64,000 bases of DNA, from positions 40,610,001 through 40,674,000 of the forward strand of contig NC_135896.1 of NCBI RefSeq assembly GCF_964194155.1, given 5' to 3'. Source of the stretch: Cetorhinus maximus (taxonomy: Eukaryota). Under the pieces are notes generated by a model, which worked only from the letters and a program-made list of their open reading frames with translations, made no database searches and was not told the origin of the DNA. The translations under genes and the position numbers were made by a program. Shown here one piece after another: positions 1 through 64,000 of this stretch (position 1 is its first letter; each line of letters begins with the position of its first letter).

Positions 1-387
1 TTAGGAAACCTCATCTACAGGTGGGTTGAGGTTTCTCACAGCAATAAAGTTAAATAAAAAATTTTAATTTCATTCATAACATGTCCCTGCTCTGTGACAG
101 AGTCACATGAGAGGACATGTTTTTAACAGTGATAAATTTTTTTATTTGTGTTTTAAAATCTTTCATTGTGGCCACTTGTGCGCGTGTGTGAACGTCTGTG
201 TTTGCCTTGCTCCCGCCCCCACCCTGGCAGTTGCCAGCATTGTAGCATGTGTTTCATGCTGGCTGGCGGTTAATTGGCCAGCCAGTGTGAAATCAATATT
301 TGGGGCCCGATTGCGGGTGGCGGTCAGCTTCATGAGCGCTCCCAGGCCCGCCCACCGTGCCCGCCCGACAAGGTAAAAATCCTGCCC
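1..387 (+). mobile_element. Right part of a Harbinger-type MITE, cut by the window edge
   Basis: Colinear with the right half of the MITE at 33762-34330 (aacatgtcc..gtgacaga..cacatgag; ccagtgtgaaatc; ggcggtcagctt; cccgacaagg). Ends in TIR aaaatcctgccc. Confidence 0.75.
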
Positions 388-544
388 TCTGAGTTTTTGG
401 AAAAAGCCCGATCAGAGTCTATTTTCTTCTGGGTACTAGAGGTATATGTACAGCATTGGCTGTTCTGGTGAGAAACTTAAACATTTAAATTAATGGTACA
501 GCCTGTGGAGTAATGGGGCTTGATAATTCACGCATTCCTCCCAT

Positions 545-632
545 CCCGGTCATAACACTATGTCCCCAGAGCTTTAGCCTGGGACTCTGGATTGCTAGTC
601 CAGTGACATTACCATTACGCTACCGTCTCCCG
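545..632 (-). mobile_element. tRNA-derived SINE 5' head fragment
   Basis: Minus strand reads ggtagcgtaatggtaatgtcactggactagcaatccagag (A-box-like). Same family as 26817-26937. Confidence 0.6.
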
Positions 633-2481
633 CAAATGATCATCTTGCTCCATATATGAGGTTAAATCTGAAGCAGTCATGGCGCCACTCAACCTTACCT
701 TGTGATTCTTAATTTAAGAGACCACAAATAAGCATCTCGCTACAAGTACTCTCAACATACCCTTTCCTCGTGGGGTTTAAGAAAGCTGTTGTAAACGCAG
801 AATTTACTGATCTCCAGTATTTATGACTTAATTAGCTCCATGAATTGCCATACAATCTTCTTGCCTTCCTTTCAATGGTGAGTTACTGGAGACTCAGGAA
901 ACTGTGTGTAAAGGTGTTAAATTTAAATGCTGGTCAAAATCTCATCAAAATTGGCTGATTTAAATATTATAATTGATAACCTGCTTCTCTGAAGGGCACA
1001 GCCATCGAAGCACTCATTAGTCAAAAGACAACACGTTGGAGCTGGTGTCTGGACGCCCTGGCATTTTCCCTGATTTTAGGAATCCTCATGAACTCTAACC
1101 CAGGTGCTCTTTACTATTAAAATTCCCCATTTTTTTCAATTGTTTCAAGACTGCTTATATCTGTAGCAACCAACTCTGAGCTGTGTGTGAATGGAATATG
1201 GAAGGCCCATAGAGGAGAATTAATGCTCAGCACCAATGACTGAGACATAAATATTGATGTTTTCATTCACTTATATTGCCACAATTTGAGTTTAATTTAG
1301 TTCATTTCACTAGCTGTTCAGTACAAGAACTTGTTTGCTTGGTACCTTGAAGATAGGTTAGTTTGAGCAATAGGTAATTAGGTGGTTAGCAAAGAGGTGT
1401 GATAAACTGATCTCTGATTGACTGGGTTATTTTCTGTGGGTGATTGTGTAAATTAAGACAATATAATTTTAAACTGAGTAGCAAAGGGTCAGTCTTGCGT
1501 GATGAGAAGCCAGTGGAGTGTGAAATGCCAGAAGAGTGTAGTTTAGCTGCAGTGAGAGTTCAGATTTAAGGTTGGACAGGGTTCAGCCTCATTTTATGAT
1601 GTCACTGGGACCTGAGTAGAATTTTAACTAGGTTGCCTGAGCAGGAAGTGCATTCAGCATCCACCAGACCTAACCAGGAGTAAAGAGGACTGCGGCTAGA
1701 AAAGGCCAAAATAGACACACTTTTAAATAACTTTCCTTATGGGACCAGTTGCAGCAAGAACAGGAGAAAGCTTAGATCTCTCTTGCCGTGATCTTGCACA
1801 CCCACCTCCCCCCACCAATTTCCCCCTGCCCCTGATCATTTTAGTTTTGTAGGATAGCCCAGTAGCTCATCTTAATACTTCTCTACTGCTGGTGGGTGGT
1901 CTCTGGGCCATCCAATTTTCCTAACAACTACATGATTGGAGTGGGTGGGAAGTCAGGTGGTGGGATTTAAGTGAGGTCGATCCTTTAAAATCAGCTAGGT
2001 CTCATCTTGCCATGGGCAGGTAGGGAATTAACTTGCTAGTATGGTTTTGTGGCACAAACCATCCAAAACAAAATCAGAGTTAGCAGCATTAACACCTATG
2101 GAATAATATCTTATAGTAGCGATAATGGACACATGATTTGGACAGGACTGGGAGCTTGAGGAGAAGCTAGATCCCCTCATCCAGCAGAAACTGGGAGGAA
2201 TGGAAGTTAAAATTCAGAGAGTCACTTATTGCTTATCTTGGTGGCCATTTTAACACCAATACTTTCCAGGGTGGTTGAAGCTTCCACCTGGCTTATGCAG
2301 AAGGACAAATGCCATTAGAACCCCAAAGGAATTCTGATTGCCTCCTGAATGGCTCATATGATCTGTTCAGCAATCGCTGGCGGACACCTACTGGAGGTCT
2401 GATGAGGTAATTTCAAAACTTAAAAAGTGTGAAGCTTAAACATATTGGGGAAATGGACAGTTAGATGGAAAATGGAACTTA

Positions 2482-3746
2482 GCGTGGAATCATCCCAGAT
2501 AAATGCGGTAGCGAGCGGGAAAAAGAACATTTTACCCGCCGGCCACAATGGAGGCTTTTCACACTGTATCATCCCAATCCTGCCTCATTAATCATGCATT
2601 CCTGGGAAACATGCCATTTCGATGGCGGGCGGCTCTCATTCTCCCGCCACGCCGTCACCTCACCACTTCCTCATACCAGGCCCCACATGTGAAGCGCAGC
2701 CACATGCAAACCGCTCAGTGCATCCAGCCCAAGGTTGCTACACAGGAGACATAGTCCCAAAAGATAAAAAGACTGCAGCCCCCTGATTCAGTGACACGTC
2801 CCTGGGACGCCTCCTGGACACCATTGGAGCCGACTGTGATATCCTTTACCCCAGCTGTGGCCGCAGAAGCCCATCAGGGTCATCAATCTGGCTTGGGAGG
2901 AGGTGGCAAAGGTTGTCAGTGCCAATGCTGCACAGAAGAGGTTGGCCATCCAGTGCAGAAAACAGGTGAATGATCTCATCCGTGCCGCCAGGGTAAGACA
3001 ACCATCTCATCACTCTAAACTCAACACTCACAAGCCCATCATACATTCACTGGCAACTCACTCACTGCCAGCTCAAGGGACATCACTACTCACTCTCTCA
3101 CACACACCCTCACATCTCCATCTGGCTTCATCTCCTCTGGAGACTGCCTCCTCAGCCCTCACCATCTTGAGGCCACTTGCAACAGAACATGTGCCCCCAC
3201 ACACACCCTGGGTTACCCCCTTCCCCAGTACAGCCCTTGCCCTGCAGCCTCTTCAATTGTCTAAGGCCATTTCCCCACTTCTCCAAGCAAGCCCTAGCAC
3301 TGCAGTTGTTGGAAAGCTACTCCCACCTTATGGCTGGTCTTGTAGATAGAGACCTGCCTGTGAATCCCCCTAAAAGTGACGTGGCGCTACTTGCAAAGCC
3401 TGGCGCTGATGACCACGAGTGTTGCCTGAAGCAAGGTAGGCAAACAAACCTCGAAGTCCCAAGTGAAGTGCAGCTCGCCAGGTGCATGTCACTCGTGTTT
3501 AGTCATGAGACAGATCGACGTGCTCGGATGATCCAGCGTGGGGGGGATGATTCCGGATAGCTGGGCTTATAATGATATGCAGATGCATTACAACGAAATT
3601 CCCGACATGCGGCGGCGGGAAACACGACCTGCCATTGACGGGCAGAGCTGGTGATTGCAAACTGGCTTCACAGCATTGTGGAACCGAATTTTGGCCTTCC
3701 TGCCCGCCATGACACTTGATGCCAGTGGGCACAGAAAATTCCGCCC
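2482..3746 (+). mobile_element. Non-autonomous Harbinger derivative retaining Myb/SANT exon 1
   Basis: Ends gcgtggaat / aattccgccc with a perfect TTA TSD (2479-81, 3747-49). Contains VSANAAQKRLAIQCRKQVNDLIRAAR followed by a gtaag donor. Confidence 0.9.
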
Positions 3747-3989
3747 TTAATGTGGGTGAGAAATGTTACACCTTGCATGGAAAAGCTCGGAATAAGAGTC
3801 CACACTCAACGAAAAGATGCTGAAGGATTGAATGCACTGTGACCCATGAGTTCATATGCACATTTCTGTAAAAGTGAGTGCAGACACATCAAGCCATTGA
3901 ATGGATTTTAAAATGGGCCCAGAATACACGAGTAAAGGAGTAATGATAAACTTGTATAAAACATTGGTTAGGCCATCGTTGCCACTGTC

Positions 3990-4600
3990 TTCAGCTCCTG
4001 TAAACTTTGTAACTTTGCTACCAACTCCATTTCCCTCCCTGGGCATCTGTTTCTAAAGCCCTCGACCATGTCTTCATCACCTCCAGATTCTTCTCATAGC
4101 AATATTCTCCCGACTAGCCTCCCATCCTCCACTCTCTGTAAGCTTTAGCTCACCCAAAATTGCCAATATTCCATCCCCCCTCAAAGTTCCACTTGCCCAT
4201 TGCCCCTGTCCTTGCCTAGGTTACTGGATTCCCAACACCACAAATTTAAATTTCTCATATTTGAATCCTTTCATAGTCTTAGCCCTCCTTATCTCTCATT
4301 TTCTCCAGCCCTACAGCCTGATCCCTTTAACTCTCCATTCTTCCAACTCTGGAGACTTGTAAACCACCCCCCACACTCATGCATTCACCCCACCATTTGT
4401 GGTAAAACCTTTAGCTGTCTAGGCTCCATGATCTGGGATTTTCTCCTTAAACCCCCCTACCTCCTCCCTTTCTTAAAATGCATATTTTTGGCCATCTTTT
4501 CTAATACCTCCTTTTTAGCCTCAGAGCCCATTTTCAAGGTGAAACCTTATAGCACTTTAGATGTTTTTTTGTCTCCATATAAATGCAAGGTGTTTCTGTT
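3990..4600 (+). mobile_element. Degraded L2-like LINE 3' fragment
   Basis: Shares motifs (caccatt..gg..accttagctgtctaggc..ctggga) with the LINE fragments at 45403-46205 and 60600-61050. Confidence 0.55.
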
Positions 4601-4639
4601 GTTTTGGGGGGCTCATCATAGAAGAAAACATTAAAGCTT

Positions 4640-5590
4640 TAGATGATGTCTTACTGCAATTGAATAAAGCCTTGGTGAGACTACAACTGGAGTATTGCAT
4701 GCAGTTTTGGTATCCCTACCTAAGGAAAGATATACTTGCCATATAGGGAGTGCAGCGAAGGTTCACTAGGCTAATTCTTAGAATGGAGGGATTGTCCTAT
4801 GTGGAAAGATTAAATAGACTGGGCATTTATTCTCTGGAGTTTAGAAGAATGAGAGGTGATCTCATTCAAACGTATAAAATTCTTACAGGGTTCCACAGAG
4901 TAGATGCAGGTAGGATGTTTCCCCTGCCTCGGGCGGGGAGGGCGGGGGGGAGAAGGGGGAGAGGTCTAGAACCAGGGGACACCGTCTCAGAATAAGGGGC
5001 AGGCCATTTAGGACTGAGATGAGCAGGAATTTCTTCATTCAGAGGGGTGGTGAATCTTTGGAATTCTCTGTCCCAGAGGGCTGTGGAGGCTCAGTTGTTG
5101 AGTATGTTCAAGACTGAAATTGATAGGTTTCTACATATTAAAAACATCAAGGGACATAGAACCAGGGGACATAGATTCAAGATAAGTGGCAGAAGGTGTA
5201 GGGGGGACATGAGGAAGAAATTTTTTACGCAGAGGGTAGTGGGTGTCTGGAACTCGCTGCCCAAGTTGGCGGTAGAGGCAGAAACTTTAAACTCTTTTAA
5301 AATGTACCTGGATCTGCACCTTAAGTGCTGTAAGCTGCAGGGCTATGGGCCGGGTGCAGGAAGGTGGGATTAGAAAGGGCACCTGGGTGTCCTCGGGCTG
5401 GTATGGACAAGATGGGCCAAATGGCCTCCTTCTGTGCTGCAACTTTTATATGGTTCAATGGATAAGGGGATAGTGCAGGAAAATGGTATTGATGTAGAGG
5501 ATCAGCCATGATCTTGTTGAATGGTGGAGCGGGCTCGAAGGGCTTAATGGCCTACTCCTGCTCCTATTTTTTATGTTCTTATGTAATATG
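4640..5590 (+). mobile_element. CR1 LINE 3' fragment (end of ORF2 plus 3' UTR)
   Basis: Translates as KALVRLQLEYCMQFW.PYLRKDILAI..VQRRFTRLI..MEGLSY.ERL.RLG..SLEFRRMRGDLI, a CR1 ORF2 C-terminus. 3' UTR ends ggcctactcctgctcctatttttatgttcttatg. Confidence 0.9.
5153..5457 (+). mobile_element. Second CR1-family 3' fragment nested in the previous CR1
   Basis: A second RTRGHRFKI..RGDMRKKFFTQRVVGVWNSLP motif with its own 3' UTR (ggcctccttctgtgctgc) interrupts the host CR1, which resumes at gggatagtgcagg. Confidence 0.75.
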
Positions 5591-6030
5591 TACAGCATGG
5601 ATTCACCAGAATGTCCCAGGAATGGGCAAATTAGATATGAGGAGGGACTTGAGATGATGGGACTATTTTCACTGGAGTACAAATGTTAAAAGATTTAAGT
5701 TCTAAAGGGTTTTGATAGTGAATAGAGAAAACTATTTTCTTTGCCTGGCAAGCCAGTGATGAGGAGAAATTAGTTAAACTTATCACCTAATGTGAGGGAA
5801 AAGGTTAGGACAATTTTATTAATGCAAAGGATTGTTGTAGGCTGGAATGCTTTGCCACAGGAATTGGTTGAGGCTAAGATCTTTGCTCAAGAGAAAAATT
5901 AGATAGATTTTTGAAGCAAAGGAAGGTGCAGAGTTTTGGGGAGAGCACAGGGCTGTGGGGCTGGTTTTGGATTGCTTAAGGAAAGTGTCAGTGTGGGTGT
6001 GAAGGACCCAGTGGCCTCTGTGCTATAAAA
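5590..6030 (+). mobile_element. Older, degraded CR1 3' fragment
   Basis: Degenerate RFTRM.P / F.QR.V..WNALP motifs and a 3' UTR ending cagtggcctctgtgctat. Confidence 0.55.
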
Positions 6031-6109
6031 TGTAATGGTGCCAATTCCACATAAACTAACTCTTCTAGGCCGACGTACATCTCTACTAGTCAGTTACCAT
6101 TCTGTAACT

Positions 6110-6481
6110 TCCTCTCTCCTCACCGTCCAAGGGCCCAAACACTCCTTTCAAGTGAAGCAGCATTTCACTTGCATTTCCCCTAACTTAGTCTACTGCATTC
6201 GTTGCTCCCAATGCGGTCTCCTCTACATTGGAGAGACCAAACGCAAACTGGGCGACCGTTTTGCGGAACACCTGCGGTCTGTCCGCAAGAAAGACCCAAA
6301 CCTCCCTGTCGCTTGCCATTTTAACACTCCACCCTGTTCTCTTGCCAACATGTCTGTCCTTGGCTTGCTGCATTGTTCCAGTGAAGCCCAACGCAAACTG
6401 GAGGAACAGCACCTCATCTTCCGACTAGGCACTTTACAGCCCTCCGGGCTGAATATTGAATTCAACAACTTTAGATCTTAA
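6110..6481 (+). pseudogene. Penelope GIY-YIG endonuclease C-terminal fragment (open frame)
   Basis: FTCISPNLVYCIRCSQCGLLYIGETKRKLGDRFAEH...VACHFN...RKLEEQHLIFRLGTLQPSGLN matches the PLE GIY-YIG signature. Confidence 0.92.
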
Positions 6482-6852
6482 ACTCCCCCTCCCCCCATCC
6501 CCACCCCGTTTCTTTCCCCCCCCCCCCCCGCTTTTTTTTTCCAATAATTTATATAGATTCTTCTTTCCCCACCTATTTCCATTATTTTTAAATCTAAAAC
6601 TAAAACCTTTAGTCTGTCCACCCCACCCCCACTAGAGCTGTACTTTGAATATCCTGTCTTCCATTCTTAATTAGCACTTTTCTCAGACAAAGACCACCAC
6701 CTTCAACACCTCTTTGACCCTTTTGTCTGTGACATCTTTTGATTATCTGCTCATCTCCACAATCATCACACCACACCCTCAATGTGTCTCTTCCCCCACC
6801 CCCCCACCCACCTTAAACCAATTTATATTTCTCCTTTCTCCTAACTATGCTC

Positions 6853-6893
6853 CAGTTCTGCCGAAGGGGCATGAAGGCTCGAAACGTTAACTG
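6853..6893 (+). ncRNA. Minimal type I hammerhead-ribozyme-like motif (variant core)
   Basis: cagtt-CTGCCGA-aggggc atgaag gctc-GAAA-cg-TT-aactg. Stem I cagtt/aactg pairs perfectly and stem III is the palindrome ACGT. Core position 6 is C rather than A. Confidence 0.6.
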
Positions 6894-7029
6894 ATTTCTT
6901 CTCCACCGATGCTGCCAGACTTGCTGAGTTTTTCCAGGTAATTCTGTTTTTGTTTACCATTCTGTGGGCTGTGCCAGCACCTTTTGCTGTTCATGTAGTT
7001 TCTACTGCACCAGTATTCAAAGAAGAAAG

Positions 7030-7232
7030 AAAGACTTGAGAGTTTATATAACATCAATAAATCCCAAAGCACTAAATAATCAATGATGTACTTTTGAAAT
7101 TTAGTCACAGTTGCAACGTAGGAAACACAAAAGCCAATTTGTGTACAGCAAAGTCCCACAAGCACAATGTGGGAATGATCAGACCACCTACATTTGGTGA
7201 TGTTGATTGAGGGGTAACGTTGGCCAGGACAC
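7030..7232 (-). mobile_element. SINE 3' fragment (Deu-domain/SacSINE1-like)
   Basis: Colinear with 41100-41310 (cccaaagcact..aatga..tgtag.aaa..gc..ccaat.tgtg..cagcaa..ccac..cagcaatg..tgatg..ttggccag.acac). Confidence 0.6.
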
Positions 7233-7931
7233 ACTATGCCACTACACTATCTACACTGGCCAGTTCTTCCAAGCCCATAAAAATCAGCACCGTCGGCAAG
7301 TTCCTCTGAGGCCACCCACATTCTGATTCCTCTGAGTGTGCTTTTATTTACATCAGCCATTTCCTTTTAAGTCTGGCTGCATTCATCAGCACTGCTTCCT
7401 CAGGGACTGGCTGTATCCATTCCCTAATTGATGTTTGCATGACCTCCAGTTTACAAAAGCAAATTACTTTTTAAGAAAGTGTGACTTTGCCAGGAAAAGA
7501 AAAATTGCTAATACAAAAACAATCCAAAATATGGGAACCAGAAGGTAGGAAATAGCATAATGAGTGAAAGAGACATAAGTAAATGACCAAAAGCAAATGA
7601 AATGCCAAAGGCAAATGACTTGAGGAAACCTCCATTGGCTTAAAAAGAAACAAGACAAATTAGAAAGAAAAAATATTTACAAAACTTTGAAATGTATTCT
7701 TACTGTTTGAATTATTGAAAAGAATACAATTACTTTTAATCATATTTGAAACCCATCAATTTGCAAACTCATGGGGTTAAACACTTCAATGCACCACAAC
7801 ACAATGCTTACAAATAGTTACTTATATAACAGCAGTCATTTCTCTTCAAAAATAATTTACTGTGTGAAGCACTTTGAAATAATTCATTTAAGATAATCAA
7901 TATTCAGGTACTTTTAAAAATCAATTACTAT

Positions 7932-9218
7932 GGGTGGAAATGTCCCAGATTTGCACTAAGTGCAGTAGTGGACAGGAAAAAGGACGTATTACCCGTTGAC
8001 CACAATGGCGGGTTTTCACTCCGTATCATCCCAATCCCGCCTCATTAATCATGCATTCCTGGGAAACACGCCGCTTCGCTGGTGGGCAGCCTCCAATTCA
8101 CCTGCCACGCTGTCACCTCGCTACTTCCTCATGCCGGATGTCGTACTTAAAGTACAGCCGCAGGCACACCTCTCAGTGCTTCTGGCCCAGGACTGCTGCA
8201 CAGGAGACATGGCCCCAAAAGGCAAGATGACTGCAGACCCCTGATTCAGTGACACATCCCTAGGACGCCTTTTGGACACTGTTGGAGCCTGTCATGATGT
8301 TTTCTACCCCCGCTCTGGCCGCAGGAGGCCCATAAGTGATACCACTCTGACTTGGGAGGCGGTGGCAGCACAGAAGAGGTTCGCTATCCAGTGCAGAAAG
8401 TGGATGAACGATCTCATCCATGCCGCCAGGGTAAGGCAACCATCTCATCACTTTAAACTCACACATCACAAGCCCAGCACACATCCGCTGGCATCTCACT
8501 CACTGCCAGCTCAAGGGGCATCACCGCTCATTCTCTCGCACACACCCTCACATGTCCATCCGGTCTCATCTCCTCTGGAGACTGCCTCATCAGCCCTCAC
8601 CATCTTGAGGCTACTTGCACAGATCAACATGTGCCCCCACACAACCTGGGATACCACCCCCCCAACCCACCGCCGCCCCCCCCTCCTCGTACAGCCCTCA
8701 CCCTGCAGCCTCTTCCTTTGCCTGAGGCCACTTCTCCCCCTTCCCCAAGCAAGCCCTATCCCTGCAGCCATTGAAAAGCCACCCCCGCCTTATGGCTGGT
8801 CTGGTAGGTAGAAACCTGCCCGTGAGCCTCCCTAAAACCGACGTGGTGATGCCCTCAAAGCCTGGCGCTGATGACTGTGGGTACTGCCCAAAGCAAGGTA
8901 GGCAGACAAACCTCAAAGTCCCAAGGGAAGTGCAGCTCGCCAGGTGCGTGTCACTTATGTTCAGTTGTGAACACCTCGGCATGAGTGCATGCTTATATGC
9001 CCAGATGTTCCAGTGTGGGAGGGATGACCAAGCTGGGCTTATATGGATATGCAGATATATTACAATGAAGTTCCCGACGTGCTTTGGTGGGAAATGCGGC
9101 CCACCATTGACGGGCAGTGTGGACAATTGTCTTGAAACCGATTTTTGGACTTCCAGCCATATTGTCCGCTCACGCCCGCCATGAAGCCTGAGGCCAGCAG
9201 GCACGGAAAATTCCACCC
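7932..9218 (+). mobile_element. Non-autonomous Harbinger derivative (Myb exon 1)
   Basis: TIRs gggtggaa / aattccaccc with flanks tat/aat. Colinear with 2482-3746. Contains MAPKGK...QCRKWMNDLIHAAR then gtaagg. Confidence 0.9.
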
Positions 9219-9525
9219 AATGGAATTTGATTAATTTTAATATCCCTTAATTTAAGTCCATCCATTATAAACATTTGCAGTGTATTGACTTGAAGACGTT
9301 CATGAGACAGGCAAGCAGTGAAATTAATATTCTGGAAACATTGTCATAAGCTCTAACACTAATTGGCATCAACTGTGCATGTTAGTCCAACTCCCTCAAA
9401 GTATTAGGCTTAGAGTAATCTTCGGAAATACACACCTCCAGTGGTCTAATTAGCACTTGGCCATCAAGCAAAATTCTTCAGCAAAATATCATCTGAAATG
9501 GACAAAAATACTAATGTTAATGAAA

Positions 9526-10760
9526 GGGTGGAATCGTCCTATTGAATTGTGGTAGCGAGTGGGAAAGAAAGGATAAACCCACCGGCTGCAATGGTGGCTT
9601 TTCATGCTGTATCATCCTAGTCCCACCTGAGTAATCATGCATTCCTAGGAAACACGCTGTTTCGGTGGCAGGCAGGCTCTCATTTGCGTCACTTCGCTGC
9701 TCCCTCATGCCAAGTATCATATTTAAAGTGCAGCCGCGCGCACACCTCTCAGCGCCTCCAGCCCAGGGCTGCTGCACAGAAGACATGGCCCCGAAAGACA
9801 AGAAGACTGCTGCCCCCCGATTCAGTGATGCATCCCTGGAAGGCTTTTTGGATGCTGTGGAGGCCCACCGTAATGTCCTCTACCCCTGTTCTGGCCGCAG
9901 GATGTCCAGCAATCTCACCACTCCGGCTTGGTAGGCGATGGCAGTGGTGGTCAGTGCCAATGCTGCACAGAAGAGGTTGGCCATCCAATGCAGACAGAGG
10001 ATGAATGATCTCATCCATGCAGCCAGGGTATGGCAACCACCTCATCACTCTAAACTCAAACAATCAAGCCCATCACACATTCACAGGCATCTCACTCACT
10101 GCCAGCTCAAGGGACATCACCACTCACTGTCTCACACACCCTCACATCTCCATCTGGCCTCCATCTTGAGGCCACTTGCACAGATCAACATGTACCCCTA
10201 CACACACCTTGGGATACCACCCCCCCTCGTACAGCCCTCACCCTGCAGCCTCTTCCCTTGCTTGAGGCCACTTCTTCCCCCTTCCCCAAGCAAGCCCTAG
10301 CCCTGTAGCCATTGAAAAGCCAGCCCAACGTAATGGCTGGTCTGGTTGGTAGGCACCTGCCTGTGTGTCCCCTAAACGTGATGTGGTGCTGCATGTGAAG
10401 CCTGGCACTGATGACCACGAGTGCTGCCCGAAGCAAGGTAGGCAAACAAACCTCAAAGTCCCGAGTGAACTGCAGCTCGCCAGATGCACGTTGCTTATGT
10501 ACAGTTGTGAAACATGTTGGGTGCACGCCGACGTGTTCGGGTGATCCAGGCGAGCTGGGCATATAATGATATGCAGATGTATTAAAATGAAGTTCCCGAT
10601 GTCCGACAGCAGGAAACGTGGCCCGCCATTGACTGACGGGCAGAGCGGACGATTGCAAACTGGTTTCACAACCGTGAAACTGATATTTGGCCTTCTCACC
10701 GTATTGCCTGCTCACGCTGGCAAACACACCCTTCGCCAACGGGCATGGCAAATTCCATCC
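9526..10760 (+). mobile_element. Non-autonomous Harbinger derivative (Myb exon 1)
   Basis: TIRs gggtggaat / aattccatcc with flanks aaa/ata. Contains MAPKDKKTAAPRFSDASLEGFLDAVEAHRNVLYP...AW*AMAVVVSANAAQKRLAIQCRQRMNDL. Confidence 0.9.
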
Positions 10761-11861
10761 ATAATCTTTGTCACTTCTTCGAGATTTACTATTTAAATAA
10801 TGATTCTATAACATGAATTATACTAAAATATAATTTCTGTTCTCCCAGCAGATTACGTTGAATATTCCATTGTAAATGTTGGTAATATGGCATAATTTAA
10901 TTGTAAATACAGAGAAATAAAATACAGGTGCAGAGAGTATTGGAGTAGCCAGTCACACTGGCCCCTGAGGACGACCCAGAGCAATCCTATGGTCGCCATC
11001 ACACCCCAATTTGCAGCCACGTTACAGGACAAACATGGTTGCAATTCACAAGAAAATCAGAAACAGAAGGCTATCTCCAGGAGAGAACTTTTGAAGGGAG
11101 GGGTTTCTGAACCAGGGGTTAACTGTGATCCAAACACAATTGCAGACATGATTCAATAAATTTACAATTAGAAAATTGTATAAGAAGTGATCATTTAACA
11201 TTGAAAGTGGAATTATTAAAGCAAATCATTCATCTACCTAGTCAGTCATCATTCATTTTAACCTCAACATTCCGCAATCATGGAACCATTTGTATATGTG
11301 AAGTGTGATGCTGAGAATGGTGGTCTCATTAAATTACAGCATTTAAATCATCAAAATTCATTACAGTGACATCGTTCTGGTGCCAATAAAAGTAAAGAGA
11401 AACAGTAACATGCAGAAATCAAATGAACACCTTACAGGTAAAACTCGGGACTATTTTACATATGGAAATAAATACAGTCGAAGTATTATTGCTTAAGTAC
11501 TTATTTTAGTAATATTTTAGGTTATTTTAAGCCTTATTTTAGCTTTAGCATATCTGTTGCAAGCAGTGCTTTTGTAAAATTGCTCTTTAATTCATTGTGA
11601 GGTTTAAAGCTTAATTAATTTTTTATGGAACAATTCTCCTTGCTAGCCCATTGCAGAAATGAAGTGTTTATCTAATGAAAGGTGATGGAGGATGGAGCTT
11701 AAAAAAGCTGCGCTGATGAATAGAAGAGAAACCGATTTACCCTAGAATTGTTCAATAAATGAAAACAATGTCTCAAAGCAAGTAACTCATTGTGCTGCAG
11801 AAAGAACTCAAGACATATCCTTCTAGAATTAATGACACTTGTATTTTCATGGAACGATAGC

Positions 11862-13180
11862 TTGCCTTCTTCTAAGGCAATCCCTCGGGATCGAGGATGA
11901 CTTGCTCTGGTTTGATGGGTTCTGAGATAGCTGATAAGTCCAATGAGTAATCTGCAGACTCTGCCACATGCAGGGCAGTGGTGCTTAAAGGGTTGGTCAA
12001 ATGAGGAGGTTTGTGCACTCTCTTGGACGCCTTGACATTGCCTCTGCATGTTCCTGACGAAGTCTCTCAATGTGTTCAGTGTCTTCACATTTGAACCTTT
12101 CCATTTTGGTTGGTTACATTCCAGAGGCTCCCATGAGTCAGTGAGGATGTTTGATCTCTTCAGGGAAGCTTTGAGCACATCCGTAACGTGTTTCTGCTGT
12201 CCTCCTGCGAGTCTCCTGTCACAACCGAATTCTAAGTAGAATAATTGCTTCAGTAGGTGTCAGGCATACACATGTCCCGGCCAGCAGAGCTGGCTTTGAG
12301 TGATTATCACCTCAATGTTGGGCATGTTGGCTTAGGAGAGGATGTTACTGTTGGACCGCCTTTCATGCCACTGAATTTGTAGGATCTTGCGAAGGCACCA
12401 CTGATGGTACTTTTCCAGCGCTTTGAGGTGGCTGCTGTAGGTTAGCCAAGCCTTCAAAGCATATGTGATAGCAGGGATCACCGCCAACCGGTAAACCATG
12501 ACCTTAGTCTCGGGTTTGAGATCCTGACCCTCAAACACGCTTTTCCCCAGTTGGCTGAAGGTTGAGCTGACAAATTGGTGAAAATTAATTTCATCATTTT
12601 TTGGCTGCCTTCGTCATGAGGAAGCTCCCAAGATACGGAAAATGGTCCACATTTTCCAGGATCTCGCAGTTGATCTTAATGATAATGGGAGGTGTTACAC
12701 TGTTGGAGCTGGTTGGAAGAGGACCTGAGTTTTCCAGGTGTTTAGTGAAAGGCCCATTTTCACGTATGTGTCAGAGAAGGAGTCGGCAATGACCTGGAGC
12801 TCAGTTTCTGAGTGAGTGCACACACAAGCATCATCTGCAGGCTGAAGCTCAATGACTGACGTTGGGGTGATTTTGGTTTTGGATTGAAGGCTATCCCATC
12901 TGTTCTTTAGATTATCTCAACCCCTGTGGGTAATTTTCTTGTCTCCCTTCTTGAATATAGTCATGATCACAGTGTCCCTAACATCCCTGGCATGCGCCCT
13001 TCTTCAACGAAGAGAGAGTTTCAATTGAGGAGTTCTTAAAAGTGTTCTCTCCAGTGAGCACTGACTACCTCCCTGTCATTGATGAGCTTCCTCCATGCTT
13101 GGCTCTCAGTGGGGTAGGCCCTTCAGTGCTTGGGCCATAGATCGTCTTGACAGCGTTGAAGCATGTCATTGGTATCCATG
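11862..13180 (-). mobile_element. RTE-clade LINE, truncated and degraded
   Basis: Minus-strand pieces FEGQDLKPETKVMVYRLAVIPAITYA..WLTYS.HLKALEKYHQ.CLRKIL.IQW, LKASLKR..I..DSWE, and a C-terminal C2H2-like CPACGRVC..IGLISYLRTH. Short (gaa)-type tail. Confidence 0.85.
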
Positions 13181-13665
13181 AGTTGTTGCATCTCCAGTAA
13201 AACCATGCAAATAGAACTTCGATGAAGTAATAACCACTCAGATCATTGTAAAGGTAAATAATTCACACAGCCAATTGCTGGGAGGCAAACTACAGTTGAA
13301 TACTTTGTGTTGCCTTTATCACAGAAATACAGTGGTTCAATGATTTTTATATTAATTAGCCTGAGAAAGTATGTAATAAAGTTAGATTAGGCTAAAACAA
13401 TTGCACCATGGGTTTGAATAATGGCAGGGTGATTCAAGAGGGAAAAGAAACACGCAGGAAATGAGCATGTTGATTGAGACCTGCATAAGAATGCCTCATT
13501 GTTAGCAGCCACATGGAAAAACAGTAATACTGTTAGCAGGTATTTTAAAATAAATTTTAAGACAAGTTCCATGCAAGAAGCTAATGTACTGACTGCGCTG
13601 AACTGGGAAGAGTTTTAGCCTTGCAATCACTTTCCAAATTCTTTGCACTTTAATGAATAAATATA

Positions 13666-13789
13666 CAGTGGGATTTTCCACACCCACCACCAGGATCTCT
13701 GGTCCTGCCGCAAGTCAATGGACTTCTGGCTGGGGCACCGCCTTACCCGAGGCGGGTCCCACCCGTGACAGGACCGGAAAATCCCGGCC
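13666..13789. mobile_element. Short Harbinger-type MITE
   Basis: gggattttcc / ggaaaatccc TIRs with an ATA TSD. Core aagtcaatggactt is shared with 62590-62722. Confidence 0.75.
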
Positions 13790-14039
13790 ATAGAAAAACT
13801 TGTGATATGTGACATGATAACTAATCACCATCATTAAATCATGAACTATGTCAGATGTTGTTGCATCTCTGTTGTAATTGTTAACATTGCGTACACACGC
13901 TGCAAGTTAAGTGATACTAAACTTGGAGTGTAAATTAGGTGCGAATGCCTGAACTGACAGTGAAGTGATGTGGAGTGAGACTCCCATTGACACTATTTCA
14001 GCATTCAGAGAGTGGTTTGGTAGTACAGAATTTGGATAT

Positions 14040-14675
14040 TGCTGAAAAGAGAAACATGTTGCCAAAGCTTTTAGTCTTGCACTCATCAGGCCAAACTTCA
14101 AACAATCACAACAATTTATACTACAGGAGAAAAGGGTGCTGATGGCTGGTAAGCCAAATCTGATTGACTGAGGCATTGCCATGAGAAATCAAAGGGGGAC
14201 TATAAGGTCCCAAAGCTCCTGGTTAATTTAAAAAAGGTGCAAGGTTTGAATATATTCCTTTTGTTTGCAGAGAACGGGTCCCTCATGTGAATATATGTTG
14301 CTTCTAGCAAGTGTAAATGAGCTATGTTATGAGATTGACTGATTATCTTAAATTGGTTGTTACTGTAGCTATTGGTGCACTCAGAATTGTTCAGACTGCA
14401 CTTGCTTGCTAGAAGTGACACGCATTCATAGACAGGGACATTTTCTTAATAAACAAAAGCTTGTGGCTTTTTGAATTACCTGGGAGCTCAGGGAGCCTAT
14501 AGTTCACACTGCCTTCTCCATGGCAATGCTTTGGCCAATCAGGTTCAGCTTGTCAACCAATCAACACTTTTTTCTCCTGTAGTATAAATTGTGATTGTTT
14601 GAAATTTGGTATTCTTGTGTTTATCCTGGTGAATGCAAGATGAAAAGCTTCAGCAACATGTCACTCTTTTCAGCA
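14040..14675. mobile_element. Fold-back element with ~200-bp inverted arms, each carrying a hammerhead-like motif (probably Penelope-related)
   Basis: 14040-14235 is the reverse complement of 14465-14675. Minus arm: CTGATGAgtgcaagacTAAAagcttt. Plus arm: CTGGTGAatgcaagatGAAAagcttc. Confidence 0.75.
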
Positions 14676-16194
14676 TTGTATTTCAGTATCAGTGTAAAGG
14701 GAAATAGCTTCACTTCTGATATTACAGTTGTGGTATAAATTCACCCTTAGTATCACATGGGGAAAACTATATAACAAAAAGGTAGCCCATGAGCGATTTT
14801 GGAAATGCAACAAAAGAACACAGAATGCTTATAAACATTGTTTTTTGTATGATGCTGCATAATACATTAAAAGGATAAAGAACAGTTTTCATTCACAAGT
14901 AATTTGCTCTTAAAGTAGGGTGAGGGTAAATCAAAGGTCTTATCAAAACTGCCCATTAATGGATTGTTTAGGCTGGAGAGATTTAAGTCAAGAAAGATGG
15001 GCCTGGTACTTAAGTAAACAAGGTGCAAGATCAAAGAATTCCACAAAGTGGCTACACACTCATTAAAAGAGCACTTGCAGAGTAGCTGTTCTTTACAGAA
15101 ACTGAAGGTCACAAAGGAAGGAGGCTGGGGTTATATACTTCCATCCTGCTGGTATAATTAAGGGTGAGAGGTAACTGAAAATAACCAGCTACGTATGACC
15201 TTCTAATGAATTTCTAGGATTGATTATAAAGGAGGAAATGACGGAAGTCTGATAATGATTAAAGCTGATTCTAAAATAAAAGCCGAGAGTAACTTACATT
15301 TTCTTAATTTTGCGCCAACAAAACTGGTATTATAGAAAAAGAAAATATTTCTTACTGAATATTTAAGCCGGAAGGCTACCAACTATTGCCTTCATACTCC
15401 CAAATGCGATTTACTTGTAAAAAATGACCCGAGGCAAAACTGTTTCACTCGCAGTATCAGCTTGAGTTTCATTGATGTGTATCAAGTGAACCAAGGCGAG
15501 CTTTATAACAGCCCACCTATTCTTAATTTCAGCAGAGTTAATAGAACATTTAGGGAACCAAAGAGGTGGCATTATAAAATATGCTGGAGGCAGTTTATGC
15601 CTCTTAAAATATTCAGGGAAAGGTGCTGCTTTCGTCTAGGCTTGATTGCAAAGAGAATGCTAAAGCTTTATGTTTAGCAACCCCCATAAAACTTCCCTAA
15701 ACCCATCTACTAAATCCCAGTAATTGAAACAAGCTGGTGTATAATGAAGCAAAATGCCAGGAAATGGATGGATTTTAAACCCCTACATTTATGCTTAAGG
15801 CCATAGTATTACAACACCTCTGGGACAGGGGCTGTGAATTTAAATGAATCAATAAAGGTGAAACTGAGTTACCCCAGTGTCACCAACAGAAGGACAGCTC
15901 CACAAGTGGTCCCCTCTTAAAGAGGTACCATTAAAATAATTTAGACATAATGTCTAATTAACAATAAAGATACTCACGGGTCTAAATTGTAATAGCTTGT
16001 GTCTCGATTAGACTCTCTGGGATTATTTTCCCTGCTGCCATGCTGATATTTTAGGTGCTAAAGGACATACAAGGTGACCAGGGTGGGTTCTTGAGCTGAA
16101 ACACCAGGTTAGCCTGCCTCTCAGTGGTATAAAATTCTACATAAAAGTCAAATCAGAATAAAAGTACACCCTACTCCATCAACCCTACAAAGTC

Positions 16195-16640
16195 CACCTC
16201 ACTTACATCTGGGGATCTGTGCCGAAATTGTGAGAGCTGTCCCACAGACTAGACAGGAAAAAAAACCTGACATAGTCTTACCCACTGAATCATACTTTAC
16301 AGTCAATGTCCCAGACTCCTCCACCACTATCCCTGGGTTTGTCCTGTCCCACTGGCAGGACAGATCCACCAGATTTGGTGGCACAGTGGTATACAGTCCA
16401 AAGAGAGTGGCCTTGGGAATCCTCAAAATTGACTCTGGAACTCATGAAATCAATTGGCAGAGCCATTGAGGGTGGTATGTGTGAAAAATTTACCCTGAGC
16501 GGGGGACTTCAATCTTGCTCTTTGGCACCACTACTGACCAAACATACCAAGTTCTGAAGTGCATATCTGTGAGACTGGATTAGTGGCAGGTGGTGAGAGA
16601 ACCAATATGAGGGGGAAATATATTTGACTGTGTCCTCACC
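16195..16640 (+). mobile_element. LINE fragment, APE endonuclease region (CR1-like clade)
   Basis: KPDIVLPTESYFTVNVPDSSTTIPGFVLSHWQDRSTRFGGTVVYS and later GENIFDCVLT are LINE APE endonuclease motifs. Confidence 0.7.
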
Positions 16641-17606
16641 AGTCTAACTGTTGTAGATACTATCCATGTCAGCTATGTCCATGACAGTATTGGTAAGAGT
16701 GACCACTATTGTGTTTTGTACCTCAGGGATATGCAGAGATGACCCTGGCCAGATTCTATGTGTAAACAGGAGCTTTATTACAAATGCTTTTAAAATGTCT
16801 GCAGCCACAAGCTTACACCTAGTGTTATGATACAGCAGATGGTAAATGCCGAACTGTTCAAACCCGGAGGGAAACTTGAAACAACCATTACAACTCATTT
16901 TCAATTTGTGTAAATTTCGAGATGCGTGCCTTGAATTCAGGAGTAATAAGACCACCAAGTCTTATAGGTTTTCATAAAACTAGGTTGAACATTTATTAAT
17001 AAGAGAAATGATTTTAAATGCATACATAGATCTACACATTATGACTATGATAACTTCTAAATCCCCTAATCAACCTGACTCCCAGTTACACTTTTGTTAA
17101 GGCAACAGTACGACACATAGGGTGGAATTTTCTGGCTGACATGTGAGTGGCGGAGCCCACACGTCAGCGCTTAAAATGTCGCACAAGCGTCCCGACGTCA
17201 GCGCGTGGCATCGCAATATTTAGGTTGGCGGGCGCGCACAGCAGCGGGACACTCACCCGCCATTAATTAAAGGCCTCATTAAAGCCCTTAACTTGCCAAT
17301 CGACGAGGATTTTGAGGGGCCCGTGCAAACTTTGGCTCGGTGCACCGGCCCAACGGGCAGGCGGGTAAGTGATTTTTTATCAAAACTCATGCACTGGTGG
17401 GATATGTGGACTCAGAGGGATTGTTCATGTTTTTCATGAAGTATTTAATGCAGGAAGCGTTTTAAACTTGCCTGTGTGATTGTTAGCAGTTCACATCGAT
17501 TTCCAAGAGCTTTTTGTGTACTTTGAAGCTTCAGCTCAACACCAGTCTGCAGTCAGTAATCTTTATTGGGCCTGCAGCTTTCTGGAGGCCTCCATTTAGC
17601 CTGGGT

Positions 17607-18838
17607 ATGGGTTCTGACATCTCCACTGGAGACAGCTCTTCTGAGGAGGAAGGGAGGGCTAGAATAAGGAGGAGGCCAGGAGTGGACAATCAGCCTCCAG
17701 GGGAGCCACCTTTGGGAGGCCAGGTGCAGGCACAAGGAGCGCAGGGCCAAGAGGTTGTCCAAGGTGGAAGCGGCCACAGAAGACGCCACTATCCTGCTGC
17801 CAGGGTATACAGGCGGCGAAGCAGCTACCTCAATATGTCTGAGGTGCAGTGCCGAAGGAGGCTCCGTCTCTCAAGGGAGACAGTCAACTATATCTGTCAG
17901 ATGATTGGCCCTGAGATATCTCCTAACTGTGTGGGTGGACACCCCATGTCAACAGCTCTGAAGCTCACAGTTGCCCTCCACTTCTATGCCTCTGGCTCCT
18001 TCCAGGGCTTGTTGGGTGATCTTTGCGGTGTCTCCCAATCAGCTGTCCACACTTGTGTCAAGCAGGTTACAGATGCTCTGTTCAGATGGGTATTGACCTT
18101 CATTCACTTCCGCTGTGACCAGGCAAGTCAGGCACAGCGAGCCAGAGGCTTCACAGCCATTGCTGTCTTCCCCCGTGTCCAGGGTGCTATAGACTGTACA
18201 CATGCGGCCATCAAAGCGCCAGCAGGTGAGCCCGGTGCCTTTGTCAACAGGAAGAGCTTCCACTCCATGAATGTGCAGATAGTGTGTGATCACAAGATGC
18301 AGATTCTGCAAGTTTGTGCAAGGTACCCAGGCAGCTCCCATGACGCCTACATCCTCAGACACTCCCAGGTGCCGGGGCTCTTCAGTGCTCCGGCTTGGCT
18401 GGATGGTTGGCTGCTGGGTGACAAGGGATATCCCCTTAGAAGATGGCTCATGATGCCACTCTGTCCAAGAACAGAAGCTGAGCAGCGCTACAATAGGAGC
18501 CAGGGCACCACAAGGGCTGTGGTGGAGAGAGCCATCGGTCTTCTCAAGATGCGCTTCCATTGCCTGGACCGTTCAGGGGTGCACTCCAGTACCCCCCAGA
18601 TTGCGTCTCTCTGATTAGTGGTAGCATGGTGCGCTCTGCACAGTCTTGCGCTGGAAAGGGGGATGCAGTTGACGATGAAGACCTTGACGCCCTGGATGAG
18701 GCTGCACATGATGAATCCAGCAGTTGCTCAGAGGATGAGGAAGCACAGGGCGATGATAAGGGGCAGCATGCCGACCTGCTATTACACCAAGGAGGCAGGG
18801 ACACCCGGGACAATTTAATCCAACGAACCTTCAGCTAG
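17607..18838 (+). pseudogene. Harbinger DDE transposase (HARBI1-like), frameshifted at the C-terminus
   Basis: Contains ALHFYASGSFQ, GAIDCTHAAI, NRKSFHSMNVQIVCD, YPGSSHDAYIL, GWLLGDKGYP, RAVVERAIGLLKMRF. GALQYPP, VVAWCALH and the acidic tail ending LIQRTFS* lie in shifted frames after ~18580. Confidence 0.93.
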
Positions 18839-19147
18839 CTCCACACACATGGATCAGCAGGAGCAGCATTGCCTGGCGCTTCCACACATGGGACTTAGGT
18901 GCTACATCTTCCACCTCATCAGCTGCAACTAAGGACTTAGTACAGAAACATCAATGTCCACTCAAACACTCATGAGATGTCTGGGAAACATACAAATGCA
19001 GCACAAAGGAAACACCCTCAGCCATGGTCCGAAAACTGGACTTCATTCCGTCCAACATCAAAGAGAAACGTCTCTCTTACAAACATAACTATTTGTTTCC
19101 TATTCTAAGGCCAACACAAAATCACCAGCGACATACCCGTTGAGTGC

Positions 19148-22012
19148 CTAACGTGACTTATGCTTTCGTTTGCGGGTGCTACGTCTAGGTGCCGCCCCAT
19201 CGCTCGGAGTGGCTTGAGAGACAGCCTGCTGACTCTGCTGTCCTGTTGGCCTCGATGACCATGGTGGGCGTCCTCTGGCCCGTGGAGCCTGTTATGGCCC
19301 CGCCTGGGAGAGAGTGGCCAGATCCAGAACTGGCACCTCCCCAGTTGTCGCAGCCTCAACGGAAGCAACGTTGACTTGCAGAGGGGCGGAGGAGCTGCTG
19401 CCCTCATCCGGAGAACCCTGAGAGGAGCTCACAGCTGCGATAGGCAGCTGCTGCGCCGACATGAGGTCCCATTGGACCTCCCTGCTCACCGCAGATGCAT
19501 GGGCACCGAGTGGCGACACTTGGTGCCCAGAACATCTCCCACATTGGGAATGACCACCTGTGGCCATTAGTGCCGTGAGGGCTTGCAGGTCAGAGCGTAA
19601 CCCAATCAGAAGAGTCTCAATCCGATTGAACCCCCTCTCAATGAGAGTCGCCAATCTCTCAGTGGAGGAAGCCTGAAGCTCTGTCCTGAGGTTCATGCCT
19701 TCACGTGCACTCTCTCTGGACTCCTCCACCACAGAGACCAAATGATGCATACCCTCATGCAACCCTGCCAGATGCTCCCGCGATTCCTGCCATTTGTCCT
19801 GCAGCTGCTGCATTGGTGATAACTCTAGAGGCATGTCATCAGTGCCGGACTCAGCATGTGCCTGGTCCCCTGCAGCCCTCCGGCTGCTGGCACCATCGGC
19901 ACTCTCTGTCCCTACCGTCTCCTCCAGTGATTGTGATGTGCCCTCTCCACTGTGACCCGGGACACTAACCGATGGTAAATTCCCCACTGAGGTGTTTGTG
20001 TCTGCGCTGGTGCCTGGCTGGCTGAAATGATATGCCGCAGGTTGCACGTCTTGGCCCTCAGGAGTGGAGGGGGTGCTGCGGTGTCTGTGGGTGCGGCGAT
20101 CTGGTCGTGATGCTGAAATTAACAATAAGGACAGTGCATCAGTTAGTGTACAGTCAGTTAAACCTTTCAACCCTTTCCCCACCAACCTCTTAAGTCACTC
20201 ACCCTTCAAGACCCTAAGGAGACGAGCATTGGTGGAGTGGAGAAGAGTCAAGAGGAGGCCCAAACATTAGACGCGCATACAGACAGGCTGGTCAGATGGC
20301 CTCAGGAATGCCACATGACATGTTATGTACCATTCGAGTGGGGAGAGTGCAGAGGTACCTGACCTGGATGCATGCTGGCCTGGATAGTTGCGGTGCTGAG
20401 GAAACATCGCAAACAGTTGCGACATTTGCCGTGGATCACAGGAGATTGAGAGGTCACATTTTTGACCTTCAAAACGTTAGGAGGGGCATAGAACGGGTGG
20501 GCAGAAGGCAACATTTCCCCTTGGAGTAGGGATGATTAAAGTGGTGGCATTTATTTAAGTTGAGTGCCATGAGGTTCACGGCTGAGGTGCTGAGGACCTT
20601 TTGGACAGAGTAATGTGGGATGCACTGGCTGATAGGGTAGTGGAGGTACCAACCCTCCTAAGATGCAAAACGTCTTTGGATGTGCAGCAGCGATGCCATG
20701 GCATGTTAGGCCATGGGGATAGTGGTCACAAATGGGATAAGGTGACTTTGGAAGGTGCTGGAGATGCGCATCCTCAAAGGGACGAGGGACCTTTGTGTAT
20801 GGCCCACACGTCAGAGTGTTTCATTCTGTGAATGAGCAGTGTTGCAGCATTAACAATTGCAGCAGCCATCAGTGGTTTGGATGGTGGGGAGACAGAGTGA
20901 ATGGGACTGTCGACCTCAAATACCTGGCCACTGGACCCCAGCCTTGCCCCCACCTACTCCCCTGGCCGCCTGCCTCCTCCCCAGCTCCATGGCCTGCTCC
21001 TCGTAGGTGATGAGGCACTGGAGCAGGGCGTGCCCACCACCAGTCCTCTGGCACTCCCTCAGATTGTGCTCTGTTTTTGCCTGCAGAACAGAGAAGAGGA
21101 TTTATTGGGGCTGGTCGCTCATGTACTCTGCACGCGCACGCTGCACCCCAACCACAGTGGCCCAACTGAGGCCTCCAGCGGCTCCTGTCCACACTACTGG
21201 TGATCAGTCCCCAGAAGATAGTATGGCTGGTCCCAACCCCCTCCCCCAACGGCCACCTTGGACACATTCGGCGTCCAACACTTTGGATAGCGCATGGGTC
21301 TTAGCACCTATGGCAAGGAGGCGCAACTAGGTGCGGCGCTGAGGCCAGCAGATGGCTCTTGGCCACCACACCTTGAAGCTCCCCTTCCACCCTCTCATTA
21401 CCATCAATATGACATGTGTTGGAGTTCTGAGTATGTGTCTGGCGGCCTCCCCTACAGGTTGCCCCCAGACCACTCAAATGCGACAAACACCAACATATGC
21501 TGCGGGGAGAACCCATCTTCTCCTCAACCACTAAGGCTGATGTAAGTATGGTCAGTACTTGTTTACCCACCCAGCGTGCGCCAAATGCCCAATGCAGTAA
21601 CAACAGCAAGATGTGGGGGTGGAGGGGGCGGGGGGTGCTCAAAGACAAAGGCTACCTGCTGGGTTAAATGGCCAAGGCCGACATGGTACTTACCCTTCCA
21701 GAGCGCAACAAATCATTGAATCTCTTGCGGCACTGGATGCCTGTGCGCCACACATCATCATGGGAACTTACTGCCTCCCCCACCTCCTGCCACGCCTGCC
21801 GGGTGACTTGGGGGGCCCTCCTCCTCTCATCCTCTGGATACAAAATATCCTGATGGCTGGACACCTCTTCGAGGAGGACAAGTAAGACAGGCATCTGAGA
21901 AGCGAGGGGCACAGTGGCCCCCCCGCTGGCCTCTCCTGCAGCCTGCCCCCCTCCTCCTGCTCCTGCTCCTGTGCTCTGAGAGCATCCTGCCTCTCTCTCT
22001 GCGAGTGGCCAT
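19148..22012 (-). pseudogene. Harbinger Myb/SANT-like DNA-binding partner gene, 3 exons (22012-21694, 21080-20924, 20112-19148)
   Basis: Exon 1: APRFSDA..VLLEEV..DILYP..AWQEVGEAVSS..RTGIQCRKRFNDLLRSGR|gtaagt. Exon 2: ctgcag|AKTEHNLRECQRTGGG..LITYEEQA..|gtattt. Exon 3: tttcag|ASRPD... ending in NLS-like AAPRRSTRKRKHKSR*. A few frameshifts. Confidence 0.85.
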
Positions 22013-22045
22013 GGTGCACTGCCTCAATGAGGCTGCCTGGCCACT

Positions 22046-22053
22046 CTTTATAC
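22046..22053 (-). promoter_or_regulatory. TATA-like box of the Myb gene
   Basis: Minus-strand gtataaag about 35 nt upstream of the ATG at 22012. An analogous tatttaaag precedes the Myb ATG in the derivative elements. Confidence 0.4.
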
Positions 22054-22268
22054 AGACTGCCCGTTCCCCATTGGAACCGGCGGTCTGAACACGCCCGCCT
22101 CCGCAACGATTTTCCCGTTCTGCACGGGAACTACTAATCCGGTGGGCGGGCATTAATTGGCCTGCCCGCGCAAAATGGCGGCGCGGCCCATTTCGGTGGC
22201 GGCAGTCGGCTGCCCGCCCGCCGCCGAGTTGGTCGGGCCCGCCCGCCCATAAGGGCAAAATTCTGCCC

Positions 22269-22408
22269 TTAATTAATGGTGGGCTTGCCTCCATCTCCAC
22301 TGTGAGAGTGCGCATTGACATCAGCACGCTTGGCCGATGTCAACGCGCTTTACTTAATGCTCGAGTGGGTTGGGTGCGTGCCTGCCCGCCAAGCTAAAAA
22401 TTCTGCCC
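22269..22408 (-). mobile_element. Orphan left arm of a related Harbinger MITE abutting the large element
   Basis: Minus strand reads gggcagaatttttagcttggcgggc...cccaccattaattaa. It resembles the left ends at 33762 and 17120. Confidence 0.75.
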
Positions 22409-22851
22409 ACTGTTTCTAAACTTCGCCTGGCTAGGTGACACATTTCACCTCTTCTTTGAAAACACCTAGCCTGATTTATTTCAAAATGCAAATGTTCCCT
22501 TGATACCTATGTTTCTAAAGTTCCCCATGTTTATCTAATTAACATTTCAAACCTAACCTCTCTCCTTAAATCAAAGCGCCCAGACTAGCCTCTAATTCAC
22601 TTAAATCTCATACAAACACACATAGACACATCCTATTGTTACTCCATTTTGCAATAAATTCCAATAACATTGAGAATTATTATATCTTCTGGACACCAGA
22701 TTTCTGTTTCTCCGTGATCATACCCATTGGCATGACTAATAGCACACGGCACAGGGAGCAGTCAACAGACACACACAATCAAACATTGATCAATTGAACA
22801 AATGAGCACAACATTCTATCCCCCCTGTAAAGCTAAATGACCTCATTTCAA

Positions 22852-23146
22852 ATTAAAAGCAAAAAACTGCGGATGCTGGAAATCCAAAACAAAAACAAAA
22901 ATACCTGGAAAAACTCAGCAAGTCTGGCAGCATCTGCGGAGAGGAACACAGTTAACGTTTCGAGTCCAAATGACCCTTCAACAGAACTAAGTAAAAATAG
23001 AAGAGAGGTGAAATATAAGCTGGTTTGGGGGGGGGGGGGGGGGGGGGTGGCAGGACAAGCAAGGTACAGATAGCCCTAGTGGGGATGTGGTGGGGTGAAT
23101 GAATCGAAATAGGCTAAAAGGTAGAGATAAAACAATGGATGGAATT
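22852..23146 (-). mobile_element. Penelope-like 3' terminal fragment with hammerhead-like motif (22950-22988)
   Basis: Reverse complement of the 6540-6953-type terminus. Minus strand reads agtt-CTGTTGA-agggtc atttg gactc-GAAA-cg-TT-aact. Confidence 0.8.
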
Positions 23147-24379
23147 AACCCATGTTAAACAACAAATATAGTACATCAACATTTCTTAGGTTCAGAATGT
23201 CCACTTTCTCTAAGTGCAGAAATAGTCTTTGAAATATGAAGGCTGCTAATGACAGCACTGAGATCTACAAACTTGAGGTTGTGGTTCTGCGTGAACACTT
23301 TTGATAAGGCAAATGATCAACATCATGGTTATTCGTCGGAAAAGGAAATGTATCCTCATAGTCACTGCCCTCGAAAAATCCTGGTCTATTTGCTATCAAA
23401 TGTTTCACATTTCACCGTCAGAACGTGTGGTTGTGATATTCCAGATTTTGTAAAAAAGTGAATCTTTCTTTTAAATGGACACAAAGAGCCTTAAAAGTGG
23501 CTGTCAAACTCACATGACCTTTTACAACTGCAATGTTTGTCAAGTTTCTAGAAGGCTCCAGGTAGATTGCAAAGTCATACCTAGAGATGTGAAGACTTTT
23601 GGAATTCAATGTGCATTTCCACAAGTGTAAACAGAAACCCACTGACAATGGTTCCCTTGAAGGTGTGAATAACTCTTTCCTATCCCAATAAACCTGAAAG
23701 AATGGGAGCTATTCAAGTTAATGACTGAGACATTTTAAAGGTTAATTACCCCCAGCTAAAAGACAATAGATGGGACTATGCCTAGACTTGGGTGACCCAA
23801 TGCCTCATATGGAAGCATGATTCAACAGTTTGGAATTGTAGCCATTTTGAGTTTGGAAATGTATAAAATCTGGCTGAGAACAGACATTTTGTCCAGAACC
23901 CCAGGAAGAACTCAGAGAGACGTCACGCAAGAGCGTTCTTGGCCAAGGTGAGGGGGCTGGGTGCAGGACAAAGAGGAAGGTATTCAGAAATCAACTGATG
24001 TTTTATCAAAAGAGTCCAGGCAATCTGCAACCGCCATAACTGCAGAATTAGTGAACAAGATGCCTTCTCTCTCTCCTAAAACCTGTTGATCTGCTGAGTC
24101 CACCTACAAAGGCAACCTCTGACTATTCGACTACAAACACCATTGCAGCTGCTGAACACAATGCTTCAACTTCAACCCTTCACTCCAGACACCCAAAACT
24201 TCCAATTGCAAGCTATGGGCCTGCAACGATACCTTAAAGGACTGAGCTAAATTTTACTTTTAGAAGTATATTTTATCCTTATTTGCATTTGATCATTCTA
24301 TGTATTTAGTTAGTAACCTTATTGCTTTTACTTAAGTAATTTACAGCAGTGTTTTTGTAATAAACTAGCCTTTATCTTG

Positions 24380-24701
24380 AATAAAAATAAAAATAAAAAT
24401 AGAGAAAATTAAAATAAAATATTAAATAATAATTTAATATAATTAAATAATTAATTTTTAAATTATTATTTTTTATTTTTAATAATAAAAATTTAAAAAT
24501 ATAAAAATATAATTAATAAATTATTAAAAATAAAAATATTTGAAGAAAATACTTCAAAAATAAGAATATGACTCTTCAACATATGGACTCGAAACGTTAA
24601 CTGTGTTCCTCTCCGCAGATGCTGTCAGACCTGCTGAGTTTTTCCAGGTATTTTTATTTTTGTTTTGGATTTCCAGCATCCGCAGTTTTTTGCTTTTATC
24701 T
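24380..24701 (+). mobile_element. Penelope-like 3' terminus with a long AT-rich 5' filler, inserted in the 5' LTR
   Basis: 14-bp TSD tagcctttatcttg (24366-79, 24702-15). PLE terminus at 24580-24701. Confidence 0.85.
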
Positions 24702-25510
24702 TAGCCTTTATCTTGTTTAAGATTAGAGCTTCGTGCTGGTTTTTAAATTGAACCACTCATAAGTTAAAATGGGGCTACATACAAGCACACACAAATTCTT
24801 AGCTCAAGGACCACTTCGAGGAAACATCTTTTACATGGTAATGACAACTGGGGTCTCAAGTTGAGCATTGCACCCGTTGCAAAATGAGCCAAAGCCAAAT
24901 TTGTGCTAAAATCTGGGATTTAATCTGTTGTGAAAAGAGAGAAATTTTGAACTGAAAGTAGAAGGGAACAAGAGTCCTAATTGCTTGAAACCAAATTGTT
25001 CAAAACCAAACCAGAAGTTACAGCAGCAAGCTTTGTTTTGTAGAGCACAAACAATAAATTAAGATGGCAACTTTTGTCGCACAGGAGTTTTATCAATCAG
25101 GAGGGTTTAAATTGACAAAAGTTAACATCCTTAGACAGAGAGCAACTAAAAGCCACTGCTCAGCAGGTCAGGCTTAGGATCCCCAGTGAAACAGGAATTC
25201 CTGAAAATGCTGACTGAGCATTTTGAATTCAATCCAGAGCCAGAACAGGCAGCAGAAGCTGAACCAGGATCAGACTGGGTTATTTTAGCCAAAACAGAGC
25301 TGGAAAGGCTGTAGTTGGAGCTACAATTTCAGGAAAAAGAAAAAGAGTAACAAGCTTTAAAAGAAAGGGAAGAAAGACTAGCTCCAGAAAAGGAGATGGA
25401 GCTTGGAGCCTGGGACAAAGAAAAGAGCTAGAGCTTCAGGTCCAAAAAGAAAGGGAAGAAAGACTAGCTTGAGAAAGAGAAAATGAAGCTAGATCTTCAA
25501 ACCCAGGAAG

Positions 25511-25760
25511 AAAGGGAGCAGAGAGAGGAGAAAGGGAGCAGAGAGAGGAGGAAGGGAGCAGAGAGAGGAGAAAGGGAGCAGAGAGAGGAGAAAGGGAGCA
25601 GAGAGAGGAGTAAGGGAGCAGAGAGAGGAGAAAGGGAGCAGAGAGAGGAGAAAGGAAGCAGAGAGAGGAGTAAGGGAGCAGAGGGAGGAGTAAGGGAGCA
25701 GAGAGAGGAGAAAGGGAGCAGAGAGAGGAGAAAGGGAGCAGAGAGAGGAGAAAGGGAGAG
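25511..25760 (+). repeat. Purine-rich 20-bp minisatellite (aaagggagcagagagaggag, about 12 copies) in the gag coiled-coil region
   Basis: Directly visible tandem units with few substitutions. Confidence 0.95.
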
Positions 25761-25914
25761 AAGAATTTCCAGCTACAGAAGTTGGAATTGGAGCTAAAAG
25801 CACAAAGAGGTAAGAGACCAAAGGCAGCTTGAAGCTGCTAGGGAAAATCTCACTCTGCCTAACAATAGTCCAAATTCCTGTAACCATGAAACAGGCCTCA
25901 AAGCCCTAAAATTC

Positions 25915-26816
25915 ACAATCACAGTGCAGAAGAGGCCCTTCGGCCCATTGAGTCTGCACCGACACGTGAGAAACACCTGACCTACCTACCTAATCCCACT
26001 TACCAGCACTTGGCCAATAGCCTTGAATGTTATGACGTGCCAAGTGCTCATCCAGGTACTTTTTAAAGGATGTGAGGCAACCCACCTCCACCACCCTCCC
26101 AGGCAACGCATTCCACCCTCTGGGTAAAAAAGTTTTTCCTCACATCCCCCCTAAGCCTCATGCCCCTCACCTTCAACTTGTGTCCCCTCGTGACTGACCC
26201 TTCAACTATGGGGAACAGCTGCTCCCTATCCACCCTGTCCATACCCCTCATAATCTTGTACACCTCGATCAGGTCGCCCCTCAGTCTTCTCTGCTCCAAC
26301 GAAAACAACCCAAGTCTAACCAACCTCTCTTTATAACTTAAATGTTTCATCCCAGGCAACATCCTGGTGAATCTTCTCTGCACCCCCTCCAATGCAATCA
26401 CATCCTTCCTATCATGTGGCGACCAGAACTGCACACAGTACTCCAGCTGTGGCCTCACCAAGGTTCTATACAACTCCAACATGACCTCCCTACTTTTGTA
26501 ATCTATGCCTCGATTGATAAAGGCAAGTGTCCCAAATGCCTTTTTCACTACCCTACTAACATGCCCCTCTGCCTTCAGAGATCTATGGACACACACGCCA
26601 AGGTCCCTTTGTTCCTCAGAACTTCCTAGTGTCATGCCATTCATTGAATACTTCCTTGTCAAATTACTCCTTCCAAAGCATATCACCTCACACTTTTCAG
26701 GGTTAAATTCCATCTGCCACTTATCTGCCCATTTGACCTTCCCATCCATATCTTCCTGTAGCCCAAGACACCCAATCTCACTGTTAACCACCCGGCCAAT
26801 CTTTGCGTCATCCACT
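25915..26816 (-). mobile_element. Young CR1 LINE 3' fragment (RT C-terminus plus 3' UTR)
   Basis: 250-aa ORF DDAKIG..LQEDMD..KWADKWQMEFNPEKCEVI..RDLGV..LYRTLVRPQLEYCVQFWSP..VQRRFTRMLPGM. Confidence 0.95.
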
Positions 26817-26937
26817 TAAATGAAATTTAAATTCCACCAGCTGCCTTGGTGGGATTTGAACCTGTGCCACCAGGGCTTTTGTCTGGGCTGTTGGATTACT
26901 AGACCAGTGACATTACCACAATGCCACTGTCTCCTCC
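26817..26937 (-). mobile_element. tRNA-derived SINE head fused to the 5' end of the CR1 fragment
   Basis: Minus strand has an A box (gtggcattgtggtaatg) and a B box (ggttcaaatccc). Same family as 545-632. Confidence 0.8.
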
Positions 26938-29604
26938 AAATTCTCCGAATTTGTTCCCAAGTTCAAAAAGGGAGATGCAGAATCCTTCTTTATTGTTTTC
27001 GAGAAAGTAGCAGATCAGCTATATTTACCCCAGGAAGTGTGGACGCTGCTGATGATCCAGAGTCAGTTCATAGGAAAAGCCCAAGCGATCTTTTCCACAC
27101 TGTCCCATGATTTGACTGCTGATTACAAATAGACTAAGGATGCAATCCTGGGTACCTATGAACTTGTGCCAAAGCATATCATCAGCAATTCCGAAGTTCA
27201 CATAAGAAACTCATGCAGACATATCTGTAATTTGAATGTCAAAACAGTTTGTGTTTGACCAATGGGTGCACTCTTCGAAGATAGTGTACTTACGATGGAA
27301 TAAGAGAATTGGTGTTGTTAGAGGAGTTAAAAAGTTGCCTCCCTTAAAATGCACCTTGAGGAACTAAAGGCTACCTCAGCATGAGGAGCTGCTGTGAAGG
27401 CTAAGGATTATGAATTGACTCACAGATCCCTGAACCCCTGAATCACAGCAGGCATTGGACAAATCAGCAGGGAAAAGATGAGGGAGAGGAAGTAGATCCC
27501 AAGGGAAAAGAGAATGGAGAAAAATGGGGAAACCAATCTCCAACTTTGAAACAAAAGAATGTAAAAGACAGGACCATACCCTGACTATTTTAATTATGGT
27601 AAACAGGGCCATATTAAAGAACACCAGGGGCATACAAAGAAAGCCACAGGCAGTATTTCAACATAGCCCATATCCGTAATCATTAAAATTCTAACCCTTT
27701 GTGCAAATACATAGGGATGCACAGAAAACTACCAGGATTTCGTGCATAAAGGGGTAATGGCCCCTAGTGGTTGCAAAGAACCAGGAAAGGAGATTAACAT
27801 ACTCTGGGACACTGGTTGTTTACAGACACTGCCAACGGGGAGAATTGAGGATTTCCCCACACAGAAGCAGGACAAATTCCAGAGCGATAGTCAAAGGACT
27901 AACTAGAGAAGGTGTTCCATTAGTGAAAATTCACTTATAAGAGTAAACTCATTACCGGGCTGTGATGGTGGGTGTAATCTCATACTTGCCCATGCAGGGG
28001 TCAACCTATTACTAGGAAATGACCTTGCAGGCTGGAAGATATTACCTCCTGAAATTAAGAACAGTGTGGTGAGGCTGGACAAACTGCAGGATTTTAGCAG
28101 GATTTGTGTACAGACAGTTGAAAAAGGAACCGAAGCCATACAGGGGGGTGACTCAAACTATGAAGGTTGAAATGGCTCAGCAAAAGCCCACCGAAGTAAA
28201 TAGGCACCAGGGATATCTCCAAAAGACAGTAAGGGAGAGGCCTCTCTTAGTTGAAGAACCTGAGGGAAGTCCCTTGAACATTAAAAGGGCTGAAGCCAAG
28301 CCAAGTGAGTGGAAAGAGGTAGAAAAGGGATCAAAAGCAATTCTAAATCAAAATCCATCCCAGAAAGAATTGTGACCCCAGAGTGACCCTAAAGAGTTAA
28401 TGGCAGCTAACACTGAATCAAATGGACATGTCTGTGCTGAGACAGCACAGAGGTTAACCACACCCATCAGTTTGGAGTCTCAGAATACAGCTGCAAAAGT
28501 AGAAGTCACTGAACTCAGTTCAAAACATGACTTCGATAAACTAATTTGTGAGTTAAGGGGCAGACTCAAACTTTTAGAGAGAAAAGCGAAATCTCACAAC
28601 ATAGAAGCTGTCGACCCAGCTCGAAAAGAATTGAATAAAATCCTGAGTGGAATGAGGAAAAACTGAGAGATTTAAAAACGTTCAAAGAACAAACCAGAAA
28701 GAGTATTAAACCTCTTTGCTCGAGCATAAAAAGCATCTTAATGATGTTCTACTACAGCAAAAAAGGACTTTGATCAAAGCAGGGACAAGTTATTGGCACA
28801 GAAAGGGGCCATTGCCAACTTACTATCTCAAAGGGGGAGTTTAAAAGGTTTAATTCTGGGAAGAAAACAAGAAACGTTTCCAGGTGAAGAAATAGTAATT
28901 GATTTAGCTTCACAGTTGCCTGGTACCATTTTTTGTAGGCTTCAGCGATGAGAAAGCGACAGATGGAGAGTTCAGTGAAGCTCCAAAGTTAAAATTGGTG
29001 CAAACTGTTGCAAAAATCAGGAAAAAGAGAAGGAAGAGAATCCCCAGATAAAACCTAACTGGAAAATGTAACAGGTAAGCTGTATTGCATCAACTATTTG
29101 TCTCTGTGTAAAACAATGTGCATTCCTTTATCTTTTGTTTCCTCAAAGTATTTCTGTAAAAATTGAATATTTCCACTTTTTCTGCAAGGGGGGGGGAGGT
29201 ATGTCATGAACGTGTAGTTGTGATATCCTAGATTTTGTAAGAAAGCGAATCTTTCTTTTAAATGGACACTAGGAACCTTAAAAATGGCTGCCAAAACTAA
29301 CATGACCTTTTACAACTGCAATGTTTGTCAAGCTTCTGGAAGGCTCCAAGTGGATTGCAGATAGTCACATCCAGGCATGTGAAGACATTTGGAATTCAAT
29401 GCGCATTTCCACAAGGGGAAACAGAAACCCACTGACAATGGCTTCCCTGGAGGTGTGAATAGCTCTTTCCTATCTCATTGAACCTGGAAGAATGGGAGCT
29501 ATTTAAGTTAATGGCTGAGACATTTAAAAGGTTAATTACATCAGCTAAAAGGCAATGGATGGGACCATGCCCAGACCTGGGCTAAACCAGTAACTAATAT
29601 GGAA

Positions 29605-29690
29605 CAAAAACAAAAGTAGCTGGAAAAACTCAGCAGGTCTGACAGCATCTGCGGAGAGGAATACAGTTAACGTTTCGAGTCCGATATGGA
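29605..29690 (-). mobile_element. Very short Penelope-like 3' terminus inserted in the 3' LTR
   Basis: Absent from the 5' LTR at the equivalent site (catatggaagc). Flanked by duplicated atatggaa. Confidence 0.85.
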
Positions 29691-29959
29691 ATATGGAAGC
29701 ATGATTTGTCAGTTTAGGACAGAACCATTTTGAGTTTGGAAATGTATAAAATCGAGCTGAGAACAACCATTTTGTGCAGAACCCCAGGAAGAGCTCGGAG
29801 AGACATCATCCGAGAGGATGCTTGGCCAAGGGGGTGGCGCGATGGTGGGGTAGGGCAAAGAGGAAAGTATTTAGAAGGAGGCCAGGCAATCTGCAAGTGC
29901 CACAACTGCAGAACTAGTGAGGAACAAGAAACCTCATGGATCACTTTGATGAAACACCT

Positions 29960-30230
29960 TTCTCGTTGTCATGTCATCCAACAGATGGTTGGTACTTGAT
30001 GTGCTTTGGTCCTGATAGAGATGATGCCAGGTGTGGACAAGATTTGGCTGTTGATGTGAACCCAATCTCCAATTTAAAATTGTGGCCTCCTTGCGCTTGT
30101 CTGCTTGTTAAAGTAGGCTTTTGCTTTACCCTGTCACTTTGTAATTTTTTTGCTTTCGCTCTGACATTCTCGCTGGATAGCGGTGATGGTTTCAGAATGG
30201 TCAGCGGCATGCAAAAGTTATGACCAAAAA
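29960..30230 (-). mobile_element. Possible degraded Gypsy integrase C-terminal fragment
   Basis: One minus frame reads KAYFNKQTSARRPQF*IGDWVHIN, resembling the post-integrase K.YFD....R..F..GD.V motif. Confidence 0.35.
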
Positions 30231-30504
30231 AGAGCAAACAGCTGAAGATAGGAAGGGAAACAATTGTGGATTGGACAAGGTCTATTATTGCTGTTTCAGT
30301 GTTGCCAGAACCCACTAGGTGATGGGAGCCCTGGCCAGAATATACTTCCATCATGTAGCTATTGAGCTGCAGAAAAGCTCCCATCCCTTTAAGGTATGAG
30401 ATCCCGTCTCCAAGTGCTGCTGGCCAATTAGAGGGTCAACAGCTCTTCAGTAACAGCAGTGTCACTGGGAGCGGAGCACATGCACAAAAGAGCTGAACTT
30501 CCGA

Positions 30505-31600
30505 GGTGAGGTGAGAGTGACTGCCTTTGGCATCAAGGCAGCATTTGACCAAATGTGACATTGAGGAGCCCTAGCAAAACTGGAGTCAATGGGAATCATG
30601 GGGAAAACTCTCCACTAATTGGAGTCATACCTAGCACAAAGGAAGATAGTTGTGCTTGTTGGAGGTCAATCATCTCTGTCCCTGGACATCACTGCAGGAG
30701 TTGCTCAGTGTAGTGTCCCAGACCCAACCATCTTCAGCTGCTTCATCAATGACCTTCCCTCCATCGTAAGGTCAGAGTGGGGATGTTCGCAGATGATTGC
30801 ACAATGTTCAGCATCGTTCGAATCTCCTCAGATACTGAAGCAGTCCATGTCCAAATGCAGCAAGACCTGGACAACATTCAGGCTTGGGCTGATAAGTGGC
30901 AAATAACATTCATGTCATTCAAGTGCCAGGCAATGACCATCTCCAACAAGGGATAATCCAACTATCTCCACTTGACATTCAATGACATTACCATCGCTGA
31001 ATCCCCCGCAATATCAATATCCTGAGGGTTACCATTGACCAAAAGCTGAACTAGACCAACCATAAAAATACTGTGGCTACAAAAGCAGGTCAGAGGCTGG
31101 GAATTCTGCAGCGAGTAACCCACCTCCTGACTCCCCAAAGCCCACCATCACCTACAAGGCACAAGTCAGGAGTGTGATAGAATACTCTCCACTTGCCTGG
31201 ATGAGTGTAGCTCCAACTCAAGAAGTTCGACACCATCCAGGATAAAGCAGCCTGCTTGATTGGCACCCCATCCACCGCCTTCCACATCTACTCCCTTCAC
31301 CACCGCTGCACAGTGGCAGCACAGCGCAGCATCTCACTAAGGCTCCTTTGACATCACCTTCCAAACCTGCAAACTCTGCCAACTAGAAGGATGGGAACAC
31401 TGCCACCTGGAAGTTCCCCTCAAGCCATGCACCACCCTGGCTTGGAAATACATTGCTGTTCCTTCACTGTTGTTCGATCAAAATGCTGGAACTCCCACCC
31501 TAACAGCACTGTGGGTATATTTACACCACAGGGACTGCAGCAGTTCAAGAAGGCAGCTCACCACCACCTCCTCAGGGCCAATTAGGGATGGGCCATAAAA
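30505..31600 (+). mobile_element. CR1-like LINE RT fragment with 3' end
   Basis: IKAAFD.., ESYLAQRKIVVLVGGQSS..DITAGVAQCSV.DPTIFSCFINDLPSIVRSE..FADDC, YKAQVRSV.EYSPLAW. The 3' end reads cagttcaagaaggcagctcaccaccac..gggcaattagggatggg. Confidence 0.85.
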
Positions 31601-31847
31601 ACGCTTATCTAGCTGCGGAACCTCCCAGCTTAGTCTCTGAGCCCCCGTAAAATCCTGGCTATGGAGTTCAGTGGATTTCTTATAATCATATTAAGGAGAC
31701 ATGGTTGCAAGCTGACCAAGGTTGGGAAATAATATTCCAGGGTACTTGGCCTTTCGAAAAGACAGAGCATACAGTTGGACACAGTTACTAATGCATCAAT
31801 AATTTTATACCTTCAACATCTGGAGTGCCTATCAGGTACCACACTAT

Positions 31848-32536
31848 GGTTGAATTTTATCAACCCCCTGGAGATGGGTTGGGAGATGGGAGGCCTTATA
31901 AAATGGTATGGTACCAGAAGGTGTTGGGGGAGGGAGCCTGAGGTCTTCCTGTCATCATGGGATATTACCAGTGGCAGGAACCTTGGCGGCAGAGTTGCCT
32001 GCAGGGTAGCCAATTAAGTGGCCAACTCAGGGCCACTTCCTGCCCCACCAGCACTTAACTACTAACAGGAGAGGCCGCTGCCATGTGGGGAGGCAGCCAG
32101 GTAAACCCTGGTGGCCTCCCAGTGTGTTCATGATGGGGAGGGTGGCTTTCCTTAATAGCCACTCCATGGCTCATACAAAGGCCCTCCCAGAAGAAATGAC
32201 TATCCTTGAGGCTATGGCACCACTGCTGGAAGGTGCACCCCTCCATGATCACCCGCCTGGCCCTGACATGGGGGTGTCTCAAGGTAGAGGTTTTTCTTAA
32301 TCCTGAAGCCTCAGCATCAGCCTCCCTTATCAGTGGCTCTGCCAACTGGCTGCCAAGGTGCCGGCCCTCTGATTGGGTCAGCAGAGCTGGGAGGTGGGCC
32401 ACTGTCCTGAATCAGTGACTTAATTGGCCACTGCTGGTGAAATGCTGCACAGGATCCAACTGCCCAATCCTGGGGGCCTGGGTCCCATTTTCAGTCCTGG
32501 TGGCAGCACAACTTACCTTCGAATTAAGTTCTGGCC
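31848..32536. mobile_element. Old Harbinger-type MITE
   Basis: ggttgaattt / aagttctggcc ends, tat/aat flanks, and internal aattaagtggcc / cttaattggcc motifs. Confidence 0.5.
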
Positions 32537-33761
32537 AATGAGTTGCTAAGCCCATGTAGCTACTTGTTTTTATGCATGATATGGTCAGTGCCATTTCTAA
32601 GCTTTTTCAAACACATGTCAGCTTTTTTGAAGCTGTTTTGCTATGCTGCGACATCAGGATGCATAAGCGACTAATTTTAGCTATGGCCAATAGCCTGCAT
32701 ACATTTACTCACTCAGCTCAAAGACATATATAAGGGCACTTTTATGAGGTACCAGTGTGCTGTTTATGTTGGTGGAATTGTACAACAACATGAATGTTCT
32801 CCATCTTTATAACAGTAACTATACCCTTCAGTAGCAGTTTATTGGTTGTAAAATGCATTGGGAGGTTGTGAGGTGGTAAAAGGTACTATATGAATGTAAA
32901 TTTATCTGACCTTCAGGAAAAATATGGAATAAATTAGTTAAAAAACAGCAATGAAGAAAAGGTAGGAGATAAATTTATAATCATCATACCCCTTAAGTCG
33001 AGTTTTTCTTGTACTTTTAAGATGAGTCATGATTTAGTTTGAAAGTGGTTACATGCTCTCACATTTCCTGATAGTTTTGTCTGTCAGATAGTCATTACCA
33101 GCTTAGGAAGCACAAAGATAAGCCTCTCTAATTTTAGAATGCATGATGTAAATATGAAATACACAAGAGGATACACTAATAATGATATCATGATTCATAA
33201 TAAAAATGTAATAACTTGTACCATTACACAAGAGCTGCTCATGTGTTACTGCTGTGGTCACAGTTTGCATCTCAGCAGTGGTTGACATTGAGTTCTGTTG
33301 GCTCCTTGTACGATTATCCTGTCACTTGTCAGGCAGGTGGCTGGGAAACACAGTTGACACAAGTTGAGATAACCACCTAAAGGGAATAGTGACGTTTGAC
33401 CCTCTCATCCTTGTAACAAGTGAGCCTCCTGTTAACTTAAAAAGTGTCACTGGCAAAAAATGCTTTGGATAAATCTAAATAAAATAATGCTACATTGCTG
33501 CTGATTTTGTTAATATGCTGTGAGTTGGGGGAAGACAATTGGCTATAATTAGAAAAAAAAAACAAAAAAGGAATGATTTTGAAAAGGATCAATTCAGGTG
33601 GCATAAAAGCTTAATTATAGAGATACAATCTACTCGTCTTGGTGCTTTTGATACAGACCTTCGCAAAGAAAATCACCTCCAAAGTTGTAAGAAAATGCAA
33701 CAATGACAATAAAATGATCTTCTGCATTCAGGTTGGAAACTTTTATTCTGATTTTTACATT

Positions 33762-34330
33762 GGGTAAAATTTTTAGCTTGGTGGGCGGGCGTGTGCCCAA
33801 TCCGCTTGAGTGTAAAATGATGTGTGTTGACGTTAGCCGAGCGTTGGAGTTGGCATTGTGCCCGCTGACAATTAAAAGGCCTATTAAGGCCATTAAAAAG
33901 TTAATTAAAATAAATTTTTCGCTGCCCATCCAACCTTATGGTTGGCAGGTAGGCAAAAAGGCCAAGTGGCCTTTGCGCTTATTTGGAAACCTCATCCACG
34001 GGCAGGATGAGGTTTCCAAAAGCAAATAAAAATAAAATAAAAACTTTTACTTTTTCATTATTAACATGTCCTTGCTCATGTGACAGAATCACATGAGCGG
34101 GGACATATTTCATTACATTTATAAAGTCTTTATTTTTAAAAAAATGAGTTCATCTCCCTGAGGCAGCTCTGTGCCTGAGCGCTGAGCGCTGAAGCTCATG
34201 TTTCACGCTTGGCTGGCCTTAATTGGCTCGCCAGTGTGAAATCACTGTCCGGCCCCAATTGAGGGCGGCGGTCAGCTTCCCGACTGCCCCTGCCCTGCCG
34301 AGCCCACCCGACAAGGGCAGCATTCTGCCC
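33762..34330 (+). mobile_element. Harbinger MITE related to the ends of the large element
   Basis: gggtaaaattt / cattctgccc ends with att/ata flanks. The left part parallels 17120-17400 and the right end parallels 22130-22268. Confidence 0.85.
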
Positions 34331-37300
34331 ATAGTGAAAATAATTCAAGCTGACCCATGAGGAACTGGTTTTCCAAAGTGTTGTTCAACGGTCACATCAA
34401 TCTAGTATGGTACAATGGTTTGAAAAGCACCGCCCCATTCCTTTTTCTGATAATGCTACTATTAAGAGGGGAGCAAAATAGGAAACAATGCTTGGTTTAT
34501 GGTGTAACAAATATCCAAGCTGGAGTATAATTTATCATTATTAAACACAGTTAAAGCTATAATTATTAAATACACAAAGCCTCAACCCACCTAATGGCTA
34601 TTTAATGAACATTGATTATTCGCCACAAAACTTTATTCATGACATGGGCCTGGCAGAAAGGTTCAAAGAGTACCTTAAATTCTGTGACCTGAAGGACACC
34701 TAATTTCACAAACTAACTTTTCCTTCTTACATTTACCAGCTGACCTGAGATGTTTGACACTAGACTACAAGTTTTTTTTGTAATTAAAATCAGTTGCACA
34801 GTAAGTTTATTTGGTTATAGTGCAATACCAGCTATTGTTAAAACTAGATGCATATTTAAACACTAATCAACTCTTAATTGGCTGTCATTTTAACAGTTAT
34901 GTTGAAGGACAAGTAAGGATGTGATAATATAATTTTATTAACAACATAATTATTTCAAAATAACTTAAAATATCCATATTCATAATTTATCTTAATATTT
35001 CAGGCAATAGAAATATTTTCGGTTTGAGTTAAACAGTTTGACTCTTCATTCATCATAATTACAATGAAATCATGGCTTATGATGTTACTGCTCTGGAAAA
35101 ATGGATTACCACGATTTTCATGGGTTTAGATGTCTTGATATCTATGTAATATGACATCATGACATCTTGAGGCATAAACATATTTATTGCCATAAATTAC
35201 GTACACAAATAATCTGCTGGGTTCACACTGAGCAAACATTAGAGTGCTTTCATGTGGGCAGATCACAGAAGTGCTGAACTTGCTGACAAGCCAACTGAAA
35301 TTGAAAATAGCTGTGAAATCTATATTTTCAAAGAGTTGAAATGACAGTGTTCATGAGAGCAAAATCAAGTAATCACAATTCAAGGCTGGCACAGGAACCA
35401 CAACATTTTCTGTATGAGGGAGAACAGATTAATCTGCCTGCAACAAAAGGGAAGAAATATTGATCTGGTCATTGACCTTGTTTTGAAGTTTGTAAGACAT
35501 GTAAAGTAACAGTAATATTAGCAACATAAATTGCACTTTAGAATTCATTGTTGGAAGATAGCTGACTAGGGAGCTAATCAGTCTTCACTGAAATACAATA
35601 GTTTTATAGGACTTTAGCTACTCTGTTTTATACTACCCATGTGCATTCACTTTAACTAGTACCCAATTCCATCATGTCTCTAGTTTAACAGATGGCACAA
35701 ACTAATGAAAAGGCCTTTTTTAATTAGTCCGTCTAAAGATATTTATTCATGTTGGAGGTCTTTCCCCATAAAGTTTCATTGACCAGGTTTAGGGCTGTCA
35801 GCTTCCAGCAGTCACCATCTGCTTAGTGGCAGAAACTGGCTGCTGGAACAGTCTTTGCATTTCCACTTCACTGAGCTGGAAATGAGTTTGAGGTTATATC
35901 TTTCTCGTCATCTTGGAAAATCCTGAATTATGCCCATGGCAATACTTTTACAAGTGGATATTTTTTATTATTCAGCCGGACAGAAAATTCAGTGCAATGA
36001 CTGCAGTCCTTTGCTGGAACTTTTTCTGATGAATTATACATCAACAGATATTGCTTGTAGATTAGCAGTTAATAAAAAAAAAGTCCTACAAACACCTTTG
36101 CGCCCCACTACACTGCTTTTTGTATGGTCCCAAAGAGAGTTTGGGAATTGGATTGGGTCTGTTCCGCTTTCACTGTTCATATTTTTGCCTGCTGTCAAAG
36201 GATTACAACTATATAAAAATTGGCAAAATGTAGATGGACTGCACAAAAGGATGCACCAACAGCTTGCATTTATATAGCATCTTCAATCCTGTGAAGTGCC
36301 CTAAGGCATTTCATATGTGCATTATCAGACAATATTTGATATGAAACCATCAGATGCAAATCAACACTAAACTAAAATGTGCACATGTAAGACATATGTG
36401 GTTTATTCCCAATAACAATGCATTCAACGTACAAGTATGCAGATTATCAGTTTAAAAAAAATCTCTTGAATTGACTCATAATTCTCTCCCACCCCTACCA
36501 ATCATTTTGGAAAGAGTGCCAGAGGTAGTAAGAATCTACCTGATGATGTTATGTAAAGTACACCGGATCGGCAAAAAAAAAGCAAAAGATTTAGCTAAGT
36601 TCATTTTTAACATAAACAGATCTTCCAATATAGAACACATATGATGAGAATGGATGGTTAAAGCAAACACAAATGAATTAACTCTTGTTGTTTGTTAAAA
36701 AGCCTCTGAATGAGGGTTGGCCATGGTGTAAGGTATTGAATGTAAACCAGTGATTTGCAACAAGTATGTACATAATGCTGAACCTGGCGAAAGTGAATTT
36801 GTTATCCTGTTGCTGCACATCTGTCATTTCTTTGTTGTAGCAAATAAGATTTGAAAAAAATATTTTAAAATCTTCTCTTTGGCTCTTTGTTTCCCTTTAT
36901 TGTTTTACATTTTCTGATATCTACCAACAGTTTTGAGCCAACAAAAGAAACAATGGATTGCTGCCATGTTCTCGTTTTATCGCTGCTCTGCAGTCTTCGG
37001 CTTCTTATGCTGTTGTTATGCTGCCAACTGAGTGCAGATTTATTCCAGTATCAGCATGAATCCATCAGCAAATTGGAAGTGCAACAACAGAGTAAGCCGA
37101 TTCTCCCTGAATCAATGTCCCGTTACGTTTCCTGTCAGCCCTAGAAAAACAGAGTCTGAGTGCATGTTCATGTTATGGCACCTCCAGTGTAGCAGGTGGA
37201 ATTGGCATAATGTCAATGTACTTCTTTCAGCCTGGTTACCAGCAGAAGGCCTATCCCACCAGTACACCCAAATGGTAACTATAATGAATACGGAAATCTG

Positions 37301-38479
37301 TTGCACACATTGAGCCATCAGTCTTTGTTCACTGTTCAGAGACATGCAGGCTTACACCTGTTGGGGCACTTCAAGTAGCAGATGAGGCTAGAGCACACAA
37401 TAAATATAATAACTGATGCAAAGGAGGTGCCACGTCACTCACATAGTGGGAACACTGTAACCCTGTTGGTGTAACAGCAACATAATATAGGAAATAGAAG
37501 ACAGATTAAAGTACTCCAATTACATTCAGTTCCCTTAATTTGAACCAGACGTGTGCATTAATGAGCAGACATTTTAATCTGAGATCACTTTAGACAACTG
37601 TACAGGGTTATTTTCGAAATTCAACTATTGTTTTAAGAATAGGGGACTACAACATGACCAATCAGGTTGAAGAAACATATATGTTTTATTGTGTGTAAAA
37701 TCAATTCTTATTGGTTTATCACAGGACGCTGGAACTGTTGTCAGAGCTGAGAATTGTGAGAGTTATAATCTAAAGTGCAGTTCAGTTTAATGTAATTACT
37801 CCCCAATCACTACAGCTCATTTAGCAGCTCAAGTACTTCAGTGAAATTTGTGCCAACAAAATACATCTTCTGCAGCTACACAACAGCTTATTAGAATCTT
37901 TTTAAGCAATAGAGAGTAATTCTGATTCTATTAACTAATTTTATTAAGCAGGTATAATTTCACCCCAAAAAGCATAATGAGCTTTATTTTTATACTATTG
38001 AGTATTGTAATGACTTGAATGAGTGGACAGGTTTCAACAAGAAACAAATGAACTTTACTACAGAGAGCTTTTCAGGTGCTACAGGCTGAATCAGGACTCT
38101 TATCGGGAAGCCCCACCTCCCAGATTGCCCGCGCTTTGGGCTCATTGGTCGGAGCCTCCCAGAACATGACGTGACCCCTGATAGACAGCAGGAGACGCCA
38201 TGCCTTCAGCTACTACAAGTGTAAAAGTATTTTTGACAGTTTTTCATTGTTAAGGGAGTACATTTTCTGTTGCATTATTAATACTGTAATTCACTCCATT
38301 GAAATATACCACATCATGTACGTTAAGACATTTAATTATCAATGTGCAACAATATTATGGTTAAGCAACTCTGTCAGTAGGAAACTAGACCTATAAGTCA
38401 CCACTTTTATGTCTTCATACTATTGGCAGAGATAGTCAGAAAATGGTAACAGTGTAGAAAAGGCCATATTCAGTGAATA

Positions 38480-40890
38480 AATTGGACCTAGTTGTGGAGA
38501 ATCCCATCGCCAAGGGATGCATAATAATTAGCGCTAGCATAATGTACCCACATCCATTCAAATGGAGGCAGGCCTGGGTTTAGTTGCATAATCTGCAAGA
38601 CTAAAGCAATCCAGAAAAATCAGAAAAATATCTGATGTCACGAAAGCCAGAAGAAGTTGTGTTTCACTTAAGCAGGAGAGTAACTAAGGGAGCGCAGAGC
38701 CACTGAATAAGCCCTTTGAATCTTTTTTAGGTTAGAGTGTTTTCAGTTGGTGTCAGAAGTTGATGTGGGAGTTTCCATTGCTGAATTTGATTAGAATATT
38801 CCGAATGTATTTGCTAGGTTTTACATTCGTGCGTAAGGCTTTACTAATGAAAAATTAAAAGGTTACGAACGTAGATGCTGTCAGTACATCATATATTACC
38901 TGTGATTCATTGCGATAAAAAATGGTTTATTATATTATTTAGTTGTGGGGGTCACAATATGCAACTTGCCTGCTCTGGTTCCAATGGAGGTAGTTTGCAC
39001 TCAAATTTGGTGCTGCCATGTCATTTACCTGACTGTAGTGTGGGGCTGAGTGCTTACTGTGCTTATGGCTGCCATTGTGGTCATCATGGAGTTGAGTGTG
39101 CATGCTATTAGAACATGGTATACTTAACCTTCTGTTTTTAATAGCAGCCTGTCCCCCTTAAAGGGTAGCCGCGCTGCATTACAGGAGGCAGCTGCTGAAT
39201 ATCAGTGCTGCAATTCTAAATAAGGAAAATGGAACACCAAGACAGAGCCAGGGCTCCAGGGTCACAGATGTGATGCCGGAGGCCATGGTGGAGGTGGACA
39301 GGAGGGATGCCATGGTTCTATGGGGTGGAGAACCCTCAGGGGGATTGGAAACAGGCTGCTAGGGAGGTCAATTCCTGTAACTTGGATGCGAGGACAACAG
39401 TGCCGCAAGATGTCTAATGACCTCATGGGGGGTGGTCAAGGTCAGTAAATGCATCTTCACGTGACACCTCCCACTCCACCAGTCTCTTACACTGCTCAAC
39501 CTAACATACACTCCCTCCCCACCCCCACCACCAATTGGCAACGCCATTGCTCACCCGTTAGCATTCTCTGGTACTCAGGATTCACACCTAAAATCCAGGT
39601 ACTCCACATCACCCTCATGCACTTACCAATGCTGCCAGCCTCACACCCACCACTTACAGCCAGTACATGGAACGCACAACAACCAAACACAGTCTGCTCT
39701 CTCTCATGCAGGACAAGATGGCACACAATAGACAGGAGCAAAGCAGAAACTGGGGGACAAGGATGTCTGCACCTTCTGATCCCTACTGAGGAGATGCTTA
39801 CCCTACATCATGGGGCTGCCTGTGTCAGAACCCATGGCACCTGGCATCACTGAGAACATTGCAGGTGAGGGTATGTTCCTATTTTATACCCCTTCTTAAC
39901 TCCCTGTTCACCTTCTTCCTGCTCTCTGACATGATGAGCAAGCTGCGGATGGTGTCGCCACGGACCATTTACTTCCCACTCCATCCCCCTTCCCTTACAT
40001 TAACCTTCCCTTTCTGAGTTCCTGCTTTCAGACGCTCAAGAAGGGTGCCCTGCTCAGACACAACAATCCCAGGTGGAGGAGAGAGGGCAACAGCAAAGCA
40101 CTGATGAAGAGGCTCCATCACTTTACCTGATACTCACAGTCACCAATTCAGACTGTGGCATTCCACATACCTTAAAGGGTGGTATAGAATTGGGGCCAGC
40201 ATGTAGTGCGCTGGGCATACATGGGCTGCAGCTCGGCCAGAGATAATGAATCGTTCATGTGCCAGCTCACTGGAAGGCAAGGTGACAGATGAGTTCTTCT
40301 ACAGGTGACTCAGATGAGGACCTCAATAGGGTGGGCATACAGGACAGCACTGAATAAGCATGCACACTGAGATGCTGGATGCATTGCTGGCCTACTGGAC
40401 AACCTTCTCTCACTGTCAAGGAGCATGGAAGAGTCCGACTCTATATTGGCAGAGGGCATCACACAAAGTTCCCCCTCTCTGCAGCTTCTGCTGCATTCCC
40501 CTGTTGTGTTGCTGACCCAGAGCCACTGCAACCTCAGCCCCCATACCTATTGCAGCCTTTGTGTGGACAGGCCATCAAATTCTCTGCCCTTCCTGTGACA
40601 ATACGGCAACACTCCCTGTCAAATCCAGCAACTCACCAAAAACATTCCAGAGTACCTCCAGGTATTTTTCAATAGCAGAACTTCTTCATAATTACCATTC
40701 CTGCAAGTTGGCTTGCTGGCCCTTTTAAATAATGCTTGTGCTAGGTCCTTCTTGTGGGGATGAACACTTGATCTTTGGTGTGTAACATGCCAATTAATTG
40801 AGTGGCCTGCAAGGCCCAAATTTGGAAAATGGGCATCACATGAGCTGCATGGGCTGAGTGATCTCATGATTGGATTATCTAGTAGGGGCT
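38480..40890 (+). mobile_element. Old, degraded Harbinger derivative with Myb gene remnants
   Basis: Exon 1 remnant from ~39229 (MEHQDRARAP..D..EAMVEVDRRD..QCRK.SNDL..VK|gtcagt). Exon 2 after tcatgcag|gacaag (DKMAHNR..TGG) near 39711. Exon 3 after ctttcag near 40031. Boundaries approximate. Confidence 0.6.
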
Positions 40891-41099
40891 TCCGTGTGGG
40901 CCCTGTTGGAAATGGCTGGTGGTGCAGCATACACCCAAAGAAGGGATTGACTTTTGCGATGTCCCCTCCAGCAGCGCTAAAGAACCAAATATTGTGGTCA
41001 TTAAGTCTGTATCTGTATTATTGCTTCTGTGGTTATCAGAGCAATGTGATTCATTGCTGCAGAGTGTAACATTGTCAGTGTACAAATTGGAGGAGATAG

Positions 41100-41516
41100 A
41101 TTTAAAAAAACACATTTATATAGCACTTTGACCTCAGGATGTCCCAAAGCACTTTAAAGCCAATGAAATACTAATAGTGGTCACTACTGTAATGTAGAGA
41201 AATGCTGTAACCAATGTGTGCAAAGCAAGCTCCGAAAACAGCAATGAGGTAATGACCAGCTAATCTGTTTTCATGATGTCAATTTAGGGATAAATATTGG
41301 CCAGAACACCAGGCAAAGCTCCCCTGTTCCTCTTCGAAATAGTGCCATGGGATCTTATACATTTACTGTGGAAAGCAGACAGAATCACGCTTTAAAGCCT
41401 CGTCCAAAAGATAGCACCAGCACTCTAGGATGGAGAGACTTTCTGGAATTAGACTTAAACCCACAATCTTGTAACTCCTAGGCTTGTGTGCTACCAGCTG
41501 AGCCACAGCGGACACT
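41100..41516 (-). mobile_element. Deu-domain SINE (SacSINE1-like)
   Basis: tRNA-like head on the minus strand (gtggctcagctggtagcac). Central ttggccagaacaccagg..cttcgaaatagtgccatgggatctt domain and an L2-like tail. Confidence 0.7.
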
Positions 41517-41789
41517 CATGGGGAATATATTGCATGGATGAGGCAGTTGTGAAGAGGTGTAATGTTCAGATAGCATGTCTTCAATCTAAGTGTGTTAGCA
41601 TCAGTCAGGTTGATTCAGTAATGTCAATCAGTTACACGGCCAAATGGATTAAAAGCTAGTGGGTCTGCAAGGTTGCTTTATTGGACCAAAGAATACAAAA
41701 CTGCATTGCCTTTCACAGTTAACAGAATAGTAATCATAGCCAGAGGACCACCTGCATTGGCTTTCATTTCCACTCATGCACCATTATGT

Positions 41790-44700
41790 CTGGTGTCCCC
41801 CCCCCCAAAGAATCTATCCTTGGCCCCCTTTATTTCTCACCTGCATGTCGCCTCTTGGCAGCATAATCTAAAAACAGTGTCTGTTTCTATATATGCGTTG
41901 ACAACACCCAGTTCTACCTCACCTCTCTTGAACCCTTCACTATCTACTTATAATACTGTTAGCTCTGGATGAGCAGAAACATCCTCCAACCAATTATTGG
42001 GGAAAGTGAAGCCATTGGGCAGAATCGTCCCAGGATTGCACTAAATAAGGCATGAGAAACAATGTATTCCCCGCCGGCCACAATGGCGGGTTTTCACGCC
42101 GTATTGTCCGCTTCCCGCGTATCCTGCTTCATTAATAATGGATACACGGGAGACATGCTGGATCGCTGGTGGGCGGTCATGGCTTTGCCAGCCACAATGT
42201 GACCTCAGTGTTCTCTCATTCCGGGCGCCATGTGTAAAGCGCACCAGAGCGCAGCCTCCTTCACGTCTACAGACCAGGACTGCTCCAGCTGACAGATGGT
42301 CCCAAAAGCAAAGGTGACAGCAGCCCTCAAATTTAGTGATGCCTCTCTGGGCTGCCTGCTGGATGCTCATACGTTCCACCAGGGTAAGTCAACCACCACC
42401 TCACTCTCAACACACTCTCCCAAACCCATCACACATCCACAGGGATGTCACACCTCGGTGGCTAACACCCATGTGAGGATCCTGCACCAGATAACCCCTC
42501 TCTCAATGAAACTATGAGTGCTCCCTCTCCTGTTTTTGACCCTGCTGCCATGCATTAATTATCTCTAAATTGGTTCACAGGGAGCTCTGCCAAGCGACCG
42601 ATGCCCTCAGCCAGCCAGTCTCTCAGCTCCATCCAGGTCCTCATCTCCAGCCAAGATGACACTTCCTCCATTGAAGAACTGGAAATAAGCAGCCTGGAAG
42701 ACTCATCACAGCACTTATCACATCCTCCAGCACAGAGACACACACCTCGGTGGGACCTAGATCTAGAGCAGGCTCGGGTTCACAACCTGGTGGTCACCGC
42801 ATAGACACATGTCCGCAGCAGGAGGAGGCAGGTTCAGTCGAGCTCCCTGGCACTTGGAGGACTGCTGGGGAAGAGGCATCGGTGAGGTCCGAGTCAGATG
42901 ATGAGCCTCTGGATTCGACTTTCCAACTCATTGTGGAGAGTTAGCAGAAGGTGGGGGAACATCACGCAGAGCTGTTGGAAGCCTTTAACAGAGTGGCACA
43001 TGAGTCGGAGGAGTACATCCGCCCGCTCTCTGATGAAGTGATGCCCACATGCGTGCATATGGACGTGTCCATGGGAAGGATGGCGGACTCCATGGAGACC
43101 CTGGTCCAGCAGAACGCGGAGATGTGTGCAGACCTGCACTCCATCGCGGTAGCCATTGGTGAGCTCCTGTGGTGGCAATGTGAGAGGGATACGGGGCACC
43201 TCGATGTCCCTCCAGGTGCTCCTTCCCCTCAAGGAGTCAGGCCCTCATGCGCTTGAAGGGAGGAGGAGCAGAAGCTGGACACCTTTGGGTCATCCACTCA
43301 GGACTCTCAGAGGCTGTCCATTCCCTTCGATTCCCTTTTGCCTGTGACCCCCTTAACCTCTTCCTCTGTCAGCGCAGAGGGAGTGGCTGGCCCACAGGAG
43401 GATAGCCAAAACAAGCTGTGGCCCCCAAGTCTTTGGGTCTCCAGAGGGTGCTTGCATAAGTCATCAGAGGCAACAAGGCCAACCATTACACAGGCTGTCT
43501 CCACCCCTGTTGCGGATGTCAGGGCAGCACCTAGAAGGAGTGGTAGGCATAGAAAAATTAAGAAATTCTGATCACAAGTGGTTGCACAAGTGGGTGAACA
43601 CATTTTGTCACTTTATAATCTGAAAATATATTCACTCTCACTGAATAATGTGCAATGGCTTCATGAGTGTCCCCCCTGCATCCCCCCACCACTAGCAGTT
43701 CAACTTCACGCAGCCAGACCACGAGTGATTCTGGAGGGAGAAGTGTGTGTCGCAGCGCCTTTCAGAGCCTCGTGCAAGCACTCTCCCACTGCCAGCGGAG
43801 CCTTCATCCATCACACTCATCTCACTGTCCTGAGTATTTTCAATGCTGCCTGCTGGGGTTCTCTTTCAGTTGTCTAACTGAGCTGACCTGCATCTCCGCC
43901 CACCCACTGATCACACTCCCATGCAGCACCTGTGCCCATCCAACAAGGGGCTCCTCTCACTTTCAATTTCGGAAAGGTGGTAGTGATCAAATTCCTCATG
44001 AGCTCCCCCAACATTTCCTTTCCCCCAGTCACCCATGTCCTTTCCCCATAACCGTAGGTTATGTCATAACCGGCATAACCTTCAACATCTCCACCGTAAC
44101 CTTCCAGCCTGAACCCTTGTCTTTCCAGAATGTCCAGGTGAACGTGTACGTTCCCTACCTTCCTGGAAATCCCACTTCCATCCGCTTGACCTCCTCCTTC
44201 CCAACCCCATGCCTGTGTTTACCTCCATGTTCCCACCAACCAACCTCGCTGCCCCTTCTACCGACACCGTCGCACCCTCACCCTCCCAACCTACCGGCCC
44301 CCTCTGCCCCTGTTATTCTAACCATCCCTCCCACCACGCCCACCCTCTGTATGCTCCCCAGGAGGCAGACCCCTCCCTTGCACGTTCACCTGGACATTCC
44401 ACTCCCTCAACGCCTTCCTCCCCCATTACTCCTTCCTCCACCCTCACCCTCTCCTCCACCCAGACAACTTCCCCACTCTGGATTCCCTCCTTCCCCTGGA
44501 AACCTTCCTCCCTCCGAACTCTCTCCTATCCCCATACTCTCTCCAGCCCCCATACACCGTCCTTCCCCCTCCCTACCTCACCCCCGACACCTTCAACCCC
44601 AACAACCTCACCCCCTTGACACCTTCGCCACCACCCCCCCACCTCACCCCCTTGACACCTTCACCACTCCCCCCAACCTCACCCCCTGACATCTTCACTC

Positions 44701-46205
44701 ACCCCACCTCCCTAAAACATTCACACCCACACCCCCCCCCCCACCATTTCCAACCTCACACCAGACCCTCCCACCCCAGTACACCATCCTCTCCCACTCA
44801 CACCTAGACCTTCCTCTCCTCCACTCCTTTGCCACTCATCCGTACCAGCCCATTGCAAAGTCTGTGAAGTTCTGAAGCAGGCCTGAAGCATCAACAGAGA
44901 CCATGGAAGATGGTGTGAGCCCATAGTGAAGTTTGTGAAGTTCCGAAGCCTTAGCGGAGTTGAAACTGCTGCGTGGGGACCTCCCATCTTCCAAGAGATG
45001 CTTTGCGGCGGAGCCATGTGCATGAGGAACCACCCACCATGTTCCTTCAGGGTCCGGTAGCTGTAGGCCTCCAGCATCTTCTCCTCAGATGTCCGCGATC
45101 TGAGCAAGGCCTAAAGGTAAGTCCCGACTTCTGCACGTCACACTTGCACAGACGTGTTCTGGGCTGGCGTATTGGCAAATTGGGCATCGGGCAGGCGATT
45201 CCAGTCGGGCCTTACTTTGCATCCCATTGCGGGGCCTCCAGCGACCTGCCATGGCGGACACCATCGGATGATCCCGCTATGATTTCACGCCAGTGTGAAA
45301 CCGATTTATGCACCCCCCCCGCCAAATTCTAACCCCCCCCTCCACCCCCTCCCCCCTGCCTGTATTGATGCCCAACACAAAGGGGAGAGGACAATTCTGC
45401 CCATTGGCTTCAGTCCCCACATCAGCCTCTGTTTCCCAGCTACTGACTCCATCCCTTTCGCTGGCAAATGTCTGAGGCTGACCAGACTGCTCGCAACCTT
45501 GGCAAGACAATCTTCCAACCCCACATCTGAACCACGTAAGACCATTTCTTTCCACTTCCATAAAAAGAGACTTTTTCTCTACCTCAGCTTATCTGCTGCT
45601 GAAACTCTCATTCATGCCTTTGTTATCTCTGGTATTGATTATTCCAACATGAGCCTGGCTAGTCTCCATGTTCTACGCTCTATAAACTTGAGGTGATCCA
45701 AAACTCTGCTGTCCATACTCTAACTCATGTTAAGTCCCATTCATCCAAAATCTTTATGCTTGCTGACCCACATTGGCTCCCAGTTAAGCAACACCTCTAT
45801 TTTAAAATTCTCTAACTTGTTTTCAAATCCCTTCATATTTTTGTTTCTCCTTATCTCTGTAATTTGCTCCATCTCTGCTACCCTCTCAGATATCTGCACT
45901 CTTCCAATTCTGGTCTCTTGAGCATCCCCAATTTTAATTGCTCCACCATTGGTGGCTATGCCTTCAACGGCCAAGGCTGTAAGCTCTGGAATTCCCTCCC
46001 TCAATCTCTCTGACTCTCTACTTTTATTTTGTCCTTTAAGATGCCCCTTAAACCACATCTCTTTGACCAGGCTTTTGGTCTTGTGCCCAAATATCTCGTC
46101 CTTGGGCATCTCAGTGTCAAATTTTGCTTGATAACATTCCCATGAAGCACCTTGGGATGTTTTACTACATTAACTGCACTATATAAATGCGGGTTGTTGT
46201 TGTAG
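41790..46205 (+). mobile_element. L2-like LINE 3' fragment interrupted by a Harbinger element
   Basis: YALTTPSST (YADDTQLY remnant in a shifted frame), LSLSAAETLIHAFVISGIDYSN, and a (ttg)n tail near 46195. The sequence is continuous once 42017-45402 is removed. Confidence 0.8.
42017..45402 (+). mobile_element. Harbinger derivative with Myb gene remnants and a C-rich tract, no recognisable transposase
   Basis: TIRs gggcagaat / aattctgccc with a perfect ATT TSD. Exon 1 remnant MVPKAKVTAALKFSDASLGCLLDA..|gtaagt. Exon 3 at 42581-43571 ends AAPRRSGRHRKIKKF*. Confidence 0.9.
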
Positions 46206-46699
46206 TTGTAGTTAATATAGTGTGCAGCATGAGCAGCCAAGTTGCCTATTGGTAGAATGAATGGATGAATTATTAATCCCTTGAAGGAAGAGAAAAACTG
46301 AAAGAAAAAGCTTGTATTTATATAATCCTTTTCATATCCTCAGGATATCCAAAAGAAGGATAAAGAAGGAAGAAATGGTATGAGAGCCCATTGGTAAATT
46401 CTTTGAGGTATGTCAATGGCTTTAGATCCAGTTTTCAGCCCCTCCCTCTTCCTGCTGACTTCATTTGCTTGGATTTGAAGAGATTCATAAAATGTTGACC
46501 ATTTCCTGTGATCTGCCAGAGCTATTGGCTACTGCTTCCCAAAATAAGACTATAGGAACATGGAGCATCCAACTGAGAATTGGGAAGTGTATCATGGTGC
46601 CAACAGTGAGTCAATCAGGGAGAGCAGAAATATGTTTGAAGAAATAATGAAAGGTGCGATATCCCTGAATTTGGGGTACCTTGTGGTAGTGTTAGAGTG

Positions 46700-47030
46700 A
46701 GCAAAGGGCCCTGTATAAGGAAGCAATCCATGTAAGTTATTTGAATGGAAAGAGTGTATGTACTTTGCCAACTTCTGTAAGGTGTTGAATCCTCTCCAAC
46801 CTGGGAGTATGACCTCTTTATTGTAGAAACAGCATGCTTGACCAATCCTTGGGATAGCCCTTACTGCAGCTTGGTGAGAAGAGTAGTCCTCATGACTAAA
46901 AAATGGCCTCCTTGCTATCACCTTTCCCAGCATGACCTCCTGTGTATCATCAGAATAGTCTTCCCTGCTCCCTGGAACTGGCAGGCTCCTGGCAAAAGGA
47001 CCACTTTCAAGAACAGCAAGTGCAAGTACC
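46700..47030 (-). mobile_element. Possible ancient Myb/SANT exon-1 remnant of a Harbinger
   Basis: YSDDTQEVMLGKVIARRPFFS...IGQA...RGFNTLQKLAK weakly parallels FSD..LEVLL..V..RR..LF..AW..IA..RFNDL. Confidence 0.3.
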
Positions 47031-47905
47031 ATTGTAGGGAGTTACCCTTGCCAAGGAAATTGAAATGTTGTGATTGACACCTGGAAAATTCTCTCTGCAG
47101 AACATACTCCTTACTTTCACATCAAGTGCAACTTTTATAATCCTGCTCTTTTCACTTGTGCAGTATCCTTGAAGATATTCCTCTCTGTTAATACAGTGTT
47201 TTTGACATTTATCTTCCACAACTGCTAGTGCATATATGTTCAGTGCTATTACTTTACATTCATATTCAGGCCTTATTTTCCGCTCTTGGTGAAAGTATAC
47301 AGCTTTTCTGTCCCTCTGTCCACGTCTTCTTTAAAGTTACATGCCAGTCAGCAGTTCCATGTGTATGATGCCATGACAATGTCATTTTCCCAAGCTAGTT
47401 TTATTTTATAATGCTAATACCTCTGTTATAAGTTTTCAAACAGGAAGTGAAAAAGTTATGCTGCCTCTTGTGCAGGCCTTCATTGTTTAAAGACATTTAC
47501 AAGCAATCATTTGCTTTTTCCCAACCCAAAGGGTATATTGGTCATACTTGTAATGAATTGTACAATAGACATTATTCTAGAAGATGGATTCAAGGTTGCC
47601 TGTATCTATAACAAGGTGAGTAAGCATCAGGGGGAGTGAACAAAAGTGACATCTGGAAAGAACAGTTTTAATATCTGCATCCTAATTGCTGTTTCTTGGA
47701 TATTACTGTTGATAAAAATTCTGATGCTGAGAAAAATCCTACGGTTGACAGAAATCATAGAGGGTGGCAGGTAGCTCAGCATTTCTACCCAGGAGAAATA
47801 GGGTCCTTAGCCAAATACTTCACTTCTGATACAATGCTTCTGATTTCCACACTGATCCATACTTGTGAATAGAAAAAAAAATAATTACAATCCAATCTTC
47901 TGTAG

Positions 47906-48847
47906 GGACTGGATTTTTGGGGAGTCAGGGAGAACCTGTTGACTTTTAAAAATGGCTGCTGGAACCTGATTCTTTTCAATGAGTCCTGGTTCATGGCCCC
48001 CAAGAGGTGTTGTGAACCATAGTGTGGATGAGGGAACCTTTTGAAAGGTAGGTTCAAAAGGTCTTACCCATACCTCCCATGCCAACCTATGCCCCTCCAC
48101 CCACCCCCAATGGCCACTCATAATGAGGCTTGACTAGGAGCCCAGACATCCATTATTCCGTTGAAAGAACTGCACCCAAGGGAAAACCTTGCTTGATTGA
48201 CAGCCTTATCTCTTAGATCTATTTCTCAATTGCTTAATGTTTATTTAAACAAGATGCAGAGGTGTCAAGTGCTTGCAATTTCTGCTATTGATGATTTAAA
48301 GAGCTGGTTGATTGGCACTTTTATAAGGCTGTAGTAAAAAAGGTTTTTTGCAAGAAAGCCATGAATGAATAACTGGCTTTTTAAAGCTTTTTCACACATG
48401 ACATTGTTAATTTAGGTCTCATTGGTTCAGTCCAGAGTGTATACTGGGTAAATGGGCATTGAAGTGCCATAGAGCATTGGCATTGGGGGTGAGTGGGGGG
48501 CATGCTGTGGCATGAGTTTACATGTAGGGGGCATGATGAGTGTGTGGGGGGAGTAAGGGGTGTGAGGCGTGAGGGCTAGAAGGCTCTTTTTTATTGTTTT
48601 TATTGCAACTGGGATGACGTCTCAGAGCACAGAGGTGGGCCTCTTATTCAGCCCACCTTGGCACCAGCCAGCCCCTGTGGCTGCCTCCACACTGTTTCTG
48701 GGGATGGTGGGCCTAACTTCAGTTAGCACCATCCCCCCCACCAGAACAAAAATCTTGCTTTTGCAGACGTTTTCTCTTGAGGCGGGCACACCCAGCTGGG
48801 AAATTTCCTGACTCCAGCTCCCTGCCTCGAGGATGAAAATCCAGCCA
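47906..48847. mobile_element. Old Harbinger-type MITE
   Basis: ggactggatttt / aaaatccagcca ends with a TAG TSD. The right half resembles 57730-58245. Confidence 0.6.
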
Positions 48848-50945
48848 TAGAAGTCAAACCAATCTACTTGCCTAAGATCGAGTTATTGAATAAATGGCTT
48901 ACTTTGGGAGGTGATTGCCTCTGACATGTGACTACACCCAGATGGAAAGGTCACTTGCTTGAAGTACTGATACACTTTTTTTGCAACAAAGTGCATTTTC
49001 TATTTGCTCAGCAAAGTAGCATCCTGTTTCAATTCTCTCAAATGCAAAGTTCAGGTACACATAAGACAGGAAATGGTGGTTTGGTCCATTTTACTCTCAA
49101 TATGTGACCTTACAGTAGTTCTGTATCTTTTATGACTGGACATTAAGCTCAGTCAGTTACTTTGACTTGAACTGGCACAATTATATGTTATCTATCATTC
49201 AGTGGCAAACAAAGCTTTTAACATTTAACAGTCACTACAGTTGATGTTGTGGATCAATAGAATCAATCTATTAGCACCAGGAATTATGGTCACTGTCAGC
49301 GAGGCCAACATGTTGATGGTGATAAAGGGACAATGTTATGATCGTGGGCACTATTTTACAACACCAGCTTGTGAATAACACCCTGGAGAGCTACAGAACA
49401 GTCTCTAACATAGTCACCACTGCTTAGGACACCTGCTTTCCTTTTTGTTACTCTGCAAAAACTTTACCACTGGTAAATTTTGGAGAGCAAAACATGCGCT
49501 AGAGCAATATATAATACAGAAATTAGCAGATGAATTCTAATTTCATTTCAATTGCATTCCAGTGACAAAAAAAATGCAATGTTCCCAGTTTAAGGCATGA
49601 TTTTTTACTAAATGAATCACTGGAAACTTTGAGGATATTTGGTGCGGAAGATTCAAATGACCAAAGGTCAGGCCAGGGAGACCATAGTAAAGGAACTGAC
49701 CTCAGGAGTCTCAAGTGGCTGCAGGATGATAGTTATTGAAATCCAAGATGAAAATGCTGTTAAAGCTGCTAATTACATCCAGATGTAATGGATCAGTCAA
49801 TTACACTGTACATTTTGTGAAGGATGCTGGTTAAAAGAGCTCTGTACGTGTGTTGAGTTAGATGCGCTCATAGTGCTGTTCTGCCCTGGCTTTGGAGCAC
49901 TGGGTCACTTGCGGTTTAACTGCACGCTCCAGCCTCACACCATTCTAACAAGAAGCAGTTGTTTTCCACCGCCATTGCCAATATAGTCACAACATGAAAC
50001 TGCAGTGACCATTTTAAATCACAACCAACAAGACGTTAAGGGCACCTTGCTCACTATTATCTGATATCCCTCAGGTGTTATGGAAAGGAAAAAGTGATTG
50101 AGATTGTTGTTCACCCTTGCTGTCCATTTCTGGGAATAAGTCAGGCATTGGCACTTCTACAGTGTGTAAAACAAGGTGAAGAAATGTCAAAATGGCCTCA
50201 TCATTGTTCTTTTTCCTGGTCATGTACTAATATAACAACAACAACAACAACCTGTATTTATATAATGCCTTACAATGTAATAAAACATCACAAGACACTT
50301 CTGTTATGGATAGGAGGAGGGTTTAATTTAAACAGCCCTGATTTCTCCTCTCACCACCTGTCTGTAAACAGAAGGGTGTTTTTGATTTTGACCTCCTCCT
50401 TTATAAACAGTGGTGTATTTCCCAACCTCTCAGTTTTTGGTGTGATCCAATTTCTAATAATAGCTCCACAGCAAACTTGTGATAGGATGAATTCAGAGGG
50501 TTAGTTTATTTTGAACACTCTCAAATGTGGGAGGAGGGTAGAAATGTGGCCTCCTTTTCATTCACACAATTAAAGGGGTGGTTGTGGGGGTTGGGGTGGG
50601 TGGAATAGAGAAAGAAAGGTTTATAGGGAAAAGACCACAGAGTAAAGAATTATTGTTTCACATGAGTCCAGAGTCCAGAATCAAAGTCCAATGGTGCAGT
50701 CCCTCACAGAGGCTGGCAGGTTGAAAACTGATGCTGGATAATTTACTTATCTAGTAGAGGTGACTTTGACAATGAGATAGGAATGCAATAATAAATTAAT
50801 CTTGTAGGCGATGGTATAGAAGTTCAGCAGTCCCAGTAGAAACAGTATAGATGGGACCAGACATTCACCTGGACCGAGCTGTTGTTCTGTGCTGCTGCTT
50901 GCTAGGTGGAAGATGGTAGACTGATTGGCAGTACAGCAAGACAAT

Positions 50946-53900
50946 GGGTGAAATCATCCATACCCACTAGTGTTGGGCGTGTTTGGTGGCATGAGCGAAC
51001 AATATGGCGAGAAGGTCAAAAATTGGTTTCACGGTGTCGTGAAACCAGTTTGTGATTGTCCGCTCAGCCTGATGATAGCGGGCCGCGTACCCCACCATCG
51101 GACCATGGGAACATCATTGTAATACATCAGCATATCATTATAGGGCCAGCCCGCCAGACTCATTCCCCATCTCCCGCTGGATTGTCCGCCCACGCTGACG
51201 GGAAAACATGCCAGTGCAGAACACATCTTGACAATTGTGACATGCAGAAGTCGGGACTTACCTCACATGGCGGACATCTGAGGAACAGAAGTTGCTGGGG
51301 CCTGATACCAACGACACCCTGGAGGAACGTCCATGTTGGGTGGATTCTCATGGACATGGATCTTTTGCGAAGCAGCTCATGGATGTTGGATACTCACAAG
51401 GGATGATGGTCAAGGGGGTGGGAGAGGAAGGTCTAGGATCGACTGGGAGAGGAAGAGGTATCAGTGGGGGGTGAGGTTGGCAGGGGAGAATGAAGGTGTT
51501 GCGGGAATGAAGTTGGAAGGGGTGGAATGAAGGTTTTGGGATGTTGAGGTTGGGGGAAAATGAAGGTGTCGGGGGTGAGTTTGGGAGGGAGGAATGAGGG
51601 TATTGGGGGTGAGGTTGGGGGGAAACAAAGTTGTCGGGGATGAGGTTGGGAGGGGGAAGAAGTATGGGGGGAGGAGGGGGTGATGGGATAAAAGATGGCA
51701 ACTGGGGAGGTAGCTGTAAAGGGGGTGGACGGTGGAAGGGAAGGAGTTCAGAGGAGGAACGAGTGTGGAGAGGGAAAGGAGTCCAGGGGGAGGAAGGAGT
51801 GCGGAGAGGGGAGGAAGTCCAGGAGGAGGAAGGAGTGCAGAGAGGGGAGAGGGTCTGGGAGGAGGAAGGATTGTGGAGAGGGGAGGGAGTCCTGTAGGAG
51901 GAAGGAATGTGGAGAGGGGAGGGAGTAAGTGTTGAGGAAGAAGTAAGGGTGGAGGAATGTGTTGGGAAGGGGGAAGGAGTAAAGCTGGAGGAAGAAGAGA
52001 TGATGTCTGAGGGAGTCAGGAAGGGGGAAGGAGTAAGGCAAGAGGAAGAAGTAAGACTGGTGGAAGAGGTAAGGCTGGAAGAAGGAGTCATGAGGGAGAA
52101 AGGACTAAGGGTGGCGGAAGAAGCAAGGGTGTCTGAGGGAGTTAGGAAGAAGGGGGACTAAGCGGGAGGGGAGTCTGAGGGGGTGGAAGGACTAAAGGGG
52201 GGAAGGGGTTCCGGGGGGGAAGGGTTCCAGGGGGAGGAAGAGGTTCCGGGGGGGAGGGGTCTAGAGTGGGGGACTTAGATCTAGGTAAACATGCAAGGGA
52301 GGGGTCTGATGGGTCCATGACTGCCTCCTGGGAAGCAAACTGAGGAACGATGGAACGGTGAGAATGACTGAGGGCAGAGTGAGGCAGTACGGTAGGGTGA
52401 GGGTTCGACGGTAGCAGTACAAGGGAAGGCGAGGGTAGTTGGTGGGGACTCAGAGGCAGACACAGGCCCTGGGGGTGGGAAGTAGAAGGTCAAGGAGGTG
52501 AATGTGGATGGGGGTGGGATTTTCGTGAAGGAAGGAATATGCGCGTTCACCTGGACATCTCTGAAGGAAAAGCTGTTTGGTAGGCCACAGGTGGAAGGTG
52601 ATGCCTGAGGGGGTCAACTGTGATGGGGGAAAGGAAATGGGTGACTGGAGGAGGGGAAAAGACGGGGGAACTGATGAAAAACTGAATCCAGACCATGCTG
52701 TCCAAATCGAAAGTGAAACAACAGTCGTGGTGGGCGGAATCAGGTGCTGCATGGGAGTGGGATTATTGGGTGGGCAGAGATATGACCAACTCAGATGGAC
52801 AACTGAAAGGGAACCCCAGCCGGCAGCATTCAAAATACTCAGGACACTGAGGTGAGTGTGATATGTGAAGGATCCGTGTGTGTGGGAGAGTGCTTGCACG
52901 AGGCTCCAAAAGGCCCTGCCACACACACACACTTCTCCCTCAAGAATCACTCATTGGTCAGCTGCTCCATCTGCAGTGACAGAGGATGAGGTTGAGGGGC
53001 TCACGGGCAAAGGGAACTCGGAGGGAGAGGACAGACTCTGAGATTCCTGAGTGAATGACCCAGGGGTTTCCTGATGCTCGTCCTCCTCCCTTTGGGTGCC
53101 TGGGGGCCCTGGCCTGACTCCTTGAGGGGAAGGAGCACCTGGAGGGATGTCAAGATGCCCTCTTTCCCTCTCAAGTGGCCACTACAGGAACTCACCCATG
53201 TCTCCTATGATGGAGTCCGGGTCTGAACATATCTCTGCATTCTGCTGGAGCAGGGTCTCCATGGCGTCTGCCATCCTCCCCATGGAGACCTCCATACACA
53301 CACATGTGGGCACTACTTCATCAGAGAGCAGGTGGACGCACTCCTCCGACTCACGTGTCACTCTGTTGAGGGATTCCAACAGCTCTGTGTGATGCTCCCA
53401 CACCCTCTGCTGATTCTCCAGGATGAGTTAGAAGGCCAAATCCAGAAGGCCGTCTTCTGACTCGGACCTCACCGATACCTCTTCCCCAGCAGCCCTCTGA
53501 GTGCCGGGGAGCTCGGCTGAACCTGCCTCCTCCTGCTGTGGACATGTGTCCGTGCGGTGACCACCAGATTGTGAACCTGAGCCTGTTCTAAATCTAGTTC
53601 CCACTGAGGTCTATATCTCTGCACTGTGCAGGGTGTGGGTAAGCGCTGTGACAGGTCTTCCAGGCTGCATATTTCCATCTCCAATGGAGGATGTGTCCTC
53701 TTGACTGGAGGTGGAGACATGGATGGAGTTGAGGGCCTGGCTGGCTGAGGGTGTCAGTCGCTTGGCAGAGCTCCCTGTGAACCAACGTAGAGATAATTAG
53801 TGCATGGCAGCAGAGTCAAAAGCAGGAGAGAGAGCACTCACAGTTGTGTTGAGGGAGGGATGAAGGGGTGCAGGATCCTCACGAGTGTGTTCGCCACCGA

Positions 53901-54773
53901 CCTCACTGTCACCACTGGCACAGTCCATGTCCTCATCAGTCAGCGCAATATCACACTCCTCAAAATAAGTGAGGGGCCTAATGTGGGCCATTCCACCCCC
54001 GGTCTGGGACCGCTTTCTGTTGATGTGAACAGGCTTTTCCTGCATGAAAACAGTTGGAGACAGTGTGAGCAGGACACATTGCGCTGTGTGAAATGTTTGT
54101 GTGATGAGCGGAGACATGGACAGGATGAGGATGCAGCTCGAGAGGATATGAGCCTGATGGAGATGTGAGGGTGTGTGTGAGAGTTAGTGGTGTTGTTCCT
54201 TGAGGTGTGAGATCCCTATGGATGTGTGATGGGTTTGTGAGTGTGTGAGCTGAGAGTGATGAGGATAGTGAATGGATGAGACCATTCATCCTTTTTCGGC
54301 ACTGGGTGGCTGTCCTTTTTTGCAGGGCATTGGCACTGACCACTGCTGCCACCACTTCCCATGCTGGATTGGTGATGCCACTGCCCCTCCTGCAGCCAGA
54401 GAGCGGGTAGAGAACATCACGATGGGCCTCCATGGCATCCAACAGGCGCTTGAGGGACATGTCACTAAACCTGCGGTCTGCAGCCTTTTTGCCTTTCGGG
54501 GCCATCATGTCTTCCCTGCAGCAGTCATTGGCTGGAAGCACTGAGAGGTGTGCACGGGGCTAGACTTTAAATATTGTGCACGACGAGATGATGAAGCGGG
54601 GAGGTGAATGAGAGCCTGCCTGCCATGGAAACAGTGTGTTTCCCGGGAATGCGTAATTAATGTGGTGGGTTTGGGTCGCTATGGTGTTAAAAGCCACCAT
54701 TGCGGCCAGCCGGTATAGTGTTGTTTTAACTGCCCGCTACCGCACTTGGTACAAATCTGGGGCGATGCCGCCC
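50946..54773 (-). mobile_element. Harbinger derivative with three Myb exon remnants, no recognisable transposase
   Basis: Ends gggtgaaatc / gatgccgccc with aat/agt flanks. Exon 1 MAPKGKKAADRRFSDMSLKRLLDAMEAHRDVLYP..AWEVVAAVVSANALQKRTATQCRKRMN from 54505; exon 2 at 54039-53883 (EKPVHINRKRSQTGGG); exon 3 from 53774. Homologous to 42017-45402. Confidence 0.9.
51761..51940 (+). repeat. 36-bp purine-rich minisatellite (5 copies) within a ~1-kb G-rich tract
   Basis: Units such as gagtgcggagaggggaggaagtccaggaggaggaag. Confidence 0.85.
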
Positions 54774-56439
54774 AGTGTAACTGGTTCTCCCAGATATGAG
54801 GTCACATGACCCCCCACCTCTCCACTTTGGCTTTGACAAAGGATGTATATTTCTTGTCAGGATTCTTGAGGTTGTTAATGTTTCATCCATTAAGAATTTG
54901 AAAGTTTGCAGGGTGCTTTGTCCTAGCAGACTAGTAGTCTCCATTGGCTGGACCTGGCTTAGGAAATGTAGATGGCCTTTGAATTTGATCTGTGCAGCCA
55001 CAGGGGTTGTTAACCTCTTTTCAAAGGTAATGAGGTGCAAGGCGCCACGACACTGTCGAATAGCTCTTATTCTTCGAAAGTCACAGCCAGACATGGCTTC
55101 AGTCAGTTTAAAGTTTTCGTCCAGTTTTTAAAATTTTATGAAGTAGCCATGTTGATATATTTATATAAAAAATAAAAATGTAGTGAGAGGTCTTAGCTCC
55201 AGTACACTTCACAGGAGCATTATGAAACAAAGTATGACATCATGCCATAAAAGGACACATTAGGTCAGATGAGCTTGTTTGAAGCGGTAGATTTTAAGGA
55301 GATTCTTGAAGTAGGAAAGTGAGGTAGAGAGGCGGGGAGGTGTAGGGAGGACATTCTAGACTTTGGGGTCCAGGCAACTGAAGGCGTGTCCACCAATAGT
55401 GGAGCAATTAAAATCACAGGATGCACAAGAGGCCAAACTTAGAGGAACGCAGATATCTCTGAGGTTGGAGTTTTGGGTGACCTCAAGTTTACAGAGGGTA
55501 GAATGTTGGAGACCATGCTGAAATGTGTTGGAATAGTAATGTCTAGATTTAACAAAGGCATGAATGAGGTTTTTGGCAGCAGATAAGCTGAGAAAGGGCA
55601 AAGACAGGCAATGTTACGGAGGTGGAAATAGGGGTCTTAGTGATGGCATAAATATGTGGTCAGAAACTCATCTCAGGGTTGAAATTAATATCAAGGTTGC
55701 AGACAGTATAGCTTAATCTCAGACAGTTGCCAGGGAATGGAATGGAGTTGGTAGTTAGGGAACGGAGTTTGGAGTGGGGACCGAAAACAATGGCCTCAGT
55801 CTTCCCAACATTTAATTGGAGGAAGTTTCTGCTGATGTTGAATAAGCTGCCTGAGAATATGGTAACAGTGGAAGAATCGAGAGAGGTAATGGTGAGGTAG
55901 AGCTGGATGTCATCTAACTGCTTATATAAACTGGTTAGGATGGAGATGAAGGAATGATAAGTAATGTAGAAACCCTGAGTGGGGGCGTCCTGCTTCTCCC
56001 TTTATTGCTTCCTCATCTATATAATCTCCCATGATATGGAGGGTCTGCTCCTTGAATGTGGTCAGTCAATGCAAGGTAGCTGGACTTCCTCAGGTTATCT
56101 GTCCCTCTTGCTGTGTACAGCTAGAAGCATGTATTGATTCCTTGGTATGAATTTCTGGAAACTCATTGTACTTACTGTAGGCATTGCAAATGCAGAAACA
56201 CACAGCATACATGAGCTGGTGATGGAAAAGGTTAGCAGAAGGGTGTTCTGTACAACCTCCTAATGAAAGAGGTAGTGCTAGAAAGTGCAAAGTGCAACAT
56301 AATATGCACCCATGGTAATGTAAAGGTAAAGTGAAGGAATGAAAGTGAGGGAGCAATTTAGCAATTTATGATAGTACTTGTCAGTCTGGTGCATAAATAT
56401 GAGATTTCATTATAACCCTCTATCTTGCCTCCTGGAAAG

Positions 56440-56770
56440 TTTTTGATTTTCTCAAAACATTAAGGCCACATCCTCTACACAATGCTGATGGAATTTGCCA
56501 ACTCCTGCCACTCTCATTGCTGCATCAGCTGGTTCACATAACATCCCTGCTTTCAGATGGAGGCCTGCAGCAGGATTCCCGTCGTTGCTTCATCAAAGTA
56601 AAGTGCCCTGCAGCTCCTCAGAGTGCTACCAGATGTGTTGTTGGGTGGCAGATCATTTCTGCATCCTACCAAACTGCCATTTTCCCTTTCAAACCTGCAG
56701 AAGTATATGTATCTTCTCCCATTGGATGTGTTGTACAATCCTGGAGGTATGGCCTGCCTGATGGTTGACC
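56440..56770 (+). mobile_element. Possible ancient Harbinger transposase remnant
   Basis: Weak motif order resembling AGFP..F.N.K..HSL.V.MVC....IIS.....FP. Confidence 0.25.
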
Positions 56771-57534
56771 ATAACAGGTTAATGACATATGGGTGGTATC
56801 AGGACCATTTAACTTGGAAGGTTGGTGGTGTTGGGAGGGGAGAAATTGGCTCCAGTGTGTTACAAAACAAATTTTAGATTATTAAATATAAATTAAAATG
56901 TTGGAAATTAACAATTGTTATGATTGCCGTAGAGGCTGATAACTTTTAGAAATATATTTGAATTTCCAGTGACTGACTGGGAGGATCACGGGACAAGATT
57001 TCAAGTTTTAAGACTTTTACCACAATTAACAAACTAAAAGCAACATTGACTATTTCAGTAGGCAACTTAAAAGTCTGTTCTAGCAGTTTCAAAAGCTGCT
57101 TGTTCACATTACCTCAAGGGTTATCATTATATCATTATTAATACTTGGCTGCTTTCCACAATTTATCATTATCTCAGTAGGGATCCTAAGTTCACAGTTT
57201 GACTGACAGCTTGAAGAGGTTATTAAAAGATTATCTGTCTTTGATGTGGAGTTATAAATAAAAGTCTGTATGCTATTATAAGGGATTAAGTACTTATGGG
57301 AATTTAAATGTTTTGAATGGGCTTTCACAAATGGGAGTGATTTTGTTATAATAAAGCCTGTAATAGATATTTAGACATAAATTAACAATAAATATTTATT
57401 TCATAGATCGAGACAGATTCTGAGTCAGCCATGTGATGAATGGAAATTAGAGCCTCTACCATTACTATTCATTGCACTCATCTACAATATGCATGAAAAA
57501 GTGCATGTTGCAACAGCAACTCAGGCTGTTTGGG

Positions 57535-58245
57535 GAGGCCAGTTGGCTCAGTTGGCTGGAGGGCCGGTGTGGATCAGATTGGTGCTAAAAGCACAAGATT
57601 CAATTCCCATTCTGGCTAGGGTGGATTCTGGGCATGCCTCCTCACTCTATCCATGGTGGAGATTGTGGTACAGTGGGTTGAACCTGCCTTTGGGCAGAGA
57701 ACTGAAGGGGTTTTATTTCATCTGAGGTCTGTCCATGATGGATACTAGGTGAGTTCGCATGGAGTGTGTAAGGAAAAAAGGTAATGAAAGGGTTGGCATG
57801 AGTTGGCACAGAGGCTGTAAGAAGACATGGGGTGGGTGGCATGAGTTGGCATTAAGTTGGCATGGGGGCTATAAGAGGCTATTGGGGATGGTTAGGAAGC
57901 ATGTGTTAGTGTGAATGGGATATGGGAAGTGGGGGGGGGGGGGGCGGTGTGGTTGAGTGGGTGTGAGGGATGAGGCTAAAGGGCTGAATATTTAACAAAA
58001 CAACTGGGTCAAAGTTCCAGAGAGCTGAGGTGGGCCTTTCAAATAGCCCACCTTGGCATTTGGCAGCCCCTATGACTGTCTCCGACTTGAGTCTGGGGGC
58101 AGTAGGCCCGACTCCATCCCGCACCCCTTCCCCGCTGCTGTACTGAAGATCCAGCCATTCAGGGGAGTTTCTTCCGAGGTGGGTGCAGTGAACTAGGAGA
58201 TTTCCCGACTCCGTCTGTCCATGTTGGGAGTGTAAGTCTGGACCT
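57535..58245 (+). mobile_element. tRNA-like SINE head (57535-57725) followed by a MITE fragment
   Basis: A/B-box-like ttggctcagttgg..gattcaattccc. The 3' part is similar to 48440-48847. Confidence 0.45.
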
Positions 58246-58329
58246 GATTTCCCAAGGCCTATGTGGCTGCCTCAATCCTAGCAAAATGTATCACATCACA
58301 CTTAACTATATTATAGCTCATATGCCAAT

Positions 58330-58625
58330 TACATGCTCATTCTGCTAATGTCTTCCTGTATTTTGGTGCAGTCCTTTTCTGTATTAATCACACCCTCCAA
58401 TTTGGTGTCATCTGCAAATTTTGAAATTATACATCTGATTCCTGAGTCCAAGTCATTTATATAACTGGTAAACAACAGTGCTCCCAACACTGTTCCTTGT
58501 GGAACACCACTTCCCACCTTTTGCCAGTTGGAGTAGTTACCTTTAACCCCCTACTCTTTGTTTTCTGTTTTGTAGTCAGCTTGTTCTGCTGCTTATCCCC
58601 TGACTCCAAATGTCCAAATTGTGCT
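58330..58625 (-). mobile_element. CR1 RT fragment
   Basis: SGVPQGTVLGALLFTSYINDLDSGIRCIISKFADDTKLEG..QEDI. Confidence 0.9.
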
Positions 58626-59374
58626 TCAGCAGCATGATCATATTGGTGGATGATTATTATTTCATTGACGAGATGGGAGTGAAAAGAGAAGAATATTAGA
58701 AAACTATTCAAACTGAACTTGATGGCAGGCTGAGTGACCCATGGCATTTTTTGTCCTTCTCAGATTTCACTCAGGCAGTGCACAAACCAAATTTATATTG
58801 TTCATGTGGCGACCCTAACCTGTAACTAGCACTACAAACACACCAAGGAAAGGAAAACGTAACCCTAATAGAATTAAAATCATTAGGCTGACTGGAAGGC
58901 AGCATAAAATTGACAAAGACCATCTGCTCAATGCACATAACCTGCAGCTATTACCACCAGCTGATGTCAGTCACATGGACATTGGAACATTCGCACATGC
59001 TCCTCCCTCCCACCCCGGGGAGAAAGAAAGGCAATCCAAAAGAAAGACAATCCAAAAAGCATCCTGATTCCTCAGATAGATAGACAGGAATGCACACAGT
59101 GAAATATGGAGTTGAATATGAACATTTCTTTTGAATTGATGGAAGTGAATATCTCACTTGCTCTCTATCACCCACACATTATAACGTAATTTCAGATCTT
59201 TCATTCTGACAGTTAAGCACATGGCTCAGCATGTCACTGGAATGCAAACAGATTGGAATGAGGCAAATGATATTAACATAGATTTATCTCAATTAAAACA
59301 AAGAAAAAGCTGAAAGTGATAGAAATGTGAAACAAAAGCAAGGGAGGTTGGAAGTACATGATGGCCATTTGAAT

Positions 59375-59790
59375 TTACATAGTTCCTCTACTGTACAAAA
59401 CACCCCGAGACGCTTTACACAGAGGAATGAATGCTAAGGCATGGCAGAAAGGTTGGGGGAGATAACTGATCGGAAGATCAAAAAGACTAGTTTTGTGAAA
59501 GTTTTTAAAGGGAGACAGAAAAGTAGAGTGGAAGGGTATGGCAAGGAAGATCAAGAGTGTAGGGCTGAAAACTCTCCCACTAATGGTGGGGCAAAATGTC
59601 ATAGCTGGTCAGTGCAGTAGAGATGGAAGACCAAGAAACTAGAGGGGCTGTGAAGCTGAGGGATGTTGAAGGGAGAGTGAAGAGTTAGCCCACAGAGGGA
59701 TTTAAAGATGGATAAAAATATGTAATTTAACATAATTGGTGATTGCAAGGTCAATGTAGGTTAGCAAGGGCTAGGAGTGATGGATGAGCA
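59375..59790 (-). mobile_element. Degraded L2-like 3' fragment
   Basis: Reverse-complement similarity to 45700-46200 (cccactaatggtgggg, gatttaaag). Confidence 0.5.
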
Positions 59791-60599
59791 GATGCAGAAC
59801 AATCTTTAAAAGAAAGGAATGGGAGTCACTGACCAGCAGGTTGAAATTTACAAGCAGTTACAACTGCCCTCTGATTGACCTATTTTATAAGTGGCTGCAA
59901 TTTTCTGGATTTGTCTATTAAGGGCAATGGTCTTAAAAGCAGAGACCACTAATCATCGCAATTTTGTAATGTGCAAACAAGTCAATAGTTAAAAGTGAAC
60001 ACTGGATTGGGTGAGGGTAAAAGTGAATGTGAACTGGCTGACACTGTGGAGCACAGTGCAGTGCCACCTACTGTGGAGATGTAAATAGGATAACATTTAA
60101 ACTTGATAGTTTAAATTTGACAACTAGGTGTGACACCCAGCCAGGCATGATGGAGATTGCGTGGTGTGAGACTTCTTGTAAACACAGGGAACATGTACAT
60201 ATGCAAGACATTAAACACTGACCCTCTAGGATTGCCCTGGAGGCTCCAGGTCTCTGAGGTCGCTGCTGAGAGCAATTCAGCAGAAAAATCATAGAAGCAT
60301 TAAAAGAAAATTGTGCTTTCTTCATTTTCGTTGACCACTTTTGTTTATTATTTATAAAGATGTTGGAGATTGGAAAAAGAAATGGTTTAATTGGAGGTCA
60401 TGCGAAGAACTTTCCAGGATTATCTCTAGGGCACAGTACTGGTGGATCTCCAATGGCATTACACATGGATCAGCTGGGGTCTCAAGTGATTATCAAGGTC
60501 CTGTTATCGCCTAAACTTGCCTGTGACTCAGCTATCACTGTTGTACAATCAATTTACTGAAGCAGTTAGCTTATCTAACAGGACATCGCTCACAAGTGG

Positions 60600-61050
60600 T
60601 CTGAAGCCCATTCAAAACTGCTGAACATTTCCTAACTTACACCAAGCCCTGTTCACCCAACTCCCCTGTGCTCATTGACCCACATTGGCTGCCAGTCTGG
60701 AAATGCGACAATTTTAAAATTCTCATCTTGGTTTTCAAAGCCCTGAATGGCCTCACCCCTCCCTATTTCTGTTACCTCATTCAGCCTTAAAAGATTTCCG
60801 CACTCCTCCAATTCTGGCCTCTTGAGCATCCTTGATTTTATTCACTCCACCATTGGCGGCTGTTCCCTCAGCTGCCTGAGCCCTAAGCCCTTGAATTCCA
60901 CCGCCCCCCCTCCCCACCCCCACAAATATCTCTTCTCCCTACCTCTGTCTCCCTTAAAACTGGAAAACCTAACTCTTTGCATCTTTCTTAATCCTTCATG
61001 TGGCTCCATGCCAAATTTTGTTCGATAACCATCTTGTAAAGAGCCATAGA
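60600..61050 (+). mobile_element. L2-like 3' fragment
   Basis: Colinear with 45690-46170 (caaaact..gct, gacccacattggct, ttttaaaattctc, tctgg.ctcttgagcatcc, ctccaccattgg). Confidence 0.7.
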
Positions 61051-62322
61051 TGTTTTATCCCAACACAAACTTGAGAATACTTAACTAAGAATAAAAAAAA
61101 TGATGAAAATATTCAATAGCATCTTTGGGAGAGAGGCAGAGTGTTGGTTTCAGGTTGTTGACCTTTCATCTGAGCTGGTGGTGTTGGGGGGGCATTGGAG
61201 ATGTGACAACCTAGATAATAGGTTGTCCCTTAGCCTGTCTCTTTAAGGTCACAGCCCCTAAGAGAAATTGGACTAAGTTATGGCATGACTTAGAACTTAA
61301 TTGCTCTTGAGTGAAGTTTAATGATTACCAAATTCTTCAAATCAGAAGCCTTGCTCTTGTTGACACTTTGAAGTATGAAGTCTGGAGTGTGCTGACTGCC
61401 CAAAATATTGACTTATGTATCTCAATATTGATCAATAAATAGATCTTTAATGAAAGATACATCACATAAGCACACAAGTATATTATTTTTAGATTTGAAG
61501 TAATCTTAAATTTATACCTTCTAGCAAGAATTTAGCTTTTGCTACTTAACTCACTAGCACGGTTTCTAATTTTGAGTATCTCCATTAGACCTGCTCTTTG
61601 TTCAAATACAAGAGCACAAGAAATGAATTTTTTTCTTGTCTCTCTTCATAACTAAACCTTGTTGTTCCAGTTATGCTAAAATTGCATTTCTTTACTACTT
61701 CATAAAATATGTGCAATTTATTTGATTACACTTTTTTATGGAGAGAACAATTCAATAGAAACAGGAAATCATTAGCAGAAAACATTATAATGTCCCAGAT
61801 AAAATTGATTTTGATACGGAGACCGAAGCAGATAATGCTGGATACACAGAGTGCATCAGTCAGCATCTGTAGGAAGAACAGACAAGTTTATGTTTTGAGT
61901 TTGGATCTTCTCTTGTGACATTTTGTTATGGAAATCAATTCAGAGATTAGATTTGCTAGGTACACAATTAGAGATTTTACTTTTAATTATCTCCTTTAGT
62001 ATACTGTTCATAACCACATAATCAATCACAATTTCATTCACACGCTCAACCAAAACCTTGATGAAATTTTCCAAATTTTGGAAATCAAGTGCACCTAATG
62101 CTTGAGTTACTAGATCACTGGTTGATCTAGATGTTTGATTTATCTCTAATACAGCTAAACCCCTTTTTAAGTTGTCCCAAATAAAATAGTTTCGTTGTTA
62201 AGTAGTTAAAAAATTACTATCCATGTATTCGTTTTAGGTGTTACTTGCCCTGTCATAAAGTAATTGGGAACTGGGTGCAAAAGGTTTTTGGTAACTGACT
62301 GCATAGTTACCAATTGGATGAA

Positions 62323-62477
62323 TCAATGACAGGGCCCTCTGAAGTCTCCAAAGGCGAAGCAGAGCGCCATGAGGAAGGCAGTGTTGACCAGCACCCGCAC
62401 CATCCAGAGAGTGGTCTCTTGTTCCGCAGGAAGAAAGAAATTGAGGTCGAGATGCAGTCCAGTAAGAGGACAAGCAT
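62323..62477 (-). CDS. Candidate terminal coding exon of an unidentified host gene, encoding a hydrophobic C-terminus
   Basis: Acceptor ttgctgattttcctcctggttacag with branch-like ctgat. Phase-1 frame (D)ACPLTGLHLDLNFFLPAEQETTLWMVRVLVNTAFLMALCFAFGDFRGPCH* has high GC3 in an AT-rich context. Minus-strand AATAAA at 61722-61717. Confidence 0.5.
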
Positions 62478-62589
62478 CTGTAACCAGGAGGAAAATCAGC
62501 AAAGGCAACCTGATCATTTCAAGGGGTGAAACAAATTAACATGGATGAGTATAGGAGAAATTAATCTCGCAAAAATATGTCAACTGTAT

Positions 62590-62722
62590 GGACGGAAATT
62601 TAAGGTCCCTCCCACCAGCGGGATTTTCCGGTCCCACCGAAGTCAATGGACTTTTGTATGGCTCACTGTGTTTTACGACCTCAGCCCTGCCTCCAATACA
62701 GTGGCGTCGCAAAATTCCACCC
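62590..62722. mobile_element. Short Harbinger-type MITE
   Basis: ggacggaaattt / aaaattccaccc ends with a perfect TAT TSD. Core shared with 13666-13789. Confidence 0.8.
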
Positions 62723-64000
62723 TATTTTGGGGACATATTTTGTAGCTTTAGAGCAAACAAAACCTGTACTCTTCACCTCATTGGGAATGTAAACGATTTA
62801 CTGGGATGGTGTTTTGTTTATTTCATGTTTATTGGAGCTGAAAATCTTGGGTTGGGAACCCATCTCCCTATATTACATACAATTAAATGGAAAATCTTGC
62901 TTTGATCTAAATAGTTTCAATTTGAGTAGTGGTTTCAGGAATGTATCTATGACTTAAAACAGGGTATTGCTGTATTGAACTGTCATTGAAATATACTAAG
63001 ATTGATATATGAACTTAAATTTAAAATAGTGCTGTGGAAAATGATTGATGTTTATTTGCAGGTATAAACTTTGATGTCCTATTCCAGCTACAGGGATAAG
63101 ATAACTGGGATAAGATTATTTTTCATGTTTACTTTAAATAAATGGCTCACAGTTTGCTTGTCTGAGAGTGATGAGTTTTAAATATTTTAGCAATGCTGCT
63201 CCTTCTTATCTGTCTACATGCTATCTCAGTTATTGTCAGCATCATTCTTTAACACAAGGTCATCTTGTAACTGAAATTGCTCATTACTGCCTCCTCTGAC
63301 TGCTTTATGCCTATTGTCACTGCCTCAGACTGTCACTTTTACCCCCCCCCTGTCTCTTTTATTTTCTTAAGTACCTCATTATTCATCCTATTTTATACAT
63401 TGCATCCTTTGTATCAGTCTCCACTCTTATCCCTATAAATACTCTTCCATCTCTCAGGTCATTTCTGCCCACCCTACAAGCACTAACATGAAACAAGGCC
63501 TAATGGCCAAAGTATTGCTCCTAATCTTTTTTACTTTTTCAGTAAGTATCCTAGAATTGCCTGTGTTACCATCAACTCAAATTGAAGACTGTTCTCTGTC
63601 AAAACAGTTTCTGTTGCACTCCCCTCACATTTTCTGTTATTCAGTTCGGTTTTAACTGACATAAATTATCACCAATTTTGTCCGCGTTTAGTTTAGAAAA
63701 TCTCAATGCTTTTGCAGAGTACCACCATAATCTGAGGCATTTTGTGATGATGTAGATGGAGTGAGTGCATTGCTGTTCCTTTCATATGTTTTTTGTGCTC
63801 ATTTTTCCAAACAAGACTCCTTATGAGATTAGCTTCCTAGCTAAATGGATTAGCTGGTATCAATAAAACAAAATGATCATGCAAACCCTTTTTTTGCTCT
63901 ACACACTTCTCTACTTGCAGCAATATAACCGGAAGTTTTTGAGTTGCATGTCAAACCTCCACAAAGGATAGTTTTCTGAAGATTAGAGGGAGCAATCAAT

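What the first reader, a model, noticed from the sequence alone, without database searches (positions are those of the whole stretch)
14040..14675. Fold-back element with a hammerhead-like ribozyme motif on both strands
Seen: a 636-bp non-coding unit with ~200-bp inverted arms. Each arm carries a hammerhead-like motif near its outer end. The two motifs are mutated at different core positions (TAAA for GAAA in one, CTGGTGA for CTGATGA in the other), so their consensus is a canonical minimal hammerhead: CTGATGA-RT gcaag AY-GAAA-AGCT-TC, with palindromic stem III AAGCTT. Known: Penelope-like elements carry minimal hammerheads with palindromic stem III that can act as dimers, and their terminal repeats can be inverted. 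Inference: a non-autonomous, retrozyme-like family whose transcript of either polarity folds into a long hairpin with a self-cleavage motif near its 3' end. It differs from the Penelope family at 6106-6953.
Basis: partly seen in the sequence, partly recalled or inferred. Interest (0 to 1): 0.7.

Follow-up and report, generated by a model that had tools for sequence, protein, structure and literature searches.

The report
Head-to-head Penelope retrotransposon stumps
This mirror-image repeat is two broken-off end pieces of a common protein-coding jumping gene (a Penelope-like retrotransposon), joined head-to-head and likely inserted in one event, each with a worn copy of the small hammerhead ribozyme motif these elements normally carry; it is an ordinary, already described insertion shape, not a new ribozyme family.

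Summary
The palindrome and both hammerhead-like motifs are real, but the unit is neither non-coding nor a fixed family. Arms are 355 and 272 bp with a 9-bp junction, no spacer. Their inner parts encode the C-terminus of a Penelope-type GIY-YIG endonuclease; other copies run on into the reverse transcriptase; the outer end encodes the first residues of the same ORF. The left arm has the 30-bp Penelope 'tail', the right does not, and a 13/15 target-site-duplication candidate flanks the pair. In 102 loci, neighbouring copies were head-to-head 32 times and tail-to-tail once, at sizes from 138 to 3935 bp. This is the published inverted-pLTR insertion form of endonuclease-bearing Penelope-like elements; opposite-strand minimal hammerheads 100-700 bp apart were reported in 2014. 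The family motif is a sound minimal type I hammerhead (stem I covaries between subfamilies), but both copies here have a core mutation and lie on opposite strands, so they cannot dimerise in one transcript. The scan has noted this form many times on other DNA (785 notes match the words). Clade likely Penelope/Poseidon; distinct from the element at 6106-6953. Low interest.

The parts
13994..14008 (+). Left copy of the target-site-duplication candidate (13 of 15 columns match the right copy, one gap)
   Evidence: score 10, reached by 3.9% of 380 cross-locus control pairs without any position constraint; abuts the tail as in cleaner relatives L061, L062
14010..14039 (-). Penelope 'tail', about 30 bp, on this arm only; continues the ORF N-terminus
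   Evidence: (tail score 15 left, 5 right)
14010..14057 (-). First 16 codons of the element ORF (reads ..FSAISKFCTTK.., matching ..FRAILKFCTTK.. at the start of RT+GIY-YIG protein P0007)
14040..14394 (-). Left arm: 5'-truncated PLE copy (endonuclease C-terminus, 3' UTR, hammerhead, terminus); 15-bp deletion just 5' of the hammerhead
   Evidence: (86% to family consensus)
14059..14094 (-). Minimal type I hammerhead motif, G12 changed to T; predicted cut between 14064 and 14063
   Evidence: sequence
14228..14394 (-). Last codons of the GIY-YIG endonuclease domain with stop; one frameshift
   Evidence: 43% identity over 40 aa to P0002, E 2e-12 for the single comparison
14395..14403 (.). 9-bp head-to-head junction; no spacer
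14404..14675 (+). Right arm: second copy, truncated 82 bp further 3', with a 14-bp deletion, no tail
   Evidence: (79% to consensus)
14621..14656 (+). Minimal hammerhead motif, A6 changed to G, stem I pairs 1 and 3 broken; predicted cut after 14651
   Evidence: sequence
14679..14692 (+). Right copy of the target-site-duplication candidate

Best explanation
The unit is two 5'-truncated 3' ends of an endonuclease-bearing Penelope-like retrotransposon (likely Penelope/Poseidon clade) joined head-to-head, likely made in one insertion event and now decayed. Shown: the arms carry endonuclease codons, 3' UTR, hammerhead and the first ORF codons; other copies extend into RT; the inverted partner is common and variable in length. 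Inferred mechanism: the element's endonuclease nicks both strands about 15 bp apart; each nick primes reverse transcription just inside the ORF start of a more-than-unit RNA, one at the tail end and one about 30 nt short of it; both cDNAs stop early and are joined at their truncated ends; gap filling gives the TSD. The hammerhead is the normal pLTR motif, carried along twice; in the parent it would cleave as a dimer or with protein help, and in this copy it is likely dead.
For: ORF content; homologues are 579-891 aa proteins with precomputed RVT_1 (15 of 15), RVT_1 above cut-off in 3 of 4 scanned and GIY-YIG below cut-off in 3 of 4. Same-subfamily copies reach the RT domain (L110, L114, L117). 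Long elements with hammerhead-terminus, ORF start, RT, endonuclease and the same 3' end: L088, L089, L093, L094, L096, L098, L103 among 18 fetched. Staggered 5' ends. Orientation of 43 neighbour pairs in 102 loci: 32 head-to-head, 10 direct, 1 tail-to-tail. Tail on one arm in 14 of 20 pairs, neither in 6, both in 0. Clean TSDs in relatives (14 bp L061, 12 bp L062). Literature: inverted 5'-truncated copy and one-sided tail typical of PLEs (PMC8557442; PMC3846280); opposite-strand min-HHR pairs 100-700 bp apart (PMC4209133); purified anole Poseidon protein cuts and extends both strands and has two RT start sites that bound the tail (PMC11167929).
Against: No intact or full-length copy of this exact subfamily was found: the long elements are 71-79% identical to its consensus. 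Pfam does not call GIY-YIG on the family's own fragments. The window's TSD is imperfect and 8 of 20 pairs score 7 or less, within the control range. The arms are no more alike than random family copies (78.3% against 80.6 +/- 3.9%; 3 shared derived changes against 5.0), so a common RNA template is not shown. In vitro the anole protein showed no difference in start site between strands, which does not predict the one-sided tail. Clade rests on a missing linker motif, not on a tree.
Confidence: 0.93

Rival explanations
1. Same element and single event, but the inverted arm arises by self-priming or fold-back on an antisense RNA or on the first cDNA, not by priming from the second target strand.
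For: Proposed in PMC3846280. Some junctions hold short locally copied or inverted sequence (L013, L033, L055).
Against: The two arms usually start at different positions, by tens to hundreds of bases, and often end differently (tail on one only), which a simple fold-back copy would not give. This only competes with the inferred step, not with the identity of the element.
Confidence: 0.3
2. A non-autonomous, retrozyme-like family that moves as a fixed two-arm hairpin unit.
For: L002 is a similar 659-bp fold-back with one arm starting within 1 bp of the same point; non-autonomous PLE derivatives are described in vertebrates (bioRxiv 10.64898/2026.07.22.740005).
Against: L002 has a different second breakpoint and junction; pair sizes run from 138 to 3935 bp; arms contain ORF; retrozymes as described are direct tandems or monomers; the motifs are on opposite strands.
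Confidence: 0.03
3. Two independent insertions that landed head-to-head by chance or by targeting of the first copy.
For: The family is abundant (8091 first-look candidates); arms are no more alike than random copies.
Against: 32 to 1 orientation bias, 9-bp junction, one TSD candidate around the pair, never two tails in 20 pairs.
Confidence: 0.03
4. The hairpin at this locus has been kept for a host function (structured RNA or dsRNA source).
For: Very stable predicted fold; the left junction is also present in contigs of a second organism about 4-5% diverged (X3 record 13).
Against: Arm-to-arm identity equals that of unrelated copies, so no homogenisation or selection for pairing is visible; both cores are mutated.
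Confidence: 0.03

Closest known systems
Inverted-pLTR insertions of endonuclease-bearing Penelope-like elements (PMC8557442, PMC3846280)
   Same: 5' truncation, inverted truncated copy directly 5', head-to-head orientation, 30-40 bp tail at one end, pLTR covering the first ORF codons, TSD
   Different: Nothing structural; both arms here are short, so the palindrome fills the whole insertion
Penelope/Poseidon clade, e.g. anole PAc (PMC11167929)
   Same: Single RT + C-terminal GIY-YIG ORF of about 840 aa in homologues, no CX2-5CxxC linker, hammerhead at the ORF start, tail inside the ORF
   Different: Predicted cut site lies a few bases before the likely start codon (26 bp after it in PAc); genomic ends lie roughly 25-50 nt into the ORF (111-118 in PAc); not shown to be the same family
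Minimal PLE hammerheads (Cervera and de la Pena 2014, PMC4209133)
   Same: Type I topology, short stem I (5 bp), G10.1-C11.1, palindromic stem III/loop 3, opposite-strand pairs 100-700 bp apart
   Different: Stem II is only 2 bp with a 5-nt loop and has no extra base between 9 and 10.1 (7-8 bp with a bulge in the Schistosoma motifs)
Non-LTR retrozymes (bioRxiv 10.64898/2026.07.22.740005)
   Same: Short PLE-related sequence with a type I hammerhead
   Different: Not a direct tandem, no fixed monomer, contains ORF sequence with staggered 5' ends

Membership tests
EN+ Penelope-like element | Single ORF with RT and C-terminal GIY-YIG endonuclease | tested here: met
   Arm aligns to the C-terminus of RT+GIY-YIG proteins; same-subfamily copies reach RT; long sister copies cover the whole ORF. 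GIY-YIG Pfam scores are below cut-off.
EN+ Penelope-like element | pLTR that includes the first ORF codons, at both ends of long copies | tested here: met
EN+ Penelope-like element | Optional 30-40 bp tail at one end | tested here: met
   one arm in 14 of 20 pairs, neither 6, both 0
EN+ Penelope-like element | 5' truncation and inverted 5'-truncated partner | tested here: met
EN+ Penelope-like element | Hammerhead motif in the pLTR | tested here: met
Penelope/Poseidon clade | No CX2-5CxxC linker between RT and endonuclease (present in Neptune, Nematis) | tested here: met
   absent in the alignment and the family translation; definition
Penelope/Poseidon clade | RT phylogeny groups with named Poseidon/Penelope elements | not tested
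   no named reference sequences were on hand; no tree built
Minimal type I hammerhead | CUGANGA, GAAA and UH core | tested here: met
   family: 35, 34 and 52 of 57 copies, all three in 20; loss mostly CpG decay at C11.1/G12 (CG 9, TG 27, CA 12 of 57). Not met in either arm of this locus.
Minimal type I hammerhead | Stem I with covariation | tested here: met
   pair 5 in 111 motifs: T-A 66, G-T 16, C-G 10, A-T 5, T-G 4; pairs 2-5 paired in 400 of 444 cells against 27-57% when slid. Counts are copies of a few subfamilies, not independent events.
Minimal type I hammerhead | Match to an Rfam hammerhead model | tested here: not met
   none at E<=10 in window 13000-16000 or in 8 loci
Minimal type I hammerhead | Self-cleavage as dimer or with protein | not testable with these tools
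   needs an in vitro assay
Non-LTR retrozyme | Fixed non-coding monomer, often in direct tandems | tested here: not met
   ORF content, staggered ends, inverted arrangement
Non-LTR retrozyme | Circular RNA with junction at the cleavage site | not testable with these tools
   no raw-read RNA run was offered

The most novel reading that the evidence does not exclude
Head-to-head Penelope insertions record priming from both cut strands, with the two primings using different reverse-transcription start sites: among 24 pairs of true outer ends, 18 have one tail, 6 none and 0 two. That would explain the long-known inverted pLTR and one-sided tail by an ordered two-nick mechanism that the in vitro study did not resolve.
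Probability: 0.55. Interest if true: 0.4.

Novelty: new member of a known kind. Interest (0 to 1): 0.15.

Why it matters
Little as a single locus: it is a decayed repeat of a published form. As a family, thousands of copies with a one-sided tail, TSDs and subfamily covariation in a very small hammerhead (2-bp stem II) give material for the open questions of how Penelope elements integrate and what their ribozyme does.

Tried and rejected
Rfam scans: no hammerhead. Pfam on family fragments: no GIY-YIG or RT call. First protein search with a 139-aa fragment: none among 60 candidates. Test for arms sharing a template or being homogenised: no excess in this locus or overall in 18 pairs, one outlier L002 with 11 shared changes against 5.3. 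Sequencing runs: no RNA holder listed; laying four contig sets gave repeat-wide pile-ups and cannot show ends, strand or circles. Look-up of earlier findings by sequence: nothing. Paper searches: 'Penelope1_Vert' (a recalled name) 0 papers; Penelope+Poseidon+'shark genome' 0; Penelope+hammerhead+shark 4, none on this family by listing; Penelope+'twin priming'+inverted 2, off topic by listing. Rejected: a 355-bp monomeric SINE (the common end at query 355 is only where the window's arm stops); a cis dimer between the arms (opposite strands; the hairpin pairs each motif with its antisense copy). Host gene context was not examined. No supplements were read; those of PMC4209133 (motif alignments) and of the retrozyme preprint may hold this family.

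Full report
Observation. The fold-back is real. Aligned to its own reverse complement it pairs almost to the centre: left arm 14040-14394 (element sense on the minus strand), right arm 14404-14675, junction 9 bp. There is no spacer, and the unit matches nothing at 6106-6953.

Family. A DNA search of the 3.99-Gb own genome gave 8091 first-look candidates, of which 40 were scored; only the window and L002 span the whole 636 bp. The copies continue 5' beyond the arm with staggered ends. A script-built consensus of 51 copies reads as RT thumb, endonuclease, stop, 3' UTR, hammerhead, terminus and tail. A sister-subfamily fragment retrieved 15 proteins among 823 candidates, all with precomputed RVT_1; four were rescanned: RVT_1 in 4 (3 above cut-off), GIY-YIG in 3 below cut-off. 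The window's arm aligns to their C-terminus. The outer end of the left arm translates to the N-terminus of the same proteins. A search with that N-terminus gave 150 scored matches; of 18 stretches fetched, 7 hold terminus, ORF across RT and endonuclease and a second 3' end, all broken by stops or frameshifts. They are 71-79% identical to the window's subfamily, so they are sisters; copies of the subfamily itself reach the RT domain in L110, L114 and L117. Mean non-CpG divergence from consensus is 8.9% in 64 copies: an old, inactive burst.

Architecture. Of 58 loci, 14 have an inverted copy within 60 bp of the 5' end, 11 further away, 21 are single, 3 direct tandems, 9 other (flanks were 1.5 kb, and loci were picked by similarity, not at random). 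Of 43 neighbour pairs in 102 loci, 32 are head-to-head, 10 direct, 1 tail-to-tail, spanning 138-3935 bp. In the first 20 pairs the tail is on one arm in 14, neither in 6, both in 0. In all 32 the count is 23, 6 and 3 (chi-square p 0.011); the 3 two-tailed cases, and 5 one-tailed ones, come from L086-L100, stretches fetched for an ORF start, where the partner is mostly an internal 5' pLTR reading into the ORF. Dropping these 8 leaves 18, 6, 0 of 24 (about 3.4 two-tailed expected if independent; my arithmetic). A TSD candidate flanks the window's pair (13994-14008, 14679-14692, 13 of 15; 3.9% of 380 controls score as high); relatives have perfect 12-14 bp TSDs at the same positions, while 8 of 20 pairs score within the control range. 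The arms are not more alike than random copies.

Hammerhead. The family motif has a 5-bp stem I, 2-bp stem II with a 5-nt loop, and a 1-bp stem III with palindromic AAGCUU. All three core boxes survive in 20 of 57 copies; most loss is CpG decay at C11.1/G12. Ten non-CpG core positions are 95.3% conserved against 91.9-92.5% for base-matched background (P 0.005-0.008), which fits invariance among the parent elements. Stem I pair 5 occurs as five pair types in 101 of 111 motifs. In this locus the left copy has lost G12 and the right A6; from established hammerhead chemistry both are likely inactive. They lie on opposite strands, so one transcript holds only one sense motif, and the predicted hairpin pairs it with the antisense arm. 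Cleavage was not tested.

Mechanism. Shown: identity, truncation, orientation bias, one-sided tail. Inferred: nicks on both strands each prime a cDNA from just inside the ORF start; the two truncated cDNAs are joined. Support comes from the anole Poseidon protein, which cuts and extends both strands, starts at two sites that bound the tail, needs protein for hammerhead cleavage and does not need cleavage for insertion (PMC11167929; passages and second half of the main text). The rival is self-priming on antisense RNA (PMC3846280; passages and Discussion). My data do not separate these firmly.

Known. PMC8557442 (passages) gives the inverted 5'-truncated copy and one-sided tail as typical of PLEs. 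PMC4209133 (parts 1-2 of 4 of the text) reports opposite-strand minimal hammerheads 100-700 bp apart and links them to truncated PLEs. The retrozyme preprint (abstract and first part of Results) treats tandem monomers, which this is not. No CX2-5CxxC linker is present, pointing to Penelope/Poseidon; no tree was built. The element at 6106-6953 has a Pfam GIY-YIG hit and is 77% identical to a copy in L063 that has a CX4CxxC linker, so it is likely Neptune-type. I found no paper naming this family. The scan's own notes hold 785 findings with the same words in at least 56 genomes; they are unchecked, and I take the two-strand priming wording partly from them.

Verdict. Real feature, ordinary Penelope insertion, new member of a known kind, interest 0.15.

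Noticed in passing
window 6106-6953: A second 5'-truncated PLE, likely Neptune-type, with its own hammerhead-like motif near 6850-6895 (longer stem II, seen by eye).
   Followed up: partly
L064 2919-3053 and 584-685 (minus strand): Two U11 snRNA matches (111.8 and 61.9 bits), lying near a non-LTR retrotransposon ORF; possibly one gene and one truncated or retroposed copy.
   Followed up: no
L087 4095-4120: Long PLE copy with both termini but an internal deletion of most of the RT domain; possible non-autonomous derivative.
   Followed up: no
window 13632-13839: Another high-copy GC-rich repeat just left of the element (depth pile-up).
   Followed up: no
window 44001-58000: Strong GC-skew switch, -0.45 at 44-46 kb to +0.36 at 50-52 kb; probably simple repeats.
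   Followed up: no
L004, L019 and window 14090-14091: 15-bp deletions just 5' of the hammerhead core recur in several copies at slightly different registers, likely by microhomology.
   Followed up: no
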